Under the pieces are notes generated by a model. It had not been told where the DNA came from. It was given only the letters and a program-made list of their open reading frames with translations, and made no database searches. Made by a program: the position numbers and the translations under genes. Source: an uncultured Gammaproteobacteria bacterium (GTDB lineage: Bacteria > Patescibacteriota > Microgenomatia > Levybacterales > UBA12049). Taken from it: 64,000 bases of DNA. Of this stretch, positions 1 to 64,000 are shown piece by piece (the first letter of the stretch is position 1; each line of letters starts with the position of its first letter). The stretch is taken from NCBI GenBank assembly GCA_964497535.1, contig CAZCCG010000001.1, positions 194,858 through 258,857 on the forward strand, in the 5' to 3' direction.

Positions 1-1
1 G

Positions 2-799
2 AAAGAAATCGGAAGGATTCCGCTTCTGACTTTTGAACAGGAAATTGACCTGGCCAAACGGGTAGAAAAAGGGGATAAAGCAGCCAAACAAAAGTTGGTT
101 ACTTCAAATCTTCGATTAGTCGTGTCTATAGCCAAAAAATACGTTGGCCGTGGTTTGACCCTTCTTGATCTGATTCAGGAAGGAAACCAGGGGTTAATCC
201 GTGCGGTTGAGAAATATGACTGGAGACGTGGATTTAAGTTTTCAACCTATGCGACCTGGTGGATTCGACAAAGCATTACCCGGGCAATTGCCGATCAAGC
301 CAGAACCATTCGTATTCCCGTTCATATGGTTGAAAATATCAACCGATTCCTCAAAACATCCCGAAAACTTATGCAAGAATTAGGACGAGAACCAACCCCT
401 GAAGAAGTAGCGTCTGCGCTGGGAATCGAACCCGACAAAGCGCTTGAGATTATCAAAATTTCTCAGGAACCGGCAAGTCTTGAGAGCCCGGTAGGAGATG
501 AAGAAGATTCACGGTTGGGAGATTTTATTTATGACACATCAGCACCGACGCTTTTTGATACTGCCAGCCGGGAACTTTTGAAAGAACATGTTGATCAGGT
601 ATTAGCGACGCTTTCAGATCGGGAACGACGTGTTTTGGAAGAACGATTTGGTCTGAAAGATGGAAAACCAAAAACATTGGAAGAAGTGGGACGCATGTTT
701 GCGGTAACGCGGGAACGCATCAGACAAATTGAAGCAAAGGCGCTTAGAAAACTACGCCATCCATCCCGAGGCAACAAACTCCGCGATTACCTGGGTTAA
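2..799 (+). CDS. rpoD: RNA polymerase sigma-70 factor RpoD, C-terminal regions 2-4 (5' end truncated by window edge)
   Basis: The reading frame is open from nt 2 ([47 protein letters not shown]...). It contains the RpoD-box and the region 4 HTH ([29 protein letters not shown]). Stop at 797-799. Confidence 0.9.
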
Positions 800-998
800 T
801 CTTCCAGTTATCAGTTCTCTGTTTTCGGTTATCAGAAACAAGTTTATCTGTTGTCCGTTAATCTGTTTAAACCGAAAACTGAAGACTGACCAACTAGAGT
901 CTGACAACGGATAACGGAAAACCGATAACCGAATTGATCTTACATTCTTCTTACTCTCTCTTGCTTGAATTCTTGCTCTGTAAGCTTATGCTTATGAC

Positions 999-1355
999 AT
1001 GAAACGATTCTTAGGACTCTCTACAATTGGATTTTTCTCACTTACCACAAGCCTTTTGGCCTATCCTATTGTAATACAAGCGCAAGCATCTCATCTGACA
1101 CAGCAGCAGATAAGTGATGCAGTATTGGTATTGGATTGGCGATGGTTATTACCGCTTCTGGCAATTCCTTTGGCAATCCTTTTTTGGCCAAGTCTTGAAG
1201 AGGAATCCAATGGATTTTATAGAGGAAGCGGATTGGTAGGGATAAAAGGTGGGAAGGCAAAGCGGAGTTCACAGAAAAAACGGTTATTTATAAAAACAGA
1301 TAAATCAGAGCAACAAAGAATCACTGAGATTCCGATGGTGTCCAGCTCTCAATAA
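999..1355 (+). CDS. small membrane-anchored protein, paralog A (signal peptide with AxA site, second TM, basic tail)
   Basis: 118 aa. N-terminal hydrophobic segment ending IQAQA|S, then WRWLLPLLAIPLAILFWP, then a Lys/Arg-rich tail. Clearly paralogous to the next gene. Confidence 0.5.
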   Translation: MKRFLGLSTIGFFSLTTSLLAYPIVIQAQASHLTQQQISDAVLVLDWRWLLPLLAIPLAILFWPSLEEESNGFYRGSGLVGIKGGKAKRSSQKKRLFIKTDKSEQQRITEIPMVSSSQ

Positions 1356-1367
1356 CAATATCAGACT

Positions 1368-1697
1368 ATGATTCACAAAAGAATGTATAAACGATTTTTT
1401 GCAACAGTCCTTTTCCTCACGGTAGTAGTAGCAGGATTTGTTATTCTTCCTACAGTTATTCAAGTACAGGCAGCTCCGCCGGTTTCCATGCCCAAGCTGA
1501 ACTGGTGGTGGTTTACGGGACTTCTGGTTATTCCTCTCGCTTATGCGCTTTGGCCTCGGGATAAAGATGTACCCTATTATGATTACAATAAAGTGCGTGT
1601 AGTAGGAAGAAAAGGTGGTAAAACAAAACGATCCAAAACAAAAACAGCTTCCAAAAAATCCATGAAAAAAACAAAAAAGAAAACAAAGAAAAAATAG
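1368..1697 (+). CDS. small membrane-anchored protein, paralog B with poly-Lys tail
   Basis: 109 aa with the same architecture (VIQVQA|A, WWWFTGLLVIPLAYALWP, VGRKGGKTKRSK...KKTKKKTKKK). Tandem paralog of 999..1355. Confidence 0.5.
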   Translation: MIHKRMYKRFFATVLFLTVVVAGFVILPTVIQVQAAPPVSMPKLNWWWFTGLLVIPLAYALWPRDKDVPYYDYNKVRVVGRKGGKTKRSKTKTASKKSMKKTKKKTKKK

Positions 1698-1780
1698 GCG
1701 TTCATACATTAGTAGCGGCATAGGGTACAAAAAGCAGGGAGCAACACTACCCTGTTTTTTGTATTTGGTATACTGCATAT

Positions 1781-2305
1781 ATGAAATTAGTACAACCAAG
1801 TATTGAATACGAAGATAGTTATCTTACTGCAGTAGCTGAGTACCAGAAAGAACATCAGCACACCGGGGATTATTTGGGGCTACATATTGACGATCTCCGC
1901 GATAATTTCCCTGCGTATATACAGCAGTTAAAGAACCAGGCAAAGGGAATAGATTTACCAAAGGGGTATGTTCCTCAATCGCTCTTTTGGCTAATTGATG
2001 AAAATGAATTTATTGGGAGAGCAGGAATACGTCATGTTCTGAGTGAAAGTTTGCTGCGGGTAGGAGGACATATTGGCTATGATATTCGGCCGTCAAAGCG
2101 GCACAAAGGATATGGGAAAAAGATATTGGAATTGGTGTTGCCGCAAGCAAAAAAGTTGGGAATAGAAAAAGTCTTGGTAACGTGTGACGAGACCAATACC
2201 GGATCAAAAAAAATCATAGAAGCCAATGGAGGAATGTTGGAAAATATCGTTGAAGTAGGACCCCAAATGCCCCGCAAACTCCGCTACTGGATCCTTCTTG
2301 AGTAA
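1781..2305 (+). CDS. GNAT family N-acetyltransferase
   Basis: 174 aa. The acetyl-CoA binding region RHKGYGKKILELVLPQAKKLGIEKVLVTCDETNTGSKKIIEANGG is typical of the GNAT fold. Confidence 0.7.
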   Translation: MKLVQPSIEYEDSYLTAVAEYQKEHQHTGDYLGLHIDDLRDNFPAYIQQLKNQAKGIDLPKGYVPQSLFWLIDENEFIGRAGIRHVLSESLLRVGGHIGYDIRPSKRHKGYGKKILELVLPQAKKLGIEKVLVTCDETNTGSKKIIEANGGMLENIVEVGPQMPRKLRYWILLE

Positions 2306-2325
2306 TTCCACTCGTATCCCCGTAG

Positions 2326-2490
2326 TGTCACCACTTCGAATGTTTAGCGTGAAGCAAAACTGACAGAACGAGCGTTAAAAAATAGAAAGGTGAGCGAAGC
2401 GAGTCCGTTATTTTGGTGAGTGTCGGAAGTTTTGTAGCCAAACGAGACGTGGTGACGTTTTTTCCACTTTTCTAAAAAGTGGAAAAGAAA
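2326..2490. other. structured intergenic element, copy A (8 bp long-range closing helix plus a 12 bp perfect hairpin TTTTCCACTTTT-CTA-AAAAGTGGAAAA)
   Basis: gtgtcaccac (2327-2336) is complementary to gtggtgac (2449-2456). Internal caaaac/gttttg pairing. Terminal palindrome. Shares the motifs GAAGTTTTGTAG and CTTTTCTAAAAAG with copy B at about 6840-6990. Confidence 0.3.
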
Positions 2491-2513
2491 GTTATATAAT
2501 TAAAAGAAGGATT

Positions 2514-3140
2514 TTATGGATTTGCTCGCAGAATTTTCAAATAATTATAGATTGTTGCTCGTGAAATATGGAGCTTTTTTGCCACATACGGAGCAGCATT
2601 TTTATAAAAGAAAACGCCATTTTTTGAAAGCTTACCAAGCAATGTCTTTTTTTGAGAACGGGTGAGCTGGATGAGTATAAGGTTATTGCGGGTGAGATAG
2701 TCATTGATAAATCCATCTATTTTTTCCTGCCAATTATTACCGAATAATTCAACCGGATTATCTGCAGTTTTTTTAACGGTAAGAAATGCCGCAAGGTTTA
2801 TGTTCATATCCTGAAAAACCGATGTGTCAAAATTAAAACAAATCAGAGCGATTGGTTTTTTCTTTTCATCCCGTATTGTAATACTGGTGCATTTGATTTT
2901 TCTTCCATCCCAGTTGATTTCATAATAGGGATCAAATACATCGGGAAATTTTTCAACCGGCATATGTAATTGTGCCAAGGGACTGGGATCACCGATCTTT
3001 CTATTCGTAATATTACTATAAATAGCTGTAATTGTACCGGTTTTGATATCATGAACAGCACATTCCATAAACGGTGAAAATAATGTTACAACACCATTGA
3101 TAACCGGCTCATATATTTTGATAATTTGTTTTGTAGTCAT
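2514..3140 (-). CDS. YheO-like transcriptional regulator (YheO-type PAS domain plus C-terminal HTH_22)
   Basis: 208 aa. The C-terminal HTH (LLGKLSKNGVFFYKNAAPYVAKKLHISRATIYNYLK) matches the YheO family. Confidence 0.6.
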   Translation of the reverse strand: MTTKQIIKIYEPVINGVVTLFSPFMECAVHDIKTGTITAIYSNITNRKIGDPSPLAQLHMPVEKFPDVFDPYYEINWDGRKIKCTSITIRDEKKKPIALICFNFDTSVFQDMNINLAAFLTVKKTADNPVELFGNNWQEKIDGFINDYLTRNNLILIQLTRSQKKTLLGKLSKNGVFFYKNAAPYVAKKLHISRATIYNYLKILRANP

Positions 3141-3143
3141 ACG

Positions 3144-3866
3144 TTATAATGGTAGTGAGTAGTGTATTATTGTTGTATTATTCTGCCGGATAATATTATC
3201 GACCGATATCGCTTTAGCTTCTCCAGTCGTATGCAATTGTGTTCCTCCATCGGCTACAGCCCCGACAGTTTCCAGTCTAAAAGTCCGAAGGGGTTTTTGG
3301 GTCGGAAGATTTGGTTGTAAATAGATTGCTTCTTTTTTTAAATCTTCATAGGATTGGAATTTCCAGGAAAATCTCAGATCTTTTGTAATCAGTTCATTCA
3401 CTTTTTTCTGTAACTGCTGTTTTATATCTTTTTCCAAAACACCTTGATAGACAATATATGGTTTTTTACCATGATCTGCCTTGAGCGGACTTACTATTTT
3501 TGGGGAATATCCCAAAAGATACAGTGCAAAATCCACAATATGTCCGGCACTATGATACCGCATATTTTTATAGCGGCGCTGCCAATCAATTGTCCCGTGT
3601 ACCGTCTCCCCGATTTTGGGTGTAGAGAGTGCTTTTACAAAGTGCCATAGCTGTCCGTTTTGTATCATAACCTGGTATACCTGTCCGCTCCATGAGTTTG
3701 AAATTAGGGTTCCTTGATCGGTTGGCTGTCCCCCGCCCATAGCATAAAAAATTGTCTGATCCAAAAGAATTTTATATTTCCCTTCCCCATCGTATAAAAC
3801 TTCCAAAATGGTAGCGTCCATTTCCTTCTGGTAGGAATCATCCAGATATATCAGTTTTGTTTTCAT
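3144..3866 (-). CDS. alaX: AlaX-like misacylated tRNA(Ala) editing protein (tRNA_SAD domain)
   Basis: 240 aa. Zinc-binding HxxxH (HSAGHIVDF) and GGTQLHTTGE motifs as in the AlaRS editing domain and AlaX. Confidence 0.65.
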   Translation of the reverse strand: MKTKLIYLDDSYQKEMDATILEVLYDGEGKYKILLDQTIFYAMGGGQPTDQGTLISNSWSGQVYQVMIQNGQLWHFVKALSTPKIGETVHGTIDWQRRYKNMRYHSAGHIVDFALYLLGYSPKIVSPLKADHGKKPYIVYQGVLEKDIKQQLQKKVNELITKDLRFSWKFQSYEDLKKEAIYLQPNLPTQKPLRTFRLETVGAVADGGTQLHTTGEAKAISVDNIIRQNNTTIIHYSLPL

Positions 3867-3964
3867 ACGCCTAAGATAGAATGTTAGTCTAATTTAGACA
3901 ATTTGTCAATATAATAATTTCAGCTGGTATTGCATAAGTATTACAATCACGATATTCTAATAGA

Positions 3965-4699
3965 ATGAACTTCTTTCACCCGTCCAAACAGTCAACAAAT
4001 ACATTGTTTTGCTTTACACCGCTTGTTTCATTGGCAACTTTTATCATAGAAATATCATTTGCTCTCTATTTACTTTTCAAATATCGAACAACTCGATTTA
4101 GCCGAATCGGGATTGCGCTTTTGGTGTGTTTGGGGTTATTTCAATTCTCGGAATATCTCATCTGCATGGAACCGCAGTATACGGATCTCTGGATTAAAAT
4201 TGGATATATCGCTATCACACTTCTTCCGGCATTGGGGATTCATCTGATTTCGATTATCACACGAAGGCATACCACACTTATGTCTTCATCATACATCTAT
4301 GCGGGAGTGTTGGTCGTTGCCATTGTTCTGATCCCTCAAGTTGCGCTTGTTGCTACCTGTCAACCTGATTTTGTGGATATTACGATGAGTACGTGGTTTG
4401 GTCAATTCCACGGTGCGTATTATATAGCATATTTATTGGCAGCTGTTTATACACTCTGGTATTCTCTTCACAAACATATTGGAGATAGTTCGGAGGAAAA
4501 ATGGCTTCTTATTTCGTACGCGGCTTTTATCGTCCCAACGGTAGTATTATTTTATCTCAAAGTTATTTCTCATTTGGTTTTGCCATCGGTTATGTGCGGT
4601 TTTGCAGCCCTTGCCACAATTATTTTTATAATGATCGTAACACCTCGGTATTACCGGATCCACGCGAAGCGAACCAAGCAGAAAAAAAAGAGGAAATAG
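3965..4699 (+). CDS. standalone 7TM membrane protein, histidine-kinase 7TM sensor-like; poly-Lys C-terminus
   Basis: 244 aa with seven predicted TM helices. Resembles the HisKA_7TM N-terminal sensor domain but lacks a kinase core. Converges on the HK-RR operon. Confidence 0.45.
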   Translation: MNFFHPSKQSTNTLFCFTPLVSLATFIIEISFALYLLFKYRTTRFSRIGIALLVCLGLFQFSEYLICMEPQYTDLWIKIGYIAITLLPALGIHLISIITRRHTTLMSSSYIYAGVLVVAIVLIPQVALVATCQPDFVDITMSTWFGQFHGAYYIAYLLAAVYTLWYSLHKHIGDSSEEKWLLISYAAFIVPTVVLFYLKVISHLVLPSVMCGFAALATIIFIMIVTPRYYRIHAKRTKQKKKRK

Positions 4700-4709
4700 A
4701 AGTGTAATT

Positions 4710-5060
4710 TTATTTATACTGCTCTATTTTTGTCAGCAGGTCTTTTGTTTCAAAAGGCTTTGCCAAGAAATCATTTGCACCACATTCTCGTGCCCCTTTA
4801 TTGGCACTGGGATGAGCCGAGATCATAACTACAGGAATCTTTTTTGTCGCATTGTCACCTTTGATGTTTCTGCAAATTTCCCGTCCGTCACTACCTGACA
4901 TAAGTACATCCAACAAAATAACATCGGGATGAAATGTTCTGATCTTCTGATATATTTCATTCCCTTTCATTATTGTTGCAACCGTATACCCAAAATCCTC
5001 AAGGGTTATGCAAATCGCATCCAATATACTTTCATCGTCATCAACAACAAGTACCCTCAT
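4710..5060 (-). CDS. single-domain response regulator (CheY-like receiver)
   Basis: 116 aa. MRVLVVDDDESILDAICITLE...DVILLDVLMSGSDG...KIPVVMISAH...FLAKPF has the canonical receiver Asp and Lys residues. Confidence 0.85.
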   Translation of the reverse strand: MRVLVVDDDESILDAICITLEDFGYTVATIMKGNEIYQKIRTFHPDVILLDVLMSGSDGREICRNIKGDNATKKIPVVMISAHPSANKGARECGANDFLAKPFETKDLLTKIEQYK

Positions 5061-5066
5061 ACACTT

Positions 5067-6533
5067 TTATTTATTTTTTTGCAGCGGCAAGCTGAAGTAA
5101 AAGGTAGCCCCCTTTCCTTTGTTACTCTCCACCCATATAGTTCCTTTATGCCGTTTGATTATTTCTTTTGAAATATACAGACCCATGCCAAGCCCGGGAA
5201 ATGTTCTTTCTTTGGCATCGGTAACCTGATACAGTCTTCCAAATATCTTTTTTTGTTGATCAGGGGATATTCCGATACCGAAATCCTGTATGCTGACAAT
5301 TGCCTTCCCATCAATTTTTTTTGATCGGATGATAATATCTTTCCCGGTAGGGGAATACTTAGCCGCATTGGTTATCAGGTTGGTCAATACTTGATATAAC
5401 CGGAATCTATCTGCCGATACAACGACCGAATTTTTACCCGAGTATGTAAGCGTGTGAGTGCTAATTGATTGTTGGAGTCCCTCTACTGTTTCGGCAATTA
5501 ATTCATTGAGGTGAAAGGATTCTCTCGTGAATGATAACTTGCCGGTTTGGATACGCGTGACATCCAATAAATTACTTACTAATTCCTGTAATTTTTCAGT
5601 TTGGTATTTGATACCGGCGAGAGTTTTTGTTGCCCGTTCATCCTTGTATTGACTCATTCGTGTCATCAAAGAATCAATATACAACTTCATGCTGGTAATG
5701 GGAGTTTTGAGTTCGTGAGATGCCATGTTTACAAAGTCATCTTTGCGTTTGTCCATTTCTTTCTGTTGGGTAATATCGGTAATAATTTCTGCTGCGGCAA
5801 TAATTTTCCCCTGTTCGTTGCGGATAACTGACGCACTCATTTGGATATAGACTGTTTTACCGTCTTTGCGTTTAATAGTGTATTCTTTTCCCGCTACCGG
5901 TTTGCCGGTAGTAAATGTCTGGGCCAAGGGGCCCTGCGAGGGGGAGACCGATTTGCCTTCCACAGTAGCATGGAGCAAGGTGTCTTTTCCGACTACAAAA
6001 TGTGCCGGGAATTTTCTGCCAAGTATCATATCCAATTGTTTATTAGAATGTGTAACACTTCCTTTACTATCGGTAACCATAATTCCGACCGGGAGTTGTT
6101 GTAGGATTGCTTCAAGTCGTTTCTTCTCATCTGCTTCCTGTTCTATGAGGCTGTCAATAGTATGCTTGAGCCATCCGATAATCCCTGCCAAAAAGAAATA
6201 CAAAATACCCAGGACGATTGTAGTTTGTATACCGCTGGTGAGTTGATGTCCGCTGTAATGACGGGTATAAATAATATAAAAATAGTATGCGATTGTTACA
6301 CCAGCAGTAGCGAATCCTCCAAAGAGTCCATAACGAAATGCATTGTAAAGAATAAGCGCAATAAAGAGAAAAACGGCATACAAATCAATTGAATGAGGAT
6401 CATGTGCAATATAATACGCGTAGAATTCCAATATAACAGCACACAAAATTGTGCTAAAGAAAGGTATAGCGACCGAATAATCCTTTTTCCCCAAATGGTA
6501 CATTGGGTTAAGATACGTATAAATAGTTCTCAT
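5067..6533 (-). CDS. membrane-bound PAS sensor histidine kinase
   Basis: 488 aa. N-terminal TM helices, a PAS region, an H-box (MASHELKTPITSMKLYIDSL), and N, G1 and G2 boxes (NLITNAAKYSP...DFGIGIS...GLGMGLYISKEI). Confidence 0.85.
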   Translation of the reverse strand: MRTIYTYLNPMYHLGKKDYSVAIPFFSTILCAVILEFYAYYIAHDPHSIDLYAVFLFIALILYNAFRYGLFGGFATAGVTIAYYFYIIYTRHYSGHQLTSGIQTTIVLGILYFFLAGIIGWLKHTIDSLIEQEADEKKRLEAILQQLPVGIMVTDSKGSVTHSNKQLDMILGRKFPAHFVVGKDTLLHATVEGKSVSPSQGPLAQTFTTGKPVAGKEYTIKRKDGKTVYIQMSASVIRNEQGKIIAAAEIITDITQQKEMDKRKDDFVNMASHELKTPITSMKLYIDSLMTRMSQYKDERATKTLAGIKYQTEKLQELVSNLLDVTRIQTGKLSFTRESFHLNELIAETVEGLQQSISTHTLTYSGKNSVVVSADRFRLYQVLTNLITNAAKYSPTGKDIIIRSKKIDGKAIVSIQDFGIGISPDQQKKIFGRLYQVTDAKERTFPGLGMGLYISKEIIKRHKGTIWVESNKGKGATFYFSLPLQKNK

Positions 6534-6839
6534 GGAAATTATTCAGAACTTATTATAACGCTGCTGAGTGAAATCTGGGTAAGAAAAAGGTAAAGAATAC
6601 TTACAACGTATACCAGACAGTATAAGCAGAGGCAGTCCAGGCGGGAAGTTTTGAAAAGAAACAAAAAAGATTACTTCTTTTTATCCTTCTTTGGTTTTTT
6701 CTTCTCCTTTTTTGGTTTGGAAAATCGTTCACCCATACAATAATTATACACACCCTACTACGTTATGCAAGGTCTTCTTTTCTCAGTTTTCTTAAGTTGC
6801 GAGCAGTAGAACAAAGGGCGTGAACCCGATTGAAATGGG

Positions 6840-6990
6840 GGTGAAGTTTTGTAGAGTGAATGCATCAGGGGGAACCCGCTCTGTCTTTATTCCGTAGCGC
6901 GGAGGGGGTGTTATCCCCCGATAAGTGAACGAAACAAAATAGCCCGACTTCGATGCGAGCGCTTTTGAGCATCTTTTCTAAAAAGATGCA
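6840..6990. other. structured intergenic element, copy B (GGGGG-TGTTAT-CCCCC hairpin and terminal GCATCTTTT-CTA-AAAAGATGC hairpin)
   Basis: Shares GAAGTTTTGTAG and the CTTTTCTAAAAAG core with copy A. The outer stem bases differ in a compensating way (CCAC/GTGG versus GCATC/GATGC). Confidence 0.3.
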
Positions 6991-7038
6991 AACAAAAAGA
7001 ATGAATTTTTTACAATAGTCGTTTTATCTACAGAAGAT

Positions 7039-7854
7039 TTATTTTGGAGTATAAGCAACTCTATCCTTAAATTCTCCCTTTTCAATCCACCACCATATCC
7101 GTTCAATCGTTTTGGCATCATAGCCTTTTTTAATAATCTCTTTTTTTGATAATTTTTCTTCTGTCAATAAATATAAAACTTCGTCAACAATTTTATAGGA
7201 AAATCCGAATTCTCCTTCATCGGTCTGTCCTTCCCAGAGTCCGGCACTGGGAGCTTTGGTCAAAACTTTATGCGGTACCTGTAAATATGTCGCCAATTCA
7301 TAGACGTGAGATTTGTAGAGATTTCGAAGGGGTTCAATGTCGCTTGCTTCATCACCAAAACGCGTATAGTACCCAAGCAGGTGCTCGGTTTTATTTTCCG
7401 TACCAACGACCAGATAATTATATTTTTTTGACAAATCGTAGAGAATTATCATTCTCATACGTGCCATGATATTGCCAAGCCTCGGTTCATCCATTGTGGC
7501 ATCATAGGTGGCAATGCTGTCTACAAATGGTTTGATATTCACTGTTTGGATATTCTTTGAGGGGATCTTCACTGATTCAATAACAAGCCTGGCATCCTTT
7601 GATCCTTGGTCATTGAGCGATCCATACGGAAGAAGAATAGGATGGACATGGTCTGCACCGAGTGCTTGTACCGCAAGGGTGAGACTGGTTGCTGAATCAA
7701 TTCCGCCTGATACTGCAATGAGTATATCCTCTATATGTTCTTTGTTACACACAGACTGGATAAAAGTTATCAGTTCTTTTGCTGTTTTTTCTGCATTGAT
7801 TTTCTGCATAGCGATTTGTACAAGCATTATAGAAACTTGAAGTACAGAAGTCAA
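7039..7854 (-). CDS. nadE: NH3-dependent NAD+ synthetase
   Basis: 271 aa. PP-loop SGGIDS and the NadE-typical C-terminal region. The true start is probably an internal Met (MQKINAEK). Confidence 0.85.
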   Translation of the reverse strand: MTSVLQVSIMLVQIAMQKINAEKTAKELITFIQSVCNKEHIEDILIAVSGGIDSATSLTLAVQALGADHVHPILLPYGSLNDQGSKDARLVIESVKIPSKNIQTVNIKPFVDSIATYDATMDEPRLGNIMARMRMIILYDLSKKYNYLVVGTENKTEHLLGYYTRFGDEASDIEPLRNLYKSHVYELATYLQVPHKVLTKAPSAGLWEGQTDEGEFGFSYKIVDEVLYLLTEEKLSKKEIIKKGYDAKTIERIWWWIEKGEFKDRVAYTPK

Positions 7855-7865
7855 AAATACAGGTC

Positions 7866-8399
7866 TTATTGGAGTTTGTCAGGAACAAATCTGAGTGCCA
7901 GGGAATTCATACAATATCTTTTGCCGGTAGGCTTGGGTCCGTCATCAAAAACATGCCCCAAGTGCCCGCCGCATTTATCCAGTACTTCAATACGTGTTTC
8001 ACCCAGACTGTTATCTTCCGAAAGTACCACTGCGCCCGGCTGTATTGGAGCCCAGAAGCTGGGCCAGCCGGTACCTGAATCATATTTTTGTTCCGAGCGA
8101 AACACCGGTTCGTTGCATCCCACACTGTAGTATGTTCCTTTGCGTGTCTCATAATCCAGCAGCCCTGAAAAGGGAATTTCAGTACCTGCTTCCCGCAGGA
8201 TATGATACTGATCAGGAGTGAGAATCTTTTTCCACTGAGCATCGGTTTTGAATTTACTCTTGTCAAATGTCCCGGCGATAATCTGGGGAGTGGGCGAAGA
8301 AGTATCAGACGGTTGTGCGGGGGTTTGATGAGTAGCAAGAAAGATGATACCAAGCGTAATCACCACTGCGACAGTAAAAAAAAGGTACGGTCTTTTCAT
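7866..8399 (-). CDS. msrB: peptide-methionine (R)-S-oxide reductase MsrB with N-terminal membrane anchor/signal
   Basis: 177 aa. MsrB core (YSVGCNEPVFRSEQKYDSGTGWPSFWAPI...RIEVLDKCGGHLGHVFDDGPKPTGKRYCMNSLAL) preceded by a hydrophobic N-terminus and a linker. Confidence 0.8.
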   Translation of the reverse strand: MKRPYLFFTVAVVITLGIIFLATHQTPAQPSDTSSPTPQIIAGTFDKSKFKTDAQWKKILTPDQYHILREAGTEIPFSGLLDYETRKGTYYSVGCNEPVFRSEQKYDSGTGWPSFWAPIQPGAVVLSEDNSLGETRIEVLDKCGGHLGHVFDDGPKPTGKRYCMNSLALRFVPDKLQ

Positions 8400-8429
8400 A
8401 CCTATAAGTATACCAAACCTACTTTATTA

Positions 8430-8465
8430 CACACACCCGGTGTGTGGTAGGTAGACACATAAGGG
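8430..8465 (+). repeat. 36-bp palindromic element, copy 1 (CACACACCCGGTGTGTGGTAGGTAGACACATAAGGG)
   Basis: Member of a 5-copy family with consensus GCACACA-yCCGG-TGTGTGC-yAGsTAGACACAT. Lies about 35 nt upstream of the msrB start on the opposite strand. Confidence 0.75.
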
Positions 8466-8517
8466 TTTTAAAAGAAAAAAGGGCAACCCGCTAATAGCGA
8501 ATTGCCCATAAGTGTAG

Positions 8518-8838
8518 TTAGTCTTCCGGGAGCCAGATATTTTCCCATTGCTGGATAGCATCAATCATGGGTAATAAGTCCCTCCCTTTTTCTGTCAGGG
8601 TGTACTGGGTACGGATTGGAGGTGTACTATATACCTGGCGTGAAACAATGCCATACTGTTCCAATTCTTTGAGGCGCTCCGACAGCATGCGCGGACTGAT
8701 TCCTTCTACTATGATCTGGAGTGCGATGAACCCTTGCGGATTGACAAGTGCCCGCAGGATTTGAAACGTCCACCGTTTGCAGATCAGGTCAGCTGCTTGC
8801 TTACAACGCTCTTGAGTATAGTCAAAAGTATAGCTCAT
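8518..8838 (-). CDS. HxlR-type (MarR/DUF24 family) winged-helix transcriptional regulator
   Basis: The track ORF (8518..8922) opens with TTG. The likely ATG start gives MSYTFDYTQERCKQAADLICKRWTFQILRALVNPQGF...RMLSERLKELEQYGIVSRQVY...YTLTEKG, an HxlR signature with a conserved N-terminal Cys. A TATAAT box at about 8905-8915 lies upstream of it on the minus strand. Confidence 0.75.
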   Translation of the reverse strand: MSYTFDYTQERCKQAADLICKRWTFQILRALVNPQGFIALQIIVEGISPRMLSERLKELEQYGIVSRQVYSTPPIRTQYTLTEKGRDLLPMIDAIQQWENIWLPED

Positions 8839-8943
8839 GATCTCTTCCCCTTTGTAACTACTCTGCTCTCGGTACCTGGCACAAATGCCAGTACTCGGTA
8901 ATAACTGAGTATTATACCTCAAAATAAGCCTGAAGAAAAATTA

Positions 8944-8979
8944 GCACACACCGGATGTGTGGTAGCTATAAAAATAAAG
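8944..8979 (+). repeat. 36-bp palindromic element, copy 2 (third arm replaced by the U-tract of a terminator)
   Basis: GCACACACCGGATGTGTGGTAGCTATAAAAATAAAG. Sits immediately upstream of the HxlR-type gene on the minus strand. It abuts the terminator hairpin GCACCCTT..AAGGGTGC of the 9020..9436 gene. Confidence 0.75.
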
Positions 8980-9019
8980 CACCCTTAAGTTTTACCTCAA
9001 GGGTGCGGTGTGCGAAGAC

Positions 9020-9436
9020 CTACTCTTCTGAACTCGCGTTACTCAAGCGTCTCTTGTCTTTTTCTGCTGACTCTCTCCACTGCTTGAGTGCTTCCTCTTG
9101 CGTGAGAGGCAGCACTTCCGACTTATTCTCGGTTTTCCAGAGAATCAGCGTGACACGGTCATTGATTATCAGTTGCAGTCTCCTCGCCTGGGAGCGCTGC
9201 AGGATGATAATCGCCTTGGCAGGTCGGCTGCGGTACGTCTCGACAGAGATAATGTCCAGTGGAACCGCAAGGTAGTCTGCATACTCATTCGCAGCCTGTA
9301 TATCCGCATCAGATCTCAGCACTACGATGCCAATCTGCTTGTCATGGACGGTAGGCATGATCTCATCTCCTATTCCCTCTTGGGATGTTGTATCGCTGCA
9401 ATGAGGGAGTATAGCAAAATAAGATGCAATAATCAA
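9020..9436 (-). CDS. hypothetical protein (within higher-GC island)
   Basis: 138 aa ORF. The start is probably the internal MPTVHDKQIGIVVL. Followed on the minus strand by an intrinsic terminator at 8979-9006. GC about 50% against a local background of about 35%. Confidence 0.4.
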   Translation of the reverse strand: MIIASYFAILPHCSDTTSQEGIGDEIMPTVHDKQIGIVVLRSDADIQAANEYADYLAVPLDIISVETYRSRPAKAIIILQRSQARRLQLIINDRVTLILWKTENKSEVLPLTQEEALKQWRESAEKDKRRLSNASSEE

Positions 9437-9517
9437 ACTATGGGATTAAAAATAAAGTTTTGACTTCCTTTTTTCCTGAGTATATAATCGCACGAGCGTA
9501 GTGAAAGGAGATTTCCT

Positions 9518-9925
9518 GTGGCTGATACCCAAAAGCAGACGGTTGATCCTGAAGAATTCCGGTATCAACTTGCTCAATTGGTAGAAACAGAAGAGTTCCG
9601 ACAGACCTATGCGGATACAGTGGCAGCACTGCTGCAAGATCCGGGGTTTCTGGCATGGTCAGATGCCAAGTACGCGTCTCGAATTGCAGATGCTCGGAAA
9701 GAGCTGGCAGCGTGGTACCGGCGATACTGGAGGCTTGATGAAAAGCTGGCTTTGCTTCTCGCAGCAAATCACAAGTTTCCCTATCAACTCCTGGAGATGA
9801 GCCGCGAAGCGTTACTCGCAATTACGGGGATCACTCCGGTTCAAGTGCAGACGATCCGCCGCTATCGCAGCAGCAACGGCTTGCATCAGCTAGATATGTA
9901 TCTGCTGGTTGACTTGCTCAAGTAG
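9518..9925 (+). CDS. hypothetical protein with C-terminal helix-hairpin-helix (ComEA-like) motif
   Basis: GTG start 7 nt after an AAAGGAG Shine-Dalgarno site. A TTGACT-N17-TATAAT promoter at 9457-9485. C-terminal LLAITGITPVQVQTIRRYR is HhH-like. Higher GC. Confidence 0.45.
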   Translation: MADTQKQTVDPEEFRYQLAQLVETEEFRQTYADTVAALLQDPGFLAWSDAKYASRIADARKELAAWYRRYWRLDEKLALLLAANHKFPYQLLEMSREALLAITGITPVQVQTIRRYRSSNGLHQLDMYLLVDLLK

Positions 9926-10025
9926 CAGATACATCTTGTCCTGTGGCGGTCGAGTCAGACTCGATCGCCACTTTTACTTCATCTTTATGAATAAACAAAT
10001 CCGGTTAGTGTTATAGTATAGTTAT

Positions 10026-10235
10026 ATGTTGATAGCTCAAATTTCTCCTGGTCCGGCTGATTTTAGCAAGTTGAAACCACAACCTTTTCCAACTGAATCA
10101 ATACTGCATTTTACCGGAGCATTCTTTGGAGTATGGATTGGCATGCTTCTGGTAGCTCTATTAATAGCAGGTGTAATTACTCTTATAATTTTAGGATTCC
10201 TCAAACTTTCCTCCAAGAATAAAAAGAAGAAATAA
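10026..10235 (+). CDS. small membrane protein with poly-Lys tail
   Basis: 69 aa with one long hydrophobic stretch, then SSKNKKKK. Weak call. Confidence 0.3.
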   Translation: MLIAQISPGPADFSKLKPQPFPTESILHFTGAFFGVWIGMLLVALLIAGVITLIILGFLKLSSKNKKKK

Positions 10236-10279
10236 TTGTAATTTCAAAACTACCGAAAGAAGCGTATAATATTCCATTT

Positions 10280-10315
10280 GCACACACCCGGTGTGTGCCA
10301 GCTAGACACCTAAGG
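10280..10315 (+). repeat. 36-bp palindromic element, copy 3
   Basis: GCACACACCCGGTGTGTGCCAGCTAGACACCTAAGG in an intergenic region between the higher-GC module and the restriction-modification module. Confidence 0.75.
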
Positions 10316-10433
10316 AAATCTGCTTTCAAAATAACCATTCCCGGCGTATAATAGGCTCAAGTGAAACTAAAAGACTTGCCCACCTTTCAATTTCCATAAG
10401 AAACATATAAGTTTAAATATTTTTTATAAAGAT

Positions 10434-11156
10434 ATGAACGAAAGTCAAAAAAAAGAAATACTAAATAAATTTAAAGAATTTTTCGAGACAACAATTGCTG
10501 TTAACCATCTCAAGAATTTGAATAAATTAACAAAGTTAACAGCCTTTGAATATAACCCATTTCTCTTTATTTATCTCGCTAAATTTTTAACAGGTACTAG
10601 TGATTCACAAAGTTTAGCAAAAATTTTAATTTATCCAAGAATTCTCGGAACATCAATTACTACTAGTTTTGGACAGAATTTACAAAATGCTGCCCCCAAA
10701 CTATTTCAATCAGTATTGGGGTCAACAACATCAGGAATCGACTTGGAATTCATAGACCAAGTTGATAAAAGGAAAAAATATTGTCAAATTAAATCTGGAC
10801 CAAATACTATAAACAAAGATGATGTTGAAACTATTTCAAATCATTTTAAAGGTGTAAGAGGAATAGCCCGCATTAATAACGTTCAAGTGGGATTAGATGA
10901 TTTAGTAGTTGGTGTTTTGTTTGGTACAGAAAAACAGTTGAACGGAAATTATAAAAAAGTTATGCAACAACACACTGTTTTCGTTGGAAAAGAGTTCTGG
11001 TATAGATTAACAGGTGATGAAGGGTTTTACGCTGATCTTATTAAAGCATTCGGAGATGCTGCAATAAAGACAAACGGAAAAGCTACGCTTGAAAGAGTTG
11101 TTAATGCTCTATCAATAGATATTGAAATAAATTTTATAAATAAGGAATTAAAATAA
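10434..11156 (+). CDS. putative type II restriction endonuclease (PD-(D/E)xK-like), partner of the adjacent C5 methyltransferase
   Basis: 240 aa. Candidate catalytic segment GIDLEFIDQVDKRKKYCQIKSG. Sits immediately upstream of a Dcm-type methyltransferase on the same strand. No recognisable housekeeping family. Confidence 0.4.
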   Translation: MNESQKKEILNKFKEFFETTIAVNHLKNLNKLTKLTAFEYNPFLFIYLAKFLTGTSDSQSLAKILIYPRILGTSITTSFGQNLQNAAPKLFQSVLGSTTSGIDLEFIDQVDKRKKYCQIKSGPNTINKDDVETISNHFKGVRGIARINNVQVGLDDLVVGVLFGTEKQLNGNYKKVMQQHTVFVGKEFWYRLTGDEGFYADLIKAFGDAAIKTNGKATLERVVNALSIDIEINFINKELK

Positions 11157-11199
11157 TGTTTTAGTAGAAATAATCATAGTTCTATATAGTAAATAACCA

Positions 11200-12516
11200 T
11201 TGCATAATGTATTGGTTACTATCCATAATAGAGATATGGATAGTAAAAATCTTCTTACCGTTTCAGATGCTGCAAAACAACTGAATGTATCTCCAGATAC
11301 AATTCGTAGATGGGAGAAAAAAGGGCTAATTAGAGGAATACGATCCGAACATAATTATCGTCTTTTTAGTTTGAATGAACTGAAACGTATCTATAATAAA
11401 ACCCAAGGAACTTCACAAGAAAATAACTACAAAATTCTTAAAACAAAGAAAAAAACTAAATATACATGTATAGAACTTTTTGCGGGAACTGGTGGTACCG
11501 CGTTAGGACTCGAACATGCAGGGCTTCAACATGTTCTACTTAACGAGTTCGATAAAAATTGTGTTGCAACCCTTAGAAGAAATAGGCCAAAGTGGAATGT
11601 ATTACATGAGGATGTTTCAAAAGTTGATTTCAAGAGATGGAAAGGGAAAGTAGATATTGTTCAGGGAGGTTTTCCATGTCAAGCATTTAGTTATGCAGGG
11701 AAAAAACTTGGTTTTGAAGATACAAGAGGGACATTATTCTATGAATTCGCGCGTTGCATAAAAGAAGTACGACCCAAAATAGCAATGGGAGAAAATGTAA
11801 GAGGATTACTTACTCATGAAAATGGAGAAACATTGAAAGCAATGACTCAAATTTTAGATGAATTAGGATATAACGTAACTTACAAGGTGGTAAAAGCACA
11901 ATATTTAGATGTACCACAAAAAAGGGAAAGATTGATAATAATTGGAGTTAGAAAAGATTTAAATATCCCCTTTATTTTTCCAAAAGAAAAAGATTATACA
12001 ATTTCGCTTCGTGAAGCATTGAAAAACGTTCCCAAGTCTTCAGGTCAAGAATATCCTGAAAAAAAGAAAAAGATTATGAAACTTATTCCACCAGGAGGTT
12101 ACTGGAAGGATTTAATACCAAAGTTGCAAAAAGAATATATGGGTGCCAGTTATTATATGGGTGGTGGAAAGACAGGAATGGCACGAAGATTATCGTGGGA
12201 CGAACCAAGTCTTACTCTGACATGCGCTCCTGCCCAAAAACAAACAGAACGATGTCATCCAGAAGAGACGAGACCATTAACTGTTCGAGAATACGCTCGT
12301 ATACAGACATTTCCTGATGAATGGGAGTTTGTCGGTTCTACAGCGTCACAATATAAACAAATAGGCAACGCGGTACCAGTAAATTTAGGGTATCATATGG
12401 GACGGTGTTTAATTGTAATGTTAGATGGAGTAAAACAAGCAGAAAATATGGATGTGATTAAGGAATTTAAAGAAAATAACCCATCAGTATACAACCCTGC
12501 TTCATTTTCTTTATAA
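11200..12516 (+). CDS. DNA (cytosine-5)-methyltransferase with N-terminal MerR/excisionase-type HTH (SsoII/MspI-like regulatory methyltransferase architecture)
   Basis: Motif I FAGTGG, motif IV PCQ (GFPCQAFSYAGK), motif VI ENV (GENVRGL), motif VIII QKRERLIIIG, and C-terminal GNAVP. N-terminal HTH TVSDAAKQLNVSPDTIRRWEKKGLI. The start may be the internal MDSKNLL. Confidence 0.85.
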   Translation: MHNVLVTIHNRDMDSKNLLTVSDAAKQLNVSPDTIRRWEKKGLIRGIRSEHNYRLFSLNELKRIYNKTQGTSQENNYKILKTKKKTKYTCIELFAGTGGTALGLEHAGLQHVLLNEFDKNCVATLRRNRPKWNVLHEDVSKVDFKRWKGKVDIVQGGFPCQAFSYAGKKLGFEDTRGTLFYEFARCIKEVRPKIAMGENVRGLLTHENGETLKAMTQILDELGYNVTYKVVKAQYLDVPQKRERLIIIGVRKDLNIPFIFPKEKDYTISLREALKNVPKSSGQEYPEKKKKIMKLIPPGGYWKDLIPKLQKEYMGASYYMGGGKTGMARRLSWDEPSLTLTCAPAQKQTERCHPEETRPLTVREYARIQTFPDEWEFVGSTASQYKQIGNAVPVNLGYHMGRCLIVMLDGVKQAENMDVIKEFKENNPSVYNPASFSL

Positions 12517-12789
12517 TTTTTTCTTTTTTGGTTTGGAGACTTCTTTGTAGCGAGCGATAACAATTAAGATTATAACGAGAATAAAAAGTATAATTGTAAT
12601 CTCACCGGCAATAATACTTGGATCCGCTCCGATAGTCCATAAATCTTTAGCGAACCATAAAAGTACAATTAAAGAGAAACCAATAATAAACCATCTGGGT
12701 GATCTGCCTTTTCCACCCCAATAGTCAAGGTCAAAATAGTTTTCATAGCCCAATAAGAATTCTTTAATTGAATTTTTCTTCTTGGCCAT
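12511..12789 (-). CDS. small two-TM membrane protein with Lys-rich C-terminus
   Basis: 92 aa. Two hydrophobic helices and a KPKKKKL tail. Copy 4 of the 36-bp element lies about 60 nt upstream of its start on the opposite strand. Confidence 0.45.
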   Translation of the reverse strand: MAKKKNSIKEFLLGYENYFDLDYWGGKGRSPRWFIIGFSLIVLLWFAKDLWTIGADPSIIAGEITIILFILVIILIVIARYKEVSKPKKKKL

Positions 12790-12848
12790 AGGCCTATCAT
12801 ATCATTTATCAATGGTATAAGTTAGCTGTTAGTAGTTATCTATTTGAC

Positions 12849-12886
12849 TGCACACATCCGGTTTGTGTGGCTAAAAGTTGACATAC
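12849..12886 (+). repeat. 36-bp palindromic element, copy 4 (variant with GTTTGTGTGG arm)
   Basis: TGCACACATCCGGTTTGTGTGGCTAAAAGTTGACATAC. Followed by a TTGACA-N17-TATTTT promoter for the downstream PUR-like gene. Confidence 0.7.
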
Positions 12887-13002
12887 ATTACATCAATTGA
12901 CAGGTATTTCTTTGGGTGATATTTTTAAATTAATCCCGATAAATCGGGAAAAGCTTCAAATCAATAGATTTGGTAAGAGTTTTAGACTGGAGGTGAAGAG
13001 CA

Positions 13003-13233
13003 ATGACAGCAGGTAAGAGTATAAAGATAGAGTCCTCACATGTACGGTTCGGTAGACGGACCTACTTCTTCGATATCAATCAGTCAAAAAACGAGAAAAA
13101 ATATCTCAAAATTACCGAGTCCCAATTTATGGGCGAGGGAAAAGAACGGGTATATAATTCTTTCGTTTTGTTCCCTGATGATGTGAAAGAGTTCCAAAAG
13201 ACTCTCTTGGAGATAGCGGGACATCTTGCATAA
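13003..13233 (+). CDS. bacterial PUR-alpha-like nucleic-acid-binding protein (DUF3276 family)
   Basis: 76 aa. VRFGRRTYFFDINQSKNEKKYLKITESQ...FVLFPDDVKEFQKTL matches the PUR repeat seen in Bacteroidetes and Borrelia Pur-like proteins. Classical promoter and a roughly 90 nt 5' UTR with a small hairpin. Confidence 0.6.
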   Translation: MTAGKSIKIESSHVRFGRRTYFFDINQSKNEKKYLKITESQFMGEGKERVYNSFVLFPDDVKEFQKTLLEIAGHLA

Positions 13234-13624
13234 GACACGGGTATACCGGTCTTGGCAGGTGGCCGGTATGCCGGGTGATATAATAATCATTGTGCAAGAA
13301 CAACAACCACAGATCTCTGAAAAATCTACCCGGAAAGGGAGAGAAGTGATTAATCAATTTGGCACTATATGTAATGCTATTGAATCATCCGAACGAGCTG
13401 AAGCATTTGATAGAGCCGCATATGGAGACGAAGTAGACGACATGACGATAGATGTACCGGTAAGAGAAGGGGTAACAGATCTGGAAACCACCTATCCATA
13501 TCTTCTGGAGGGATTGTATACATGTTACAATGCCCGTTTGGATGATATGTATGATGCGAATCGTCCTCATACCGCCAGAGTTATTGTAGGCAAGCACGCA
13601 CTTCAAAGAGTTAACCAGGAATAA
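13226..13624 (+). CDS. hypothetical protein (start uncertain)
   Basis: 132 aa ORF overlapping the end of the PUR-like gene. No recognisable motif. Confidence 0.3.
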   Translation: MHKTRVYRSWQVAGMPGDIIIIVQEQQPQISEKSTRKGREVINQFGTICNAIESSERAEAFDRAAYGDEVDDMTIDVPVREGVTDLETTYPYLLEGLYTCYNARLDDMYDANRPHTARVIVGKHALQRVNQE

Positions 13625-13657
13625 GCATTAAATCCGTGCTATACTAGACGCTCCATT

Positions 13658-14371
13658 ATGGATATTCCACAACCCACAATCATCCGGTCCAGTCGTAGTA
13701 CACTGTCACTGCAGATTACCGCAAGAGGCGAGGTAATTGTCAAAGCACCGCGTCTGATTCCTACATTTCTCATCAGGCAATTTGTCCGCGACAAAGAGGA
13801 TTGGATACGAGCATCGCTTGCAAAAATCGAAAAGCACACAGTGCAAAAAAAACAATATGTAGAAGGGGAAGAGTTTTGGTATTTAGGAAAAATATATACA
13901 TTAAAACTCGGCAATTTTACAGAAATAAGTATTAGTGATACAAAAGAGAGATCCTTCGACTCGCTCCACTCGCTCAGGATGACCGAACAAAATACCTTAT
14001 ATTTTCCCAAAGCATTGCTTTTCAGGGCGAAAAAAGAATTGGAGAATTGGTATATCAGAAAGGCAAAGGAAAAAATAACACAACGGGTCCAGTATCAGTC
14101 AGAACAAATGGGCAGGGAGTATACCCGTCTGTTATTCTCCGATACCTCGTCCAAATGGGGAACATGTTTTCCGGATAATTCATTACAATTTAACTGGAGA
14201 CTTATTATGGCGCCTCTCGTAGTACTGGATTATGTTGTCATTCACGAGCTGGCTCATACCAAAGAAAAAAATCACGGCGAACGCTTCTGGAAATTGGTTG
14301 AGAAGTATACCCCCGCATACAAATCCCACCGCCGCTGGCTCAATAATCATGCACACCTGCTGACCTTCTAA
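13658..14371 (+). CDS. YgjP-like metal-dependent hydrolase (DUF45 / M48-like, HEXXH)
   Basis: 237 aa. C-terminal zinc motif VVIHELAHTKEKNHGERFW is typical of the YgjP/DUF45 family. Confidence 0.7.
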   Translation: MDIPQPTIIRSSRSTLSLQITARGEVIVKAPRLIPTFLIRQFVRDKEDWIRASLAKIEKHTVQKKQYVEGEEFWYLGKIYTLKLGNFTEISISDTKERSFDSLHSLRMTEQNTLYFPKALLFRAKKELENWYIRKAKEKITQRVQYQSEQMGREYTRLLFSDTSSKWGTCFPDNSLQFNWRLIMAPLVVLDYVVIHELAHTKEKNHGERFWKLVEKYTPAYKSHRRWLNNHAHLLTF

Positions 14372-14393
14372 CAAGAATCATGAATCATGAATC

Positions 14394-15299
14394 ATGAAGT
14401 TACTCTCTGTAGAGTATAATAGTTCCATGTGGTTTTGGTTTGCTTTTGTTTCAGCGGTATTAGGAGCCGCCGAGGTAATTCTCAATAAGAAAAGTCTGCA
14501 CAATGTAAGTTCTGCTGTTCTTACCTGGGCTCTTTTTACACTTTCTCTTCCGATTCTGGCATACATTGCATTAAAAGATGGTATGCCTTCAGTAAATCAA
14601 CTGTTTTATATGGGCGTATTTGGATCTTCGTTGGCATTTGCTTTTGCCAAAACAATTACCAACGAAACATTAAAAAATAACGTAGTCTCCAAAATATTTC
14701 CCCTGACAGCATTTAGCGGCATCTTCACCTATATATTCGGATTATTGTTGTTATCTGAAACCATACGACTTGTTCCGGTACTGGGACTGCTCTCCATCAT
14801 TGCGGGGTCATATATTATGAATGCAGATCAGGCAAAAGAAGATTTCCTCAAGCCTTTCAAGTTGTTATTTACTACAAAGGCATCTGTATTATTTCTTATA
14901 GCTATCATGCTAGGAAGTCTCACTGCAATTTTTGATAAAGTCGGTTTGAATAACACAGCTCCTACCAGTCCGGCATTCACCATATTTGTGGAACAACTTA
15001 TTATGTCGATACTCATGACGGTTTATGTATGGAAGAAAGAGAGAAAAACATGGGGTAAAGAGCTCAGAAATAATTTCTGGATGTTACTTCTCAATAGTAT
15101 TATGTTTATTGCTGTTTCCCTGTTGGTATTTACGGCGTATATAGGCGGGCCGGTCGCTTTGGTTCTGGGAATAAAAAGACTCCAGATATTTTTTATCCTG
15201 TTGATGGGGTATTTGTTTTTCAAAGACAAACCCACAAAGCATATCTGGGTTGCAACTCTGATTATGGTTATTGGTGTAATCATGATTAAGATCGGGTAG
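14394..15299 (+). CDS. DMT superfamily (EamA-like) transporter
   Basis: 301 aa, about 10 TM helices in two EamA-like halves. Confidence 0.65.
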   Translation: MKLLSVEYNSSMWFWFAFVSAVLGAAEVILNKKSLHNVSSAVLTWALFTLSLPILAYIALKDGMPSVNQLFYMGVFGSSLAFAFAKTITNETLKNNVVSKIFPLTAFSGIFTYIFGLLLLSETIRLVPVLGLLSIIAGSYIMNADQAKEDFLKPFKLLFTTKASVLFLIAIMLGSLTAIFDKVGLNNTAPTSPAFTIFVEQLIMSILMTVYVWKKERKTWGKELRNNFWMLLLNSIMFIAVSLLVFTAYIGGPVALVLGIKRLQIFFILLMGYLFFKDKPTKHIWVATLIMVIGVIMIKIG

Positions 15300-15327
15300 A
15301 TAAACTCATTACTGTAATATATAAATC

Positions 15328-15376
15328 CAACTTCGAATAATTACAACGAACTATGAACCACGAACCATTCACGTAT
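15328..15376 (+). repeat. 70-bp repeat family, partial copy (direct orientation relative to the copy at 16918)
   Basis: AACTTCGAATAATTACAACGAACTATGAACCACGAACCATTCACGTAT aligns with AACTTCTAACTACAATGAACTCTGAACAATGAACACATAACCT. Confidence 0.55.
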
Positions 15377-15514
15377 TAGTAAGCACTAATTTCTAATATC
15401 TAAATCCTAAATAAACACCAATGTTTTAATAATTAAAATTTTGTAATGCGGATTTGTTTGGAAATTTGAAATTGAAAATTAGAAATTTGTCTGTGCTATA
15501 CTTGTTCTCCTCCT

Positions 15515-16861
15515 ATGTCACTGACCCAAACCATAAAAAAAATTAAAGACCTTATTACCGGGGAAGAAAAGAGTTTTACTATAACGCCGGAGCTTGCCGA
15601 TTGTATTGAGACTATGGAAAATTCCTCTCTCAATTTATTTATTACGGGAAAAGCGGGAACCGGTAAATCAACGTTGATTGAGTATTTCAGAAATACCACC
15701 AAGAAAAAAAGTGTAGTCCTGGCACCGACAGGTCTTGCCGCAATCAATGTAAAAGGACAGACAATTCATTCATTCTTTCTTTTTCCTCCTCGGTTTATCC
15801 AACCGCGAGATATCCATAAACGCAGTAATACCAGAATGTATCGGGAATTGGATACGATTATTATTGATGAAATTTCTATGGTTCGGGCAGATGTGTTGGA
15901 TGGCATTGACCATTTTCTGCGTCTTCATGGCAAAGATAAAACACTGCCGTTTGGTGGTATTCAAATGATTTTTGTAGGAGATTTGTATCAGCTGCCGCCG
16001 ATTGTACGGCGAGAAGATATGCAGATTTTTTCGCAATTCTATGAGTCTCCTTATTTTTTTAGTGCCAATTCTTTCTCGAGTGCTTCATTTTCGGTGATAG
16101 AACTTACCACGATGTTTCGTCAAAAAGATGAAGCTTTCATAACGATGCTCAACAAAATTAGAATTGGCGATATAACTATTTCGGATTTGCAAATGGTAAA
16201 TGATCGAATTGTCATAAAAGATTATGAAAAAGTAAGAAAAGAATATATAACTCTTGCAACAACCAACAATATTGTTGCCGCGATCAACGATACGGAATTG
16301 GCCAAAATTAATCATCCACAATTTATTTTTCAAGCAATTATTGAAGGAGATTTCCCCCTTGAAGAGAGAGCATTGCCGGTTGAGATAACGCTGAAGTTAA
16401 AAAAAGGAGCACGGGTTCTTTTTGTCAAAAATGATAAAGGAAAACGATGGGTGAATGGGACACTAGGTACAATAGCAGATGTTTCTGCCGATGAGATCAA
16501 AGTAAAAATTGAAGACAATGGATTTCACGATATCGTAACTGTTGAGAAGGAAGAATGGGAAAACATCCGTTATGAATATGACGAAAAAAACGGAGAAGTA
16601 ATCCCGATTATCCTGGGCAAGCTCAAACAATATCCACTTAAATTAGCATGGGCAATTACTATTCATAAAAGTCAGGGAATGACTTTTAGCAGAGTCAATA
16701 TTGATTTTTCAAGGTCTCCTTTTACTCATGGACAGACGTATGTTGCCCTGAGTCGTTGCAGAACAGTGGAAGGAATTGTGCTGACCAAAAAAATATGGCC
16801 CAATGATGTTATTGTCGATGAACGCATCGTAGAATTCTCCAAATCCCTCTCACACCGCTAA
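15515..16861 (+). CDS. Pif1/RecD-family ATP-dependent DNA helicase
   Basis: 448 aa. Walker A GKAGTGKST, IIIDEISMV, the Pif1 signature region, and C-terminal IHKSQGMTF...GQTYVALSRCRT. Confidence 0.8.
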   Translation: MSLTQTIKKIKDLITGEEKSFTITPELADCIETMENSSLNLFITGKAGTGKSTLIEYFRNTTKKKSVVLAPTGLAAINVKGQTIHSFFLFPPRFIQPRDIHKRSNTRMYRELDTIIIDEISMVRADVLDGIDHFLRLHGKDKTLPFGGIQMIFVGDLYQLPPIVRREDMQIFSQFYESPYFFSANSFSSASFSVIELTTMFRQKDEAFITMLNKIRIGDITISDLQMVNDRIVIKDYEKVRKEYITLATTNNIVAAINDTELAKINHPQFIFQAIIEGDFPLEERALPVEITLKLKKGARVLFVKNDKGKRWVNGTLGTIADVSADEIKVKIEDNGFHDIVTVEKEEWENIRYEYDEKNGEVIPIILGKLKQYPLKLAWAITIHKSQGMTFSRVNIDFSRSPFTHGQTYVALSRCRTVEGIVLTKKIWPNDVIVDERIVEFSKSLSHR

Positions 16862-16917
16862 CAAGTATAAATTAGCAGTTAGCAGTAAATTGTAGTCAGA
16901 ATTGTTTGTTGTGGGTT

Positions 16918-16990
16918 ATGAGTTCATAGTTATGTGAAACTTCTAACTACAATGAACTCTGAACAATGAACACATAACCTGTTGCTGTTG
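16918..16990 (+). repeat. 70-bp repeat family, left copy flanking the ABC transporter gene
   Basis: ATGAGTTCATAGTTATGTGAAACTTCTAACTACAATGAACTCTGAACAATGAACACATAACCTGTTGCTGTTGT. Its reverse complement is found at 18788-18856 with only a few mismatches. Confidence 0.8.
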
Positions 16991-17022
16991 TGTGACTGTG
17001 CAAGCATTGTTACAATAGACTC

Positions 17023-18741
17023 ATGCACCAGATGATACAGGCGTTCAAGCTTGCCATTCCATATATTAACCGCTATCCCAAATTTTGGCTGTATTTTTTC
17101 ATGCGGCTTCTTACTACCATTGCCGAGGTTCTGGTACCGGTTCTGGTAGGGTACATTATCGTGCTTTTTACCAACAAAGCCCCGAGCGCAGATATTTACC
17201 GCTGGACCGGGGTACTTGTTGCTATTTTAATCTTTAGCCCCATGCTTGATAAAATATCGTTTGTAAATGCGTGGTATATTTCATTTCGCGCGGCTCATGA
17301 CTTCCGGCGGGATGCGGTTAGAAGACTGCGTCATACTGGACTTGCGTTCTGGCAGGAAAACGACCGGGGTAATGTCCTCAAAATTATCGACCAGGCATTT
17401 GAGCATTTTATTTATTTGTGCGGCAGTATTGTGCATTCCTATGTACCCTTTATCGGCAAAATTATTGTCATTTTTATCAGTACTACTTTTATTGATCCGG
17501 TTATCAGTATTATCTTTTTGATTGATGCAGTTTTCTTTTCACTCAATATCAGAATTATTGTCCCGAAAGAATCCGAAGCAGGAATTCGGGAACGAAAAGC
17601 TCAGGAGTCTGTGTATGGACGAATGAATGAATACATTACCAACTATAAAACAGTTCTGTATCTCAATTTATTCCATCGGCAGGATGAAGAAATCTCCCGA
17701 TATAACGAAGCCGCATATACGGCATATACCCAGCGGGAACGATTGTCGGGACTGAAGTGGTATTTCAATAACCAGACTCATGCTATCTGTGTTGCAGCAA
17801 TTATCGCGTATTCAGTATGGCAGGTACTCACCGGTAATTTGCAGGTAGGTATGTTGACTACCATTGTCTTTTTTTCTTTGCGTATTGCCGAGAACATGAC
17901 CGAATTTGTATGGCAATTATCAGAATTGGTAAAGTACAGCAATAGCTTGCAGCGGTACACCGATACATTTGCCACAGTACAGGAACACTACTCGGATGCA
18001 GTAAGTAAAAAAATTGATTTTGAAAAACTGGTACTCCAACAAGTATCTCTCCAACAAAAAGACCGGGAGACATTGCGCAATGTAAATATGGAAATTAAAA
18101 ACGGTGAAAAAGTTGCAATCGTTGGCTTTACCGGCAGCGGTAAGACAACACTGATTGATATATTGCTTCAGGCAAATACCTCCTATACCGGTGATATTTT
18201 TATCGATGAATATAATTATCATGATGTTCATGTACAGGACATCGCAAAAGTGTATAGCATTGTTCCGCAAGACGTGCAGCTGTTTCAGGGGACACTCAGA
18301 GACAATATTGCTATCGATTCGGGTATAACGGATACGCAGTTGCATGCTGTTGTTACTGTCTCATGTCTGGATCCCTTGGTTGAAAAGCTGCCTCATCGAT
18401 TGCAAAGTCATATCCATGAGGGTGCATCCAATATTTCAGGAGGCGAGCGGCAGAGAATCGGCGTAGCACGGGCGCTCTTGCAGCGGCATCCGGTGCTGAT
18501 TTTGGATGAAGCAACTGCCAGCCTGGATCCCAAAACAGAACGTGATCTGATTACCAATATTATTGCCGCGTATCCGAAGATGACGATTCTTTATATAACT
18601 CACAAATATTCGCTGCTGAATTTATTTGACAAAATTATCGTCATGAATGAAGGATCAATTATCGAACAGGGATCATTTGAGCACTTAGTAGAAAAAGGCG
18701 GATTATTCAAAGATCTGTATGAAGCAAGTCAGATGCAGTAG
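17023..18741 (+). CDS. ABC transporter, fused permease/ATP-binding exporter (type I ABC exporter)
   Basis: 572 aa. N-terminal 6-TM domain. Walker A GFTGSGKTT, signature ISGGERQRIGVARAL, Walker B VLILDEATASLD. Confidence 0.85.
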   Translation: MHQMIQAFKLAIPYINRYPKFWLYFFMRLLTTIAEVLVPVLVGYIIVLFTNKAPSADIYRWTGVLVAILIFSPMLDKISFVNAWYISFRAAHDFRRDAVRRLRHTGLAFWQENDRGNVLKIIDQAFEHFIYLCGSIVHSYVPFIGKIIVIFISTTFIDPVISIIFLIDAVFFSLNIRIIVPKESEAGIRERKAQESVYGRMNEYITNYKTVLYLNLFHRQDEEISRYNEAAYTAYTQRERLSGLKWYFNNQTHAICVAAIIAYSVWQVLTGNLQVGMLTTIVFFSLRIAENMTEFVWQLSELVKYSNSLQRYTDTFATVQEHYSDAVSKKIDFEKLVLQQVSLQQKDRETLRNVNMEIKNGEKVAIVGFTGSGKTTLIDILLQANTSYTGDIFIDEYNYHDVHVQDIAKVYSIVPQDVQLFQGTLRDNIAIDSGITDTQLHAVVTVSCLDPLVEKLPHRLQSHIHEGASNISGGERQRIGVARALLQRHPVLILDEATASLDPKTERDLITNIIAAYPKMTILYITHKYSLLNLFDKIIVMNEGSIIEQGSFEHLVEKGGLFKDLYEASQMQ

Positions 18742-18787
18742 TCATTGTATTTAGTAGTTTGTATCTGGTATTTGGTATAAAAGCGAT

Positions 18788-18856
18788 ACAACAGCAATAG
18801 GTGTTCATTGTTCAGAGTTCATTGTAGTTGGAAGTTTTACACAACTATGAACTCAT
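18788..18856 (-). repeat. 70-bp repeat family, right copy (inverted relative to 16918..16990)
   Basis: ACAACAGCAATAGGTGTTCATTGTTCAGAGTTCATTGTAGTTGGAAGTTTTACACAACTATGAACTCAT is the reverse complement of the left copy, with more than 90% identity. Confidence 0.8.
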
Positions 18857-18929
18857 TGATTGTTTCTTTGATAGCTTTTCTATATAATTCTTTGCGGTTA
18901 CCCTAATAAAACTATCGTGGAGGAAGTAC

Positions 18930-19394
18930 ATGTCTGGGGGTAAGCTTGACCAAAACGCAATTGAGGAGATCATCCCACATCGCTATCCATTCCTCTTCAT
19001 CTACGAAATTGAAGAGGTAGACTTTGGCCATCGGGCTGTGGGTCTGATCCGCGATGTAGCAATATTTAGGGAAGTGCTTCATGGACACTTTCCCGGATAC
19101 CCGGTCTTTCCCGGTGCGCTTCTGGTGGAGGCATTGGCAGAAGTTGGGGCTATCGCGATGCTTGGTATGGAGGCTAACCGTGGAAAGCTTGCTTTCATTA
19201 CCGGGCTAAACAATTGGAAGTTTCGCAAACCGGCTCTTCCGGGTGTTATGCTGCGATTGGAGGTTTCACTAACTGCGTCACGAGGACAATTCGGACGAGC
19301 ACACGGGTGTGTCACAACAGCCGCGGGTGAACTCGTATGTGAAGGAGATTTCTCGTTCGCCCTTGGTGCCCGTCCCCCCGGGATGGAGGGATAA
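18930..19394 (+). CDS. fabZ: 3-hydroxyacyl-ACP dehydratase FabZ-like (hotdog fold), on a higher-GC island
   Basis: 154 aa. HRYPFLFIYEIEEV...HFPGYPVFPGALLVEALAEVGA...FRKPALPGVMLRLEV matches FabZ. GC about 52% against about 35% flanks. GGAGG Shine-Dalgarno site. Confidence 0.75.
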   Translation: MSGGKLDQNAIEEIIPHRYPFLFIYEIEEVDFGHRAVGLIRDVAIFREVLHGHFPGYPVFPGALLVEALAEVGAIAMLGMEANRGKLAFITGLNNWKFRKPALPGVMLRLEVSLTASRGQFGRAHGCVTTAAGELVCEGDFSFALGARPPGMEG

Positions 19395-19447
19395 CCACAA
19401 CCGCGCCGGTGGTGGGAACTTCGGTTCCTATCCCGGCGCCTTTATAT

Positions 19448-21049
19448 TTAACCAGTAATCTTTTGGATAGGAAGAGATATATAGAAAGTACATCCGGATC
19501 TGGCAGTTTTTGTATTGTTACTTTCAACCCACAGATTGCCGCCACTTCTTTTTATGATTTCATAGGAAATATATAACCCGATCCCAAGACCGGAAAATAT
19601 GTGATCTTTATCCTCGATTCGATAATATCGTTGAAATATCTTTTTCTGATGCTCGGGTTTTATACCAACTCCATAATCCTGGATACCGATAATTATTTTT
19701 TCTCCTTGTTCCACAGCGGTAACAACCACTTTTTTTGCATGGGGAGAATACTTAATTGCATTGGTCAGCAGGTTAATAATAACTTGATTGATGCGCTCTT
19801 TATCGGCAAATACCCGCGAATTTATCTTCTTCTTGCGATTTTTTATAACAAGCGTATGAGGACTTGTGGTTGCTTGAATAACTTCGACAGTATCATACAA
19901 AAGTTCTGTTAGAGGAAAGTATTCATTATGAAATTCGAGTTTTCCAGCTTGTATTTTGGATACATCAAGTAAGTCACTGATAAGCAGAGTCAATTTATCA
20001 ATTTGGGTATTCATTTTACCCAGATATAACCGCGCTTGTTTATTGGATGATCTGGTAAGTTTCTTTTGTAATGTTTGGTTAAATAATTTAATAGTAGTAA
20101 TAGGAGTTTTTAACTCATGGCTTGCCAGACTGATAAATTCATCTTTACGCTGGTCATATTTCTTGCGTTCACTATCAGTTGCTGCCAGGGTCATGGAAGT
20201 AAGCACCGTAACCCCAATGAAACTTTGCAGAAGCAAAAGCCGTTCACTGAGCCGTCCTGTCCCAAATGGACCAAACCCCTGTATGGTTTCCAGAATGGCA
20301 AAAAGTGAAATAACAACAACAGCAGTAACTGCTCCACGTTGCCCAAACCGTAGAGATGCCCAAATCAGCGGCGGAAAAATAAAATATGTTACCGGTGTAC
20401 CTTCTTTGAAAATATGAAATAGTCCGTCAAAAATTATAATACTGATGATTGTTGTGGCTAGTGCCAAAAGAAGTAATTCAATGGTTTGAGATATGCGTAG
20501 TGATACTGTTGGCCGTTTTGACCACATGAGAAGAAATGGTGTAACCAGGATGATACTAATCAGATCTCCAATCCACCACGCTCGCCAGGTGACAAAATAA
20601 GAATGGGGATTGAGAAACTGTCCCACAAAAAGACTCGATGTCCCAATCGTTGCACTGATCCCTGCACCAATGGGTGCAACAAGAAATGTAAAGAATAAGA
20701 TATCCTGCAAGCGTGCAAAAGATCGTTCCACTCCACTGCGTTGGAAAAGATAGGCACCGATGAGCGCTTCCAATGTATTTCCTACAGCAATTCCCAACGC
20801 AATCGGGGCAGTTGCGCCTATGGTTATATTTACGAGAAATGCGGCGATGGTAATTGCGGGCCATAAACGATATCCGAAAAGAAGGAGCGCTGCCAGAGAG
20901 ATACCCGAGGGGAGCCAGATAAGGGTTGCAAAGCCACTTACTGCATCAAAACTAAGACCAAACTTTGCTACGCCAAAATAGATAACAAAAAGAGTTATTA
21001 TTTTTACACCATCGATGAGATTTGGATGTTTCATTCCCAAATGGTACAA
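19448..21049 (-). CDS. sensor histidine kinase with N-terminal MASE1-type membrane sensor domain
   Basis: 533 aa. An 8-TM MASE1-like region. H-box LASHELKTPITTIKLFNQTL. HATPase_c (NLLTNAIKYSP...DYGVGI...GLGIGLYISYEI). Confidence 0.8.
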   Translation of the reverse strand: MYHLGMKHPNLIDGVKIITLFVIYFGVAKFGLSFDAVSGFATLIWLPSGISLAALLLFGYRLWPAITIAAFLVNITIGATAPIALGIAVGNTLEALIGAYLFQRSGVERSFARLQDILFFTFLVAPIGAGISATIGTSSLFVGQFLNPHSYFVTWRAWWIGDLISIILVTPFLLMWSKRPTVSLRISQTIELLLLALATTIISIIIFDGLFHIFKEGTPVTYFIFPPLIWASLRFGQRGAVTAVVVISLFAILETIQGFGPFGTGRLSERLLLLQSFIGVTVLTSMTLAATDSERKKYDQRKDEFISLASHELKTPITTIKLFNQTLQKKLTRSSNKQARLYLGKMNTQIDKLTLLISDLLDVSKIQAGKLEFHNEYFPLTELLYDTVEVIQATTSPHTLVIKNRKKKINSRVFADKERINQVIINLLTNAIKYSPHAKKVVVTAVEQGEKIIIGIQDYGVGIKPEHQKKIFQRYYRIEDKDHIFSGLGIGLYISYEIIKRSGGNLWVESNNTKTARSGCTFYISLPIQKITG

Positions 21050-21088
21050 CCATACTGATTATAGAGATACTTTTGGTAAATGCAATCC

Positions 21089-22276
21089 TTATCTCTCAAA
21101 AGCGGATTCTTTGGAGATGCCTTTTCTCATGATTTGACTGGTAAGAACCAGACACAGGAAGCATGCTGCTGCCCCTCCCAAAAACGGCGCGGCAATAGTG
21201 AGTGTTGCCAATGCCCCACCGACAAGCGGCCCCAGTATCATCCCGATACTTTGATACGAGGTATTAATTCCAAGCATTGTTCCTTGGGATTGAGCATCAG
21301 TTTCACGCGACACAATTGTTGGAATGAGTGTTTGGGCAATACCGTTGAGAAGTCCCAAAATCAGTATTTCACCGATAAAAAAGGCGAGAGAGGTTGTAAA
21401 GTACATTGCAAGAAACGAACTGCCAACGATGAAAAATGATAGGGCAATGGCTTTTTTGGGTCCCAGAAGCTTTGAGACATTTCCTACAATAAGTGCTTGG
21501 GATATGAGCCCGACAATACCAAATACCGAAAACAACAGCGCATTTTCGCTTGTTGTGATATGTAGTATATTTTTGGTAAAGGGCTGAAAGCCATAAATAA
21601 TAGCGCATGAAAAAGCAGTAAAGAATAAAAAGGTAATAATAAATGTTGCGCCAACATTGGGATCAAAAAGTGCATGCCATAGTTTTTTGAAATCAAATAG
21701 TTTTTCTTGTTTTACTTGCCCGATATGTTTGTTGGTTTCAGGTAAAACAAGAGCGGTAAGGATTACTGCAATAATTGAAATTGCTGCGGCTATCAAAAAC
21801 GGCAATGTTTCGGAAATGCCAACTGTCAGTCCCGCAATTGCCGGCCCAAAAATAAATCCAAAGCTAAATCCCGCGCCTACCAGTCCGAATCCTTTTGCGC
21901 GCTGCTTATCAGTGGTTGAATCGGAAATAACAGCCATAGCTACTGGGATATTTCCTGCAGTAATTCCATCAAGCGCCCGGGCGAGAAATAAAACAAAGGC
22001 ATTTGGTGCAAATGCCATCAGGAGAAATGAGAGTGCGGTTCCGGTGATTGAAAGAAGCAACATTGGTTTTCTCCCATATTTATCAGACAGTCTTCCGATA
22101 ATAGGAGTTGCGAAAAATTGACAGACTGAAAAAATTGCAAAAAGCAGCCCATTTTCAAAATCAGAAAGTCCAAAGTGTTTGGAATAAGAGTAAACAATCG
22201 GGATAATAATGCCATATCCCAGGGCATTGACTATAATAATTAAGACAATAATAAGTAAATTTTTGTTTTTCAGCAT
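21089..22276 (-). CDS. MFS transporter (TetA/multidrug-efflux-like)
   Basis: 395 aa, 12 TM. MFS motif A GRLSDKYGRKPML. Confidence 0.8.
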   Translation of the reverse strand: MLKNKNLLIIVLIIIVNALGYGIIIPIVYSYSKHFGLSDFENGLLFAIFSVCQFFATPIIGRLSDKYGRKPMLLLSITGTALSFLLMAFAPNAFVLFLARALDGITAGNIPVAMAVISDSTTDKQRAKGFGLVGAGFSFGFIFGPAIAGLTVGISETLPFLIAAAISIIAVILTALVLPETNKHIGQVKQEKLFDFKKLWHALFDPNVGATFIITFLFFTAFSCAIIYGFQPFTKNILHITTSENALLFSVFGIVGLISQALIVGNVSKLLGPKKAIALSFFIVGSSFLAMYFTTSLAFFIGEILILGLLNGIAQTLIPTIVSRETDAQSQGTMLGINTSYQSIGMILGPLVGGALATLTIAAPFLGGAAACFLCLVLTSQIMRKGISKESAFER

Positions 22277-22347
22277 ATCTTCTTGGGAAAATATATTATA
22301 TCAGTTTTGCTGGCAATTTGCTCAAAAAATCCCTATACTTTTATTAG

Positions 22348-23703
22348 ATGAAGAGTATTCAATTTTTGGGAGCAGCGGGAGAAGTGACAGGATCCTCATA
22401 TCTTTTGACCGGACACGATGACAGTAGCATTGTTATCGATTTGGGATTATTTCAAGGGTCAAAAGAAATTACAGACCACAATTATGATCCGCTTGGTTTT
22501 AGACCGTCTGACATCAAAGGTGTATTTCTCACTCATGCACATTTGGATCATGGGGGTCGCTTGCCGCTTCTGGTTTTTGGAGGCTATTTTGGCAAAATCT
22601 ATATGACTGCACCGACGGCAGCTCTTTTGGCATTATCCCTGACTGACGCGGCAAAAATTGCTCAGGAGACATTCGACCATGCACCGCTCTATGGCATGGA
22701 AGAAGTAGAAAAAGTTTTGGAAATGATTGAAATTGTTGAATATGGGAAGCAATTTCAGGTGGGAGGATTTTCTATTACATTTCGCGATGCCGGACATATC
22801 TTAGGATCTGCCAGTATAGAAGTTGTCGATACTTCTGATAAACAAAAAATAGTCTTTAGTGGTGATTTGGGCAATACACCTGAAGATATTGTCAAACCTA
22901 CCGAATATATCGAATCTGCTGACATTGTAGTGATGGAATCTACCTACGGAGATTCAACCCATCCCAAAGAAGATCCCACAGAAATACTGGGGCAGGAGTT
23001 GCAAAAGATTGATCAGGCAGGTGGAGTACTTCTGATTCCTGCTTTCTCATTGGAACGCACCCAGGAAGTGTTACATCGTATTCATCACCTCAAAAAAGAC
23101 GGCAAAATACGTGGGGATACCCCAGTTTTTTTGGATAGTCCCATGGGAATTCGGGCAACCCTTATTTTTCGGGAGTTTAAAACCTTTTACAATAAAGAAA
23201 TGCAAAGTCATACTGATGATCCATTCGGATTTGAGGGGTTGGTTGTTACGGAAGACGCAAAAGATAGCAAGGCAATTATTAAAGCTATGGAACCCAAGGC
23301 CATTATTGCCGGTTCGGGTATGATGTCAGGAGGCAGGATATTGCATCACGCGCTCAATTATTTATCCGATCCCAAAACAACAGTCCTTTTTGTGGGATAT
23401 CAGGCAGAAGAAACAGCAGGACGCAAAATTCTGGAAGGCGCGCGGAATGTAAGAATTTATGATAAGAATGTACAAGTAAAAGCTGCTATCCGGGAGATAA
23501 AGACGCTCAGTTCCCACGCTGATTCTCCAAAGCTTCTGGACTGGGTTTCTCATATCAAAAATGTAAAAAAAGTATTTTTGGTACATGGAGAAGAAAAACA
23601 GCGGCAGGCATTGGCAGACAAAATCAAAGGAGTTGGTATTACAGATATTATCCTGCCGCAATTGGGTGGCCAACATTCCTTGACAGCCAAAACGAAGGAA
23701 TGA
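22348..23703 (+). CDS. beta-CASP family metallo-beta-lactamase-fold RNA-metabolising hydrolase (RNase J/CPSF-like)
   Basis: 451 aa. HAHLDHGG, then beta-CASP motifs (ESTYGDSTH, HAD near the C-terminus). Confidence 0.75.
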   Translation: MKSIQFLGAAGEVTGSSYLLTGHDDSSIVIDLGLFQGSKEITDHNYDPLGFRPSDIKGVFLTHAHLDHGGRLPLLVFGGYFGKIYMTAPTAALLALSLTDAAKIAQETFDHAPLYGMEEVEKVLEMIEIVEYGKQFQVGGFSITFRDAGHILGSASIEVVDTSDKQKIVFSGDLGNTPEDIVKPTEYIESADIVVMESTYGDSTHPKEDPTEILGQELQKIDQAGGVLLIPAFSLERTQEVLHRIHHLKKDGKIRGDTPVFLDSPMGIRATLIFREFKTFYNKEMQSHTDDPFGFEGLVVTEDAKDSKAIIKAMEPKAIIAGSGMMSGGRILHHALNYLSDPKTTVLFVGYQAEETAGRKILEGARNVRIYDKNVQVKAAIREIKTLSSHADSPKLLDWVSHIKNVKKVFLVHGEEKQRQALADKIKGVGITDIILPQLGGQHSLTAKTKE

Positions 23704-23751
23704 CTGTTTTCCCAAAGAGTTCTGGCAAGCTCATCTGGTACAATAGGGCAT

Positions 23752-24468
23752 ATGATGAAATTATTTCAGAACAAACAACTCTGGCAAGTGCTGTTTTATC
23801 TTTTTGTTATGGTTATTGTTGACAATTTTTGTCTCCAAAATTTGGATTCTCCCAATGAATTGGTCAAGTGGATGACGACGTGGACGAAAGATCCCAATCT
23901 GAAGTTGGAATACTTTCGGACCGGCAGTGTTATTGTAGGTTTTCCCTCATGGGCTGATAGTCTTATCTGGGTTGTCATAACACTTCTATTGTGGATTACC
24001 AACCGCAAGAAATTCCTGATGCTTCCTCTCATTCTCTATTGTGCATGGATTACTTTTTGGGTGGGTGCTGCGGTGGCAATCTTGTCCATAAATCTATGGA
24101 ATCCCCACAGTGGTGGAGCAGAAGTTTTACTTTCAGATGCATTTTTGCTTTGGGTAAGCAATATTGTCGTCTTTGCAATCTGGTATTGGATACTGGATCA
24201 TGATAATCAGTTGGAGCATAAAAAAGATAACCGTCATCGAGTGCATTTTATGTTTCCGCAAAAAATGTCCCCGGTACCGGGATGGGAAAATTGGATTCCC
24301 GGCTTTGTGGATTATTTATTTATGTCATTTAATACTAGTACTGCATTTGGCGTATCTGAGACAATCGTTATGACAAAAAAAGCAAAACTGTTGATCATGC
24401 TGCAATCGGTAATGTCTTTGGTATTATTTGCCATGATTGCCGCCCGAGCCATCAATATCATCCGCTAA
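23752..24468 (+). CDS. integral membrane protein (DUF1345-like)
   Basis: 238 aa, about 5 TM. Conserved FVDYLFMSFNTSTAFGVSE segment. Confidence 0.4.
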   Translation: MMKLFQNKQLWQVLFYLFVMVIVDNFCLQNLDSPNELVKWMTTWTKDPNLKLEYFRTGSVIVGFPSWADSLIWVVITLLLWITNRKKFLMLPLILYCAWITFWVGAAVAILSINLWNPHSGGAEVLLSDAFLLWVSNIVVFAIWYWILDHDNQLEHKKDNRHRVHFMFPQKMSPVPGWENWIPGFVDYLFMSFNTSTAFGVSETIVMTKKAKLLIMLQSVMSLVLFAMIAARAINIIR

Positions 24469-24518
24469 TACGCTTTTACATACGACGATTGTTCTTCGGA
24501 AGTTATAGATAACAGAGG

Positions 24519-24851
24519 TTAATACGCAGTTTTGCCGGGAGAAAGCGGTACCATGTGGGGGCCTGAATAATAGTGCCCTTGTGATTGGAACAGTTGTGGA
24601 TTGGTTGCCAGGAAATATATAAAGAGAATTGCGGTAAGGAATGTCACAATTGCGGGAGTAAGAATCACAACTTTAACCCATGACGGCCATTTCATCCAGA
24701 GAAATGTGAAAATCACTCCCAGTGGATAAAAGAACAATAATAAGAGAATAGTGATAATCGTTTTTGTGTCGTATGAAAGGTCTGCAGATGATGAGCGTTT
24801 TTTCTGTGCCATACTATTATTAAGACGAATTCCTAGGAAAATGTCAAGCAA
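24519..24851 (-). CDS. small membrane protein
   Basis: The start is probably the internal MAQKKRSS. Two TM helices. Lies downstream of the glycosyltransferase gene. Confidence 0.4.
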   Translation of the reverse strand: MLDIFLGIRLNNSMAQKKRSSSADLSYDTKTIITILLLLFFYPLGVIFTFLWMKWPSWVKVVILTPAIVTFLTAILFIYFLATNPQLFQSQGHYYSGPHMVPLSPGKTAY

Positions 24852-26208
24852 GTGGATGAGAAGTCAGATATTGCGCAGTATGTTCCCAAAACAGATGTAC
24901 ACCGGTTGATGTCAGCTCTATCACATGGCCGTCTTTTGCGTCTTCTTCAATGCGGCATTTGACCATTTCCCCAAAAATTCCAACCCGTTCACACCAGGTG
25001 ATAAATTGAGCAGATGGTTTGGAATGGAACGGCAGAACCAGTCCTCTCCAAGCAGAAGCCATAGCCAAAAGCTCCTGGCCCCGCTGGTTTTGCAGTGGAT
25101 CATCCATGCGTGCTTTTTCAAAGAGCTCTTGTTCTATATGATGGCCCGGTATGAGATGATGGCGTCTGAGAAATTCCAGATTATCCCGTTCCTGTTGTCC
25201 GACCGGATTTGAAAACAGAAGCAGCGTTCCTCCCCGTTGGGTAGGATTGCACAGACACTTAAATGCCTGCTCACTGGGTTTGGTAATTTCCAATGAGATC
25301 GTTGTCTGGTGAAAAAGCAGATCATAATTATTGACGGTTCCCCGATCATGAGATGATACATGGAGCTGGACAAATGGTTTATCCAGCATATACCCCAGGA
25401 AGTTTTTGGTATAGGGTGCGTCTTTTACTACGATATGGAATAAAAATCGCTCGGAGATTTGATGCAGGTTATCGATTAAATCTGCCACAAATGTTGTGCC
25501 GACTGCTGCTCCTGAAATGGGTACTGACACATGGATATGTGATTTTTTTTCAGGATCCAGCTGGTCTTTCCGATTGGTGAGTTGTTCATGAGTCAGATGT
25601 CGGGTCAGATCAGGACTGACAGGATAAGCTAACACTTCAAAGTTGACCGGTGGGATATGGTAGGTTTTGCCAAAGTGTACGAGCTTTTCACGAGTTGTAA
25701 AGCTGGGAACAAAAATAATATCGGCACCATCCACATACCAGATTGGATGAGGACTATCATCGGTTACCTGGACTACCAGAATAATCCTGACTTGTCTTTT
25801 TTTCTCAACGATGCCTTTAATTTCTGCAAGTTGATGGGCCAATCCAAAATGCGTGGCAACGATAAGGATTGTCTGGGGCAAATCGATCCGTTCATCCAGG
25901 ATAGTAGTAAGTTGTTGATACAACAATTTAGTATGGCTTCGAAGCATTAGCCGATACACATAAGCGGCAATATCCTGTAACCATCCTCGTTGTACCACCT
26001 CAAACATTGCACGAGTGATGGGGTGAATACTGATAAAACGGTGAATCCAGCTGATTGATTTGTCCTGGGTTCCCAAAAGAACCGGTGTTATTTCTTCAGG
26101 CAGTCCCCGATAGAGTGCGTCGGTAACACGCAAATGTCCCAAGCCTGCGGGGGCGAAAGCAAAAACTAAAACCAATGACTTTTTCTCAAGAATAGAGAAA
26201 GTATTCAT
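24844..26208 (-). CDS. GT-B fold glycosyltransferase (MGDG-synthase/MurG-like, family 28-like)
   Basis: 454 aa. The N-terminal FAPAGLGHLRVTDAL resembles the glycine-rich loop of MGDG synthase and MurG N-domains. Weak. Confidence 0.45.
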   Translation of the reverse strand: MNTFSILEKKSLVLVFAFAPAGLGHLRVTDALYRGLPEEITPVLLGTQDKSISWIHRFISIHPITRAMFEVVQRGWLQDIAAYVYRLMLRSHTKLLYQQLTTILDERIDLPQTILIVATHFGLAHQLAEIKGIVEKKRQVRIILVVQVTDDSPHPIWYVDGADIIFVPSFTTREKLVHFGKTYHIPPVNFEVLAYPVSPDLTRHLTHEQLTNRKDQLDPEKKSHIHVSVPISGAAVGTTFVADLIDNLHQISERFLFHIVVKDAPYTKNFLGYMLDKPFVQLHVSSHDRGTVNNYDLLFHQTTISLEITKPSEQAFKCLCNPTQRGGTLLLFSNPVGQQERDNLEFLRRHHLIPGHHIEQELFEKARMDDPLQNQRGQELLAMASAWRGLVLPFHSKPSAQFITWCERVGIFGEMVKCRIEEDAKDGHVIELTSTGVHLFWEHTAQYLTSHPLA

Positions 26209-26239
26209 AGATTAAGTGTAGTAAACAACAGAAGCAGAT

Positions 26240-26272
26240 ACAAGTTAGTGAAGTGTATAAAAAAAGCCCCGG
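26240..26272 (-). terminator. intrinsic terminator (GCCCCGGC-GCTA-GCCGGGGC plus U7) for gene 26275..26841
   Basis: Perfect 8 bp GC stem. On the minus strand it is followed by TTTTTTT. Confidence 0.8.
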
Positions 26273-26274
26273 CG

Positions 26275-26841
26275 CTAGCCGGGGCTGTAAGTATCACCAG
26301 AGGGAAGAGCCAAGAGCACCATTGGTGAATTGAGAACCCGAGGTTCATAAACCAGCACTTCGGTGCTCACATACTCCTTCTTTACCAGGACCCTGCTCTG
26401 CAGCATTTCCTGGTTGGTGAAGATCACGAGCGGTCCATTCCTAGGTGCCCACAGGCACCCGAAGAACCAGCGGGCATCAGTCTCGCTGGGGAAGAGTTCG
26501 TAGACGACCCGAGGCAACGCCTCGGCCCAGTCAAAACCGTAGTCGTTGTCCATATGCATGGGCACGACACGGTCCGAACCCAGGTCGGGGATTTCCTGAC
26601 AGATAAACCGCCACACGTGAGGTTCATCGGCGAGCCGGAAGGAGGCGAGTACCTCCCACAGTTTGTTGTGAAAGGCAATCATGCTCCCCGGCTGGTAATC
26701 CTGGGTGAACCGGGGCGGCTTGCCCGCCGGCATCAGTTCCACCTCCTCGAGGTGAGATTCCTCGTCCCAGGTGCGCATGCGGATGAGTTCTTCATCATCC
26801 AGGTAAAACCCGTGGATCGGATCGCCAACCTGAACACTCAT
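26275..26841 (-). CDS. hypothetical protein (higher-GC island gene 1)
   Basis: 188 aa. AAGGAG Shine-Dalgarno site 7 nt before the ATG. GC about 55%. Own promoter and terminator. Confidence 0.55.
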   Translation of the reverse strand: MSVQVGDPIHGFYLDDEELIRMRTWDEESHLEEVELMPAGKPPRFTQDYQPGSMIAFHNKLWEVLASFRLADEPHVWRFICQEIPDLGSDRVVPMHMDNDYGFDWAEALPRVVYELFPSETDARWFFGCLWAPRNGPLVIFTNQEMLQSRVLVKKEYVSTEVLVYEPRVLNSPMVLLALPSGDTYSPG

Positions 26842-26890
26842 GGTAACTCCTTCTGAAATGTGCGCTGAGGTACAGTTGTACCATCATAGA

Positions 26891-26930
26891 GGAATATAGC
26901 ATACCCGCCCCTGCGAGTCAATACTACAGG
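26891..26930 (-). promoter_or_regulatory. consensus sigma70 promoter P1 (TTGACT-N17-TATATT), one of three near-identical copies
   Basis: On the minus strand: CCTGTAGTATTGACTCGCAGGGGCGGGTATGCTATATTCC. Confidence 0.7.
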
Positions 26931-26984
26931 CTTCTGTCTCTGGAATAAGAAAGGGCGGCCCCGTATGGGGTCGCCCTGTTGGAT

Positions 26985-27470
26985 TTACTGCTGAGTAGTT
27001 CTCTCGGGTTCTGGGTCAGGGGGAGCCTTGCTCATGTCAATGCTAGCAATTGGCGTGAGGCTTCCCTCCTCGTCGCTTCCTCGAGGGAGGAAGGTTACCT
27101 CCCACCCGCACGTGCGGTAATGTTCAGCAACTCGCCGATAGACGAGTCGGGCATACTGAGGCGGTACAGTCCCTTCCCATACGAATAGTGCTTCGTTGAG
27201 TCGTACCACCGATATGCTCACGTCGAAGTCATCGGTGGTCAACAGCGAATCGATCGCTAACTCGCAGACAGCGTTCGCTGCTTGAATCACGCGATCTACT
27301 CGTATGCGACGCCGCTTGATCGACGGTGGCGGTCTGTCGCGGGAACCCATTTCACTCCTCCCCTTCCATAGTCTATGAGCGCCTCCGTGGATACCAGCTA
27401 GGGTACCCACAAAGCCACTCACAGCAAAAGGATTAGCTTTACCACGAACTATTAAAGAACTACTAATCAT
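26985..27470 (-). CDS. hypothetical protein (island gene 2); likely start at the internal MGSRDRPP preceded by GGAGGAG
   Basis: 161 aa ORF. The internal Met at about 27350 has a strong Shine-Dalgarno site. Terminator hairpin GGGCGGCCCC..GGGGTCGCCC at 26949-26982. Confidence 0.45.
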   Translation of the reverse strand: MISSSLIVRGKANPFAVSGFVGTLAGIHGGAHRLWKGRSEMGSRDRPPPSIKRRRIRVDRVIQAANAVCELAIDSLLTTDDFDVSISVVRLNEALFVWEGTVPPQYARLVYRRVAEHYRTCGWEVTFLPRGSDEEGSLTPIASIDMSKAPPDPEPERTTQQ

Positions 27471-27516
27471 AAATAAGATAGAGTTTTTGTATCTACAGAA
27501 GGATAGATTTAGTTAG

Positions 27517-27557
27517 AGGAATATAGCAGAAAGAATAGTACATGTCAACACTACAGG
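27517..27557 (-). promoter_or_regulatory. consensus sigma70 promoter P2 (TTGACA-N17-TATATT)
   Basis: On the minus strand: CCTGTAGTGTTGACATGTACTATTCTTTCTGCTATATTCCTC. Confidence 0.7.
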
Positions 27558-27636
27558 ATGTTATGTTGAAGGAGGTGCCATTGACTGAAAAGGACTAAAG
27601 AAAACCCCCTTCAGCAGAAGCCGAAGAGGGTAACGA

Positions 27637-27882
27637 TTAACTACAGTATGGGCAAGGGATTTTCCCCGCATCTGCCATAGAGTCGAGGTACCCTTTCCCG
27701 TGGCAATGTGCGCAACGAGTCACGGTTTTATGGCCGAATCGTTGCGAGTGCTCGTTCTGCTGGCCGGTTCCTCCGCACCACGTGCAGGTGAACCTGCCTG
27801 AGTCGGTCATAGAATCCATCTTGCCGGTGCCGTAGCAGCCGGCACAGATCTCTTCCCGTGGGCCACCCTGATAGCTACTCAT
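27637..27882 (-). CDS. small cysteine-rich protein with four CxxCxGxG repeats (DnaJ CR-type zinc-finger-like)
   Basis: 81 aa. CAGCYGTGK, CTWCGGTGQ, CAHCHGKGY, CPYC. AAGGAG Shine-Dalgarno site. Terminator at 27590-27636. Confidence 0.6.
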   Translation of the reverse strand: MSSYQGGPREEICAGCYGTGKMDSMTDSGRFTCTWCGGTGQQNEHSQRFGHKTVTRCAHCHGKGYLDSMADAGKIPCPYCS

Positions 27883-27911
27883 GTATGTCTCCTTTCAGAC
27901 ACCACTATTGA

Positions 27912-28304
27912 CTACTTGATCCATAGGGCATACTGCCCTACCGGAACCAATTTACCCTTTCGGGTAAAAGGCAGATCCGCTACACGGTATCCCTCCCTCA
28001 TCAGCCTAGCATGCAACCGAGTCGGCTGATCAGGGTGAGGAAATACCCCATGCATCTCCCATCCCTGAGCGAGAGCCTCCTGCGCCGTGTGAGGAAATGC
28101 CTGGACGAGTTCGTGAACCTCATCCTCCGTCAACCATTCCGAGAGAGGGCTTAGCTCCCTCAGGTCGTGGAAGAGCTTCTGACGACCTGCCTCTTCCCGC
28201 GGAAGAAGCCGATCATCTTCGTACCAGTGGGTATCCGGCATATAAGTCTCCTCTCGATGAATATGGCGTTGAAGAAATATAGCATACATACGTCCGGGAG
28301 TCAA
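27912..28304 (-). CDS. hypothetical protein (island gene 4); likely start at the internal MPDTHWYED
   Basis: The track ORF opens with TTG inside promoter P3. The internal ATG has an AGGAG Shine-Dalgarno site 7 nt upstream. No recognisable domain. Confidence 0.5.
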   Translation of the reverse strand: MTPGRMYAIFLQRHIHREETYMPDTHWYEDDRLLPREEAGRQKLFHDLRELSPLSEWLTEDEVHELVQAFPHTAQEALAQGWEMHGVFPHPDQPTRLHARLMREGYRVADLPFTRKGKLVPVGQYALWIK

Positions 28305-28313
28305 TACTACAGG
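28271..28313 (-). promoter_or_regulatory. consensus sigma70 promoter P3 (TTGACT-N17-TATATT)
   Basis: On the minus strand: CCTGTAGTATTGACTCCCGGACGTATGTATGCTATATTTCTTC. Coordinates plus or minus 1. Confidence 0.7.
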
Positions 28314-28378
28314 ACGTGAGTTTGGGGTGGAGGGAGTTTGAACATACTGTTTTTAACAAAGACGCCTTGGAAATTAGT

Positions 28379-28684
28379 CTAAATCAGACCGGAAAAAAGC
28401 AGAATCACAACCACTGCGGTAATAGCTGCAAAGACTCCTACCGTTTGGACAAATAGGGTTACTGCTCCTTTTTTCTTTCCTTCAATAAAAAGCTGAAGTG
28501 GTTGATAAAAAAACAGGTAGGCCATTACTGTGACAGAGAGGGTGAGTAATGATATAAATGTGATTGGGGCCAGAATTGTATCAGGTTTGTGCCTTTGAGT
28601 TTGAGACACAAAATTTATAATGATGACAACGAGAAATATGTAAGCTGAAGCGCTCAGAGCATTAATAATAGGATTCTTAGACAT
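28379..28684 (-). CDS. small membrane protein (3 TM)
   Basis: 101 aa and hydrophobic throughout. Confidence 0.45.
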   Translation of the reverse strand: MSKNPIINALSASAYIFLVVIIINFVSQTQRHKPDTILAPITFISLLTLSVTVMAYLFFYQPLQLFIEGKKKGAVTLFVQTVGVFAAITAVVVILLFSGLI

Positions 28685-28724
28685 AGGTTAATTCTATCAT
28701 ATTAGCTCTCGGTGAGAATTTGCT

Positions 28725-29657
28725 TTGGTAAGCTCAGCAGTTGACAAACTATTTTCAACGGAGTACTGTAAAGAAGAAATGGCACAAAAAGTACAAAATT
28801 CCTCGGGTTATTTACTCTTTTCTGGAGCTATTCTTTTAATAACATTCATTCTTAACCTCAACGTTGCCAGTCTTATCGGAATTCCGGACAATCTCAACAC
28901 GATTCTTGTCTTACTCTTGGGTGTTGTCTTTGTATTTGCTCAGGGGTCAAAAGCTTTGGGATGGAAAAATATTATTCTTTTTGCACTCTGCGCAGTTCTT
29001 ATTAGTTATGTATCCGAAGTTATAGGAGTTGCAACAGGACTTGTTTTTGGTCCGTACTATTATACTGATCACTTGGGTCCAAAAATTCTAGGCGTTCCTC
29101 CTATGATTCAAGCAGGATATTTGGCAATGGGATATGCAAGTTTTATGATTGCTCGGCTCATTTTAGGAGTAACGAGCCAATCAATTAAAGGGTGGTCGAT
29201 GTTAGTAGTTGCACTCCTGGGATCATTTATTATGGTTTCGTGGGACGTTGTTCTGGATCCTTATCAAGCAACCGCAGCAGGAGATTGGATTTGGCCAACC
29301 GGAGGAGAACATTTTGGAATCGGTATGCATAATTACTTTGGTTGGTTTGGCACAATCTTTCTTTATATGATCGTTTATCTTCTTATTGCAGCACGCGTAC
29401 CGGAAAAAGGAGACAAGGTGTTACAGAAAAGTAAATACTTCTTAAGCCAACCTGTTTTGTATTATCTGAGTTATGCCTTAGGGATTATTTTGGTTCCATG
29501 GATTGGTGGAGTAATGTATCCCTATGTTCAGGCAAGAAATTATAACGCTCCTCTCCAAACCTTAACCTACTCAATTTCACTTATTGGCACATTTGTAATG
29601 GGAACTCCGGTTGTTGCCGCTTTAGCGCGCCTCTTTGTTGAACCTCAAAAATCCTAA
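28725..29657 (+). CDS. polytopic membrane protein, DUF422 / carotenoid-biosynthesis-associated membrane protein-like
   Basis: 310 aa, TTG start. Conserved GLVFGPYYYTDHLGPKILGVPPMI and WDVVLDPYQATAAGDWIWPTGGEHFGI segments. Confidence 0.45.
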   Translation: MVSSAVDKLFSTEYCKEEMAQKVQNSSGYLLFSGAILLITFILNLNVASLIGIPDNLNTILVLLLGVVFVFAQGSKALGWKNIILFALCAVLISYVSEVIGVATGLVFGPYYYTDHLGPKILGVPPMIQAGYLAMGYASFMIARLILGVTSQSIKGWSMLVVALLGSFIMVSWDVVLDPYQATAAGDWIWPTGGEHFGIGMHNYFGWFGTIFLYMIVYLLIAARVPEKGDKVLQKSKYFLSQPVLYYLSYALGIILVPWIGGVMYPYVQARNYNAPLQTLTYSISLIGTFVMGTPVVAALARLFVEPQKS

Positions 29658-29670
29658 CACTTTCCATTTT

Positions 29671-30051
29671 CTATCCTTCTACTTCAACTTGAAAACCGCC
29701 GTAAGCCATTCTCTTCATGTCAAAAGGCATAGTAAAGTCTTTATACTTTTCTTCTAGCTTTTTCATCTGTTCCATGACCTTAGCATTAACCTCGTCTCGA
29801 TGTTCTTTGGATTTAAAGACGATAAAAGAAAACCAAACTGTTTCATCTTTTTTTGCCTTTGCCATTTCCGTAAATGCTAACGGTTTTTCACCGCCCATTT
29901 CCTGGGGAACAAGATCATCACCGCGGCATTCATAGTATTCTAACGCTCCATATTTCATCCACATATCACGGCCTTCTTCTGCCATTTTTTTGTATGTCTC
30001 AGCTTTGTCTTTTAGAACTACAATTACAAATCCATCCACGTATTTTGCCAT
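29671..30051 (-). CDS. DUF1428 (YbaA-like) protein
   Basis: 126 aa. MAKYVDGFVIVVLKDKAETYKKMAE...AYGGFQVEV is typical of the family. Confidence 0.65.
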   Translation of the reverse strand: MAKYVDGFVIVVLKDKAETYKKMAEEGRDMWMKYGALEYYECRGDDLVPQEMGGEKPLAFTEMAKAKKDETVWFSFIVFKSKEHRDEVNAKVMEQMKKLEEKYKDFTMPFDMKRMAYGGFQVEVEG

Positions 30052-30141
30052 AATTTATTCACCCCTTTCCTGATACTAAGTTGGGTTAGTAGTATCCCAT
30101 ACACCAAAATTAATTGCAACCTCAACGAAAACATTTTTTTA

Positions 30142-30666
30142 CTATTTTCCGTTTTTCCATGACCTTGCCATAAAGCGTTCTTCTTTTCCTGTTAGTACGT
30201 CAATGACTTTTTTAAGATTTTTTTCTTTTGCATCATTTGTTTTAAGCCAGGAAAAGTAGCGTAAAATCTCCTTTTTTCTACTGGGAATTAATTTTTCCCA
30301 GTTGCTTTGTGCAACAGGGTTTTTATCAAGAGCATCTTGAAGAAAAGGGATCATCTTATATTCCAGCGGTTTTGAATTATGTTCAATGTCAAAAGTAACT
30401 TCTTTGCCGATTATTTCACTAATACTTTTTGAAAACTTTATCTTTGCGGCTTTGGCCATGATTATATTGATATAAAGCCTCCAATTTCCTTGATATCTTA
30501 CGAGTGATTGGTAAAATATAGCCCCATTTAACTTACCCTTTATCGATATTGGACTCGTTTGTTTTCCTGCTTGTTGAAAGATGGCATGCAAAATATCATC
30601 TGGTGGACGGACGTAAGGATTGCCGTTGATAATAGAAACTGTTGCAGAAAACTTGCGAGTGGACAT
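30142..30666 (-). CDS. DUF1905 / YdeI-OmpD-associated family protein
   Basis: 174 aa. An N-terminal DUF1905-like beta domain (SATVSIINGNPYVRPPDDIL...) and a C-terminal YdeI-like segment. Leaderless: TATAAT lies 7 nt before the ATG. Confidence 0.55.
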   Translation of the reverse strand: MSTRKFSATVSIINGNPYVRPPDDILHAIFQQAGKQTSPISIKGKLNGAIFYQSLVRYQGNWRLYINIIMAKAAKIKFSKSISEIIGKEVTFDIEHNSKPLEYKMIPFLQDALDKNPVAQSNWEKLIPSRKKEILRYFSWLKTNDAKEKNLKKVIDVLTGKEERFMARSWKNGK

Positions 30667-30671
30667 GTAAA

Positions 30672-30700
30672 AATTATAGCAGAAGCAAAGAGTGCTCCCC
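30672..30700 (-). repeat. 29-bp direct repeat (promoter -10 region) copy 1, followed by a decayed copy of the tRNA-Asn 3' end
   Basis: AATTATAGCAGAAGCAAAGAGTGCTCCCC is identical to 31106-31134. The flank GGCGTTAGAACCT resembles the tRNA T-arm GGATTCGAACCT. Confidence 0.7.
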
Positions 30701-30719
30701 TAATGGGCGGCGTTAGAAC

Positions 30720-31097
30720 CTATTTCCTTTTGAAGAAGACTAATTTGTATCCGTCAGGATCCTTAATTACGAATTCCCTACTGCCCCAAGGATAATCTTG
30801 CGGTTCACCTAACGGCTTAAGTCCTTTTTCAAGGAGGTTTTTATAATAGTCATCAACATTTCCCACGCTGATATGTATATACTGACCTGCACCTTTGCTG
30901 GTTGCTTTAACATCTTCCTTAAACTCGTCTGTTACGATTTTATCTTCAAGCAATAGTTCAATCCAAAACCAATTCAAATATGCAGTAGCTGAAACACCTG
31001 GGATACGCTTTTTGAATTCAAAACCAAGCATTTCATAAAACGCAGTCGACCTTTGGAGATCGCGAACCAAACAAATAACACCCGCAACACTTTTCAT
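30720..31097 (-). CDS. VOC family protein (glyoxalase/bleomycin-resistance fold)
   Basis: 125 aa. Leaderless: TATAAT lies 8 nt before the ATG, inside direct-repeat copy 2. Confidence 0.7.
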   Translation of the reverse strand: MKSVAGVICLVRDLQRSTAFYEMLGFEFKKRIPGVSATAYLNWFWIELLLEDKIVTDEFKEDVKATSKGAGQYIHISVGNVDDYYKNLLEKGLKPLGEPQDYPWGSREFVIKDPDGYKLVFFKRK

Positions 31098-31105
31098 ATA
31101 AGGTA

Positions 31106-31134
31106 AATTATAGCAGAAGCAAAGAGTGCTCCCC
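31106..31134 (-). repeat. 29-bp direct repeat copy 2 (overlaps the last 6 nt of tRNA-Asn)
   Basis: Identical to 30672-30700. Contains a TATAAT used as the -10 box for the VOC gene. Confidence 0.7.
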
Positions 31135-31200
31135 CGCGAGGATTCGAACCTCGAACCTTTTCGTTAACAGCGAACCGCTCTACCGTTGAGCTACAGGGGA
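31129..31200 (-). tRNA. tRNA-Asn (anticodon GTT)
   Basis: On the minus strand: TCCCCTG TA GCTC AACGGTA GAGC G GTTCG CTGTTAA CGAAA AGGTT CGAGG TTCGAAT CCTCG CGGGGGA G. Cloverleaf with a 7 bp acceptor stem, T-loop TTCGAAT, and anticodon loop CT-GTT-AA. Confidence 0.85.
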
Positions 31201-31439
31201 ATATATTTTTTAATAAACTGTCTTCCTTGATAACTTTTTAACTGTTTTTCTCTTCTAAGTGCGCTTATTCTATCCTTTGTTTCCTCGTTATATATTAGTT
31301 GCCATTCTCCGTCAAGTTTTGCGGTAAAACTATTCTTAAACGCTCTTTCTGTATGTAATCTCAGCCTTTCTTCTAAATTCTCTGTTTGGCCGACGTATAT
31401 TCTATTATGCTTCTTATTGTATAAGGCGTAAACTATCAT
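31191..31439 (-). CDS. GIY-YIG nuclease-superfamily small protein (YhbQ/UPF0213-like)
   Basis: 82 aa. IVYALYNKKHNRIYVGQTENLEERLRLH is a GIY-(x10)-YIG signature. Its 3' end overlaps the tRNA 5' end by about 10 nt. Confidence 0.65.
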   Translation of the reverse strand: MIVYALYNKKHNRIYVGQTENLEERLRLHTERAFKNSFTAKLDGEWQLIYNEETKDRISALRREKQLKSYQGRQFIKKYIPL

Positions 31440-31450
31440 ATCCTGCGAAT

Positions 31451-31487
31451 TGCTCTACCTCCGCCAGCTGGCGGAGAGCTACAGGGG
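31451..31487 (-). other. tRNA-Asn 5'-fragment pseudo-copy with the D-loop replaced by the 18-nt palindrome CTCCGCCAGCTGGCGGAG
   Basis: On the minus strand: TCCCCTGTAGCTC-[TCCGCCAGCTGGCGGAG]-GTAGAGC, against the tRNA's TCCCCTGTAGCTC-AACG-GTAGAGC. Lies directly upstream of the GIY-YIG ORF. Confidence 0.6.
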
Positions 31488-31598
31488 ACTATGTTTAATC
31501 TTTGATATTTTATCATTAACTAAAGGCTAAATCTACCTTTGCATTTTCAAGGAGAAATAACTTCTTGATATTTCTCCAAATATTGGTACAATAATCCT

Positions 31599-31994
31599 AT
31601 GAAAAAGAATCCGGTTGTGCATTTTGAAATGCCGGCCAAAGACAGAAAAAGAGTTGCCAAATTCTATACCCAAGCCTTTGGATGGAACATGCAGCAAATG
31701 GGAGCAGATATGGGTAACTATGTTCTTGCCGGAACGACAGAAACTGACGCCAACAATATGGTCAAAACTCCCGGAACAATTAATGGCGGTTTTTTTGATT
31801 ATAAAAATGATGATCTCAATCGTGTTCCTCATTTAGTAATTTCAGTAGACAATATTGAAGAGAGTATAGAAAAAGTAAAAAAAGAAGGCGGTAAGATCGC
31901 CGGAGATATTATGGAAATCCCGGGAATTGGCAGATATATATCTTTTTACGACACCGAAGATAATGTCGTAGGCATGCTCCAACCAAAAATGTAA
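31599..31994 (+). CDS. VOC family protein (glyoxalase-like)
   Basis: 131 aa. Leaderless: TTGATA-N17-TACAAT lies 6 nt before the ATG. A 9 bp hairpin GGAGAAATA..TATTTCTCC overlaps the -35 box. Confidence 0.7.
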   Translation: MKKNPVVHFEMPAKDRKRVAKFYTQAFGWNMQQMGADMGNYVLAGTTETDANNMVKTPGTINGGFFDYKNDDLNRVPHLVISVDNIEESIEKVKKEGGKIAGDIMEIPGIGRYISFYDTEDNVVGMLQPKM

Positions 31995-32017
31995 GGTATT
32001 TCAGCCTCTCACCTTTT

Positions 32018-32395
32018 ATGAATACTATTGGTTATTTTGAAATCCAGGCGGATGATCCCCAAAAAGCAGTAACGTTTTATAGTGAAATCTTTGGATGGAA
32101 ATTCGTACGGGATGACATGATACCGGTGGAATACTATCGAATTGAAGGAGCCGGTCCATATGGTGGCCTCCTCAAACGTCCTGCGCCAGTTCCTTCCTCC
32201 CAGAGCGGTACCAATGCATATGTTTGCTCCATACAAGTTGAAAATTTTGACAAGACTTCGGAGAAAATTTTAAAACAGGGTGGACAAGTAGCCCTTCCCA
32301 AATTTGCAGTATCCGGAAAATGTTGGCAAGGATATTTCCTGGATCCCCAGGGAAATACATTTGGAGTCTTTCAAGTCGACGAAAACGCTTCTTAA
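32018..32395 (+). CDS. VOC family protein (glyoxalase-like)
   Basis: 125 aa (MNTIGYFEIQADDPQKAVTFYSEIFGWKF...). Paralog of the upstream gene. Confidence 0.7.
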   Translation: MNTIGYFEIQADDPQKAVTFYSEIFGWKFVRDDMIPVEYYRIEGAGPYGGLLKRPAPVPSSQSGTNAYVCSIQVENFDKTSEKILKQGGQVALPKFAVSGKCWQGYFLDPQGNTFGVFQVDENAS

Positions 32396-32459
32396 AAATT
32401 CTTGGCTTACTACCAAATTGATCCTGGCTGTCGAGTAAAAATAGTGTATAATAAGGGCT

Positions 32460-32579
32460 ATGGCAAAAAGAAATACAGGGGTGGGGAAAAGAAAAAGAAC
32501 CCATTCACCCAAAACCAAAAAAAGGCTTGAGATTAAATTTGCAATGCTCGCCAAAAAAGCGAGCAAACGACGCAGATAA
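32460..32579 (+). CDS. unannotated 39-aa highly basic small protein (MAKRNTGVGKRKRTHSPKPKKRLEIKFAMLAKKASKRRR)
   Basis: Not in the ORF track because it is under 60 aa. TATAAT lies 6 nt upstream (leaderless). KRKRTH recalls ribosomal protein bL34, but the rest does not match. Confidence 0.35.
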   Translation: MAKRNTGVGKRKRTHSPKTKKRLEIKFAMLAKKASKRRR

Positions 32580-32588
32580 AAAGAAAGA

Positions 32589-33161
32589 TTATTTTCCTTC
32601 GTAGGCTTTTTTCAGTGCGGCAATATCAAATTTCTTCATTTGCATGAAAGCAGTAGTTATACGATTTACTTTTTCATGATCCGGGTCACTTAAGTATTTA
32701 TTCAAAACCGTTGGAACTATTTGCCACGTGACGCCGAATTTATCGGTGCACCACCCACATTGCTCAGCTTCCGGCTTTGCCGAGAGCGCTTTCCACAATT
32801 GATCTATCTCTTCTTGGGTTTCACAGCTGACAACAAATGAGATTGCAGGAGAAAAGGTAAATTCCTTAACCGGTCCGCCGTTTAAGGCAACAAATTTCAA
32901 ACCCCGAATTTCAAATTCGACCGTCATAACACTGCCGGCTGGTTTTCCAGCCACTTCAACTGCGGCTTCAGGGTATTTTTGAATAGAAAGAATTTTTGAA
33001 TTCAGTCCGCCAGAGGCGAGATCTTGCTCTTTCAAGGCGGAGAAAGTCTCAACATAGTAGGTTGCTGCTTCTTCGGCTTGGCTATCAAACCACAAAAATG
33101 GAGTTATTTTTTGCATAGATTTCTTTATAGCTATCTTAATTGATATAAAAACTCTTGTCAA
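32589..33161 (-). CDS. VOC family protein, PhnB-like (start probably MQKITPFLWFD)
   Basis: ITPFLWFDSQAEEAATYYVETF is typical of PhnB/3-demethylubiquinone-9 3-methyltransferase-like VOC proteins. Confidence 0.65.
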   Translation of the reverse strand: MTRVFISIKIAIKKSMQKITPFLWFDSQAEEAATYYVETFSALKEQDLASGGLNSKILSIQKYPEAAVEVAGKPAGSVMTVEFEIRGLKFVALNGGPVKEFTFSPAISFVVSCETQEEIDQLWKALSAKPEAEQCGWCTDKFGVTWQIVPTVLNKYLSDPDHEKVNRITTAFMQMKKFDIAALKKAYEGK

Positions 33162-33204
33162 ACAGAAGTAAATCTAGCCGACTAAAAAGTCCTATAGTCT
33201 TGAC

Positions 33205-34491
33205 ATGCAGCTCGGCTTTTGTTATACTCTAGCCATAATTACCATGGCTAAACATGCACAATCCCCAAAAAGCAGGAATGGACTCATAGTGACTATGATA
33301 ATCATGGCTGCTTTAGCCATGCAACTTTTTATCGCGTTTCACTTTGAAGGCACCGGTGATACAGGAGCGTGGCGGTTGATAGGCAAAACAGGGTTGCATG
33401 GCCAACAGTATGGAGTAGGAAACGGCACGGTATACGATGGGGATTGTCCGGCTCTATGCGGAAATTGGCCTCCTTTTACGTATCATTCTTATATTATTAC
33501 CCGGTGGCTGTATGAACAGGTGAATCCATTTCGATTCCCGGATTATGGCTATTACAAATTAATTCCCATAGGGAGTTCCGGCCTTATCCTGTATCTCATT
33601 TATAAACTCGCACTTCTCTATAAGCTCAAGAATCCTTTACTGCTTGTTTTTCTTTACGCCTTTCACCCATTATCTTTCTACATTACTGCATACCATGGTC
33701 AGAGGGAGGTTACGTGGTTGGCACTGCTGCTTCTTTCGATCCTCCTTTTGCAGATGAAGCACTATATCTGGTTTGCCATACTTTATGCAGGAAGTGTATC
33801 GGTAAAAATTCCTCCGTTGTTATTTGCGCCATTTCTTTTTCTCAAATTACCAACCGGAAGAAATCGGGTACTATTTGTTGTGCTTCTTCTTCTCATATTT
33901 TTTGTACTGAATTTGCCTGAAACCGTGCTTTATACTTCCAATGTTGGTAGACAAGTATTCCTGTATCCCGGAATACCTAGTTGGTGGGGGTTATCCGGCT
34001 TGGAAACGAGAGTATCTGGTGTTGTAGGCCAGCCTTCTTTAGCCCAACTGTTGCTTCCCCTCAACAAAGCTCTTTTGTATGCATCAATTCTTATTATAAG
34101 TGTTTATTTTTATTTCAAAAAAATGCCAATTATTGAGAGTTGTTTGGGGGTTCTTATGACGGTTTTTGTGTTTACCCCAATCTATGCATCAGAATATATG
34201 CTGTGGCCTCTGCCATTTATGGTACTTGCCTATTACAAATACACACCATTATTTTGGTTCTATTCATTGTTCGCTTGCTTCGCTGCTATAAATACCTATG
34301 GAATATTTGGAGTGCGTATTCTTGAGACACTAGTTTTGAAACTTCCGCAAACCACCCTTTATTCTACCCTATTACATTTATCTATTCCTTGGGATCTGTA
34401 TATGCCTTTGTGGATTGTGTGTATCATAGGTTTGTTTACTGTAGCAAAAAGAATAAACCATTCAGCTAGTTCGTCAGGAGGATTAAGATGA
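33205..34491 (+). CDS. polytopic membrane glycosyltransferase, GT-C fold (ArnT/PMT/GT83-39-like); true start probably MAKHAQ at about 33244
   Basis: 428 aa, more than 10 TM. A TTGACA-N17-TATACT promoter overlaps the track start. Followed by a GT2 gene and a LAB_N gene, forming a polyprenol-P glycosylation module. Confidence 0.5.
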   Translation: MQLGFCYTLAIITMAKHAQSPKSRNGLIVTMIIMAALAMQLFIAFHFEGTGDTGAWRLIGKTGLHGQQYGVGNGTVYDGDCPALCGNWPPFTYHSYIITRWLYEQVNPFRFPDYGYYKLIPIGSSGLILYLIYKLALLYKLKNPLLLVFLYAFHPLSFYITAYHGQREVTWLALLLLSILLLQMKHYIWFAILYAGSVSVKIPPLLFAPFLFLKLPTGRNRVLFVVLLLLIFFVLNLPETVLYTSNVGRQVFLYPGIPSWWGLSGLETRVSGVVGQPSLAQLLLPLNKALLYASILIISVYFYFKKMPIIESCLGVLMTVFVFTPIYASEYMLWPLPFMVLAYYKYTPLFWFYSLFACFAAINTYGIFGVRILETLVLKLPQTTLYSTLLHLSIPWDLYMPLWIVCIIGLFTVAKRINHSASSSGGLR

Positions 34492-35420
34492 GAAAAACAT
34501 CGTTAAGTATTATTATTCCAGTCTACAATGAAGAAGAGAGTTTGGTGGAATTACAGCAAAAACTCGAGACTGCTTTGAAAAAACATGATATCCAATTTGA
34601 ATCCATTTATGTAGATGATGGAAGTAGTGATACTTCATTTAAAGTGCTGAGAAAAATAAAGAGAAAGACCAAACATCGGGTAAAAATTGTCCGTCTCAGA
34701 AAAAATATGGGTAAATCTGCAGCAATGGCTGTCGGATTTACCTATGCATCATACCAAATAGTAGTTACTATTGACGCGGATTTACAAGATGATCCTGGGG
34801 AGATAGTAAAACTTCTGAAGAAGTATTATGAAGGATATGATTTGGTTTGCGGATGGAGAGCTCTACGCAAGGATGCATGGCATAAAAAAATTCTTTCTCA
34901 AGTCTATAATACTGTGTTATCCAAGACTACGGGTGTAACATTACACGATTTCAACACGGGACTGAAATTATTCTCTAAAAAAATTATAAATGAAATTGAA
35001 TTGTATGGAGAGTTGCATAGATTTATTCCTGTGTTAGCAGCATCACGGGGATTTAAAGTGACAGAGGTGGTTGTCAAGCATCATAAAAGAAAACATGGGA
35101 AATCAAAGTATGGTCCGAAACGAATATTTAAAGCATCCCTGGATTTTTTAGTGACTCTGTTTTTTATATCGTTCAAACGTCAACCGATGCAGCTTTTTGG
35201 TTTTATCGGCGGTGTTTTCACACTTATCGCAATCATTATATTACTGTATCTCTCCCTACTTCATTTCATGGGATATAGTATTGGCACACGGCCATTATTA
35301 TTAGGGGGAGCATTACTTCTTCTCTTTGGTATCCAACTTGCATTAACTGGGTTAGTTGCCGAACTGGTTACCAGCTATAACCAAAAGAAAGAACTATATC
35401 CCATTGATATGGTTCACTAA
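34488..35420 (+). CDS. GT2 polyprenol-phosphate glycosyltransferase (ArnC/GtrB/DPM1-like)
   Basis: 310 aa. LSIIIPVYNEEESL...YVDDGSSDTS...IDADLQDDP, plus two C-terminal TM helices. Confidence 0.85.
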   Translation: MRKTSLSIIIPVYNEEESLVELQQKLETALKKHDIQFESIYVDDGSSDTSFKVLRKIKRKTKHRVKIVRLRKNMGKSAAMAVGFTYASYQIVVTIDADLQDDPGEIVKLLKKYYEGYDLVCGWRALRKDAWHKKILSQVYNTVLSKTTGVTLHDFNTGLKLFSKKIINEIELYGELHRFIPVLAASRGFKVTEVVVKHHKRKHGKSKYGPKRIFKASLDFLVTLFFISFKRQPMQLFGFIGGVFTLIAIIILLYLSLLHFMGYSIGTRPLLLGGALLLLFGIQLALTGLVAELVTSYNQKKELYPIDMVH

Positions 35421-35427
35421 AATCAGT

Positions 35428-35697
35428 ATGAATATAACAATAGATTATTGGGTAGTATTCGGATTTTTCGCACAGTTTATTTTCTTCTTGCGGTTTGTTA
35501 TTCAATGGATTGTTTCAGAAAAACAAAAAAGAAGTATTATTCCTGTAAGCTTTTGGTATTTAAGCATTTTTGGATCAATTCTTATACTGATTTATGCAAT
35601 TCAACGGGGAGATCCAGTATTTATCGCAGGACAATTTTTAGCACTGATTATCTACATCAGAAATATTATGCTTCGGGCACACGCACAGAACGCGTAA
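35428..35697 (+). CDS. LAB_N (lipid-A-biosynthesis N-terminal domain) small membrane protein
   Basis: YWVVFGFFAQFIFFLRFVIQWIVSEKQKRSIIPVSFWYLSIFGSILILIYAIQRGDPVFIAGQFLALIIYIRNI matches PF07578. The track ORF starts earlier at 35356. Confidence 0.7.
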   Translation: MNITIDYWVVFGFFAQFIFFLRFVIQWIVSEKQKRSIIPVSFWYLSIFGSILILIYAIQRGDPVFIAGQFLALIIYIRNIMLRAHAQNA

Positions 35698-35887
35698 TGT
35701 ATCTCTCGTTCTTCTCACATATTGAATCGGCTTTTTGTATTACTTCTACGCGGGTACACTATATCTGCTATAGTATAAGAAGGAAAAAATTCTTGATTTG
35801 TTGTGAAAATGCGTAAGGAATTAATGATCTCTTCTGCTTCCTTGTTTTACTTAGCTACTGTAATTTATTCAAATAAACTATAACATT

Positions 35888-37318
35888 ATGAAAGTTCTTT
35901 TTACGGTTTGGGAACTGGATCCCTTTTTCAAGATTGGAGGATTGGGTGATGTTGCACGTGCTCTGCCAGGTGCCTTAAAAAAATTAGGGGTCGATATTCG
36001 TGTCATGGTTCCCTATTACAAGGTGGTAAAAATGGGGAAAAACAAAAAAGTACTAAAAGCTAAATTCCACATGCATTATGCAGGAAGAAAGCATGCAGTC
36101 GAAGTTTGGGAAGTAACACATCCGTATATGCAAGTTACTGCGTATTTTCTCAAAAACAGTAAATATTTAGATACAGTAGGGACTGTCGATACCTGGGGAT
36201 TTTTTGATAAAGCAGTTGTTGAAATTGTAAAAAATAATATTCTTAATTGGCAACCTGATATTATTCATCTGAACGATTGTCATTGCGGGCTTATTCCTCT
36301 GCTTCTAAAACTTGAAAAACTACCGGTAAAAACCATGCTTACGATTCATAATCTTGCGTATCAGAAAAAGACTTCGATGGAAGTTATCAAGAATATGGGT
36401 ATTGATCCAAAAAAATCCAGAGCGTTACTATGGGAAATTAAAGAGAAAAAAATTAATTTACTGATGGAAGGGATTATTCATGCGGATATTATTACCACCG
36501 TTTCCCCTTCATATGCAAAAGAAATATTATCTGAGGAATTTGGTGCAGGGCTCAATGAAGTTCTTCGGGGCAGAGAAGGAAAGATTTTTGGTATTCTCAA
36601 TGGTATTGATATCGACTGGAGTCATACCACGCATGACACCGCAGTAAAATATCCCTATGGGTTCAGTGAAAAACGGGTAGATGGCAAAATACAATATTAT
36701 GATTGGAAAGAAGGGAAAAGACTCAATAAAAAATTTATTCAAAAGAAGTTAAAACTGAAAGTTGATAGCAATATACCCATGATTTGCTTTATTGGACGGA
36801 TTGATGCGTTGCAAAAAGGGCTTGATATTCTTCATACGATGTTGCGACGTATTGACCAAACGCAATTTCAATTTGTAATTTTGGGAAGCGGTGATCCTGA
36901 TTGGGAAGAACGGTACAAGTGGTTCTCAACCTTTTACCCCAAGTATATCTCGACCAATTTCCTTTTTGATGACAAGCTTGCCCATCAGATCTATGCGGCA
37001 AGCGACTTTATTGTTATACCGTCGCGGTATGAACCCTGCGGATTGATCCAAATGATTGCAATGCTTTTTGGTACCCTTCCTATCGCACATAGTACCGGAG
37101 GTCTGCGAGATAGTATTAAAGATGGGCAAAATGGATTTTTGTTTTCGCCATATAATTCAGAATCACTTGAAAGACAGGTTATAAAAGCTGTAACTTTATG
37201 GAAAAAAGATAGAGCGGGATTTGAAAAGATGGTCGAGAATGCCTTCAAGACAAATTTTTCATGGGATAAAAGTGCCGAAAAGTATCTTGCACTGTATGAA
37301 AAACTTCTGTCTACTTGA
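35888..37318 (+). CDS. glgA: glycogen/starch synthase (GT5)
   Basis: 476 aa. N-terminal ELDPFFKIGGLGDVARALP and the C-terminal GT-B domain. Confidence 0.85.
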   Translation: MKVLFTVWELDPFFKIGGLGDVARALPGALKKLGVDIRVMVPYYKVVKMGKNKKVLKAKFHMHYAGRKHAVEVWEVTHPYMQVTAYFLKNSKYLDTVGTVDTWGFFDKAVVEIVKNNILNWQPDIIHLNDCHCGLIPLLLKLEKLPVKTMLTIHNLAYQKKTSMEVIKNMGIDPKKSRALLWEIKEKKINLLMEGIIHADIITTVSPSYAKEILSEEFGAGLNEVLRGREGKIFGILNGIDIDWSHTTHDTAVKYPYGFSEKRVDGKIQYYDWKEGKRLNKKFIQKKLKLKVDSNIPMICFIGRIDALQKGLDILHTMLRRIDQTQFQFVILGSGDPDWEERYKWFSTFYPKYISTNFLFDDKLAHQIYAASDFIVIPSRYEPCGLIQMIAMLFGTLPIAHSTGGLRDSIKDGQNGFLFSPYNSESLERQVIKAVTLWKKDRAGFEKMVENAFKTNFSWDKSAEKYLALYEKLLST

Positions 37319-37349
37319 CAGATTTGCTTAAGAATGTAAAGATTTATAC

Positions 37350-37544
37350 ATGGAGCAAGAGGAATCAAAAAAGAGTTCTGGGTATGGAAAACGCCCGTTA
37401 TGGCAATGGATTATTCTCTACATAATAATTGGTGGGATTCTGTATGGACTCGTTTATTATTTCTTTTTCGCAAAAAGCGGCGGATATAACTACAATTCAA
37501 ATTCTTCTCAACAAAATAATCAATATAATTCTCCTCAACAATAA
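37350..37544 (+). CDS. small membrane protein with Asn/Gln/Ser-rich tail
   Basis: 64 aa, one TM. Low-complexity tail. Confidence 0.3.
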   Translation: MEQEESKKSSGYGKRPLWQWIILYIIIGGILYGLVYYFFFAKSGGYNYNSNSSQQNNQYNSPQQ

Positions 37545-37568
37545 TCCTACTATAATAATTTCTTGAAA

Positions 37569-38054
37569 TTATTTTTTCAGTGTAAAAATAGCAATAAGCC
37601 GGAAGTCATTCTTTTCTTGAATATATGCTTTTCCCAGGTATTCATTTTTTCCGATACATACCAGCTCATCAACAATAGATCTTATTTGGGTAGGATTTGG
37701 AGAGATGTCATAATTGAGTTGCATAACATCAATTGAGTCTCTAATACTTTTTCGTATTCTGGTTTGGAAGGGATAGATATGAATTCTATGTTTTTCTTGT
37801 TCCAAAATGCCTTTGTCTCCATATTTCCACTTGATAATGGGCAAAAGAGCAGGGGATATGAAGTTATATCCCTGGAGAGTATTCTTTTCAAAGTTTTTAC
37901 CGTACCATGGAAGCCAAAACTTTAAAATAATACTTCCAATGTGCTCAATAAGAGTTTGGGGTATAAATTGATTCAAGCTGCCATGATAAAATCCGTTGAG
38001 GTCTTTGGGTGGGGTACCTGTTAGAAATAATTGTTGTAATGCCGCGTTTTCCAA
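37569..38054 (-). CDS. hypothetical protein
   Basis: 161 aa. No recognisable motif. Confidence 0.45.
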   Translation of the reverse strand: MENAALQQLFLTGTPPKDLNGFYHGSLNQFIPQTLIEHIGSIILKFWLPWYGKNFEKNTLQGYNFISPALLPIIKWKYGDKGILEQEKHRIHIYPFQTRIRKSIRDSIDVMQLNYDISPNPTQIRSIVDELVCIGKNEYLGKAYIQEKNDFRLIAIFTLKK

Positions 38055-38056
38055 GG

Positions 38057-38551
38057 TTATTCAGTTTTCGTTTTTGAAGCCTTTTTAGATGCTTTTTTCT
38101 TTTTTGCGGGGAGAGTAGCTGTTTCTTCAGGTTTTTGCTCTTTTATCTCCGGTACCACTTTTTCTGCTGTAACTACTGCGGCGGTTTTGACGGGAGCTAT
38201 CGGTGTCAATAGTTTTAAAATTTTGTCGAGCTTGATATTGAGGGATTCCAATTGGTCTTTATAATTTGGTTGTTGACTGTTGTCTCGATTTTCGTTTCTG
38301 TTATCAAAACTCGGTCTTCTGAAATCTCTTCTCTCCGGTCTTCGTGAATCCGGACCACCATTTTCTCTAAAACAATCAGTGCAAAAAATTGGTTTCCCAC
38401 TGGTTGGTCTAAATGGTACTTCGCATTCTTTTCCACATCTACTGCATATTGCTTTGTGCATTTCTCTATCCTGATTTTGGCCACCCTCAAAGTTTCTTTT
38501 CCCAAAGTTGCGGCCGCCACCTGACCTGTTATTTCGATTAAAATCTCTCAT
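38057..38551 (-). CDS. zinc-ribbon (CxxC-x17-CxxC) protein with Arg/Gly-rich N-terminus and Lys-rich C-terminus
   Basis: 164 aa. CSRCGKECEVPFRPTSGKPIFCTDCF. An N-terminal RGG-like segment and a C-terminal KKKKASKKASK tail. Likely nucleic-acid binding. Confidence 0.5.
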   Translation of the reverse strand: MRDFNRNNRSGGGRNFGKRNFEGGQNQDREMHKAICSRCGKECEVPFRPTSGKPIFCTDCFRENGGPDSRRPERRDFRRPSFDNRNENRDNSQQPNYKDQLESLNIKLDKILKLLTPIAPVKTAAVVTAEKVVPEIKEQKPEETATLPAKKKKASKKASKTKTE

Positions 38552-38612
38552 ATCCTATATTATACCATTTAATTACCTAAATAGCTCGTATCATATTTGT
38601 TATAATTTGTGC

Positions 38613-39191
38613 ATGATAAAAACAATTGTTTTTGATTTTGCAGGAGTTATAGCACCGGGTATTATTATGAGTTGGTTAAAAAGGAACCTTACACGAGATG
38701 ATCCGCGATATAAAAAGTTTCATGAGGCAAGTAATAAGTGGGATCTAGGACAAGTAACTATTGAAGAGTTTTATGCATTGCTTTCAGATATTACCGATAT
38801 TCCAACAGGGTCTATACAAAAAGAACTATACGAAAATTCTACATATCATATAGAAGTTATCGATATAGTAAAAAGATTGAAAAAAAACTATAAAATAATT
38901 CTTTTTTCCAATAATTTTGCGCATAATGTGTATCAGCTATTGGACAGACATGATATAAAAGGTTTATTTGATGAGATTATTATTTCTTCAGAGCACAACA
39001 TGAAAAAACCAGATTCTAGGTTTTATCAAATGATGTTGTCTATAGCAAATGCAAAGAAAAATGAGGTTATTTTTATTGATGACACACAGGAAAATGTTGA
39101 TGCAGGTACTATGTTAGGGATACAATCATTTTTGTATAAAGATCATGATCAATTAATCAGAGACTTGACGAGTCAGGGAATAGTTCTATAA
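38613..39191 (+). CDS. HAD-IA family hydrolase
   Basis: Internal start MIKTIVFDFAGVIA (motif I DxD variant), motif III K, motif IV FIDDTQENVDAG. The track ORF begins at 38508. Confidence 0.7.
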   Translation: MIKTIVFDFAGVIAPGIIMSWLKRNLTRDDPRYKKFHEASNKWDLGQVTIEEFYALLSDITDIPTGSIQKELYENSTYHIEVIDIVKRLKKNYKIILFSNNFAHNVYQLLDRHDIKGLFDEIIISSEHNMKKPDSRFYQMMLSIANAKKNEVIFIDDTQENVDAGTMLGIQSFLYKDHDQLIRDLTSQGIVL

Positions 39192-39221
39192 CTGTTTGTG
39201 CTCTCAGATATAATAAAAAGG

Positions 39222-39752
39222 TTATAGGCATCCTGACCATGCTCGTTGCCCGCCGCTTGAGACATAATAGGCAGCTGTTTTGATTGCTTCCTCTGCATTC
39301 TTGCGAAGTCCCGGGTCAGTATTCTCTCCCATGCGTGTTCGCACCGTAGTCCATGTCTGTTCCAGGAATTGAAACATCCCGGCATAGGGGCCATTTTCAC
39401 TTTGGGTATTAAATCCGGCTTCGCATTTGGCAATTCGTTTCAATAGGTCTGAATCCACATGATACTGGTCAGCATATTTTCTAAAGATACTATCCAAATC
39501 TGTGGGAGCAACTACGGGAAGTGGCGTCGGTGTTGGGGTTTGAGTAGGAAGTGGCGTCGGTGTTTCTGTAGGAAGAGGAGTCGGAGTACTGGTGAGTAAT
39601 GGAGTCGGAGTGGCAGTCGGTGTGGGAGAATTTTGTGCAAGCGGGCTGATAATGTGTGTTTGTGATTCAGCCTTAAGCATCTGGGTGCCTGCATTGAATG
39701 GTTGTATGCCTGAAAATACTGCAAATGTAAATGCTACAACTTCAAATACCAT
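39222..39752 (-). CDS. secreted Rpf-like transglycosylase (transglycosylase-like domain) with Pro/Thr-repeat linker
   Basis: 176 aa. Signal peptide, TPTPLPT repeats (a DNA tandem repeat at 39480-39620), and C-terminal IAKCEAGFN...YAGMFQFLEQTW...AWSGC. Confidence 0.7.
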   Translation of the reverse strand: MVFEVVAFTFAVFSGIQPFNAGTQMLKAESQTHIISPLAQNSPTPTATPTPLLTSTPTPLPTETPTPLPTQTPTPTPLPVVAPTDLDSIFRKYADQYHVDSDLLKRIAKCEAGFNTQSENGPYAGMFQFLEQTWTTVRTRMGENTDPGLRKNAEEAIKTAAYYVSSGGQRAWSGCL

Positions 39753-39769
39753 ACCGTTATACTACCACA

Positions 39770-40519
39770 TTAGATTGGTTCTTGATAAATTACGTCTTCC
39801 ACTACACCCAATATTCTCGTATGAAGATGGGGGAATTCAAGCGTTTTACCTGTTGTTCTGATTCTTTTTCGTAGCTCTCCAAGCGTAGGTAGGTTTTGGT
39901 CATCATATCTTTGGGAGGGTTCTTGGGGTGAGCCAAACAAACTATAAATCGGGTCATCCGTAATTTGGTGCGGATAATCGGACAGCTTGGGAAGCTCCTG
40001 TCCATAACGGATCCGTTCCCGTTTTGTTTTTGAAGATTCTTTCTCGTGATACTCACTCCATGAGTCATATCGTTTCTCGGATAAATGCATTGTTTTCGTG
40101 CATAAAAAACTCCCACACATACAATTGTGAATACAGGGATCACACCATTTGTCCAGAGGACTGAGCAGATAAGAAACGGTCAATTCCTCGCCTGCAAAAA
40201 TATGCCGAAGGGCAAAAAAAAGTGTATGGCCACGATAGGTATACATCCAACAATTTGGAGTGCATGAATGGTTGATCAGATGAATACCGGGTTTTTTGAT
40301 ATCAGTAGGGTAAATTGAGGCTCTGTCATGATAATACATCAGATATAATTCATCATCTTTTTCATAGATAGTCTCCTCAGCTGTCTTTAAAACACGTCCC
40401 AGATAGTCACCGATAATAGTGCCCGGATTAATATCTTTTTTCGCAAAAACCCCTCTGCCTTTTTTCTCCGTAGTTTTAATTTTCCAGTAATCTTTTGTGA
40501 GCAAAAACATAGAATTCAT
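39770..40519 (-). CDS. SET-domain protein (putative protein lysine methyltransferase)
   Basis: GRGVFAKKDINPGTIIGDYLG, NHSCTPNC, GEELTVSY and a post-SET Cys cluster CDPCIHNCMCGSFLC. The track ORF (to 40576) opens with TTG. Confidence 0.75.
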   Translation of the reverse strand: MNSMFLLTKDYWKIKTTEKKGRGVFAKKDINPGTIIGDYLGRVLKTAEETIYEKDDELYLMYYHDRASIYPTDIKKPGIHLINHSCTPNCWMYTYRGHTLFFALRHIFAGEELTVSYLLSPLDKWCDPCIHNCMCGSFLCTKTMHLSEKRYDSWSEYHEKESSKTKRERIRYGQELPKLSDYPHQITDDPIYSLFGSPQEPSQRYDDQNLPTLGELRKRIRTTGKTLEFPHLHTRILGVVEDVIYQEPI

Positions 40520-40602
40520 TCTATCATATAGAGGAGATGAAAGAAAAAATGAGGCTAGTTCATGCCTGCAGCCCAAAACCTATAGTCATTGACAACTGCT
40601 GT

Positions 40603-40637
40603 ATAATGTGCTATAATGCGTCTATTGCAGGTATAAA
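40603..40637 (+). promoter_or_regulatory. consensus sigma70 promoter (TTGACA-N17-TATAAT) with a roughly 145 nt 5' UTR for the DEAD-box helicase gene
   Basis: TTGACAACTGCTGTATAATGTGCTATAATG. Confidence 0.65.
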
Positions 40638-40782
40638 GGAATATATCTGCTTAATTTTGGCCTCGTTTGAAAAGTTAAGATTAAGATACCTCACTATATT
40701 TTAATTATTTGTATCCCGATCTTCTTATTCACAACCAGTAGTTCTTATTTAGGCAGTTATATTCCTTTACGGCATTACAACT

Positions 40783-41940
40783 ATGTTTAGAAAGTCGTTC
40801 CAACAAAGAAATCGTTTTGCACCACGCAAAGCAAAAGTAAAAACTATGGATCCAACCCTATTGGTTCGTAGTGCGGTAGAAACCAGAGCGCAACCAACTC
40901 CTCATATAGCACATCAATTTGCCGATTTTCTTATTAGTGATCAAATCAAAAGAAACATTGCAGCCAAAGGATACACAACGCCCAGTCCTATTCAGGATCA
41001 AGTTATTCCTCTCGTTTTGGCAGGCAGAGATGTCGTTGGTATCGCAAATACAGGAACGGGTAAAACAGCTGCATTTTTAGTACCTCTGATTAATAAGATT
41101 TTATATAACCGATCTGAAAAGGTATTGGTTGTAGCACCCACACGAGAACTTGCCGTCCAAATTCAGGATGAACTGAAATCTTTTTCTGCCGGCATGAATA
41201 TTTTCTCAGTTCTTTGTATTGGTGGAGTCAGTATGTATAACCAGATACAGGGATTGCGAAGAAATCCCAATTTTGTGATCGGAACTCCAGGACGATTAAA
41301 GGATCTCAAAAATCAAGGAAGACTTTCCATTGCTTCATGTCAGACGATTGTTCTGGATGAAGTTGACCGCATGTTGGATATGGGATTTATTAACGATGTG
41401 CGATTTCTTATGTCTCATTTACCCAAAATTCGACAATCATTATTTTTTTCAGCAACCTTATCTCCTGAAATTAAAACTATTATTCATACCTTTGCGCAAA
41501 ACCCTGCAATGATTTCGGTAAAAGTCCAGGAAACTGCGTCCAATGTAGACCAGGATATTATAAAAACCCATGGACGACCAAAGTTTGATGTACTTCATGA
41601 TTTACTCAGACAAGATGGGCTTGATAAAGTTATTGTTTTTGGACGTACCAAATGGGGAATAGAAAAATTAGCAAAACAACTGAACATTAAAGGATTGTCA
41701 GTTGTAGCGCTTCATGGTAATAAGAATCAAAATCAACGTCAAAGAGCATTGGAACAATTTCGCCGTAATGAAGTATCCATTCTTTTGGCAACAGATATTG
41801 TTGCTCGGGGTATTGATATTGATGATGTAACCCATGTTATCAATTATGATATACCGCCAACGTACGAAGATTATGTCCATCGTATTGGAAGAACTGGCAG
41901 AGCCCAAAAAAAAGGTATTGCCCTTACATTTGTTGATTAA
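40783..41940 (+). CDS. DEAD-box ATP-dependent RNA helicase
   Basis: 385 aa. Q-motif, GTGKT, PTRELA, DEVD(R), SAT, and HRIGRTGRA. Confidence 0.9.
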   Translation: MFRKSFQQRNRFAPRKAKVKTMDPTLLVRSAVETRAQPTPHIAHQFADFLISDQIKRNIAAKGYTTPSPIQDQVIPLVLAGRDVVGIANTGTGKTAAFLVPLINKILYNRSEKVLVVAPTRELAVQIQDELKSFSAGMNIFSVLCIGGVSMYNQIQGLRRNPNFVIGTPGRLKDLKNQGRLSIASCQTIVLDEVDRMLDMGFINDVRFLMSHLPKIRQSLFFSATLSPEIKTIIHTFAQNPAMISVKVQETASNVDQDIIKTHGRPKFDVLHDLLRQDGLDKVIVFGRTKWGIEKLAKQLNIKGLSVVALHGNKNQNQRQRALEQFRRNEVSILLATDIVARGIDIDDVTHVINYDIPPTYEDYVHRIGRTGRAQKKGIALTFVD

Positions 41941-41980
41941 TCAGCCACTGCTGAGGTTGCCATTTCTTCAAAATTGTGAT

Positions 41981-42283
41981 ATGATTAATGCACACTTGGT
42001 TACATCTACTAACACATTTACTCAACAAGAAAATCCCTGTAGTCGTTGTGGTCGTGAACGGATCATTACTCGGACGTGGGAAGAAACATTCGAGACATTC
42101 TCAGGTGTTATAACTGAGATCCATACGGATGCAGTATGTCCAGATCCTGAGTGTCAAGCAATTATCGATAAAGAGTTATCCGCTCAAAGGGAAAAAAGGG
42201 ACAAACAAAAACAAGAACGAGAGATTAGACTGCAAAATGTCAAAATAAATAACAAACGAAATAGTAAAAGTAAAACAGAATAA
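41981..42283 (+). CDS. small zinc-ribbon protein
   Basis: 100 aa from the internal Met. CSRCGRE...CPDPEC. Lys-rich tail. Confidence 0.4.
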   Translation: MINAHLVTSTNTFTQQENPCSRCGRERIITRTWEETFETFSGVITEIHTDAVCPDPECQAIIDKELSAQREKRDKQKQEREIRLQNVKINNKRNSKSKTE

Positions 42284-42340
42284 TAGTGTCAGTTGTTTTG
42301 CATAGCTTCGTGAATTATCTTCAACAAGTCCTCTTCAAAA

Positions 42341-43246
42341 TTGATTTCATGGTATATGATTAAAAAAATTCATATTATTGTAAATCCTGCCGCAGGAAAT
42401 GATGAACCTATTTTGGCATATTTAAATGATGCGCTTCATACGAGTAACCTAGCATGGGATATTAGTCTTACCCATAAAGATGGGGATGCACGAAAAATAG
42501 CACTTGCACAACTGCAAAAGAATAATGATCTCATTGCCGTATATGGTGGAGATGGAACAATTATGGAAGTTGCGCAGGCGCTCTATAAAAAATCGGTTCC
42601 ACTCGCAATTCTGCCTGGAGGGACAGCAAATATATTGGCAAAGGAATTGGGAATACCGGTATCTGTACAAGATGCAATAGCGCTTTTGAAAAATTCCCGT
42701 CCTCATTTGAAAGGTATCGATATGGGACTATGTAACGATGTCCCTTTTGTGTTGAGAATAAATGCCGGAGTACTTGCAGATATGGTGCATAGTACCAAAC
42801 GGGAGTTAAAAAATAATTTAGGGCAATTGGCGTATGGTGTTTCTGCAGTAAAACATATCCTCAATCCAAAAAATGTAGTATATACAATACAGACTGGCAA
42901 AAAAAAAGTAGCTGTTGAGGGAGTATCAATGGTTGTTGCAAATTCAGGTAATATCGGAATACCCGGTTTATCTTTATTTCCTGATGTACACATTGCTGAT
43001 GGGTATTTGGATGTGATTGTATTTAAAGATGCTGATTGGCAATCACTGATACAATGGGCTTCCACGGTAGTGGCAGGTACGCCGCCTCCACAGACGCTCA
43101 GACATTGGAAAACAAAAAAAGTTTCCATAGCATTTCGACCCCAACAACTATTATTATGTGATGATAAAAAAATGCGTACCGGAAAAATTTCTCTTTCAAT
43201 TACACGAAACGCATTAAAAGTTTTGGTGCCGGAAGGGAACAAATAA
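42341..43246 (+). CDS. DAGK_cat-family lipid kinase (YegS/BmrU-like)
   Basis: 301 aa. IIVNPAAGN...VYGGDGTIMEVAQAL. Confidence 0.75.
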   Translation: MISWYMIKKIHIIVNPAAGNDEPILAYLNDALHTSNLAWDISLTHKDGDARKIALAQLQKNNDLIAVYGGDGTIMEVAQALYKKSVPLAILPGGTANILAKELGIPVSVQDAIALLKNSRPHLKGIDMGLCNDVPFVLRINAGVLADMVHSTKRELKNNLGQLAYGVSAVKHILNPKNVVYTIQTGKKKVAVEGVSMVVANSGNIGIPGLSLFPDVHIADGYLDVIVFKDADWQSLIQWASTVVAGTPPPQTLRHWKTKKVSIAFRPQQLLLCDDKKMRTGKISLSITRNALKVLVPEGNK

Positions 43247-43250
43247 AGAT

Positions 43251-43787
43251 ATGACAAGTAAACGGTTAAAAAGCTTATGGCTTTTTGCGCTGATCACAGT
43301 CAGCAGGGTTTTTGATCATGCATGGAGATTTGCAACCGGGTTGCCTACTATCAAGCGCAGTCTTATTACTCCCCAACTTTATTTGGGAGGACAGTATGGA
43401 TTCCATGCGATATCTGCTTTAAAACAACTCGGAGTTACAGGAATCGTTAATATGAGGATACATTCTATCCATCGAGATAAGGCTATTGAGGGCATAAAAA
43501 TTCTCCATTTGCCAACACCCGACAGGAAGGCTCCGACTCAGCAACAATTGCAGGAAGGGGTAGCATTTATAAAAAACGAAATTGATCATGGGGGAAAAGT
43601 ATATATCCATTGTAAATATGGGGAGGGAAGAGGACCAACTATGGTGATTGCATACTTAATCAGTACCGGATTACTTTTGGATGATGCAATTGCCCAAGTG
43701 AAATTAGTACGGCCGTTTATCAATCCACGGTCAGAGCAACTGGCAGCATTGAAAGTATTCAGTAAGAAAATTGCTTCGCAGAAATAA
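43251..43787 (+). CDS. dual-specificity protein phosphatase (CX5R) with N-terminal TM segment
   Basis: 178 aa. The P-loop IHCKYGEGRGPTMV matches HCxxGxxR(S/T). Confidence 0.7.
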   Translation: MTSKRLKSLWLFALITVSRVFDHAWRFATGLPTIKRSLITPQLYLGGQYGFHAISALKQLGVTGIVNMRIHSIHRDKAIEGIKILHLPTPDRKAPTQQQLQEGVAFIKNEIDHGGKVYIHCKYGEGRGPTMVIAYLISTGLLLDDAIAQVKLVRPFINPRSEQLAALKVFSKKIASQK

Positions 43788-43792
43788 CAATT

Positions 43793-44185
43793 CTATAATT
43801 CAAAAACAAATTTTCCGGCAAATTCGTCTGCTTCTTTTTCTTGACGGTTAATTTCCTGTTTGGTTTGTTTGACGAGAATTGAATTTCTATGCCCCAACAT
43901 TACATGACCGATTTCATGAGCAATTGACCAGTGAATTTGATTGTCATCTTGGATTAGTAGCTCATCACTCAAAAAAATTAAATGATGGTCTTTGAGATCG
44001 TTGCCGGTAAAAGTGAATGCCCATGCATCCTCCATGGATCCGAAAAACCAGCAATTTTGTGTGATAAAATCTATAATTTCAGAAGTCATGCCTGAAAGCG
44101 TTTGGCATACATGCATTTTCATGGCAAAACTACCAACCAATTTTCCCCCGAAGGCATGATAAATTATTTCAATTTTCTCGTTCAT
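43793..44185 (-). CDS. HEXXH zinc metallopeptidase-like protein (ImmA/IrrE-type)
   Basis: 130 aa. WSIAHEIGHVMLGH. Confidence 0.5.
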   Translation of the reverse strand: MNEKIEIIYHAFGGKLVGSFAMKMHVCQTLSGMTSEIIDFITQNCWFFGSMEDAWAFTFTGNDLKDHHLIFLSDELLIQDDNQIHWSIAHEIGHVMLGHRNSILVKQTKQEINRQEKEADEFAGKFVFEL

Positions 44186-44231
44186 TCAGCGTAGTTCTGT
44201 ATATATCGAAGGGTTCTGCAAAGTTTGGCGT

Positions 44232-44789
44232 TCACTTATACTCGTCTTTTACTTTATCATTGAATTCTTTAAGGAGTTTTTGAATTTTTGGGTCGATGAC
44301 TACTCTGCAATAAGGAGCGGATTTATTACTATCATAATAGTTTTGATGGTAGCTTTCAGCTTTATAGAAATTTTGAAACGGTACAATATCTGTCACAATT
44401 GGTTTGTCATATAATTTTTCTTTCTCTATTTTTTCTTTTGATTTTACTGCTTTTTCTTTTTGTTCTTCATTATGGTAAAGAATAAGTGAACGATATTCGG
44501 TTCCAATATCTGCTCCTTGTTGATTGAGAGTGGTGGGGTTATGCAGGTGCCAAAAAATTTCCAGCAAGTCATCATATGAAATAAGCGTAGGATTAAATTC
44601 TACTTGGATTGCTTCCGCATGGCCGGTAGTACCGCTATGAAGAGCTTCATATGAAGGATTTTGGGTAGAGCCACCTGCATAACCTGAAGTGACAGATAAT
44701 ACCCCTTTCAGGCGTTTGAATACTGCTTCTGTGCACCAAAAACATCCACCGGCAAAGGTCGCCATTTCTAATTGTTTTGATTCCTTCAT
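44232..44789 (-). CDS. msrA: peptide-methionine (S)-S-oxide reductase
   Basis: 185 aa. Active site ATFAGGCFWCTEAVF. Confidence 0.9.
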   Translation of the reverse strand: MKESKQLEMATFAGGCFWCTEAVFKRLKGVLSVTSGYAGGSTQNPSYEALHSGTTGHAEAIQVEFNPTLISYDDLLEIFWHLHNPTTLNQQGADIGTEYRSLILYHNEEQKEKAVKSKEKIEKEKLYDKPIVTDIVPFQNFYKAESYHQNYYDSNKSAPYCRVVIDPKIQKLLKEFNDKVKDEYK

Positions 44790-44811
44790 ATTCGTATTAT
44801 AATCGTTCTAT

Positions 44812-44928
44812 ATGAAAAAGGACAATAAGGATCAGGCAAACTATGTGAAATGGATTGCAATCGGATTCACCATTGCTTCAATTGGTACGGCAATTGCAGT
44901 CATTGGATTAGTACTGTATCATCACTAG
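44812..44928 (+). CDS. unannotated 38-aa single-TM peptide (MKKDNKDQANYVKWIAIGFTIASIGTAIAVIGLVLYHH), leaderless
   Basis: TATAAT lies 7 nt upstream of the ATG. Sits between msrA and mutL on the opposite strand. Not in the ORF track. Confidence 0.3.
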   Translation: MKKDNKDQANYVKWIAIGFTIASIGTAIAVIGLVLYHH

Positions 44929-46677
44929 TTAGCGTCGGAACATGGTATTGATTATAGAAAGAGGCATTTGGATTTGGGTAGGGCGTCCATGAGGACAGGT
45001 AGCATTATTTTTTGTTTTTTGTAATTGTTCAACCAGATTTACTGCTTGTTTTTCTGTTACGCTATCACCGGCTTTTATAGCGGCACGGCAGGATAGATAG
45101 GCGAGCATGCGTTGTGATTTACTATCAATAGTTTTTGGCCCGGTATCTATTGCCAAATCATCGAGTATATCTTTTACTATTTTTTCAATATTTCTCCCCT
45201 TATAAATGAAAGGAACAGTTCGGATCATAAAGCTTGATCCTTGAAAATGTTCCAGTTCAAATCCAAGTTGTCTAAAAAGGTCTCCATATTCTTCCAAAAG
45301 TTGCAATTCCAAAACCGAAGCATGAAATTGGACTGGTTTTTCCAACTGATATAGTTCCTTTTTTTTCTTTTCAAAGGTTGTTACAAACTGTTCATACAAA
45401 ATTCGTTCATGGGCAGCATGCTGATCAATCAATAAGAACCCTTGTGCCGTTGGCGCGAAAAGATAGGTACTATGGATCTGGATAACTGGTAATTTTTTTG
45501 ACAATTGTATTGAATCTTGCCTATTCCAGGGTAAAACAGTTTCTTTTAATAGTTGACCGGAAAATGATTGTGTTTCGCTTGTTTTTGCAGAGGTAGTTTG
45601 TTTGAATTGTGCAAGATTAAAAGTAAGGTTGTGTTTGGCCAACGTTTGAAGAGTAGCAGCTTTTACCGCATCAAAGATTTTGGTTTCGTTTATAAATGTC
45701 ACATGCACTTTTTGGGGGTGTACATTCACATCAACCATCTCGTGAGGGAGGGTTATATGAAAATGAAAGAGTGGAGTGCTTGAAGCAGGAAGTAATGTTG
45801 CGAAGGCCTGTTTGATGATCGAAGAGATTGCCTTATCAGTAACAAAACGATTATTTATAAAAAGATATTGTTTTTGGTTCTGTTTGGAAGCAATTTGAGG
45901 TTTTCCTAAAAAACCTGAAATTGTAATATACCCATCTTTATACATAATTGGTATAAGATTTTGAAAGATAGTTTCACCAAATACTAAGCGAATACGATTC
46001 TCAAGAGTTTCTTTTTGGGGAATATCTAAAATGACCTTTTTATTATGAGTCAATACAAAATGGACAGAAGGATACGAAAGCGCATAGCGCATGACAATAT
46101 CGGTGAGAAGACGAAATTCTGTTTTCGAGCTTTTAAGAAATTTTTTTCGGGCCGGGACAGAATGAAATAAATTTTCAACCGTTACAATTGTTCCCGGCGG
46201 AGTCCCGATTGGTGCGATTTTTTCTAGTATTCCGTTTCGTATCTCAATGAGTGTCCCGGCGGGGTTATCTCTCGTACGGCTTTTGATAGAAAGATATGAA
46301 ATAGCAGCAATTGAGGAGAGTGCTTCTCCCCGAAAACCCAATGTTTTAATACCGACAAGTTCATCCTCGCGGGTAATTTTACTGGTTGTATGAGGCAAAA
46401 ATGAAAGCCCCAGATCTTCATGGCTCATCCCTTCCCCATTGTCCACTACGACAATTTTGCGTAGTCCTGATTCCTCAATAGCAATTTGTATGAGAGAGGC
46501 ATTTGCATCAAGTGCATTTTCCACCAGTTCCTTTACTGCATACGCCGGTCGTTCAATGACTTCACCGGCAGCAATTTTGGAGATAATAGATTGTGGTAGT
46601 AGTTTTATTTTAGCCATATCCTTTTTTCTTTCCCCATCAAGGAGAAGTAAAATGGTGAAGAAATAATAGTATATCAA
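44929..46677 (-). CDS. mutL: DNA mismatch repair protein MutL
   Basis: GHKL ATPase motifs (KELVENALDA, GFRGEAL). The likely start is the internal MAKIKLLPQ. Confidence 0.9.
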   Translation of the reverse strand: MIYYYFFTILLLLDGERKKDMAKIKLLPQSIISKIAAGEVIERPAYAVKELVENALDANASLIQIAIEESGLRKIVVVDNGEGMSHEDLGLSFLPHTTSKITREDELVGIKTLGFRGEALSSIAAISYLSIKSRTRDNPAGTLIEIRNGILEKIAPIGTPPGTIVTVENLFHSVPARKKFLKSSKTEFRLLTDIVMRYALSYPSVHFVLTHNKKVILDIPQKETLENRIRLVFGETIFQNLIPIMYKDGYITISGFLGKPQIASKQNQKQYLFINNRFVTDKAISSIIKQAFATLLPASSTPLFHFHITLPHEMVDVNVHPQKVHVTFINETKIFDAVKAATLQTLAKHNLTFNLAQFKQTTSAKTSETQSFSGQLLKETVLPWNRQDSIQLSKKLPVIQIHSTYLFAPTAQGFLLIDQHAAHERILYEQFVTTFEKKKKELYQLEKPVQFHASVLELQLLEEYGDLFRQLGFELEHFQGSSFMIRTVPFIYKGRNIEKIVKDILDDLAIDTGPKTIDSKSQRMLAYLSCRAAIKAGDSVTEKQAVNLVEQLQKTKNNATCPHGRPTQIQMPLSIINTMFRR

Positions 46678-46692
46678 AGCGAAGAATACAAT

Positions 46693-47139
46693 CTATTTAT
46701 AAACAATCTTGACTCCTGTATTTATCATTGCTTTTATTAATTGTTGAAAACTACAATATTGAGAGTTTCCTTGTGAGGGATCGTGATAGTAAATCATTCC
46801 ATTTTCGAATCTATACAGTAAAACCGAATGGAGACCTTTTTTTCCTGGATATACATGATGCAGCCTAATTGATGTTTGGATCAAGTTTCCTTGTTCAAGG
46901 AATTGTTTGATTTCGTCTTCCATCAAGTTTTTATAAATAGCAGTATCTAATCCGTATTCTTTCGCAAGTTCTGCAATTGATGTATTCAATATATTTTTAA
47001 ACTTTTTACCATATTCCTTTTCAACTTTTTGAGTCAACTCTTCTTCTGTGACATCATTATTGTTTGATGCTAAAACCATACGAAGAACTGCAAGCGAGCA
47101 GGTATAAGCCTGTTCTTGCTTGAAATAGGGAGGAATCAT
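46693..47139 (-). CDS. standalone papain-like C39-type peptidase domain protein
   Basis: 148 aa. QEQAYTCSLAVLRMVL is a catalytic Cys motif (Q...C...A...M.L). There is a His downstream. Confidence 0.55.
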   Translation of the reverse strand: MIPPYFKQEQAYTCSLAVLRMVLASNNNDVTEEELTQKVEKEYGKKFKNILNTSIAELAKEYGLDTAIYKNLMEDEIKQFLEQGNLIQTSIRLHHVYPGKKGLHSVLLYRFENGMIYYHDPSQGNSQYCSFQQLIKAMINTGVKIVYK

Positions 47140-47158
47140 GAGAGAATTATAGCAGGAC

Positions 47159-47503
47159 TTATTGCACTGGTTCCCAGCTGTGTCCTAATTCGCAGAGTTT
47201 GAGCCAAACCTTAACATCACCAATATTAGGTAATTTTTTCATTATAAAACGCATAACATTGAGGCAGATTTCGTCTTGTCTTTTTATTCGTTCTGAAAAC
47301 GCGTGGGCAGTAATTTCCAGCTCTACATCTCCAATCATTTCACCTCCTGATATATGGAGAAACCTTATACTGATTTCTTGCTGTGTAAGTTTGATATCAC
47401 CACAACTCAATTCATCAACAAGATATTCTTTTAAATCTTTAATAAGTTTATTTAACTCTTTTTCTTGATTAGCTTTTGCGTAATAAATATTAACTGTCGG
47501 CAT
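47159..47503 (-). CDS. tautomerase-superfamily-like protein (N-terminal Pro after Met; CHMI/MIF-like)
   Basis: 114 aa, MPTVNIYY. Leaderless: TATAAT lies 8 nt before the ATG. Copy 5 of the 36-bp element lies about 50 nt upstream. Confidence 0.35.
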   Translation of the reverse strand: MPTVNIYYAKANQEKELNKLIKDLKEYLVDELSCGDIKLTQQEISIRFLHISGGEMIGDVELEITAHAFSERIKRQDEICLNVMRFIMKKLPNIGDVKVWLKLCELGHSWEPVQ

Positions 47504-47541
47504 AACTACATTATATCAAAAATGATTGTACACATCAGGTT

Positions 47542-47577
47542 GCACACATCCGGTGTGTGCTAGGTAGACACATCGGG
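47542..47577 (+). repeat. 36-bp palindromic element, copy 5
   Basis: GCACACATCCGGTGTGTGCTAGGTAGACACATCGGG. About 35 kb from the other four copies, on the same strand. Confidence 0.75.
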
Positions 47578-47579
47578 AT

Positions 47580-48161
47580 TTATCCTTTTGTTGTTTTCCT
47601 AGAGAGCTTTGGTCTGATAATTAAAAGGACCATACAAAGATTAATAATCATAATATAAATTGGGTAGGATGATTGTTGAATATTCCAACTGGTGAGTGCA
47701 AGAAGACTAAATATGGCAGCACAGACATCGAGTAGATAAAAACTCCATACTTCGGTATCCGGAAAATGAAACGTTTTAAGTAGTGCCGGAATCATGCCGG
47801 TAAAATCTGCAGCTATGGCGCAGTAGAGCGCAATGATAGGGTTATTGGTTGTTTTCCATAAAATTATGCCCACTAGAGCAATACCCAGGCAGACCAGGTC
47901 CATTTTTGCCCATCCTCCCATTCCGAATTTAATACTTAAAGTAAATACGATGATTGATTGAAGTGTGGAAACTGCTGCAAGCCAAATAGCTACCGTATCA
48001 TGGGCTGCAAACAGAGACGCTGTCGTAAGACTGGTAATAAGTAATAAAACAAAACGGGTAGTACGGTGAGGTTTTGCATTTCCTTTTAAAATTGCTTGTG
48101 CATATACGAAGGGAGAAATCAAAGCAAGAATGCTGCTAACGATAATAAAGCTTTGTTGCAT
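47580..48161 (-). CDS. polytopic membrane protein (6 TM)
   Basis: 193 aa and hydrophobic. Confidence 0.45.
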   Translation of the reverse strand: MQQSFIIVSSILALISPFVYAQAILKGNAKPHRTTRFVLLLITSLTTASLFAAHDTVAIWLAAVSTLQSIIVFTLSIKFGMGGWAKMDLVCLGIALVGIILWKTTNNPIIALYCAIAADFTGMIPALLKTFHFPDTEVWSFYLLDVCAAIFSLLALTSWNIQQSSYPIYIMIINLCMVLLIIRPKLSRKTTKG

Positions 48162-48181
48162 GTAGAGAGATTATAGCAGGG

Positions 48182-48319
48182 TTACATTTTTTTGTGCTTG
48201 AAGAATTCTACCTGGCGAAGTCGTTTTTTTGCTTCTTCTTCTGTTTTATAAGGTCCACCAAGGTTGCGTTTGGTTTTTTCAGAGAGGACATAATAGCCGT
48301 CTTTTTTCTTTACTATCAT
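48182..48319 (-). CDS. unannotated 45-aa ORF (MIVKKKDGYYVLSEKTKRNLGGPYKTEEEAKKRLRQVEFFKHKKM), translationally coupled to the acyltransferase gene
   Basis: ATGA stop/start overlap with the upstream gene 48316..49383. Not in the ORF track. Confidence 0.45.
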   Translation of the reverse strand: MIVKKKDGYYVLSEKTKRNLGGPYKTEEEAKKRLRQVEFFKHKKM

Positions 48320-49383
48320 ACTTTTTTATTATATCTGACAAGTCTTTTTTTCCGCAAGCGGTCTACCGGACGTTCGACAACAAAAATGAGTAGACATGAT
48401 GCAGCTAGTACGATAATAATAAGAAAAAGTATAGACCATGAATTTTTGTTAAGAAAGGGAATATTATTGAACAATTTTATAAAGAAGATATGAGAAATAT
48501 AAATCGGGTAAGATAGTTCTCCAATGAAAAGATCAACGACATGATTTTTACTCAACAGAAAAATAAATGGTAGTAATCCGACAAGTCCGAGATAATAAGG
48601 AATATCATATGCGTTAAAAAATGAAGAAGTAATCTTGAATGGAATAAAATTATATGCCAGCAGATACAGTATGAGCGAAGTAAATAGTGTTATCAATAAA
48701 GCTCGTGGTAATTTCAAGTTTTTGAGTTTTTTGTAGAGGCGATAACTTATCATTCCCAATAAGAAATAAAGGAAATAGTAAAAAAAGATATAGGTGAGAG
48801 AAAGAGTATTGAATATATGATTGGGTATAATAAATCCATACACAATAATGATTTCTCCTACTATAAATAGCCAAAATAACCGGGAGGGCAAACGCATGAT
48901 AAATGGAACAATGAGATAAAAAATAAGTTCCAGTTGCAATGTCCATGCTTGTTGTATCAACAGATATCCGGGGCTATAAGATCCGGGATTTATATAATCT
49001 GTTGTAAAAATCAATGTGATATTACGCAAAATAAAATTAAGCAGATCAACTATAAATAATAGTGGAGATGTATTGGGATAATAATGAAGGTAATGAATAA
49101 TGGCATTATCGGGAGTTCCCGCATGGAAAAAATACTTTACCAGAGAAAACAATAATAATAATACAAGCATTGTCCAATACAAGGGAAAGATTCGTAAAAA
49201 TCTGTTACTTATAAAAAGCCAATATGATTTATATTTCCCCTCCAAAACCAAAGACATGTAAAACCCTGAGATAATAAAAAATGAACAAACGGCAAGTTGT
49301 TGATTCAGAAGATTAAATCCAAAGATACCATTGGTATGAGCGGTAACAATACTAAAAGCAAAAAGCACACGTAGAAGACCCAT
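48316..49383 (-). CDS. acyltransferase family 3 (OafA-like) membrane O-acyltransferase
   Basis: 355 aa, 10 TM. N-terminal VLFAFSIVTAHT...FFIISGFYMS. Confidence 0.8.
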   Translation of the reverse strand: MGLLRVLFAFSIVTAHTNGIFGFNLLNQQLAVCSFFIISGFYMSLVLEGKYKSYWLFISNRFLRIFPLYWTMLVLLLLFSLVKYFFHAGTPDNAIIHYLHYYPNTSPLLFIVDLLNFILRNITLIFTTDYINPGSYSPGYLLIQQAWTLQLELIFYLIVPFIMRLPSRLFWLFIVGEIIIVYGFIIPNHIFNTLSLTYIFFYYFLYFLLGMISYRLYKKLKNLKLPRALLITLFTSLILYLLAYNFIPFKITSSFFNAYDIPYYLGLVGLLPFIFLLSKNHVVDLFIGELSYPIYISHIFFIKLFNNIPFLNKNSWSILFLIIIVLAASCLLIFVVERPVDRLRKKRLVRYNKKV

Positions 49384-49406
49384 CGGTTATCAGTATACTA
49401 CAACAA

Positions 49407-52064
49407 TTAATCAATCGTTATTTTTTGAGTTTCTACACTATAGAGTTTGAGTTTGTCCTTGAGCTTGGCAAGTGTATTAAGTGCTTCAAGCGGTGTCATA
49501 TTGCCAATATCCAGAGCCTGAATTTCTTTCAAAAGAATATGATCCATGATTGTTGTATCTGGTATTTCGTATGTCGTATTTTGTTCCTTTTGTCTCTCTT
49601 CAGAATATATTTTTTCTTCTTTAACATCCCGTAATTCAAGTGTTTGAAGCATCTCATATGCTTTTTCAATAACCGATTCTGGTATCCCTGCAAGTTTTGC
49701 CACTGCTACACCAAAACTATGGGAGGCACCCCCGGGTAGTAATGTATGCAAAAATACAGGTTCTCCGCTATCTTCTATAACTGCCATATGGAAATTTTTA
49801 ATATAGTGGGGATATTGTTCTTCTAATGTTTGTAGTTCATGATAGTGTGTTGCAAAAAGAGTTTTAGGAGAAGGATGTATTGTGGTTACTAAATACTCTG
49901 CAACTGCCCAAGCAATTGAAATGCCATCATAGGTGCTGGTTCCCCTGCCAATTTCATCCATGACAATAAGAGAATTTTTTGTGGCGTTATGGAGAATATG
50001 TGCAGTTTCAACCATCTCAACCATAAATGTTGAAAGACCTGATGTTATTACATCCGAAGCGCCTGAGCGTACAAATATCTGATCGCAAATACTAATCTGA
50101 GCACTTTGAGCCGGCACAAAACATCCCATTTGCGCCATCAGGATTATTATTGCTACTTGTCTAATAAATACCGATTTTCCTGCCATGTTAGGACCTGTTA
50201 TTACAAGAAGCTGTTGATTGGAATTGTCCAACCATACATCATTGGGTACAAAGGGAGTCTCATCCAGGAGTTTTTCCACAACAGGATGTCTACCTTGCAT
50301 GATTCGTATTTCTCCTAAAGTTTGGATGGTAGGGCGGGTATACTGTTGTTTTTGGGAAAGAAAGGCAAAGTTTGAGATACAATCCAAAACAGCAATACTT
50401 TCGGCTGCATCCTGAATTTTGGCGGTATATGTTAAGACATAGTTGAGTACATCACAAAACAGTGTATATTCAAGCTCATTTATTTTTTCTTCAGCAGTCA
50501 AGATAATTTCTTCATGGGCTTTGAGTTCTTTTGTCACAAACCGTTCACCGTTTACCAAGGTCTGTTTTCGTTGATAAAAATCCGGTACTAAATGGAGATT
50601 TGTATTGGAAATTTCAATGTAGAATCCAAAGACTTTATTATATCTAACTTTCAAAGATCCAATACCAGTTTTTTCTTTTTCTGATTTTTCCAGCTCTATA
50701 ATCCACGATTTATTTTTTCCAATAATAGATCGTAATTTATCCAGTGTTTTAGAAACACCAGGTTGTATCATACGTCCTTCCCGAGTAACAATCGGGGGTT
50801 CATCAACAATCATAGTATCGATGTAGGAGACAACTTTTTTTAAATCTGTAGCTATATTTTTAGACTGTCTTTTCAAAAGTGCAGAATCAGCATCCTGAAG
50901 TAGCAGTTTTGTTTGGAGGATAGTTTGGAGTGCATTTTTTAGATTTACCAGATCCCGGGCATTGCCTAGATTAAGGGATAATCGTGATAAAATCCGTTCA
51001 ATATCAGGAATTTGTTTGAGCTGGTCTCGTAGTATGTGGGTAGTTGAAGATTTATCCAGGAAATACGCAAGTGCATCAAGCCGTTTTTCAATTGTTTCTT
51101 TTTCTATCAACGGTTTTTTTATCCATTGTTTTAATAATCGTCCTCCCATAGGTGTTATTGTTTGGTCGAGGATCGATAAGAGAGACCCTCGTGTGTCATG
51201 ATCTCTGATCGTTGAAAAAAGCTCTAAGTTGATTATTGTAGAACGGTCCAGTACCAGTCCATCTTCTGATTTTAGTGAAGATATTTTTTTAATGTGTGAA
51301 ACAGTTCCTTTTTGTGTTTCCTTCAGATATCCCAACAGTGCCGCTGCAGATTGCTGCGCTAATAGTTGCGTGATAATATCAAAGCTTTCCAGTGTGGTGA
51401 GATGAAAGTGTTTTTTTAGAACTTTGGTGGCATCCGACGTATAGATATTCCAATCTGAAAAAGGAAAAATATTCATATTTTTTTCTACAGCCAATAACTT
51501 TAAAAATCGGGTATCATTGTAGAGATCTTGGGGTAGAATACATTCTGATGGGTGAAGTTTGGATAATTCTTCCTGCAATACGGTTTGTAGGTCGGTGTAG
51601 GCCATTTGAGTAGCTGCAAAATATCCTGTCGATAAATCAGCTGCAGCAATTGCCAGTATGCCATTCTCAATACAGACACTAATAATGTAATTATTTTCTT
51701 TTTTGCTCAAAACATTTTCATCCAGTAGTGTTCCCGGGGTAACAATTCGTACCACATCCCGTTCTACAAGACCCTTTTTATTTGGGGGAGAAAGTTGTTC
51801 ACAGATTGCTACTTTATATCCTGCTTTTACCAGTTTGGTCAGATAGGTATCTGCCGCATGATAGGGGACACCAGCCATAGGGATTTTCCCATCTTTTCCT
51901 CCTGATTTACTGGTAAGAGTAATATTGAGAACTTGTGCACCGATATGAGCATCTTCCATAAAAAGTTCATAGAAGTCTCCCATACGATAAAAAAGTAAAC
52001 AATCGGGATATTGTTTTTTTATCTCTCGATACTGCTTCATCATGGGGGTTGAGAAATCATTCAT
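49407..52064 (-). CDS. mutS: DNA mismatch repair protein MutS
   Basis: 885 aa. MMKQYREIK..., Walker A GPNMAGKS. Confidence 0.9.
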   Translation of the reverse strand: MNDFSTPMMKQYREIKKQYPDCLLFYRMGDFYELFMEDAHIGAQVLNITLTSKSGGKDGKIPMAGVPYHAADTYLTKLVKAGYKVAICEQLSPPNKKGLVERDVVRIVTPGTLLDENVLSKKENNYIISVCIENGILAIAAADLSTGYFAATQMAYTDLQTVLQEELSKLHPSECILPQDLYNDTRFLKLLAVEKNMNIFPFSDWNIYTSDATKVLKKHFHLTTLESFDIITQLLAQQSAAALLGYLKETQKGTVSHIKKISSLKSEDGLVLDRSTIINLELFSTIRDHDTRGSLLSILDQTITPMGGRLLKQWIKKPLIEKETIEKRLDALAYFLDKSSTTHILRDQLKQIPDIERILSRLSLNLGNARDLVNLKNALQTILQTKLLLQDADSALLKRQSKNIATDLKKVVSYIDTMIVDEPPIVTREGRMIQPGVSKTLDKLRSIIGKNKSWIIELEKSEKEKTGIGSLKVRYNKVFGFYIEISNTNLHLVPDFYQRKQTLVNGERFVTKELKAHEEIILTAEEKINELEYTLFCDVLNYVLTYTAKIQDAAESIAVLDCISNFAFLSQKQQYTRPTIQTLGEIRIMQGRHPVVEKLLDETPFVPNDVWLDNSNQQLLVITGPNMAGKSVFIRQVAIIILMAQMGCFVPAQSAQISICDQIFVRSGASDVITSGLSTFMVEMVETAHILHNATKNSLIVMDEIGRGTSTYDGISIAWAVAEYLVTTIHPSPKTLFATHYHELQTLEEQYPHYIKNFHMAVIEDSGEPVFLHTLLPGGASHSFGVAVAKLAGIPESVIEKAYEMLQTLELRDVKEEKIYSEERQKEQNTTYEIPDTTIMDHILLKEIQALDIGNMTPLEALNTLAKLKDKLKLYSVETQKITID

Positions 52065-52084
52065 AGGGTAAAGGTAAAGATAGG

Positions 52085-52405
52085 TTACACAACAAGGAAG
52101 GATTGTAATTCTTCTTGAATAATTGCTTCTATATTGGGACTTTTCTCTTGCATGAATTTTTCTACCTTTTCTTCTGCCTGAATATCTTTATTTAATTCTC
52201 CAATCGTTTCGACATCTTTATCGGTAAGAATACCTGCCAGTCTGTAGTTGATTCTAAACTCTATCGTTTCTATTACTTTCTCAAGCAACAATCTTTTTTC
52301 ATCTTCGGTTATATTAAAAGAATTTATATTTTTACTTATTTTTTTATAATTTTCCCCGCTGAGAATAGCAGTTGTTATTTCTTGGATAGTTGGTTGTTGA
52401 TTCAT
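52085..52405 (-). CDS. hypothetical protein
   Basis: 106 aa, acidic. Confidence 0.45.
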   Translation of the reverse strand: MNQQPTIQEITTAILSGENYKKISKNINSFNITEDEKRLLLEKVIETIEFRINYRLAGILTDKDVETIGELNKDIQAEEKVEKFMQEKSPNIEAIIQEELQSFLVV

Positions 52406-52408
52406 ATT

Positions 52409-53230
52409 TTATTCCTCTACTATCATAGCACCATCAATATTTGCCAGAATAATCTTATCCAGGATATCCTTTGTAGGTAGTAATTTAATTGAAGTATCAG
52501 TATTGAGAAATCCTTCCTCGGTTGTTTGTAGTTGAGGATTAGTTTTTTTGAGTTCTTGCACATATTTGTCTTTATATCTATTCCATAAATCTGCATGAGT
52601 AGTTTTATAGTCTGTTAGGGCTTTGGTGATATCGGTATTATCCAAAAAGTTTGAGAAATTTAAATTTGAGTATTGAGGCATCAAATATTTTGCGAGTTGA
52701 AAATCAACAACCTGTTCTAAGGCAGTTCCAGGGTTCAGAGCCAGAGTTTCATAGCTCGGTACATCACCCGATTCTTGTGTGTTCACTTTTTCCGCAGACG
52801 GTCTTTCAATGCCATCATCTTCCCGTAATTTACCATGAGATTCTTCAATAGCATTCTCAACATGTTGGGTATGAGGAGAATGTTGCTTCTGCTCATCATG
52901 GGGTGGTTCTTGATGGGAGGTGTCTGGTTTCATGGGAGTGGAATGATGAGCTGTATCTACGGTTGCCGTAATAGGATGAGTATTTTGCATATACGCCTCA
53001 ACATCTGCCGAAGATGCATGCATTTGACCGGTAAGTGTTCCAAAAAGCTGCGCTCCGGCGATGATGGATGTAGCAACCCTTTTTCGCAATGGATTATTCC
53101 ACGAAGAAACTTTGCGTAATGATTCAGCCTTTTTAACCTGGGGTTTATTCAACGATTCGAGAATCTTGTTTTGTTCCTGGTTTTCAACTGCTTTTGTTCC
53201 TTCTACAGCTGGTGTTTGGACTGTTGGCAT
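52409..53230 (-). CDS. hypothetical His/Gln-rich protein
   Basis: 273 aa. One hydrophobic segment near the N-terminus. Confidence 0.45.
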   Translation of the reverse strand: MPTVQTPAVEGTKAVENQEQNKILESLNKPQVKKAESLRKVSSWNNPLRKRVATSIIAGAQLFGTLTGQMHASSADVEAYMQNTHPITATVDTAHHSTPMKPDTSHQEPPHDEQKQHSPHTQHVENAIEESHGKLREDDGIERPSAEKVNTQESGDVPSYETLALNPGTALEQVVDFQLAKYLMPQYSNLNFSNFLDNTDITKALTDYKTTHADLWNRYKDKYVQELKKTNPQLQTTEEGFLNTDTSIKLLPTKDILDKIILANIDGAMIVEE

Positions 53231-53259
53231 ATAGTAAAATACTAATATATACTACTTAA

Positions 53260-53796
53260 TTACGCAATAGAACGATTTGAGGTTGCTTTTTTTAACTCGT
53301 TTCGTATTGCTTCTAATTGTTCCTTTGAGTAAAACTCTTTCTTTTGTTGCGTATCTCTGAGATTAGTAAATTCAAACTCGTCATAGAGCAAACCATCTAC
53401 TACTTGCGATATAGGGAGAATATCGGGTGCTTTTTCTGAAAATACCGTCACCTCATTTTCATTCGCTGTTTGTACCGAAATTGTTACTAGTTCTCTCCAT
53501 GCTCCAATAAATTCCCACTCCTTGATAAGATGAAATTCCTTATCGGTTAAATCCCAAACAGTTCCTCCTACAATCCCTTTTCCTTTTTTAAGGGTATAAC
53601 TTTTAAAATTATTTCCCCAAGATTTTTGAAGAACCTCCCGAGGGCCTTTCGGTATTTGAGAAAGAGTTTGTATACAGAGTTGATATCCTTTTACAATTGC
53701 ACCCAATCCATTTCCCGGATCCCTTCCTATAATTTGTTTGATCTTTTCATGATTGCGGTTGGCACCGTATCCGAAAAAACTTATGCTATCCATCAA
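53260..53796 (-). CDS. AIG2/GGCT-fold-like protein
   Basis: 178 aa. The N-terminal SISFFGYGANRN loosely resembles the gamma-glutamylcyclotransferase motif. Confidence 0.3.
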   Translation of the reverse strand: MMDSISFFGYGANRNHEKIKQIIGRDPGNGLGAIVKGYQLCIQTLSQIPKGPREVLQKSWGNNFKSYTLKKGKGIVGGTVWDLTDKEFHLIKEWEFIGAWRELVTISVQTANENEVTVFSEKAPDILPISQVVDGLLYDEFEFTNLRDTQQKKEFYSKEQLEAIRNELKKATSNRSIA

Positions 53797-53972
53797 TCAT
53801 ATAATAAAGGAGTAAAAATCATATGTAAATAGTGAAGTTACTGTCTTTTTCGATAGTTTCCTATTCATAATAATGAGACAAACAATAATTCTATCAGAAT
53901 TCTTACCGAATTTTACCTCGTCCTTAATGTTGTTGCCTTAGTATATTACCTACTAGATGAGGAGGTGAGAAT

Positions 53973-54233
53973 ATGGACGGATTACTTTTTTATATCATAT
54001 TTGGGCTCATAGCTGGATCAATTGCCAATTTTATCGATCCTAATCCTTCAGCAGGAGGTATTTTAGGGTCAATAGTTTTAGGAATCCTTGGTGCAGTAGT
54101 CGGTGGATACTTGGGAAGTATGTTATTTGGCGTCGGAGTGAGTGGATTCAATATTTCGTCGTTTATCGTCGCAGTTGTTGGATCTCTACTTCTGCTCTGG
54201 GTGGCAAGAATGTTTCGCAGAAGTACAGTATAG
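53973..54233 (+). CDS. GlsB/YeaQ/YmgE family (transglycosylase-associated) small membrane stress protein
   Basis: 86 aa. GAGGTG Shine-Dalgarno site. Gly-zipper helices. Confidence 0.75.
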   Translation: MDGLLFYIIFGLIAGSIANFIDPNPSAGGILGSIVLGILGAVVGGYLGSMLFGVGVSGFNISSFIVAVVGSLLLLWVARMFRRSTV

Positions 54234-54333
54234 CGATTCGCTCGTAAAATCAAAAAGGATGGTTACTACAATCGTCCTTTTTGTGGTGGCTAAAAATACT
54301 CCTTTGAGACAAAGTCTGTGAGGTGATTGAAAA

Positions 54334-56517
54334 TCAAGCGGCAATAACTATCTTACCGTTCTCAACTTTTGGAGTAATAGTATCACCTGGTTTAATTTTA
54401 TCTTCGGTAATTTTAAGGGCTATTTCATCGACTAATTTTTCTTCAATGAGCCGTTTTAGGGGACGCGCTCCAAATACAGGGTCATATCCGTATTCTGCGA
54501 AGTAAAAGGCGAGCTCGTCTGAAACTTTCAGTTCAATTCCATTTTCACGCATGCGTTCCTGGACTGAATCTAACTGCAATTTTGTGATTTGTAAGATATC
54601 CCGTGCGGAAAGTGTATTGTAAATAACCACTGAATCAAATCGATTCAGAAATTCCGGGCGAAATGAATGATGAAGCAATTCCCAGATTCTTTTATCCAGT
54701 TCTTCTTTTTTCTTATCATGGTGGGATTTTTTGGAACTTGCTGTTTCTGTGGAATATTCCTGGATAATCTCGCTACCGATATTGCTTGTCATGATAATAA
54801 TAGTATTTCTAAAATCGACAGTCACTCCCTTACTATCAGTGAGTCTTCCTTCATCCATGATTTGAAGAAAAATATTAAAAATTTGGGGATTTGCTTTTTC
54901 TATTTCATCAATCAGAACAACAGAGTATGGTTTTCTTCGTACGGCCTCAGTAAGTTGTCCTCCTTCTTCATATCCTACATATCCTGGAGGTGCCCCAATG
55001 AGTCTGGCTACCGTATGAGATTCTTGATATTCGCTCATATCAATACGAGTCATAGCATGTTGATCGGAAAATAGAATTGTTGCCAAAGCTTTAGCAGTTT
55101 CTGTTTTTCCAACTCCTGTTGGACCCAAGAACAGAAATGATCCGATTGGTTTATTTTTCGCGGCAAGTCCTGTACGAGATCGTCTGATTGCTCGTGCCAA
55201 AACATGAAGTGCTTCTTTTTGTCCAATAACCCGCTGTTCCAATTCTTCCTCTAAATGTGCAAGCTTTTGGGATTCTGTTGCAAGGAGCCGCGTTATTGGA
55301 ATACCGGTCCACCGTGATACAACGCGAGCGATATCCTGGGCGTCTACTTCTTCACGCAAAATTCTCTGGTCATGAGGAATGGTATTCCATTCTGCAGTTA
55401 TCGTTGATAATTGTTTTTCAAGTTCTGGAATCTTGCCATACTTTATTTCTGCTGCTTTTTGAAGATCAATCGTTCGTTCTGCTTGTTCAAGCTCAATTCG
55501 ATATGAGTCTATTTTTGCCCGTAAGTCTTGAATTTTTTTAATAATTTCCTTCTGTTCATTCCATCGTGTCTCAATATCCGCAGACTGTTTTTTCAGACTA
55601 TCTAATTCCTTTTCCAAATTATCCTTCCGTTGTTTTGCACTGTCGTTTTTTTCTTTCTTCAACGCTGCTTTTTCAATCTCTACTTGGGTAGTTCTGCGTT
55701 TGAGTGAATCAAGCTCTGTTGGCATACTTTCTGTCTCAATTTTAATAGATGCTGTTGCCTCATCGACTAAATCAATTGCCTTGTCTGGCAGGAACCGTTG
55801 CGCAATATATTGTGCGGAAAGTTTTGCTGCTGCTATCAATGCATCATCAGTAATTCTAATTCCATGATGGAGTTCATATTTTTCTTTAATGCCCCGTAAA
55901 ATTGCTATGGTATCTTCAATGGTTGGCTCTTCAACCATAACAGGTTGGAAACGTCGTGCAAGAGCCGGATCTTTTTCAATGTATTTGCGGTATTCACTTA
56001 GAGTTGTTGCTCCAATCATCCGAAGTGAACCACGTGCCAACGATGGTTTTAGAATATTGGCCGCGTCAACTGATCCTTCTGCTGCCCCTCCGCCTACCAG
56101 GGTATGCAACTCATCAATAAACATAATGTATTTTCCTTCTCCTTCCTCAACTGCTTTAATAACTCCTTTGAGACGGTCTTCAAATTCACCTCTGAATTTT
56201 GCTCCTGCCAAAAGTTGGGCAAAATCCAATACTATGACTTCTTTATTTTTCAAAGTCGTAGGGACACTTCCTGCGGCAACCTTTTGTGCCAAACCTTCTA
56301 CAATTGCTGTTTTTCCCACGCCAGGATCTCCAATAAGAATTGGATTATTTTTGGTTCTTCGGGATAAAATCTCCATTACCCGGCGAATTTCAGTTTCACG
56401 TCCTACAACCGGATCAATTTTATTTTTTCGAGCGGAATCAGTTAGATTCAATGTAAATTTGTTGAGCGCTTCCTGCGGAGTTATGGGTTTTAATAAATCT
56501 TGTAAGTTCTGATCCAT
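54334..56517 (-). CDS. clpB: ClpB-like AAA+ disaggregase lacking the N-terminal domain
   Basis: 727 aa. Starts at the NBD1 linker. Two Walker A motifs ([16 protein letters not shown]), a coiled-coil middle domain, and sensor and substrate-recognition motifs. Confidence 0.85.
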
Positions 56518-56592
56518 GTACTAATTGTAACATTTTTGGCAGTCTTGTCAATAGATTGCCAACTTCGCTTTGATTTTTGAGTGAGGGGAGCA

Positions 56593-56841
56593 CTAATTAG
56601 TCGTGAAAGCGTGGAGTAACGTTAGTAATTCATTGACAGATTTACCTCGTCGCATAGAGTACTCAATTAAAAGCTTCAGCTGTGTATAGGTAGCTGTTAA
56701 TTGTTGTGTATAGGTATATGTATGTCCATTGTCATGTTTTTTATGCTCAAAACCCTTAATAGGAGTTCGAACATTCGTATGTACCCACATATATAATATT
56801 TCTATCAAATCTATATCATAGGTATCCAAATTTCGTTTCAT
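56593..56841 (-). CDS. hypothetical protein
   Basis: 82 aa. Confidence 0.3.
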   Translation of the reverse strand: MKRNLDTYDIDLIEILYMWVHTNVRTPIKGFEHKKHDNGHTYTYTQQLTATYTQLKLLIEYSMRRGKSVNELLTLLHAFTTN

Positions 56842-56940
56842 ATTCTGCCTTTATACGACACAAACATCAAAAGAGATTTAAGATTGTGTAAGAGAAAGAA
56901 GATAGTTGCATTTTAGAGTGTTCTTCTTTATTATAGAACT

Positions 56941-57276
56941 ATGCAGCTTCTTGTCTCATTACTCTTGAGTTCCATAGCGGTTTTTGTGACTGCATATATC
57001 ATGCCTGGTGTTCAAATAAATGGATTTATGACCGCACTGGTTGTTGCGGTAATCTTGGGAATAATAAATGCCGTATTAAAACCGATACTTCTTATTATTA
57101 CCTTACCAATTACTATTCTTACGCTTGGACTTTTTACATTAGTAATAAATGCGTTATTAATATTGCTTGCCAGCAGTATTGTCCCCGGCTTTCATGTCGA
57201 TGGGTTTTGGACTGCACTCTTCTTTGGAATTATTCTGGCTATTATAAACGGATTTTTACAGGCCATTCAGGACTAA
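56941..57276 (+). CDS. phage-holin-4 superfamily (DUF360) membrane protein
   Basis: 111 aa, 4 TM. Confidence 0.55.
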   Translation: MQLLVSLLLSSIAVFVTAYIMPGVQINGFMTALVVAVILGIINAVLKPILLIITLPITILTLGLFTLVINALLILLASSIVPGFHVDGFWTALFFGIILAIINGFLQAIQD

Positions 57277-57329
57277 CCTATTGTAGAGCTTTACATTTTT
57301 TTATTCTTATGTTATTTTAGGAGGTACTT

Positions 57330-57869
57330 ATGGAAGAACAACAATCTTCAGAGTCTCAATCTTCATCTTCATCAGCGCTGCCAAAAATCCTAGGAATTCT
57401 GGTTATAGTAGTACTTTTGGGGGTAGGAGGGTATTACCTTGTTTCTTCTCAAAAGTCGTCTCAACCATCGTCTATGAATCAAAGTCCTTCTCCTATGCCG
57501 TCGCAGTCAACGATGATGGAAGATCAAACAACTCAAACACCGAGCCAAACTGCACCTTCGACAGGCCCATCTCAAGCACAGACAACGGAAGGAATGGTAA
57601 AGACAATTACTGTTACAGGCAAAAATTTCTCTTTTGATCCGGGAACCATTACGGTAAAACAAGGAGATACGGTAAAAATTAATTTTTCTAACGTTGGCGG
57701 TATGCATGATTTTGTAATTGATGAATTTAATGTAAAAACTCCTCGAATACAAGGAGGAAATAGTGCGGAAGTAGAGTTTGTAGCTAATAAAAAAGGGACG
57801 TTTGAATATTATTGCAGTGTGGGTTCCCATCGCCAAATGGGCATGGTAGGCAAACTCATTGTTGAATAA
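57330..57869 (+). CDS. membrane-anchored cupredoxin (plastocyanin/azurin-like blue copper protein)
   Basis: 179 aa. TM anchor and Ser/Gln/Pro linker. Copper ligands in GGMHDFVI...YYCSVGSHRQMGM. Confidence 0.7.
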   Translation: MEEQQSSESQSSSSSALPKILGILVIVVLLGVGGYYLVSSQKSSQPSSMNQSPSPMPSQSTMMEDQTTQTPSQTAPSTGPSQAQTTEGMVKTITVTGKNFSFDPGTITVKQGDTVKINFSNVGGMHDFVIDEFNVKTPRIQGGNSAEVEFVANKKGTFEYYCSVGSHRQMGMVGKLIVE

Positions 57870-57914
57870 TACCCTTCTATTCATCTACAGAACTTATTTT
57901 CCAACTTTTTTATC

Positions 57915-58283
57915 ATGAATAGTATAGATAAACATTTAGCTGTAGCATCGATTATTGCCATACTTCTGGATCGAAGGTTTCGATTTCTAAAATTCAGATT
58001 TGGCTTCAGTGGAATTTTGGGTTTTATTCCCGGAATTGGAGATATCATTGTTACTATTCTGGCTTTCTATTTGGTATGGGTAGGTAAAAGGATGGGAGTT
58101 CCCAAGAAGGTGGAACATAAAATGATAGCAAATATTCTGTTTAATTTTTTCATTGGGCTTACGCCTTTTGTCGGTGATTTAGGAGAAATAATATTTCAAG
58201 TCAATATGCGTAATCTGTCCATTTTGAAGAATTACCGTAAATCATTGATAGTGCCGGAGAATCATTTGGCGCCCGCATATTAA
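57915..58283 (+). CDS. DUF4112 membrane protein
   Basis: 122 aa. GILGFIPGIGDIIVTILAFYLVWVGKRMGVP. Confidence 0.55.
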   Translation: MNSIDKHLAVASIIAILLDRRFRFLKFRFGFSGILGFIPGIGDIIVTILAFYLVWVGKRMGVPKKVEHKMIANILFNFFIGLTPFVGDLGEIIFQVNMRNLSILKNYRKSLIVPENHLAPAY

Positions 58284-59837
58284 TTACTTCAGCTCCACAG
58301 TAAAGTCTGCAGTGAAAAGTTTATTATCTGGATTAAATTGAGCAAAGACTCGATAGATGCCCGGCTGTAGTGGTCCATATAAACCAATTGGTAAGAATTC
58401 TACTGTCGGGCCGCCATTAGAATTAGGTGGTGGAGGCAAAACAAGGGTAGGATGGACATGAATATAGTCATATGTCTTTTTATTAATCATAACTAAATGT
58501 CCGAAGGCGGCCAAGTAAGGTTTGAGGTTTGTAATAGGTTTTTGGGTAGTTGCGTTTCTGATTGTAAATGAAATTTTTTGATCTCCCAAAGTTAATGCCT
58601 GTGTTTGTAGCTTCTTTGCAGGAGACATCGTTACTTGATAGGTCCCAAATGTTTTAGTGAACTTTTTATCTACATTTTGAGAGGCATTTATTTGTAGTGC
58701 AGTTCCTACAGGGACTGTAAATGCAAACTGCTGTTCGATAGCACCAAATGGTTGGAAATTTAGATAAACATGATAGATGCCGTCTGCGGGAAATTGTGTC
58801 GTTATCCAAAATTCGTCATTATCTTGAGTAGGGTGAATATGGGTAAAATAATTCAACTGACTATTGACGATAATCATATGCATGGGTTTTTCATACAGCG
58901 TACGAAAGAGAGTTACAGGATTTCCTGAACTCGCGTCAAAAATTTTAAAATGTAGAGTAGTATCTTGTTTTGGTTGTATTTGGTCAGGATAATAAAAGCT
59001 TACGGTATATCGTTTAGTACGATCTCCTATAAGGCTGGGGATTTTGGATTGTTGTTGCGACTGTGATTGAGTAAGAAGATCTTGTGCTATTTGTTGATGT
59101 TGGGAATGGATATTAAGGGATGGGATAGAGGAGTTTGGGATATATAGTAAAACCAGCACTATTCCCAGAACTACAATCGGTACAATAAATCCTATTGAAT
59201 AGTTTGGAAGTTTAGGAAATGTATTGCGGAGAAATAAATCAAAACGATAACTTTCAAGTATTAGCAGAAATACAATCATCAGAAGCAATAGAACTGAAAG
59301 AGGACTTGAAAAAGAACGGAAATCAGAACCAATTATAAAAGCATGAATAAGAATCAGAATTCCCCCTACATATACAAATCGATGGAGCATTTTCCACCGT
59401 TTTCCCAGCTTTTTAACCCAATAGTCAAAAGCAGTAAGGGTCAACAGTAATAAAATACAGAGTGCGAGAAAGCTCAACGTTACTGATAATAGATAATTTG
59501 GGGAGAGAAAAGGTAACCCTTCAAAGCCGCCCAGAGATAGAAAGAATGCAATTGAACCATGCAGCAATGCAGTAAAAAATACAGAGACTCCCAGAGCACG
59601 TCTGGCTCGTATATAGACTGCTTGATAGGCAAGAGTTGGAAATGCACGATATAAAGGACTGGGAAGAAGGGTAAGATATAATAATAGCAAAGAAAACAAA
59701 GCATACGCTTGCGTAAGTCGTATTATAACAAGAGGTTGCGAATGAATTGTTATAATAGTTATCAAAAAAATAATTACAACAATAGCACTATTAATGGCAA
59801 GAATTATTGGACGGATAGAGCGAAGTAGAAATGTCAT
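58284..59837 (-). CDS. membrane protein with ferric-reductase-like (YedZ/MsrQ-like) di-His TM domain and large extracytoplasmic C-terminal domain
   Basis: 517 aa. Paired His in TM helices (LLHGSIAFF; MLHRFVYVGGILILIHAF). ATGA-coupled to the upstream PKD gene. Confidence 0.4.
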   Translation of the reverse strand: MTFLLRSIRPIILAINSAIVVIIFLITIITIHSQPLVIIRLTQAYALFSLLLLYLTLLPSPLYRAFPTLAYQAVYIRARRALGVSVFFTALLHGSIAFFLSLGGFEGLPFLSPNYLLSVTLSFLALCILLLLTLTAFDYWVKKLGKRWKMLHRFVYVGGILILIHAFIIGSDFRSFSSPLSVLLLLMIVFLLILESYRFDLFLRNTFPKLPNYSIGFIVPIVVLGIVLVLLYIPNSSIPSLNIHSQHQQIAQDLLTQSQSQQQSKIPSLIGDRTKRYTVSFYYPDQIQPKQDTTLHFKIFDASSGNPVTLFRTLYEKPMHMIIVNSQLNYFTHIHPTQDNDEFWITTQFPADGIYHVYLNFQPFGAIEQQFAFTVPVGTALQINASQNVDKKFTKTFGTYQVTMSPAKKLQTQALTLGDQKISFTIRNATTQKPITNLKPYLAAFGHLVMINKKTYDYIHVHPTLVLPPPPNSNGGPTVEFLPIGLYGPLQPGIYRVFAQFNPDNKLFTADFTVELK

Positions 59838-60697
59838 TTTTTATGAATATATTTTTTTATACTAAGAGTTACGGTAAGGATAACAATTCCAATTACAATC
59901 ATCAGTAGAGGTTGTAAAGATCTGGGAAGTAATCTATCTGCCAAGCCAGTATTGACTGCTATCTTTTTCTTCTTGTTATACGGATTCTCAAAATATAGTT
60001 TGCCATTATTGGAACCTGCGATAAGTCCTGTATATGCCACAAATTTATTTGAATCTGTTAACTTTAAAGAGACAAGATAAGCAAAGTCAGTACCTTGATA
60101 TACGTGAGTAGGATTTTTTTCCCGGCTTGAGTCGCCGTCACCAAAATCCCAGAAGTACGTTATAGATTTGGCAGACGGATCAAGTTTGGTAGAGCTTAGA
60201 AAATGTATGGGAGAAGTACTCGTGAGTGAATCAATGGTAATTGATATCACATCGTTTGGAAGAGTATACGGATGATTTGGTAAAACATTTATTTGTACAA
60301 CATCAAGAGGAATATATGTTTGAGTTTGGGGTGGAAGTACTTCCACTGTTACTAGGTACGTTTTGGGGATAGTATATGTATGAGATACCTCCGACCCATA
60401 TTCATATTTCAAATCATCGGTTGAAAATTTCCATCGAAATTGTGTAGTATCCGCTATAGATTGGGGAATATTTAATGCATGTAAGTCAATAGCAAAATGG
60501 AGGGATTGTCCACTGCTATATTTTTGCGGAGCTAAATCTTGCATTGCAGATGAATAGGGATTTGTATTTGCAAGTTGGTTATTAATACGTAGGAATGGGG
60601 GACCGCTGCCGGCATGGGCAGAAAGAGGAGTAGGATAAAAGGCACTCCATGCAAAGAAGGAGAAAATAGCATACAATACTGGAAAGAAGAATCTCAT
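59834..60697 (-). CDS. secreted PKD-domain protein with C-terminal TM anchor
   Basis: 287 aa. WDFGDGDSSREKNPTHVY. Confidence 0.6.
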   Translation of the reverse strand: MRFFFPVLYAIFSFFAWSAFYPTPLSAHAGSGPPFLRINNQLANTNPYSSAMQDLAPQKYSSGQSLHFAIDLHALNIPQSIADTTQFRWKFSTDDLKYEYGSEVSHTYTIPKTYLVTVEVLPPQTQTYIPLDVVQINVLPNHPYTLPNDVISITIDSLTSTSPIHFLSSTKLDPSAKSITYFWDFGDGDSSREKNPTHVYQGTDFAYLVSLKLTDSNKFVAYTGLIAGSNNGKLYFENPYNKKKKIAVNTGLADRLLPRSLQPLLMIVIGIVILTVTLSIKKYIHKK

Positions 60698-61308
60698 AGT
60701 TCACTTGATAACTCAGTCAGTGTATGAATAGTAGGAATAGTAGGATGAATATCAAGTGAACCTCTATTAATTAAAATCACATTAAATTTCTTTACTAATT
60801 CTTCTGCAATATATGGTTTATCATCAATAATAGTGCTTTGCAGGGGGAGTTTTTCAATTGCTTGCGGGATCCATTTTCTTTTGAAAATAAAAATCAGCTG
60901 CGGATCAAAATATTTTGAGATACCTGTATTTGTAATCTTATGGAGTTGGTGTTCGTAATTTCCCTCAGAATAAATACCGAGCTTATTTGTAAACGCAAGA
61001 CGTTCTAAGACCGTAGGGACTTCAGGGAATAAAGAGTCATTATAAAGCTCTTTTGAGTTATAAAAGATGTCTTTCAATTCTTGTGCATCTACTGAATATT
61101 GTGTTGAAAGATAGGCTGTATATCCTTGAATACTAAAATCTGTCCGCGACTCCAGGCTACTGAGAAAATCTGATAAGGTTTGGCGGCTGGCTTGGGTTGA
61201 TATGCCCAGTATTGGGGCAAAAGCAGCAGTAAATTTCTGAGCAAATAATCTGGAATTGAATAGGGTCCCATCAAGATCAAAAAGGACAGTATTTGTAGTA
61301 ATAATCAT
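60694..61308 (-). CDS. HAD-like hydrolase
   Basis: 204 aa. Motif I FDLDGTLFNS. Confidence 0.7.
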   Translation of the reverse strand: MIITTNTVLFDLDGTLFNSRLFAQKFTAAFAPILGISTQASRQTLSDFLSSLESRTDFSIQGYTAYLSTQYSVDAQELKDIFYNSKELYNDSLFPEVPTVLERLAFTNKLGIYSEGNYEHQLHKITNTGISKYFDPQLIFIFKRKWIPQAIEKLPLQSTIIDDKPYIAEELVKKFNVILINRGSLDIHPTIPTIHTLTELSSEL

Positions 61309-61348
61309 ATACTTGCATTATACTATAGAATAGTTATTATATTTACTC

Positions 61349-61999
61349 ATGGAAAAATTGAATCAAACAAGTATTGATATAGAGTTTCTTCTCATAAGCG
61401 TTGTGCAGGGACTGGCTCTGGCAGCATTGGCGCAAGCGGCAGTCCCTATTATTGAAAACTTGCAATTTGAATACTTTGGGTATGTAATATCAGGATTTTT
61501 ATTTATTCTTATCTTTTGGTCAGGTGCTATTGTTCATGCAGTGAGTTTTATTGATTGGCCGCTTGATTTGTTTCATAATTTTCTGTATTTTCTTGCAGCT
61601 TTTTTTGAGGTTATCGCATTTTCTCAAATGACCAACCCGTCCAAATGGTTTGGGTTTATCCTGGTATTTTTTTGTGTAGTTGCAGTGCTTTATATCGTAG
61701 ATTTACATTTAATCAAAAATCATAAAAGTATAATGGAAAAATCTGAAGCCGGAAAGAAATTATATACCCATATTTTATCTGCCGAACTGTTTGAGATGCG
61801 TATTTTACTGCCATTGGGGTCCATCTTTACTATTATGGCCTTTATTTTCATTATGATAGTACCTTCTATTTTTATAGTCCATCAGTGGCATATTGTTTTG
61901 ATATGCCTTCAGATATGTTTCAACATTTTTTTTCTAATTCACTCGATACATACTTTTAAAAAAAGAGCCTTTCTTCTATCTCAAGTACAGAAACGATAA
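61349..61999 (+). CDS. polytopic membrane protein
   Basis: 216 aa, about 6 TM. Confidence 0.45.
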   Translation: MEKLNQTSIDIEFLLISVVQGLALAALAQAAVPIIENLQFEYFGYVISGFLFILIFWSGAIVHAVSFIDWPLDLFHNFLYFLAAFFEVIAFSQMTNPSKWFGFILVFFCVVAVLYIVDLHLIKNHKSIMEKSEAGKKLYTHILSAELFEMRILLPLGSIFTIMAFIFIMIVPSIFIVHQWHIVLICLQICFNIFFLIHSIHTFKKRAFLLSQVQKR

Positions 62000-62071
62000 C
62001 AGTACTATTTTCATACGCTATTCTTACTGCTTTATCTTTCAAGTCTTAACCTCAGCTATTATCCTTGATCC

Positions 62072-62323
62072 ATGAACTTGCAAGATATTTTTTATCTGAC
62101 TTCGATTATTTTCATGGTGCTTTCTATTATTATTTTGTTGAGTATTGGAATAGTACTGTTTTATATCAAGCAAAAAATATCAGATCTTCATGCTGCTGCT
62201 CAGAACGTCCTTACCGTAACTGATCGATATCTCAACAATCCAAGCGATATCGCATTGGAAATGGGTACAGCTGTTGCGGCTTCGGCAATCAAAAAAGTGA
62301 GAAATATTATAAAAAAAGATTGA
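62072..62323 (+). CDS. small membrane protein
   Basis: 83 aa, 1 TM. Confidence 0.35.
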   Translation: MNLQDIFYLTSIIFMVLSIIILLSIGIVLFYIKQKISDLHAAAQNVLTVTDRYLNNPSDIALEMGTAVAASAIKKVRNIIKKD

Positions 62324-62564
62324 ATTTTCTTTCCGGATTCATACAATCTTTTATCCTTATTATTAAAGAAGAATTTTATAATAAATACTATGATATATTT
62401 AATTAGTTGGATGGTACTGTTCCCTCTCCTTTTTTTTGCAGGAATGATTCTGCATGATAGTTATACACGGAGGAAATTAACATGAGATATTTATCAGGTG
62501 ATGTGTTAAAGATGGGAGCCTTTGTTACTGTTGTAGAATGTTTGCTTCTTCTAAAGCGGGTATT

Positions 62565-62918
62565 TTAAAGTCCCAGTTGATGTTTTAAGGTTAAAAATAA
62601 TTTCCCCCAAAACCCGGCTTTTTGATATTTTGTATAGTCTTGTTTTTTATACCAGTCGGCAGATCCAGGTAACGGAGGATCAATCCAGGCAGAAATAACT
62701 ACCCACTCATTCCGGTCATTTTTTTTTGCGATGATAGTTATAGTAGAATTGGAAAATTTTTTAATATATTCCACAGATCCCGGATTCTTTCCGGGGAAAC
62801 TTCTGTCGGGATTTTTAAAAGCCGAAAGAGCATCACTTTGAGAAAGACCTCTTTGTACAAGACGTTCTAATGCATGATTGGTCCAAATAATACCTCCATA
62901 TTGTTGTACGCTATTCAT
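62565..62918 (-). CDS. DUF4258-domain protein
   Basis: 117 aa. IIWTNHALERLVQRGLSQSDA. Confidence 0.45.
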   Translation of the reverse strand: MNSVQQYGGIIWTNHALERLVQRGLSQSDALSAFKNPDRSFPGKNPGSVEYIKKFSNSTITIIAKKNDRNEWVVISAWIDPPLPGSADWYKKQDYTKYQKAGFWGKLFLTLKHQLGL

Positions 62919-63301
62919 ACTCTCTATCTATTATAGCAAACTTACAGTCAATCAATACCTCTTTACCTCTTTCGTAATCCTTACTGTTATTTTCCTGAAT
63001 TCTTACCCCGTATCTGTACTATAAGCACATGTATAAAAAAATTAAAATACATGATTATGCATATCAAAAAAGGAGAAATGCTTTTTTGAGAAGGCATTCT
63101 CCAAAATACAGCTTTATAATAGGTGGATTAATATTCCAAGAATTGGCTTTCAATACATTCAGCATTCAGCAATCGGTATGTGTCGTGGGAGAAAAAATAG
63201 TTCGGAAACTAATGAAAGAATGTATAGAAAAAAGGATCGTACCACTTCCTCGAGTTGGTTTTTGAGTGGATATTTGGTTGACATCAAAGTAGGATTTTAT
63301 T

Positions 63302-63799
63302 ATGATAAAAGGAATGAAAAATATATTCAATGCTTTTATCTCCAGTCTGCCATCAGAAACAGTCTACGCGCATTGTGATATTCCTTGTGGGATTTATGAT
63401 CCCCATAATGCCCAAATGGCAGCCCACACCGTAATCCGAATGACTCAATTGCTTGGAGAAGTAAAACGAGATAATGAAACAAAGGCAGAACATGATATTT
63501 CCAGAATGACTAAAGTGAAAGAACATCATGGAGAATTGGTAGAGGATGAATTGGGCACGCTTGAAAATGATTATTTTAAAGATGAACATTTTAAAGCATA
63601 CCCGCAATTAAAAGATCTTCTTTTTTCTGCCGTAAAATTATCAATTACAACACGACAAACAATAGATATAGACGGCGCAAAAGAAATGCTTGAAAAAGTC
63701 ATGCAAATTGCGGAAATCTTTTATAAGACCAAAGCCCTTGAACCTATCCGTATAAAATCTCCGTATCCCACAGGTCTTGACATTGTTCTTTATAAATAA
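63302..63799 (+). CDS. sodN: nickel superoxide dismutase precursor (23-aa propeptide, then the Ni-hook HCDIPCGIYDP)
   Basis: 165 aa. ...ETVYA|HCDIPCGIYDP. Four-helix-bundle C-terminal part. Confidence 0.85.
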   Translation: MIKGMKNIFNAFISSLPSETVYAHCDIPCGIYDPHNAQMAAHTVIRMTQLLGEVKRDNETKAEHDISRMTKVKEHHGELVEDELGTLENDYFKDEHFKAYPQLKDLLFSAVKLSITTRQTIDIDGAKEMLEKVMQIAEIFYKTKALEPIRIKSPYPTGLDIVLYK

Positions 63800-64000
63800 T
63801 GCCGCTTTTTGCATTTTACAGAATTTCTGGCAGAAGTATGGAGCCTGCTTTGCAGGAAAGACAAACAGTCATAGTTAGTTCTATTCCTTTTTTCTTTTTC
63901 CCTCCGCAGGTAAATGACATTATTGTCGTATGTACCCCAAAAGTAAAAAATAAAATCATAAAACGCATAAAAAAGAAAAGACATAATACATTTTTTGTTG
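63799..64000 (+). CDS. sodX: NiSOD maturation peptidase SodX (signal-peptidase S26 family), 3' end truncated by the window
   Basis: TAATG overlap with sodN. MPLFAFYRISGRSMEPALQERQTVIV... has the S26 catalytic SMEP motif. The frame is open to the end of the window. Confidence 0.7.
   Translation, partial: MPLFAFYRISGRSMEPALQERQTVIVSSIPFFFFPPQVNDIIVVCTPKVKNKIIKRIKKKRHNTFFV

What the first reader, a model, noticed from the sequence alone, without database searches (positions are those of the whole stretch)
30672..31487. tRNA-Asn locus with signatures of repeated insertion: duplicated 3' flank with a decayed tRNA 3' copy, and a 5' tRNA fragment split by an 18-nt palindrome flanking a GIY-YIG ORF
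The minus-strand tRNA-Asn(GTT) is intact. On its 3' side a 29-bp sequence overlapping the last tRNA bases and carrying a TATAAT box is repeated 434 bp downstream. That second copy is followed by a degenerate copy of the T-arm (GGCGTTAGAACCT against GGATTCGAACCT). This is the att-like direct-repeat pattern left by integration into a tRNA 3' end, and it encloses one VOC gene.

On the 5' side, upstream of a GIY-YIG ORF that overlaps the tRNA by 10 nt, there is a second copy of the tRNA 5' 13 nt plus GTAGAGC. In it the D-loop is replaced by the perfect palindrome CTCCGCCAGCTGGCGGAG.
Basis: seen in the sequence. Interest (0 to 1): 0.6.

Follow-up and report, generated by a model that had tools for sequence, protein, structure and literature searches.

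The report
Nuclease cassette inside CPR tRNA-Asn gene
The odd tRNA fragment, palindrome and small nuclease gene next to this tRNA-Asn are one copy of an apparently undescribed cassette that sits in the tRNA-Asn gene of hundreds of Patescibacteria (CPR) genomes, most likely a selfish element that repairs the gene it interrupts by duplicating its 5' part.

Summary
The 5' side is not a one-off scar. All 80 genome loci that encode a relative of the 82-aa GIY-YIG protein have the same layout: native tRNA promoter, then tRNA-Asn nt 1-13, then an almost invariant palindrome (TCCGCC-N4-GGCGGA) in place of the D-loop, then a decaying remainder of the 5' half, then the GIY-YIG ORF, then an intact or group-I-intron-split tRNA-Asn(GTT). 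The ORF stop codon is often tRNA nt 8-10.

The displaced fragment carries the local acceptor sequence in 58 of 66 loci, across 22 acceptor types. Tandem units, ORF-less units, frameshifted ORFs and an empty site also exist. The protein model is closest to Slx1/UPF0213, the structure-specific GIY-YIG branch, and has no DNA-binding domain.

The best reading is a homing-type selfish cassette that restores the tRNA by duplicating its 5' part. The role of the palindrome is unresolved.

The 3' side is a separate matter. The exact 30-bp repeat around the VOC gene is unique to this genome. One relative (L028) has the same pseudo-3' end around a different gene. Serine-recombinase islands insert at the tRNA-Asn 3' end in other CPR populations. 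The att-like reading is therefore plausible but unproven.

The parts
31507..31515 (-). Extended -10 box TGATAAAAT of the native tRNA-Asn promoter. It ends 18 nt before nt 1 of the displaced fragment.
   Evidence: Read directly. Many related loci have TGnTAnAAT ending 19 nt before the fragment. The empty site L082 has TGATATAAT 20 nt before an intact tRNA-Asn. Its function as a promoter is inferred.
31476..31488 (-). A': displaced copy of tRNA-Asn nt 1-13 (TCCCCTGTAGCTC).
   Evidence: Exact copy of the tRNA 5' end. In 58 of 66 related loci the local acceptor strand (nt 1-7) sits here, against 0.24% for non-local acceptors.
31460..31475 (.). Invariant palindrome TCCGCCAGCTGGCGGA, which replaces D-loop nt 14-16. 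It is 18 nt long if the flanking C and G are counted (31459-31476).
   Evidence: Unique in the window. Present 5' of the ORF in about 79 of 80 genome loci. 185 of 201 copies have perfect arms. As DNA the 18-mer hairpin folds at -7.2 kcal/mol, z -3.4.
31440..31459 (-). B': GGTAGAGCAATTCGCAGGAT, the decaying continuation of the tRNA 5' half (nt 18 to about 31), ending in an AGGA Shine-Dalgarno-like motif.
   Evidence: (repeat D9). B' still holds the local anticodon-stem strand in 21 of 107 units, against 0.94 expected.
31191..31439 (-). 82-aa minimal GIY-YIG nuclease ORF. Its last three codons and TAG stop are tRNA nt 1-10.
   Evidence: PF01541, E 4e-14. Catalytic Y4, Y15, R25, H29 and E64 are conserved. 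AF2 pLDDT is 94. The best fold matches are UPF0213 BH0048 and Slx1.
31128..31200 (-). Intact tRNA-Asn(GTT).
   Evidence: ARAGORN; Rfam RF00005, 66.4 bits.
31105..31134 (-). 30-bp repeat, copy 1: the last 7 nt of the tRNA, a weak stem-loop, then TGCTATAAT, 9 nt before the VOC ATG.
30720..31097 (-). VOC/glyoxalase-family ORF enclosed by the 30-bp repeats.
   Evidence: Pfam PF00903, E 2.6e-15.
30701..30722 (-). Pseudo T-arm (AGGTTCTAACGCCGCCCATTA) that precedes copy 2 of the repeat. Together with GGGGAGCA it forms a pseudo 3' end of the tRNA.
   Evidence: Marginal alone. L028 has the same architecture, GGTTCTAA, 12 nt, GGGGAGCA, after a different gene.
30671..30700 (-). 30-bp repeat, copy 2. Its TATAAT lies 6 nt before the ATG of the YdeI/OmdA-like ORF (30142-30666).
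   Evidence: Reproduced in independent assembly L213.

Best explanation
The 5' side is one copy of a Patescibacteria-wide cassette that occupies the tRNA-Asn(GTT) gene. A small gene for a minimal, Slx1/UPF0213-type GIY-YIG nuclease lies inside what used to be the tRNA gene.

The gene's original 5' part stays next to its native promoter. It consists of nt 1-13, then a conserved 16-nt palindrome in place of the D-loop, then a decaying nt 18 to about 35. A second copy of the 5' part is fused to the end of the nuclease ORF and rebuilds a complete, functional tRNA. The ORF reads into the tRNA and stops at U8-A9-G10.

I think it is a selfish, homing-endonuclease-like element. The nuclease breaks tRNA-Asn DNA, or the palindrome or cruciform. 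Recombinational repair between the short direct tRNA repeats then copies, amplifies or deletes the unit.

Shown here: the anatomy, its phylum-wide conservation, the local origin of the displaced fragment, and the existence of tandem, ORF-less, frameshifted and empty states. Inferred: nuclease activity, its target, homing, and any role of the palindrome.

The 3' repeat is a separate, lineage-specific single-gene insertion slot at the tRNA 3' end.
For: All 80 genome loci found through the protein have tRNA-Asn(GTT) directly 3' of the ORF. ARAGORN. Nine are split by an intervening sequence after nt 35, which Rfam scores as a group I intron in five. Three are cut off by contig ends.

The local tRNA 5' end recurs 280-310 nt upstream and co-varies over 22 acceptor types. 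The remainder of the fragment is local where it is still legible (21 of 107 against 0.94 expected). It never extends past the anticodon loop.

The fragment sits at the native promoter distance.

A search that did not depend on the ORF, using D-arm plus palindrome, gave 74 sites. Of these, 64 are followed by the ORF, 2-3 of them disrupted (L148 and L192 clearly, L209 possibly). Three are ORF-less units before tRNA-Asn.

Tandem and degenerate units occur in L066, L010, L007, L008, L034 and others. L082 is an empty site.

The catalytic residues are invariant. The fold is GIY-YIG, closest to Slx1/UPF0213.

There is a precedent. The phage GIY-YIG endonuclease SegB cuts inside tRNA genes and drives recombination-dependent tandem amplification (PMC13096335; PMC2330249).
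Against: The protein has no DNA-binding domain, so sequence-specific homing of the I-TevI/Seg kind is not expected.

The intact tRNA remains in the cassette-bearing allele, so immunity to self-cleavage is unexplained.

No cassette presence/absence polymorphism was seen within one population. L223-L228 all carry it.

Protein identity is about 59% regardless of host group. This is saturation and gives no evidence for or against horizontal transfer.

A' stays identical to the local tRNA while B' decays. This hints at selection on A', possibly at the RNA level, rather than a passive relic.

The palindrome also occurs at ORF-less units next to tRNA-Gly and tRNA-Thr and in some intergenic sites.
Confidence: 0.55

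Rival explanations
1. Domesticated operon. The pseudo-5' half with its hairpin is a functional leader RNA, and the small GIY-YIG protein acts on the tRNA-Asn transcript. For example, A' could compete with the tRNA's own 5' strand for the 3' acceptor strand. That would decide between RNase P maturation, which would cut off the ORF's stop codon, and translation of the nuclease. Alternatively the protein binds the hairpin RNA.
For: A' (nt 1-13) stays identical to the local tRNA in 58 of 66 loci while B' decays in 84 of 117. Gene conversion over 13 nt is implausible, so selection is a natural explanation. The ORF stop lies inside the tRNA in 41 of 69 loci. The MFE fold of the whole transcript pairs A' with the tRNA 3' end. 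Dunin-Horkawicz et al. noted a prokaryotic Slx1-like domain fused to a tRNA Gm18 methyltransferase (PMC1564403).
Against: The fold energies are not better than shuffles (z -1.5 and +0.1). Where A' differs from the tRNA at nt 1-7 (six loci, by my reading), two changes would still pair with the expected 3' acceptor strand and four would not. The distribution is patchy, and degenerate, tandem and empty states exist. No GIY-YIG RNase precedent was found.
Confidence: 0.15
2. The palindrome is itself a miniature mobile repeat (REP-like) and the GIY-YIG protein is its nuclease, analogous to REP/RAYT. The tRNA fragments are simply the places where insertion is tolerated, namely dead copies.
For: The palindrome sits at at least five different junctions in the D-arm. 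It also occurs in T-loops of 3' fragments, in a loop of the intervening sequence (group-I-intron-like, below Rfam's threshold) in L020, nested inside itself, at ORF-less units next to tRNA-Gly and tRNA-Thr, and free-standing (four copies in the 5.6 kb of L199). Its arms are 92% perfect with no compensatory changes, which points to sequence-specific recognition. The nuclease belongs to the structure-specific Slx1 branch.
Against: 168 of 184 strict copies lie in the tRNA-Asn module, though the sampling was biased towards it. There is only one copy in this 64-kb window. No mechanism is known for moving a 16-nt unit.
Confidence: 0.15
3. Fossil of a group I intron with its homing endonuclease. An intron at 35/36 of tRNA-Asn that carried a GIY-YIG gene lost its ribozyme after recombination with an intron-less copy. 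This left the 5' exon, the ORF and a whole tRNA, and the structure no longer moves.
For: tRNA-Asn 35/36 is the known intron site in this phylum (PMC13011429). Several fragments end exactly at ...CTGT (and the text printed).
Against: Intact ORFs with invariant catalytic residues occur in hundreds of lineages. The cassette coexists with intron-bearing tRNA-Asn genes. Some fragments run past 35/36 (L029, L047). Introns reported in this gene carry HNH genes, not GIY-YIG. There is no ribozyme in the window.
Confidence: 0.1
4. For the 3' repeat only: a simple local duplication of a terminator-promoter block, with no integration event.
For: Both copies place TATAAT 6-9 nt before an ATG and contain the same weak stem-loop. 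Only 7 nt are tRNA. The flank repeat is found in 1 of 60 loci. There is no integrase.
Against: The identity ends abruptly. The second copy is preceded by a pseudo T-arm whose architecture is shared with L028, where it follows a different gene. The tRNA-Asn 3' end is a proven insertion point elsewhere.
Confidence: 0.3

Closest known systems
Free-standing GIY-YIG homing endonuclease SegB of T4/T6 phages (PMC2330249; PMC13096335)
   Same: A GIY-YIG nuclease gene lies next to tRNA genes. It cleaves inside tRNA genes and causes recombination-dependent tandem amplification of the nuclease-plus-tRNA segment. This matches the tandem and partial units seen here.
   Different: SegB is phage-borne and, from my own knowledge, larger with a DNA-binding part. 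It has no displaced tRNA half and no palindrome. The protein here is an 82-aa Slx1-like domain on bacterial chromosomes. It has no phage homologue.
Group I introns, some with HNH homing genes, at position 35/36 of Patescibacteria tRNA-Asn (PMC13011429)
   Same: Same gene, same phylum, and a breakpoint in the same anticodon loop. Both interrupt an essential tRNA gene without killing it.
   Different: Here there is no ribozyme. The gene is restored at the DNA level by duplication of the 5' half, not by RNA splicing. The nuclease is GIY-YIG rather than HNH. The two elements coexist in at least 5, probably 9, of the 80 loci.
Integrative elements that target tRNA genes and carry a replacement copy of the displaced end (classical att sites; my own knowledge)
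   Same: The insertion leaves a displaced tRNA fragment, and a duplicated segment rebuilds an intact tRNA.
   Different: Classical elements replace the 3' end and encode an integrase. This cassette replaces the 5' end, is about 290 bp long, and encodes only a nuclease.
Prokaryotic stand-alone Slx1-like / UPF0213 GIY-YIG proteins (BH0048 1ZG2, EF2693 1YWL; PMC1564403)
   Same: Minimal single-domain GIY-YIG proteins. They are the best structural matches, and 765 clusters in the 50%-identity representative library match at E<=1e-10.
   Different: Their function is unknown. The tRNA-Asn linkage, the ORF-tRNA overlap and the palindrome are specific to this CPR branch as far as tested.
REP elements and their RAYT transposases (my own knowledge)
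   Same: A short dispersed palindrome is associated with a nuclease gene flanked by copies of it.
   Different: RAYTs are HUH/Y1 enzymes and REPs are intergenic and numerous. Here the enzyme is GIY-YIG and the palindrome is concentrated in tRNA fragments.
GIY-YIG ORFs in non-intron insertions of CPR rRNA genes (PMC11270868)
   Same: CPR bacteria; a GIY-YIG gene inserted in a structural RNA gene without a ribozyme; the insertions lie at stem-loop tips.
   Different: Those are in rRNA and sparse. Whether they belong to the same subfamily or carry the palindrome was not tested.

Membership tests
GIY-YIG nuclease superfamily (Pfam PF01541) | Domain match above the curated threshold | tested here: met
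   53.1 bits against a cutoff of 22.6, E 4.1e-14.
GIY-YIG nuclease superfamily (Pfam PF01541) | Catalytic Tyr-Tyr-Arg-(His)-Glu residues conserved | tested here: met
   Y4, Y15, R25 and E64 are invariant and H29 is at least 90% conserved in 23 sequences.
Slx1 / UPF0213 stand-alone branch | Minimal domain with no auxiliary domain and no C-terminal Asn extension; fold closest to Slx1/UPF0213 | tested here: met
   82 aa. The top Foldseek hits are 1ZG2, 6SEH, 7CQ3 and 7WME (probability 0.98-1.0, TM 0.55-0.66), ahead of I-TevI at 0.48. The E-values are weak (0.01-0.1).
GIY-YIG homing endonucleases (I-TevI / Seg type) | C-terminal DNA-binding domain joined by a linker | tested here: not met
   The protein ends at residue 82. 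NCBIfam TIGR01453 matches only residues 3-36, at 26 bits against a cutoff of 56.
GIY-YIG homing endonucleases (I-TevI / Seg type) | Gene present or absent at an otherwise conserved site | tested here: inconclusive
   Empty tRNA-Asn in L082; ORF-less and frameshifted units. No polymorphism was seen inside one population.
GIY-YIG homing endonucleases (I-TevI / Seg type) | Cleaves the allele that lacks the gene | not testable with these tools
   Needs biochemistry.
Group I intron in tRNA-Asn | Ribozyme core between the exons | tested here: not met
   No RF00028 match in the window. It is present downstream of the cassette in L031, L046, L051, L056 and L059.
Integrase-mediated tRNA att site (3' side) | Recombinase gene next to the repeat | tested here: not met
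   No recombinase domain in ORFs between 22 and 37 kb.
Integrase-mediated tRNA att site (3' side) | Direct repeat of the tRNA 3' part bounding foreign DNA, with an empty site in relatives | tested here: inconclusive
   The 30-bp exact repeat holds only 7 nt of tRNA. The pseudo T-arm is marginal but shared with L028. No close syntenic relative was found.
REP/RAYT-like palindrome systems | HUH/Y1 transposase | tested here: not met
   The only associated gene is GIY-YIG.

The most novel reading that the evidence does not exclude
The invariant palindrome is the specific recognition or cleavage structure for a minimal Slx1-type GIY-YIG nuclease. It could act as a two-fold DNA site or cruciform, or as an RNA handle next to a tRNA-derived guide-like segment. 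Together the two parts would form a new kind of mobile element. It would invade tRNA genes at loop-coding positions and keep the host alive by duplicating the interrupted part of the gene instead of splicing.
Probability: 0.25. Interest if true: 0.85.

Novelty: new variant of a known kind. Interest (0 to 1): 0.72.

Why it matters
Selfish elements in essential RNA genes are known to avoid killing the host in two ways. Introns splice themselves out of the RNA. Integrases carry a replacement 3' end. This cassette would be a third way: a nuclease gene of about 290 bp whose insertion is made harmless by duplication of the tRNA 5' part.

It would also give a first biological context to the large family of stand-alone Slx1-like bacterial GIY-YIG proteins of unknown function. 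It points to a 16-nt palindrome that is conserved more strictly than the protein across a whole phylum.

Practically, it explains assembly breaks and odd tRNA annotations at tRNA-Asn in CPR genomes. It also adds to the recent finding that this gene is an intron hotspot.

Tried and rejected
1. Empty site in a close relative. The exact-protein look-up for the GIY-YIG gave only a sibling-sample contig, and the VOC protein was not on record. Homologues of the YdeI neighbour are at most 74% identical and lie in other contexts. Only a distant empty site, L082, was found.

2. Palindrome in viral contigs. The 55 hits have flanks that lack any tRNA fragment. More than half lie in contigs of at least 55% G+C, and chance appears to explain them.

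3. Phage origin. There is no tblastn hit in 50,697 phage records, and PHROGs gives only weak N-terminal hits.

4. Horizontal transfer tested by comparing protein and tRNA divergence. Mantel r is 0.05, but identity is flat at about 0.59 within and between host groups. This is saturation and is uninformative.

5. A structured leader RNA. Fold energies are not significant. There is no Rfam family apart from tRNA.

6. RNA-type covariation in the palindrome. There are 8 wobble-compatible and 8 disruptive single changes and no compensatory pairs.

7. Similarity upstream of A' to the ORF end. It is limited to the dinucleotide AT, except in loci that have remnants of older units.

8. Literature. No paper holds the palindrome string, links GIY-YIG with tRNA-Asn in bacteria, or links UPF0213/YhbQ with tRNA.

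9. Other copies in the window. There are none of the ORF, the palindrome or tRNA fragments.
Full report
**1. The observation**

The window holds one tRNA, tRNA-Asn(GTT), at 31128-31200 on the minus strand (Rfam 66.4 bits).

On the 3' side, an exact 30-bp direct repeat lies at 31105-31134 and 30671-30700. It contains the last 7 nt of the tRNA and 23 nt of flank with TGCTATAAT, and it brackets a 125-aa VOC ORF. Shuffles expect no such repeat.

Immediately upstream of the tRNA, an 82-aa GIY-YIG ORF (31191-31439, PF01541 E 4e-14) runs 10 nt into the tRNA. Its stop codon TAG is tRNA nt 8-10.

Upstream of that ORF lie three parts in order:
- TCCCCTGTAGCTC, which equals tRNA nt 1-13;
- the palindrome TCCGCCAGCTGGCGGA;
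- GGTAGAGCAATTCGCAGGAT, where the tRNA has GGTAGAGCGGTTCGCTG.

Independent assemblies from sibling samples reproduce both regions at 100% identity (L001 and L213). The only soft element is the 'decayed T-arm' beside the second repeat copy. Taken alone it is no better than 4-6% of random comparisons.

**2. What the 5' structure is**

The organism is a member of the Patescibacteria (CPR), because every named homologue of the nuclease comes from that group. Some TPA records are titled Gammaproteobacteria, which I take to be placeholder labels.

A scan of one genome per species returned 80 loci that encode relatives 51-69% identical. All 80 have tRNA-Asn(GTT) directly downstream on the same strand:
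- ARAGORN of them.
- Nine have the 5' exon ending ...CTGT followed by an intervening sequence. Rfam RF00028 confirms a group I intron in five.
- Three are cut off by contig ends.

In these loci the local tRNA 5' end recurs 280-310 nt upstream, just before the ORF. The exact local acceptor strand is present in 58 of 66 loci, over 22 different acceptor sequences. For non-local acceptors the figure is 0.24%.

Between nt 13 and nt 17/18 of that copy sits the same palindrome, TCCGCC-N4-GGCGGA, in about 79 of 80 loci.

After the palindrome the copy continues as the local tRNA for a variable distance. The local anticodon-stem strand is still legible in 21 of 107 non-redundant units, against 0.94 expected. 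The copy never runs beyond the anticodon loop and otherwise decays.

Many loci have an extended -10 box ending 19 nt before the fragment (18 nt in the window). A cassette-free tRNA-Asn in L082 has the same box 20 nt before the intact tRNA. The fragment is therefore the original 5' part of the gene in its native promoter context. The ORF plus a second copy of the 5' part lies inside the former gene.

A search that did not depend on the ORF used the D-arm plus palindrome as the pattern in metagenomes. It found 74 sites:
- 64 are followed by the ORF, 2-3 of them disrupted (L148 and L192 clearly, L209 possibly);
- three are ORF-less units in front of tRNA-Asn;
- three are ORF-less units in front of tRNA-Gly(GCC) or tRNA-Thr, with the fragment matching the local tRNA-Gly;
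- four are at contig ends.

A profile search shows the family is large. The 50%-identity representative library has 765 clusters at E<=1e-10.

**3. States of the cassette**

Besides the standard unit there are several other forms:
- tandem units, as in L066 (fragment; fragment+ORF; fragment+ORF; tRNA) and L010;
- units whose ORF is reduced to its last ~20-120 nt, in L007, L008, L034, L049, L062, L065 and L077;
- solo units, in L166, L180 and L179;
- an empty site, L082.

The ORF stop is the tRNA's TAG in 41 of 69 loci. Thirty-seven of 117 units have TAnAAT placed 5-7 nt before the start codon, a geometry typical of leaderless transcripts. The window copy has an AGGA motif instead.

This range of intact, amplified, decayed and absent forms is what the gain-degeneration-loss cycle of homing endonuclease genes predicts. 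Unequal recombination between the 13-nt direct repeats would produce both the tandem arrays and precise loss.

**4. The protein**

The AlphaFold model is confident (pLDDT 94). Its best matches in the PDB are the UPF0213 protein BH0048, the nuclease domain of Slx1, and plant HIGLE. The I-TevI catalytic domain scores lower.

There is no sequence hit in the PDB, no phage homologue, and only a sub-threshold N-terminal match to the group I intron endonuclease model.

It is thus a single-domain GIY-YIG protein of the structure-specific Slx1 branch, without a DNA-binding domain. Dunin-Horkawicz et al. describe such stand-alone prokaryotic Slx1-like domains as the minimal form of the fold, with unknown function (PMC1564403).

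**5. The palindrome**

It is the most conserved part of the whole structure. Of 201 copies, 185 have perfect 6-nt arms and 76% have the fully palindromic centre AGCT. Single arm changes split 8 wobble-compatible to 8 disruptive, and there are no compensatory pairs. The adjacent protein, by contrast, is about 59% identical between loci. This pattern indicates sequence-specific recognition rather than mere stability.

Its position is not fixed. At least five junction types occur in the D-arm region. It also appears in these places:
- the T-loop of partial 3' tRNA copies (L009, L057, L076);
- a full-length second tRNA-Asn copy (L043);
- a peripheral loop of the intervening sequence (group-I-intron-like, below Rfam's threshold) in L020;
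- nested inside itself (L009, L013, L016, L027, L043, L049, L057, L069);
- free-standing in some intergenic regions, with four copies in the 5.6 kb of L199.

In every case it sits at the tip of a helix. I could not decide among four roles: a two-fold DNA site or cruciform for the nuclease, an RNA handle, a heterology that stabilises the cassette against deletion or prevents pre-tRNA misfolding, or an independent miniature element. This is the main open point.

**6. Mechanism**

The best-supported explanation is a selfish, homing-type cassette (confidence 0.55). The closest experimental precedent is phage SegB. It is a GIY-YIG endonuclease encoded among tRNA genes that cuts within tRNA genes and drives recombination-dependent tandem amplification of the nuclease-tRNA segment (PMC13096335).

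The differences are substantial. The enzyme here is minimal and Slx1-like. The element lies inside the tRNA gene and neutralises its own insertion by duplicating the 5' part. A conserved palindrome accompanies it.

Several points weaken the homing model:
- There is no evident way for the intact downstream tRNA to escape cleavage.
- No within-population presence/absence polymorphism was seen. L223-L228 all carry the cassette.
- A' is selectively preserved while B' decays, which suggests an RNA-level or recombinational role for nt 1-13.

The rivals are a domesticated leader-plus-protein operon, a REP/RAYT-like palindrome system, and a fossil intron endonuclease. They are listed with their tests in the rival explanations.

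The relation to the group I introns recently reported at 35/36 of Patescibacteria tRNA-Asn (PMC13011429) is close in place but not in kind. The cassette has no ribozyme and coexists with those introns. That paper does not mention it.

**7. The 3' side**

The 23-nt flank repeat is unique to this genome among 60 loci. Each copy puts TATAAT 6-9 nt before an ATG and contains a weak stem-loop, so it may be kept as a terminator-promoter block.

Relative L028 carries, after a different single gene (DUF1761), a pseudo 3' end with the same unusual architecture as the window copy: GGTTCTAA, 12 nt, GGGGAGCA. Both loci continue to a DUF1428 gene that is 83% identical at the DNA level.

In a Roizmanbacteria population, genomes that are 99.8% identical up to the last base of tRNA-Asn either carry or lack an island that begins with a large serine recombinase gene (L223/L224 against L225-L228). 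The P0247 loci show the same adjacency.

The tRNA-Asn 3' end is thus a real insertion point in this phylum, and the VOC gene probably sits in such a slot. The window has no recombinase and no empty-site relative was found, so this remains an inference.

**8. Verdict**

What the finding leads to is more interesting than a scarred locus: a widespread and, as far as the searchable literature shows, undescribed tRNA-Asn cassette. It combines a minimal GIY-YIG nuclease, a displaced tRNA 5' part and an invariant palindrome.

Noticed in passing
window 29671-30051 (-); L028 3937-4317; L055 2509-2889; L057 2149-2586: The DUF1428 gene downstream of tRNA-Asn is 83-87% identical at the nucleotide level between these otherwise unalignable loci. 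The genes between the tRNA and DUF1428 differ (VOC+YdeI; DUF1761; others). Either it is a strongly conserved anchor gene or it is a recently exchanged one next to a variable slot.
   Followed up: partly
L223/L224 versus L225-L228, about 4376-4382; L215 4375-6099: There is a strain-level polymorphism. A block that starts with a large serine recombinase gene begins exactly at the 3' end of tRNA-Asn in some genomes of a population and is absent in others. The upstream sequence is 99.8% identical and includes the GIY-YIG cassette.
   Followed up: partly
L196 123-170; L150 421-470; L199 256-300: ORF-less units made of a tRNA 5' fragment plus the palindrome lie in front of tRNA-Gly(GCC) and tRNA-Thr genes. 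The tRNA-Gly fragment has the local acceptor sequence.
   Followed up: partly
L020 3334-3349: The same 16-nt palindrome forms the tip of a peripheral stem of the group-I-intron-like intervening sequence that splits tRNA-Asn in this locus. Rfam RF00028 did not reach its threshold here, but the sequence resembles the confirmed introns.
   Followed up: no
L043, about 3370-3450: A second, full-length tRNA-Asn-like copy with a nested palindrome in its D-loop lies just after the normal tRNA-Asn.
   Followed up: no
L199 (5.6 kb): 264, 459, 712, 4405: There are four copies of the palindrome in one short contig, three of them outside any tRNA fragment. This suggests a dispersed repeat in some CPR genomes.
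   Followed up: no
window 26001-28000: G+C is 52% here against about 38% in the rest of the window. The ORFs in this stretch (26275-26841, 26985-27470, 27912-28304) have no Pfam match.
   Followed up: no
window 29671-33161: Small stress/detoxification-type genes cluster on both sides of the tRNA: three VOC paralogues, YdeI/OmdA, DUF1428 and a PhnB-like 3-dmu-9_3-mt protein. L082 has a similar set downstream of its empty tRNA-Asn.
   Followed up: no
L159 about 2800 versus L169 5431-5806: A 375-nt insertion/deletion separates two contigs that are otherwise more than 99% identical. It lies about 280 nt upstream of the cassette.
   Followed up: no
L045 versus L046, 2262-3275: Two genomes are 93% identical across the cassette and differ in that one has a group I intron in tRNA-Asn and the other does not.
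   Followed up: partly

Follow-up and report, generated by a model that had tools for sequence, protein, structure and literature searches.

A standard nickel superoxide dismutase module with a leader of typical length in a Levybacteria-like patescibacterium

The stretch of DNA analysed here (64,000 nucleotides, hereafter the window) ends with two genes that very probably form a standard two-gene module for a nickel superoxide dismutase (NiSOD), composed of sodN and the adjoining sodX, with a leader peptide of typical length and native to the lineage of its host, a Levybacteria-like bacterium of the Patescibacteria/CPR. The module as such is already known, being annotated in public Levybacteria genomes, and a 161-aa protein 100% identical to the window SodN has already been deposited (P0001, NCBI/Logan). 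Nothing specific on NiSOD in CPR was found in the searched literature, where SOD genes of Patescibacteria and DPANN are mentioned in general terms (PMC9938205) and Fe/Mn SODs are reported in Wolfebacteria (PMC10172142). Features of the module, together with other features of the window, are collected in Table 1.

Table 1. Positions of the NiSOD module and of other features in the window.
Feature	Position	Strand	Description
Sigma-70-type promoter (putative)	63278-63306	+	-35 TTGACA 63278-63283, 17-nt spacer, -10 TATGAT 63301-63306
sodN, long ORF	63302-63799	+	165 aa; longest-ORF reading (ORF list)
sodN CDS, preferred start	63314-63799	+	starts at Met5 of the long ORF; 161-aa pre-protein
Leader (pro)peptide	63314-63370	+	MKNIFNAFISSLPSETVYA; 19 aa (23 aa if the start is 63302)
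Ni-hook	63371-63403	+	HCDIPCGIYDP; His1/Cys2/Cys6/Tyr9 of the mature enzyme; aa 24-34 of the long ORF
Mature SodN	63371-63796	+	142 aa; predicted four-helix bundle and C-terminal 21-aa extension
sodX, 5' part	63799-64000	+	S26-family SodN maturation peptidase; 67 of about 94 codons present, the rest beyond the window
ORF in the 380-bp spacer upstream of sodN	63029-63265	+	78 aa; gene call on Logan contigs
DUF4258/PBECR3-like gene	62565-62918	-	toxin-like nuclease; directly upstream of sodN
MsrA	44232-44789	-	
MsrB (SelR)	7866-8399	-	
Cupredoxin	57330-57869	+	
Ferric-reductase-like membrane protein	58284-59837	-	with YtkA-like domain
SET-domain protein	39770-40576	-	protein lysine methyltransferase-like
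High-GC patch	24844-28304		GC 0.47 (window mean 0.39); four ORFs without Pfam matches
ORF in the high-GC patch	26275-26841	-	GC 0.57, GC3 0.71
ORF in the high-GC patch	26985-27470	-	GC 0.54
FabA-like gene	18930-19394	+	GC 0.53; GGAGG site
Type II restriction-modification pair	10434-12516	+	GC 0.30-0.35; EcoO109I-like endonuclease, C5 cytosine methylase with N-terminal MerR-type HTH

SodN and its nickel hook

The preliminary description had recognised the gene as a NiSOD with HCDIPCGIYDP as its Ni-hook, and this assignment was borne out by comparisons with family profiles and with solved structures. The protein scores above the cut-offs of both the NCBIfam equivalog TIGR02753 (133 bits, cut-off 90) and Pfam Sod_Ni PF09055 (119.9 bits, cut-off 25, E=1.3e-34). 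In a phmmer search against PDB sequences, it aligns from His24 onward (long-ORF numbering, codon 63371-63373) with the mature Streptomyces enzymes 1q0d and 1t6u from residue 1 onward (E=5e-18), placing His24 on His1 of the solved NiSODs and matching the hook to positions 1-11 of 1q0d residue for residue. The translation of the long ORF opens with MIKGMKNIFNAFISSLPSETVYA, and the hook follows. The same 11-mer is present in 104 of the 120 closest homologues and no hook is commoner among the 50%-cluster representatives; in an alignment of 22 sequences (A1) the hook and 49 further columns are invariant. Judged from its sequence, the gene is a bona fide NiSOD (sodN) with an intact Ni-hook. The NiSOD four-helix-bundle fold is predicted for its product by an AlphaFold2 model (mean pLDDT 88), which Foldseek relates to the PDB structures of NiSOD 1t6u, 1q0d and 3g50 with a target-normalised TM of 0.88-0.93 and a probability of 1.00.

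Nothing was found that would support a decaying or inactive copy of the gene, even if the replacement of the Streptomyces Glu17 by Ala in the window SodN is taken into consideration, and the chance of such a copy is practically nil. Neither a mutated Cys or His of the hook in the alignment nor a pseudogene was encountered: the ORF is uninterrupted, every hook residue is kept, the 49 invariant columns are held in common with the relatives, and the fold is predicted with high confidence.

Compared with the NiSODs of Streptomyces coelicolor and S. seoulensis (1t6u, 1q0d), the window protein has in common a mature N-terminus formed by the hook H-C-D-x-P-C-G-x-Y-D-P, a cleavable leader with small-x-Ala as its last residues, a dedicated S26 peptidase gene beside sodN and the four-helix-bundle fold, which on the side of the window is a predicted model, at 32-35% sequence identity. 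The two differ in the leader, with 14 aa in Streptomyces and 19 (or 23) aa in the window, and in the mature chain, which has 117 aa in Streptomyces and 142 aa in the window, where the chain also has a loop insertion of 6 residues and, at its C-terminus, a conserved extension of 21 aa. The extension (aa 145-165, 63734-63796) lies outside both the TIGR02753 profile and the Streptomyces structures and is predicted to form a beta-hairpin (AlphaFold2, pLDDT ~93). Its residues R150, Y155, P156, T157, V162 and K165 are invariant in the 22 sequences, and it is common to the CPR and archaeal relatives, as their mature lengths of 136-159 aa show.

A different comparison is offered by the sodN-sodX genes of marine cyanobacteria (Prochlorococcus/Synechococcus), where the size class of the pre-protein, the position of sodX beside sodN and the occurrence of NiSOD as an SOD in small genomes are the same as in the window host. 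The cyanobacteria differ from the window host, a CPR bacterium, in phylum and habitat, and also in the hook, HCDIPCGIYDP in the window against HCDGPCGVYDP, which we take to be the cyanobacterial type and which is present among the 50%-cluster representatives. From the 'superoxide dismutase, Ni' of Levybacteria/Patescibacteria MAGs (60-75% identity), finally, the window module differs in nothing of substance, sharing with them the leader consensus (..LP..(T/I)AYA, followed after the cleavage site by HCD), the C-terminal extension, a sodX coupled through TAATG and the geometry of the promoter.

Leader length and the start of translation

With the 14-aa propeptide of Streptomyces as a yardstick, the propeptide of the window SodN had been described as unusually long, at 23 aa. 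The family as a whole does not agree with such a view. In a set of 82 full-length sequences that represent 50%-identity clusters of a library of 1.84 billion proteins, the leader has a median length of 20 aa and an interquartile range of 17-22.75, and while 26% of the representatives have leaders of at least 23 aa, only 15% have 14 aa or fewer, with sequences of the Streptomyces type (HCDLPCGVYDP, leader ending in VSA) forming the short extreme. Closer to the window sequence, the leaders annotated in the 120 closest homologues are mostly 17-21 aa long, with a mode of 19 aa, and those of the two nearest database homologues are longer (P0002, 24 aa; P0004, 22 aa). At 161-165 aa, the window pre-protein also belongs to the same size class as the pre-proteins of cyanobacterial NiSODs, whose published lengths span 145-166 aa and are most often 157 aa (PMC8346466). 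Around the cleavage site, where V-Y-A is followed by H, the window SodN has A at position -1, V at -3 and P at -7, in comparison with Ala at -1 in 98-99%, Ala/Val at -3 in 93-98% and Pro at -7 in 56-75% of the homologues. Whether it consists of 19 or 23 residues, the leader is of a length typical for the NiSOD family, and even a correct 23-aa leader would not be unusual, because more than a quarter of the family representatives have leaders at least as long.

In regard to the leader of the window protein itself, the length of 23 aa stands as the longest-ORF reading, and the second in-frame ATG (63314), leading to 19 aa, is better supported. The sodN promoter, the best site of its kind in the region, matches 11 of the 12 consensus positions. 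The first in-frame ATG (63302-63304) falls within its -10 box, and a further 7 nt separate the end of the box from the second. The arrangement recurs in relatives: promoters with at least 9 of 12 matches and a -10 box ending 6-12 nt before the sodN ATG were found in 25 of 34 related loci, compared to 1.3% for random positions and to 25% for the starts of other ORFs in related CPR loci. The few loci without this geometry (L032, L044 and L065) have clear AGGAG/GGAGG-type sites instead. Within the window, a -10 box with at least 5/6 matches ends 5-12 nt before the start of 21 out of 50 genes, compared to 6.5% of random positions (p=1.4e-12), mostly at a distance of 6-8 nt (for example 62918(-), 54334-56517(-), 44789(-), 38551(-) and 46693-47139(-)). 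Motifs GGAG/GAGG at -4 to -18 precede only 3 of the 50 window genes, which equals the chance level, and the genome hardly uses Shine-Dalgarno sites. Because of the promoter geometry, its recurrence in relatives and the chance level of Shine-Dalgarno motifs, the second ATG is more likely to be the true start of sodN, giving a 19-aa leader and a 161-aa pre-protein, and the mRNA would be leaderless or near-leaderless, with a 5' end that we infer from the promoter geometry to lie at about 63313-63315. The 161-aa pre-protein with its 19-aa leader agrees with the deposited protein as well as with the mode of the clade.

Alternatively, translation could start from the first ATG at 63302, with AGGA as a Shine-Dalgarno site and with a 23-aa propeptide that would be exceptional for NiSOD. 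This ATG opens the longest ORF, AGGA is indeed located 7 nt upstream of it, and leaders of comparable length are those annotated in P0002 and P0004. Nevertheless, we consider such a start unlikely, as the best promoter has this codon within its -10 hexamer, Shine-Dalgarno motifs do not exceed their chance frequency, the geometry of a promoter abutting the ATG is kept in relatives, and the database copy corresponds to the 161-aa form. If the second ATG is used, leaderless expression may conceal that the upstream ATG, within the -10 box, is spurious. No description of leaderless expression in CPR was found in the searched literature.

Other elements were looked for around the gene. No terminator-like site was found near sodN, short repeats in the 380-bp spacer upstream of it look like chance, and the 78-aa ORF in the same spacer has neither a family match nor a homologue in related loci. 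Rfam searches of the 64 kb at gathering thresholds revealed no riboswitches, including NiCo, a single tRNA being the sole match.

The maturation peptidase and the nickel site

The overlap of the sodN stop with the sodX start, noticed already in the preliminary description, was confirmed, with TAA (63797-63799) sharing its last A with ATG (63799-63801) in the sequence TAATG, unlike in Streptomyces, where the two genes are separated by a conserved intergenic region (PMC3919588). The sodX frame reads MPLFAFYRISGRSMEP..., also given as MPLFAFYRISGRSMEPALQ..., up to the window end. The S26 motif reported for it is present, with the catalytic Ser13 (63835-63837, in GRSMEP) and Lys55 (63961-63963, in IKRI) as the presumed general base, and the match to Pfam Peptidase_S26 PF10502 is above the cut-off (36 bits, cut-off 22.9), all this in an incomplete gene, as the window ends after codon 67 and the remainder of sodX, like the genes that follow it, was deduced from relatives. 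With TIGR02754, the profile of the NiSOD maturation protease, the 67-aa fragment reaches 28.9 bits (cut-off 63.25), as expected of a fragment. It aligns throughout with orthologues of 93-96 aa, including the Ser (G[HR]SMEP) and the Lys (I/V-K-R-I box), and S26-like ORFs of this size are located downstream of sodN in 36 CPR loci, mostly with the identical 1-nt TAATG overlap.

When an HMM built from CPR SodX was used, an S26-like gene was found to adjoin sodN in 76 of 80 related loci, archaea included, and three of the four exceptions are explained by contig ends or other causes. A search for the motif G.SM.P had indicated that most archaeal relatives are without sodX, and this was a false negative. 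Profile scores of full-length orthologues are divided, L003 and L004 exceeding the TIGR02754 cut-off of 63.25 (74.8 and 76.1 bits) and L007 and L013 remaining below it (55.3 and 58.4 bits), while all four exceed the cut-off of the generic signal peptidase I profile TIGR02227 (66-78 vs 47 bits). For this reason, the specific role of the S26 peptidase as SodX rests largely on synteny.

Scores of this kind above the TIGR02227 cut-off, together with a cleavage site resembling A/V-x-A, could also mean that the leader is a Sec-type signal peptide, that the enzyme is exported and that the S26 peptidase is an ordinary signal peptidase I. We regard export as extremely improbable, as the hydrophobic stretch of the leader is short and predicted to form an amphipathic helix, the peptidase orthologues, with no more than 93-96 aa, are devoid of an N-terminal membrane anchor, and the peptidase gene goes together with sodN in 76 of 80 loci, bacterial and archaeal alike. 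In addition, His1 must be exposed for Ni binding, and the characterised NiSODs are cytoplasmic (PMC8346466, PMC3919588).

Maturation by a dedicated SodX is the mechanism established for the NiSOD family, in which SodX removes the leader after Ala, exposing the His1 amine for the Ni site, and the enzyme then cycles between Ni(II) and Ni(III) to dismutate superoxide (PMC3919588, PMC8346466). By homology, the window SodN would follow the same scheme. According to the model that we favour, sodN is probably transcribed from the consensus sigma-70 promoter abutting its CDS into an mRNA that would be leaderless or nearly so, with translation starting at ATG 63314, and sodX would be translated by termination-reinitiation coupling at TAATG. 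The small soluble Ser/Lys peptidase SodX of the S26 family would cut the 161-aa pre-protein after the Ala of V-Y-A. As a consequence, the alpha-amine of His1 would be freed, and the hook HCDIPCGIY would then be able to bind Ni, its putative ligands being two groups of His1 (amine and imidazole), the amide N of Cys2 and the thiolates of Cys2 and Cys6. The mature four-helix bundle would dismutate superoxide in the cytoplasm, a location suggested by SodX orthologues without a membrane anchor, and could act as an oxygen-tolerance device in a small, largely fermentative CPR cell, beside the MsrA and MsrB encoded in the same window.

That the presence of NiSOD implies nickel uptake, as previously put forward, is a reasonable inference. 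Pfam scans of 60 of the approximately 67 window genes detected no NiCoT, HupE/UreJ, CbiM or Nik transporters and no Fur/Nur regulator, and no candidate Ni permease was seen adjoining sodN in the 36 CPR loci. Regulation of the Nur or s-SodF type, as in Streptomyces, is not evident for the window sodN. In addition to both methionine sulfoxide reductases (MsrA, MsrB), a cupredoxin is encoded in the window, as is a ferric-reductase-like membrane protein, and the four together fit an oxidative-stress toolkit; in 6 related loci MsrA is located less than 6 kb from sodN.

Relatives and inheritance of the module

Altogether, 3047 SodN homologues emerged when 5.8 billion proteins were searched, and the best named matches are 'superoxide dismutase, Ni' of Candidatus Levybacteria, Parcubacteria and Patescibacteria MAGs. 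When one genome per GTDB species was scanned, orthologues 50-72% identical to the window SodN were present in more than 30 genomes of Levybacteria, Daviesbacteria and Patescibacteria, followed, at 41-48% identity, by sequences of DPANN archaea, Thermoplasmata, Thaumarchaeota and Dehalococcoidia. In an NJ tree without bootstraps, the window SodN falls inside the Levybacteria/Daviesbacteria clade, which in turn adjoins a large archaeal clade. The base composition of sodN (GC 0.36, GC3 0.27) is indistinguishable from that of the flanking genes (z = -0.7 and -0.9), and the genes downstream of sodN-sodX in relatives repeatedly include a methyltransferase (25 loci), a FemAB-like gene (23) and a UvrD/PcrA helicase (22), with triose-phosphate isomerase (18 loci) and a LytR-family protein (15 loci) further along. 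Because of the native base composition and the conserved downstream synteny, the evidence points to vertical inheritance of sodN-sodX within the lineage.

The proposal that the module was probably acquired horizontally finds no backing in these observations, as the composition is native, the gene is nested in the Levybacteria/Daviesbacteria clade and the synteny is kept in 22-25 loci. Construction of a SodN phylogeny had been suggested as a check, and the NJ tree, without bootstraps, speaks against a recent acquisition by nesting the gene in the clade of its host. A recent horizontal transfer into this genome could be thought of in connection with the patchy distribution of NiSOD across phyla (PMC8346466) and with the upstream neighbours of sodN, a DUF4258 toxin-like gene and unknown membrane proteins, which are not conserved in relatives. 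Yet such a transfer seems very improbable when GC and GC3 are the same as in the flanking genes, orthologues occur across those 30-plus Levybacteria/Patescibacteria genomes and form one clade with the window sequence inside, and the order of sodX, methyltransferase, FemAB-like, UvrD/PcrA and triose-phosphate isomerase genes is common to relatives. Beside vertical inheritance within the lineage, an ancient exchange between domains at the root of the clade is possible, and with archaea as the next-closest relatives it keeps its plausibility.

The nearest SodN relatives outside CPR (L034-L078) come from Micrarchaeota, Nanoarchaeota, Woesearchaeota, Aenigmatarchaeota, Thermoplasmata, Thaumarchaeota and a Heimdallarchaeota MAG, and nearly all of these archaeal sequences have a neighbouring SodX-like gene. 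The gene that follows sodX in 25 related loci resembles an archaeal protein-lysine N-methyltransferase (NF041081, 91 bits, below cut-off), and a SET-domain protein is also encoded elsewhere in this CPR genome (Table 1). Many TPA_asm MAGs titled 'uncultured Gammaproteobacteria bacterium' (L005, L008, L011, L015, L016, etc.) carry a sodN-sodX of the Levybacteria type with the same synteny, and since their SodN sequences cluster inside the CPR clade, these titles look like mislabels.

Some other parts of the window stand out by composition. The high-GC patch and the FabA-like gene, which is among the few genes with a real GGAGG site, may be foreign DNA, and the restriction-modification pair is low in GC.

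The sodN-sodX clade brings together CPR Microgenomatia with DPANN, Thermoplasmata and Thaumarchaeota, a composition that suggests, and would fit, inter-domain transfer of an oxygen-defence module. We combine this only tentatively, as a proposal that falls slightly short of being probable, with leaderless mRNAs for sodN and about 40% or more of the genes in the genome. For the NiSOD family, the results introduce a correction, in that a leader of about 20 aa is the norm, and not the 14 aa of Streptomyces. For the annotation of this lineage, they mean that starts should be chosen by the proximity of a promoter, in the leaderless geometry, and not by the longest ORF or by motifs resembling Shine-Dalgarno sites. 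In regard to the biology of the host, little changes: the window bears out the presence of a complete oxygen-defence module of NiSOD and SodX in some ultra-small CPR bacteria.
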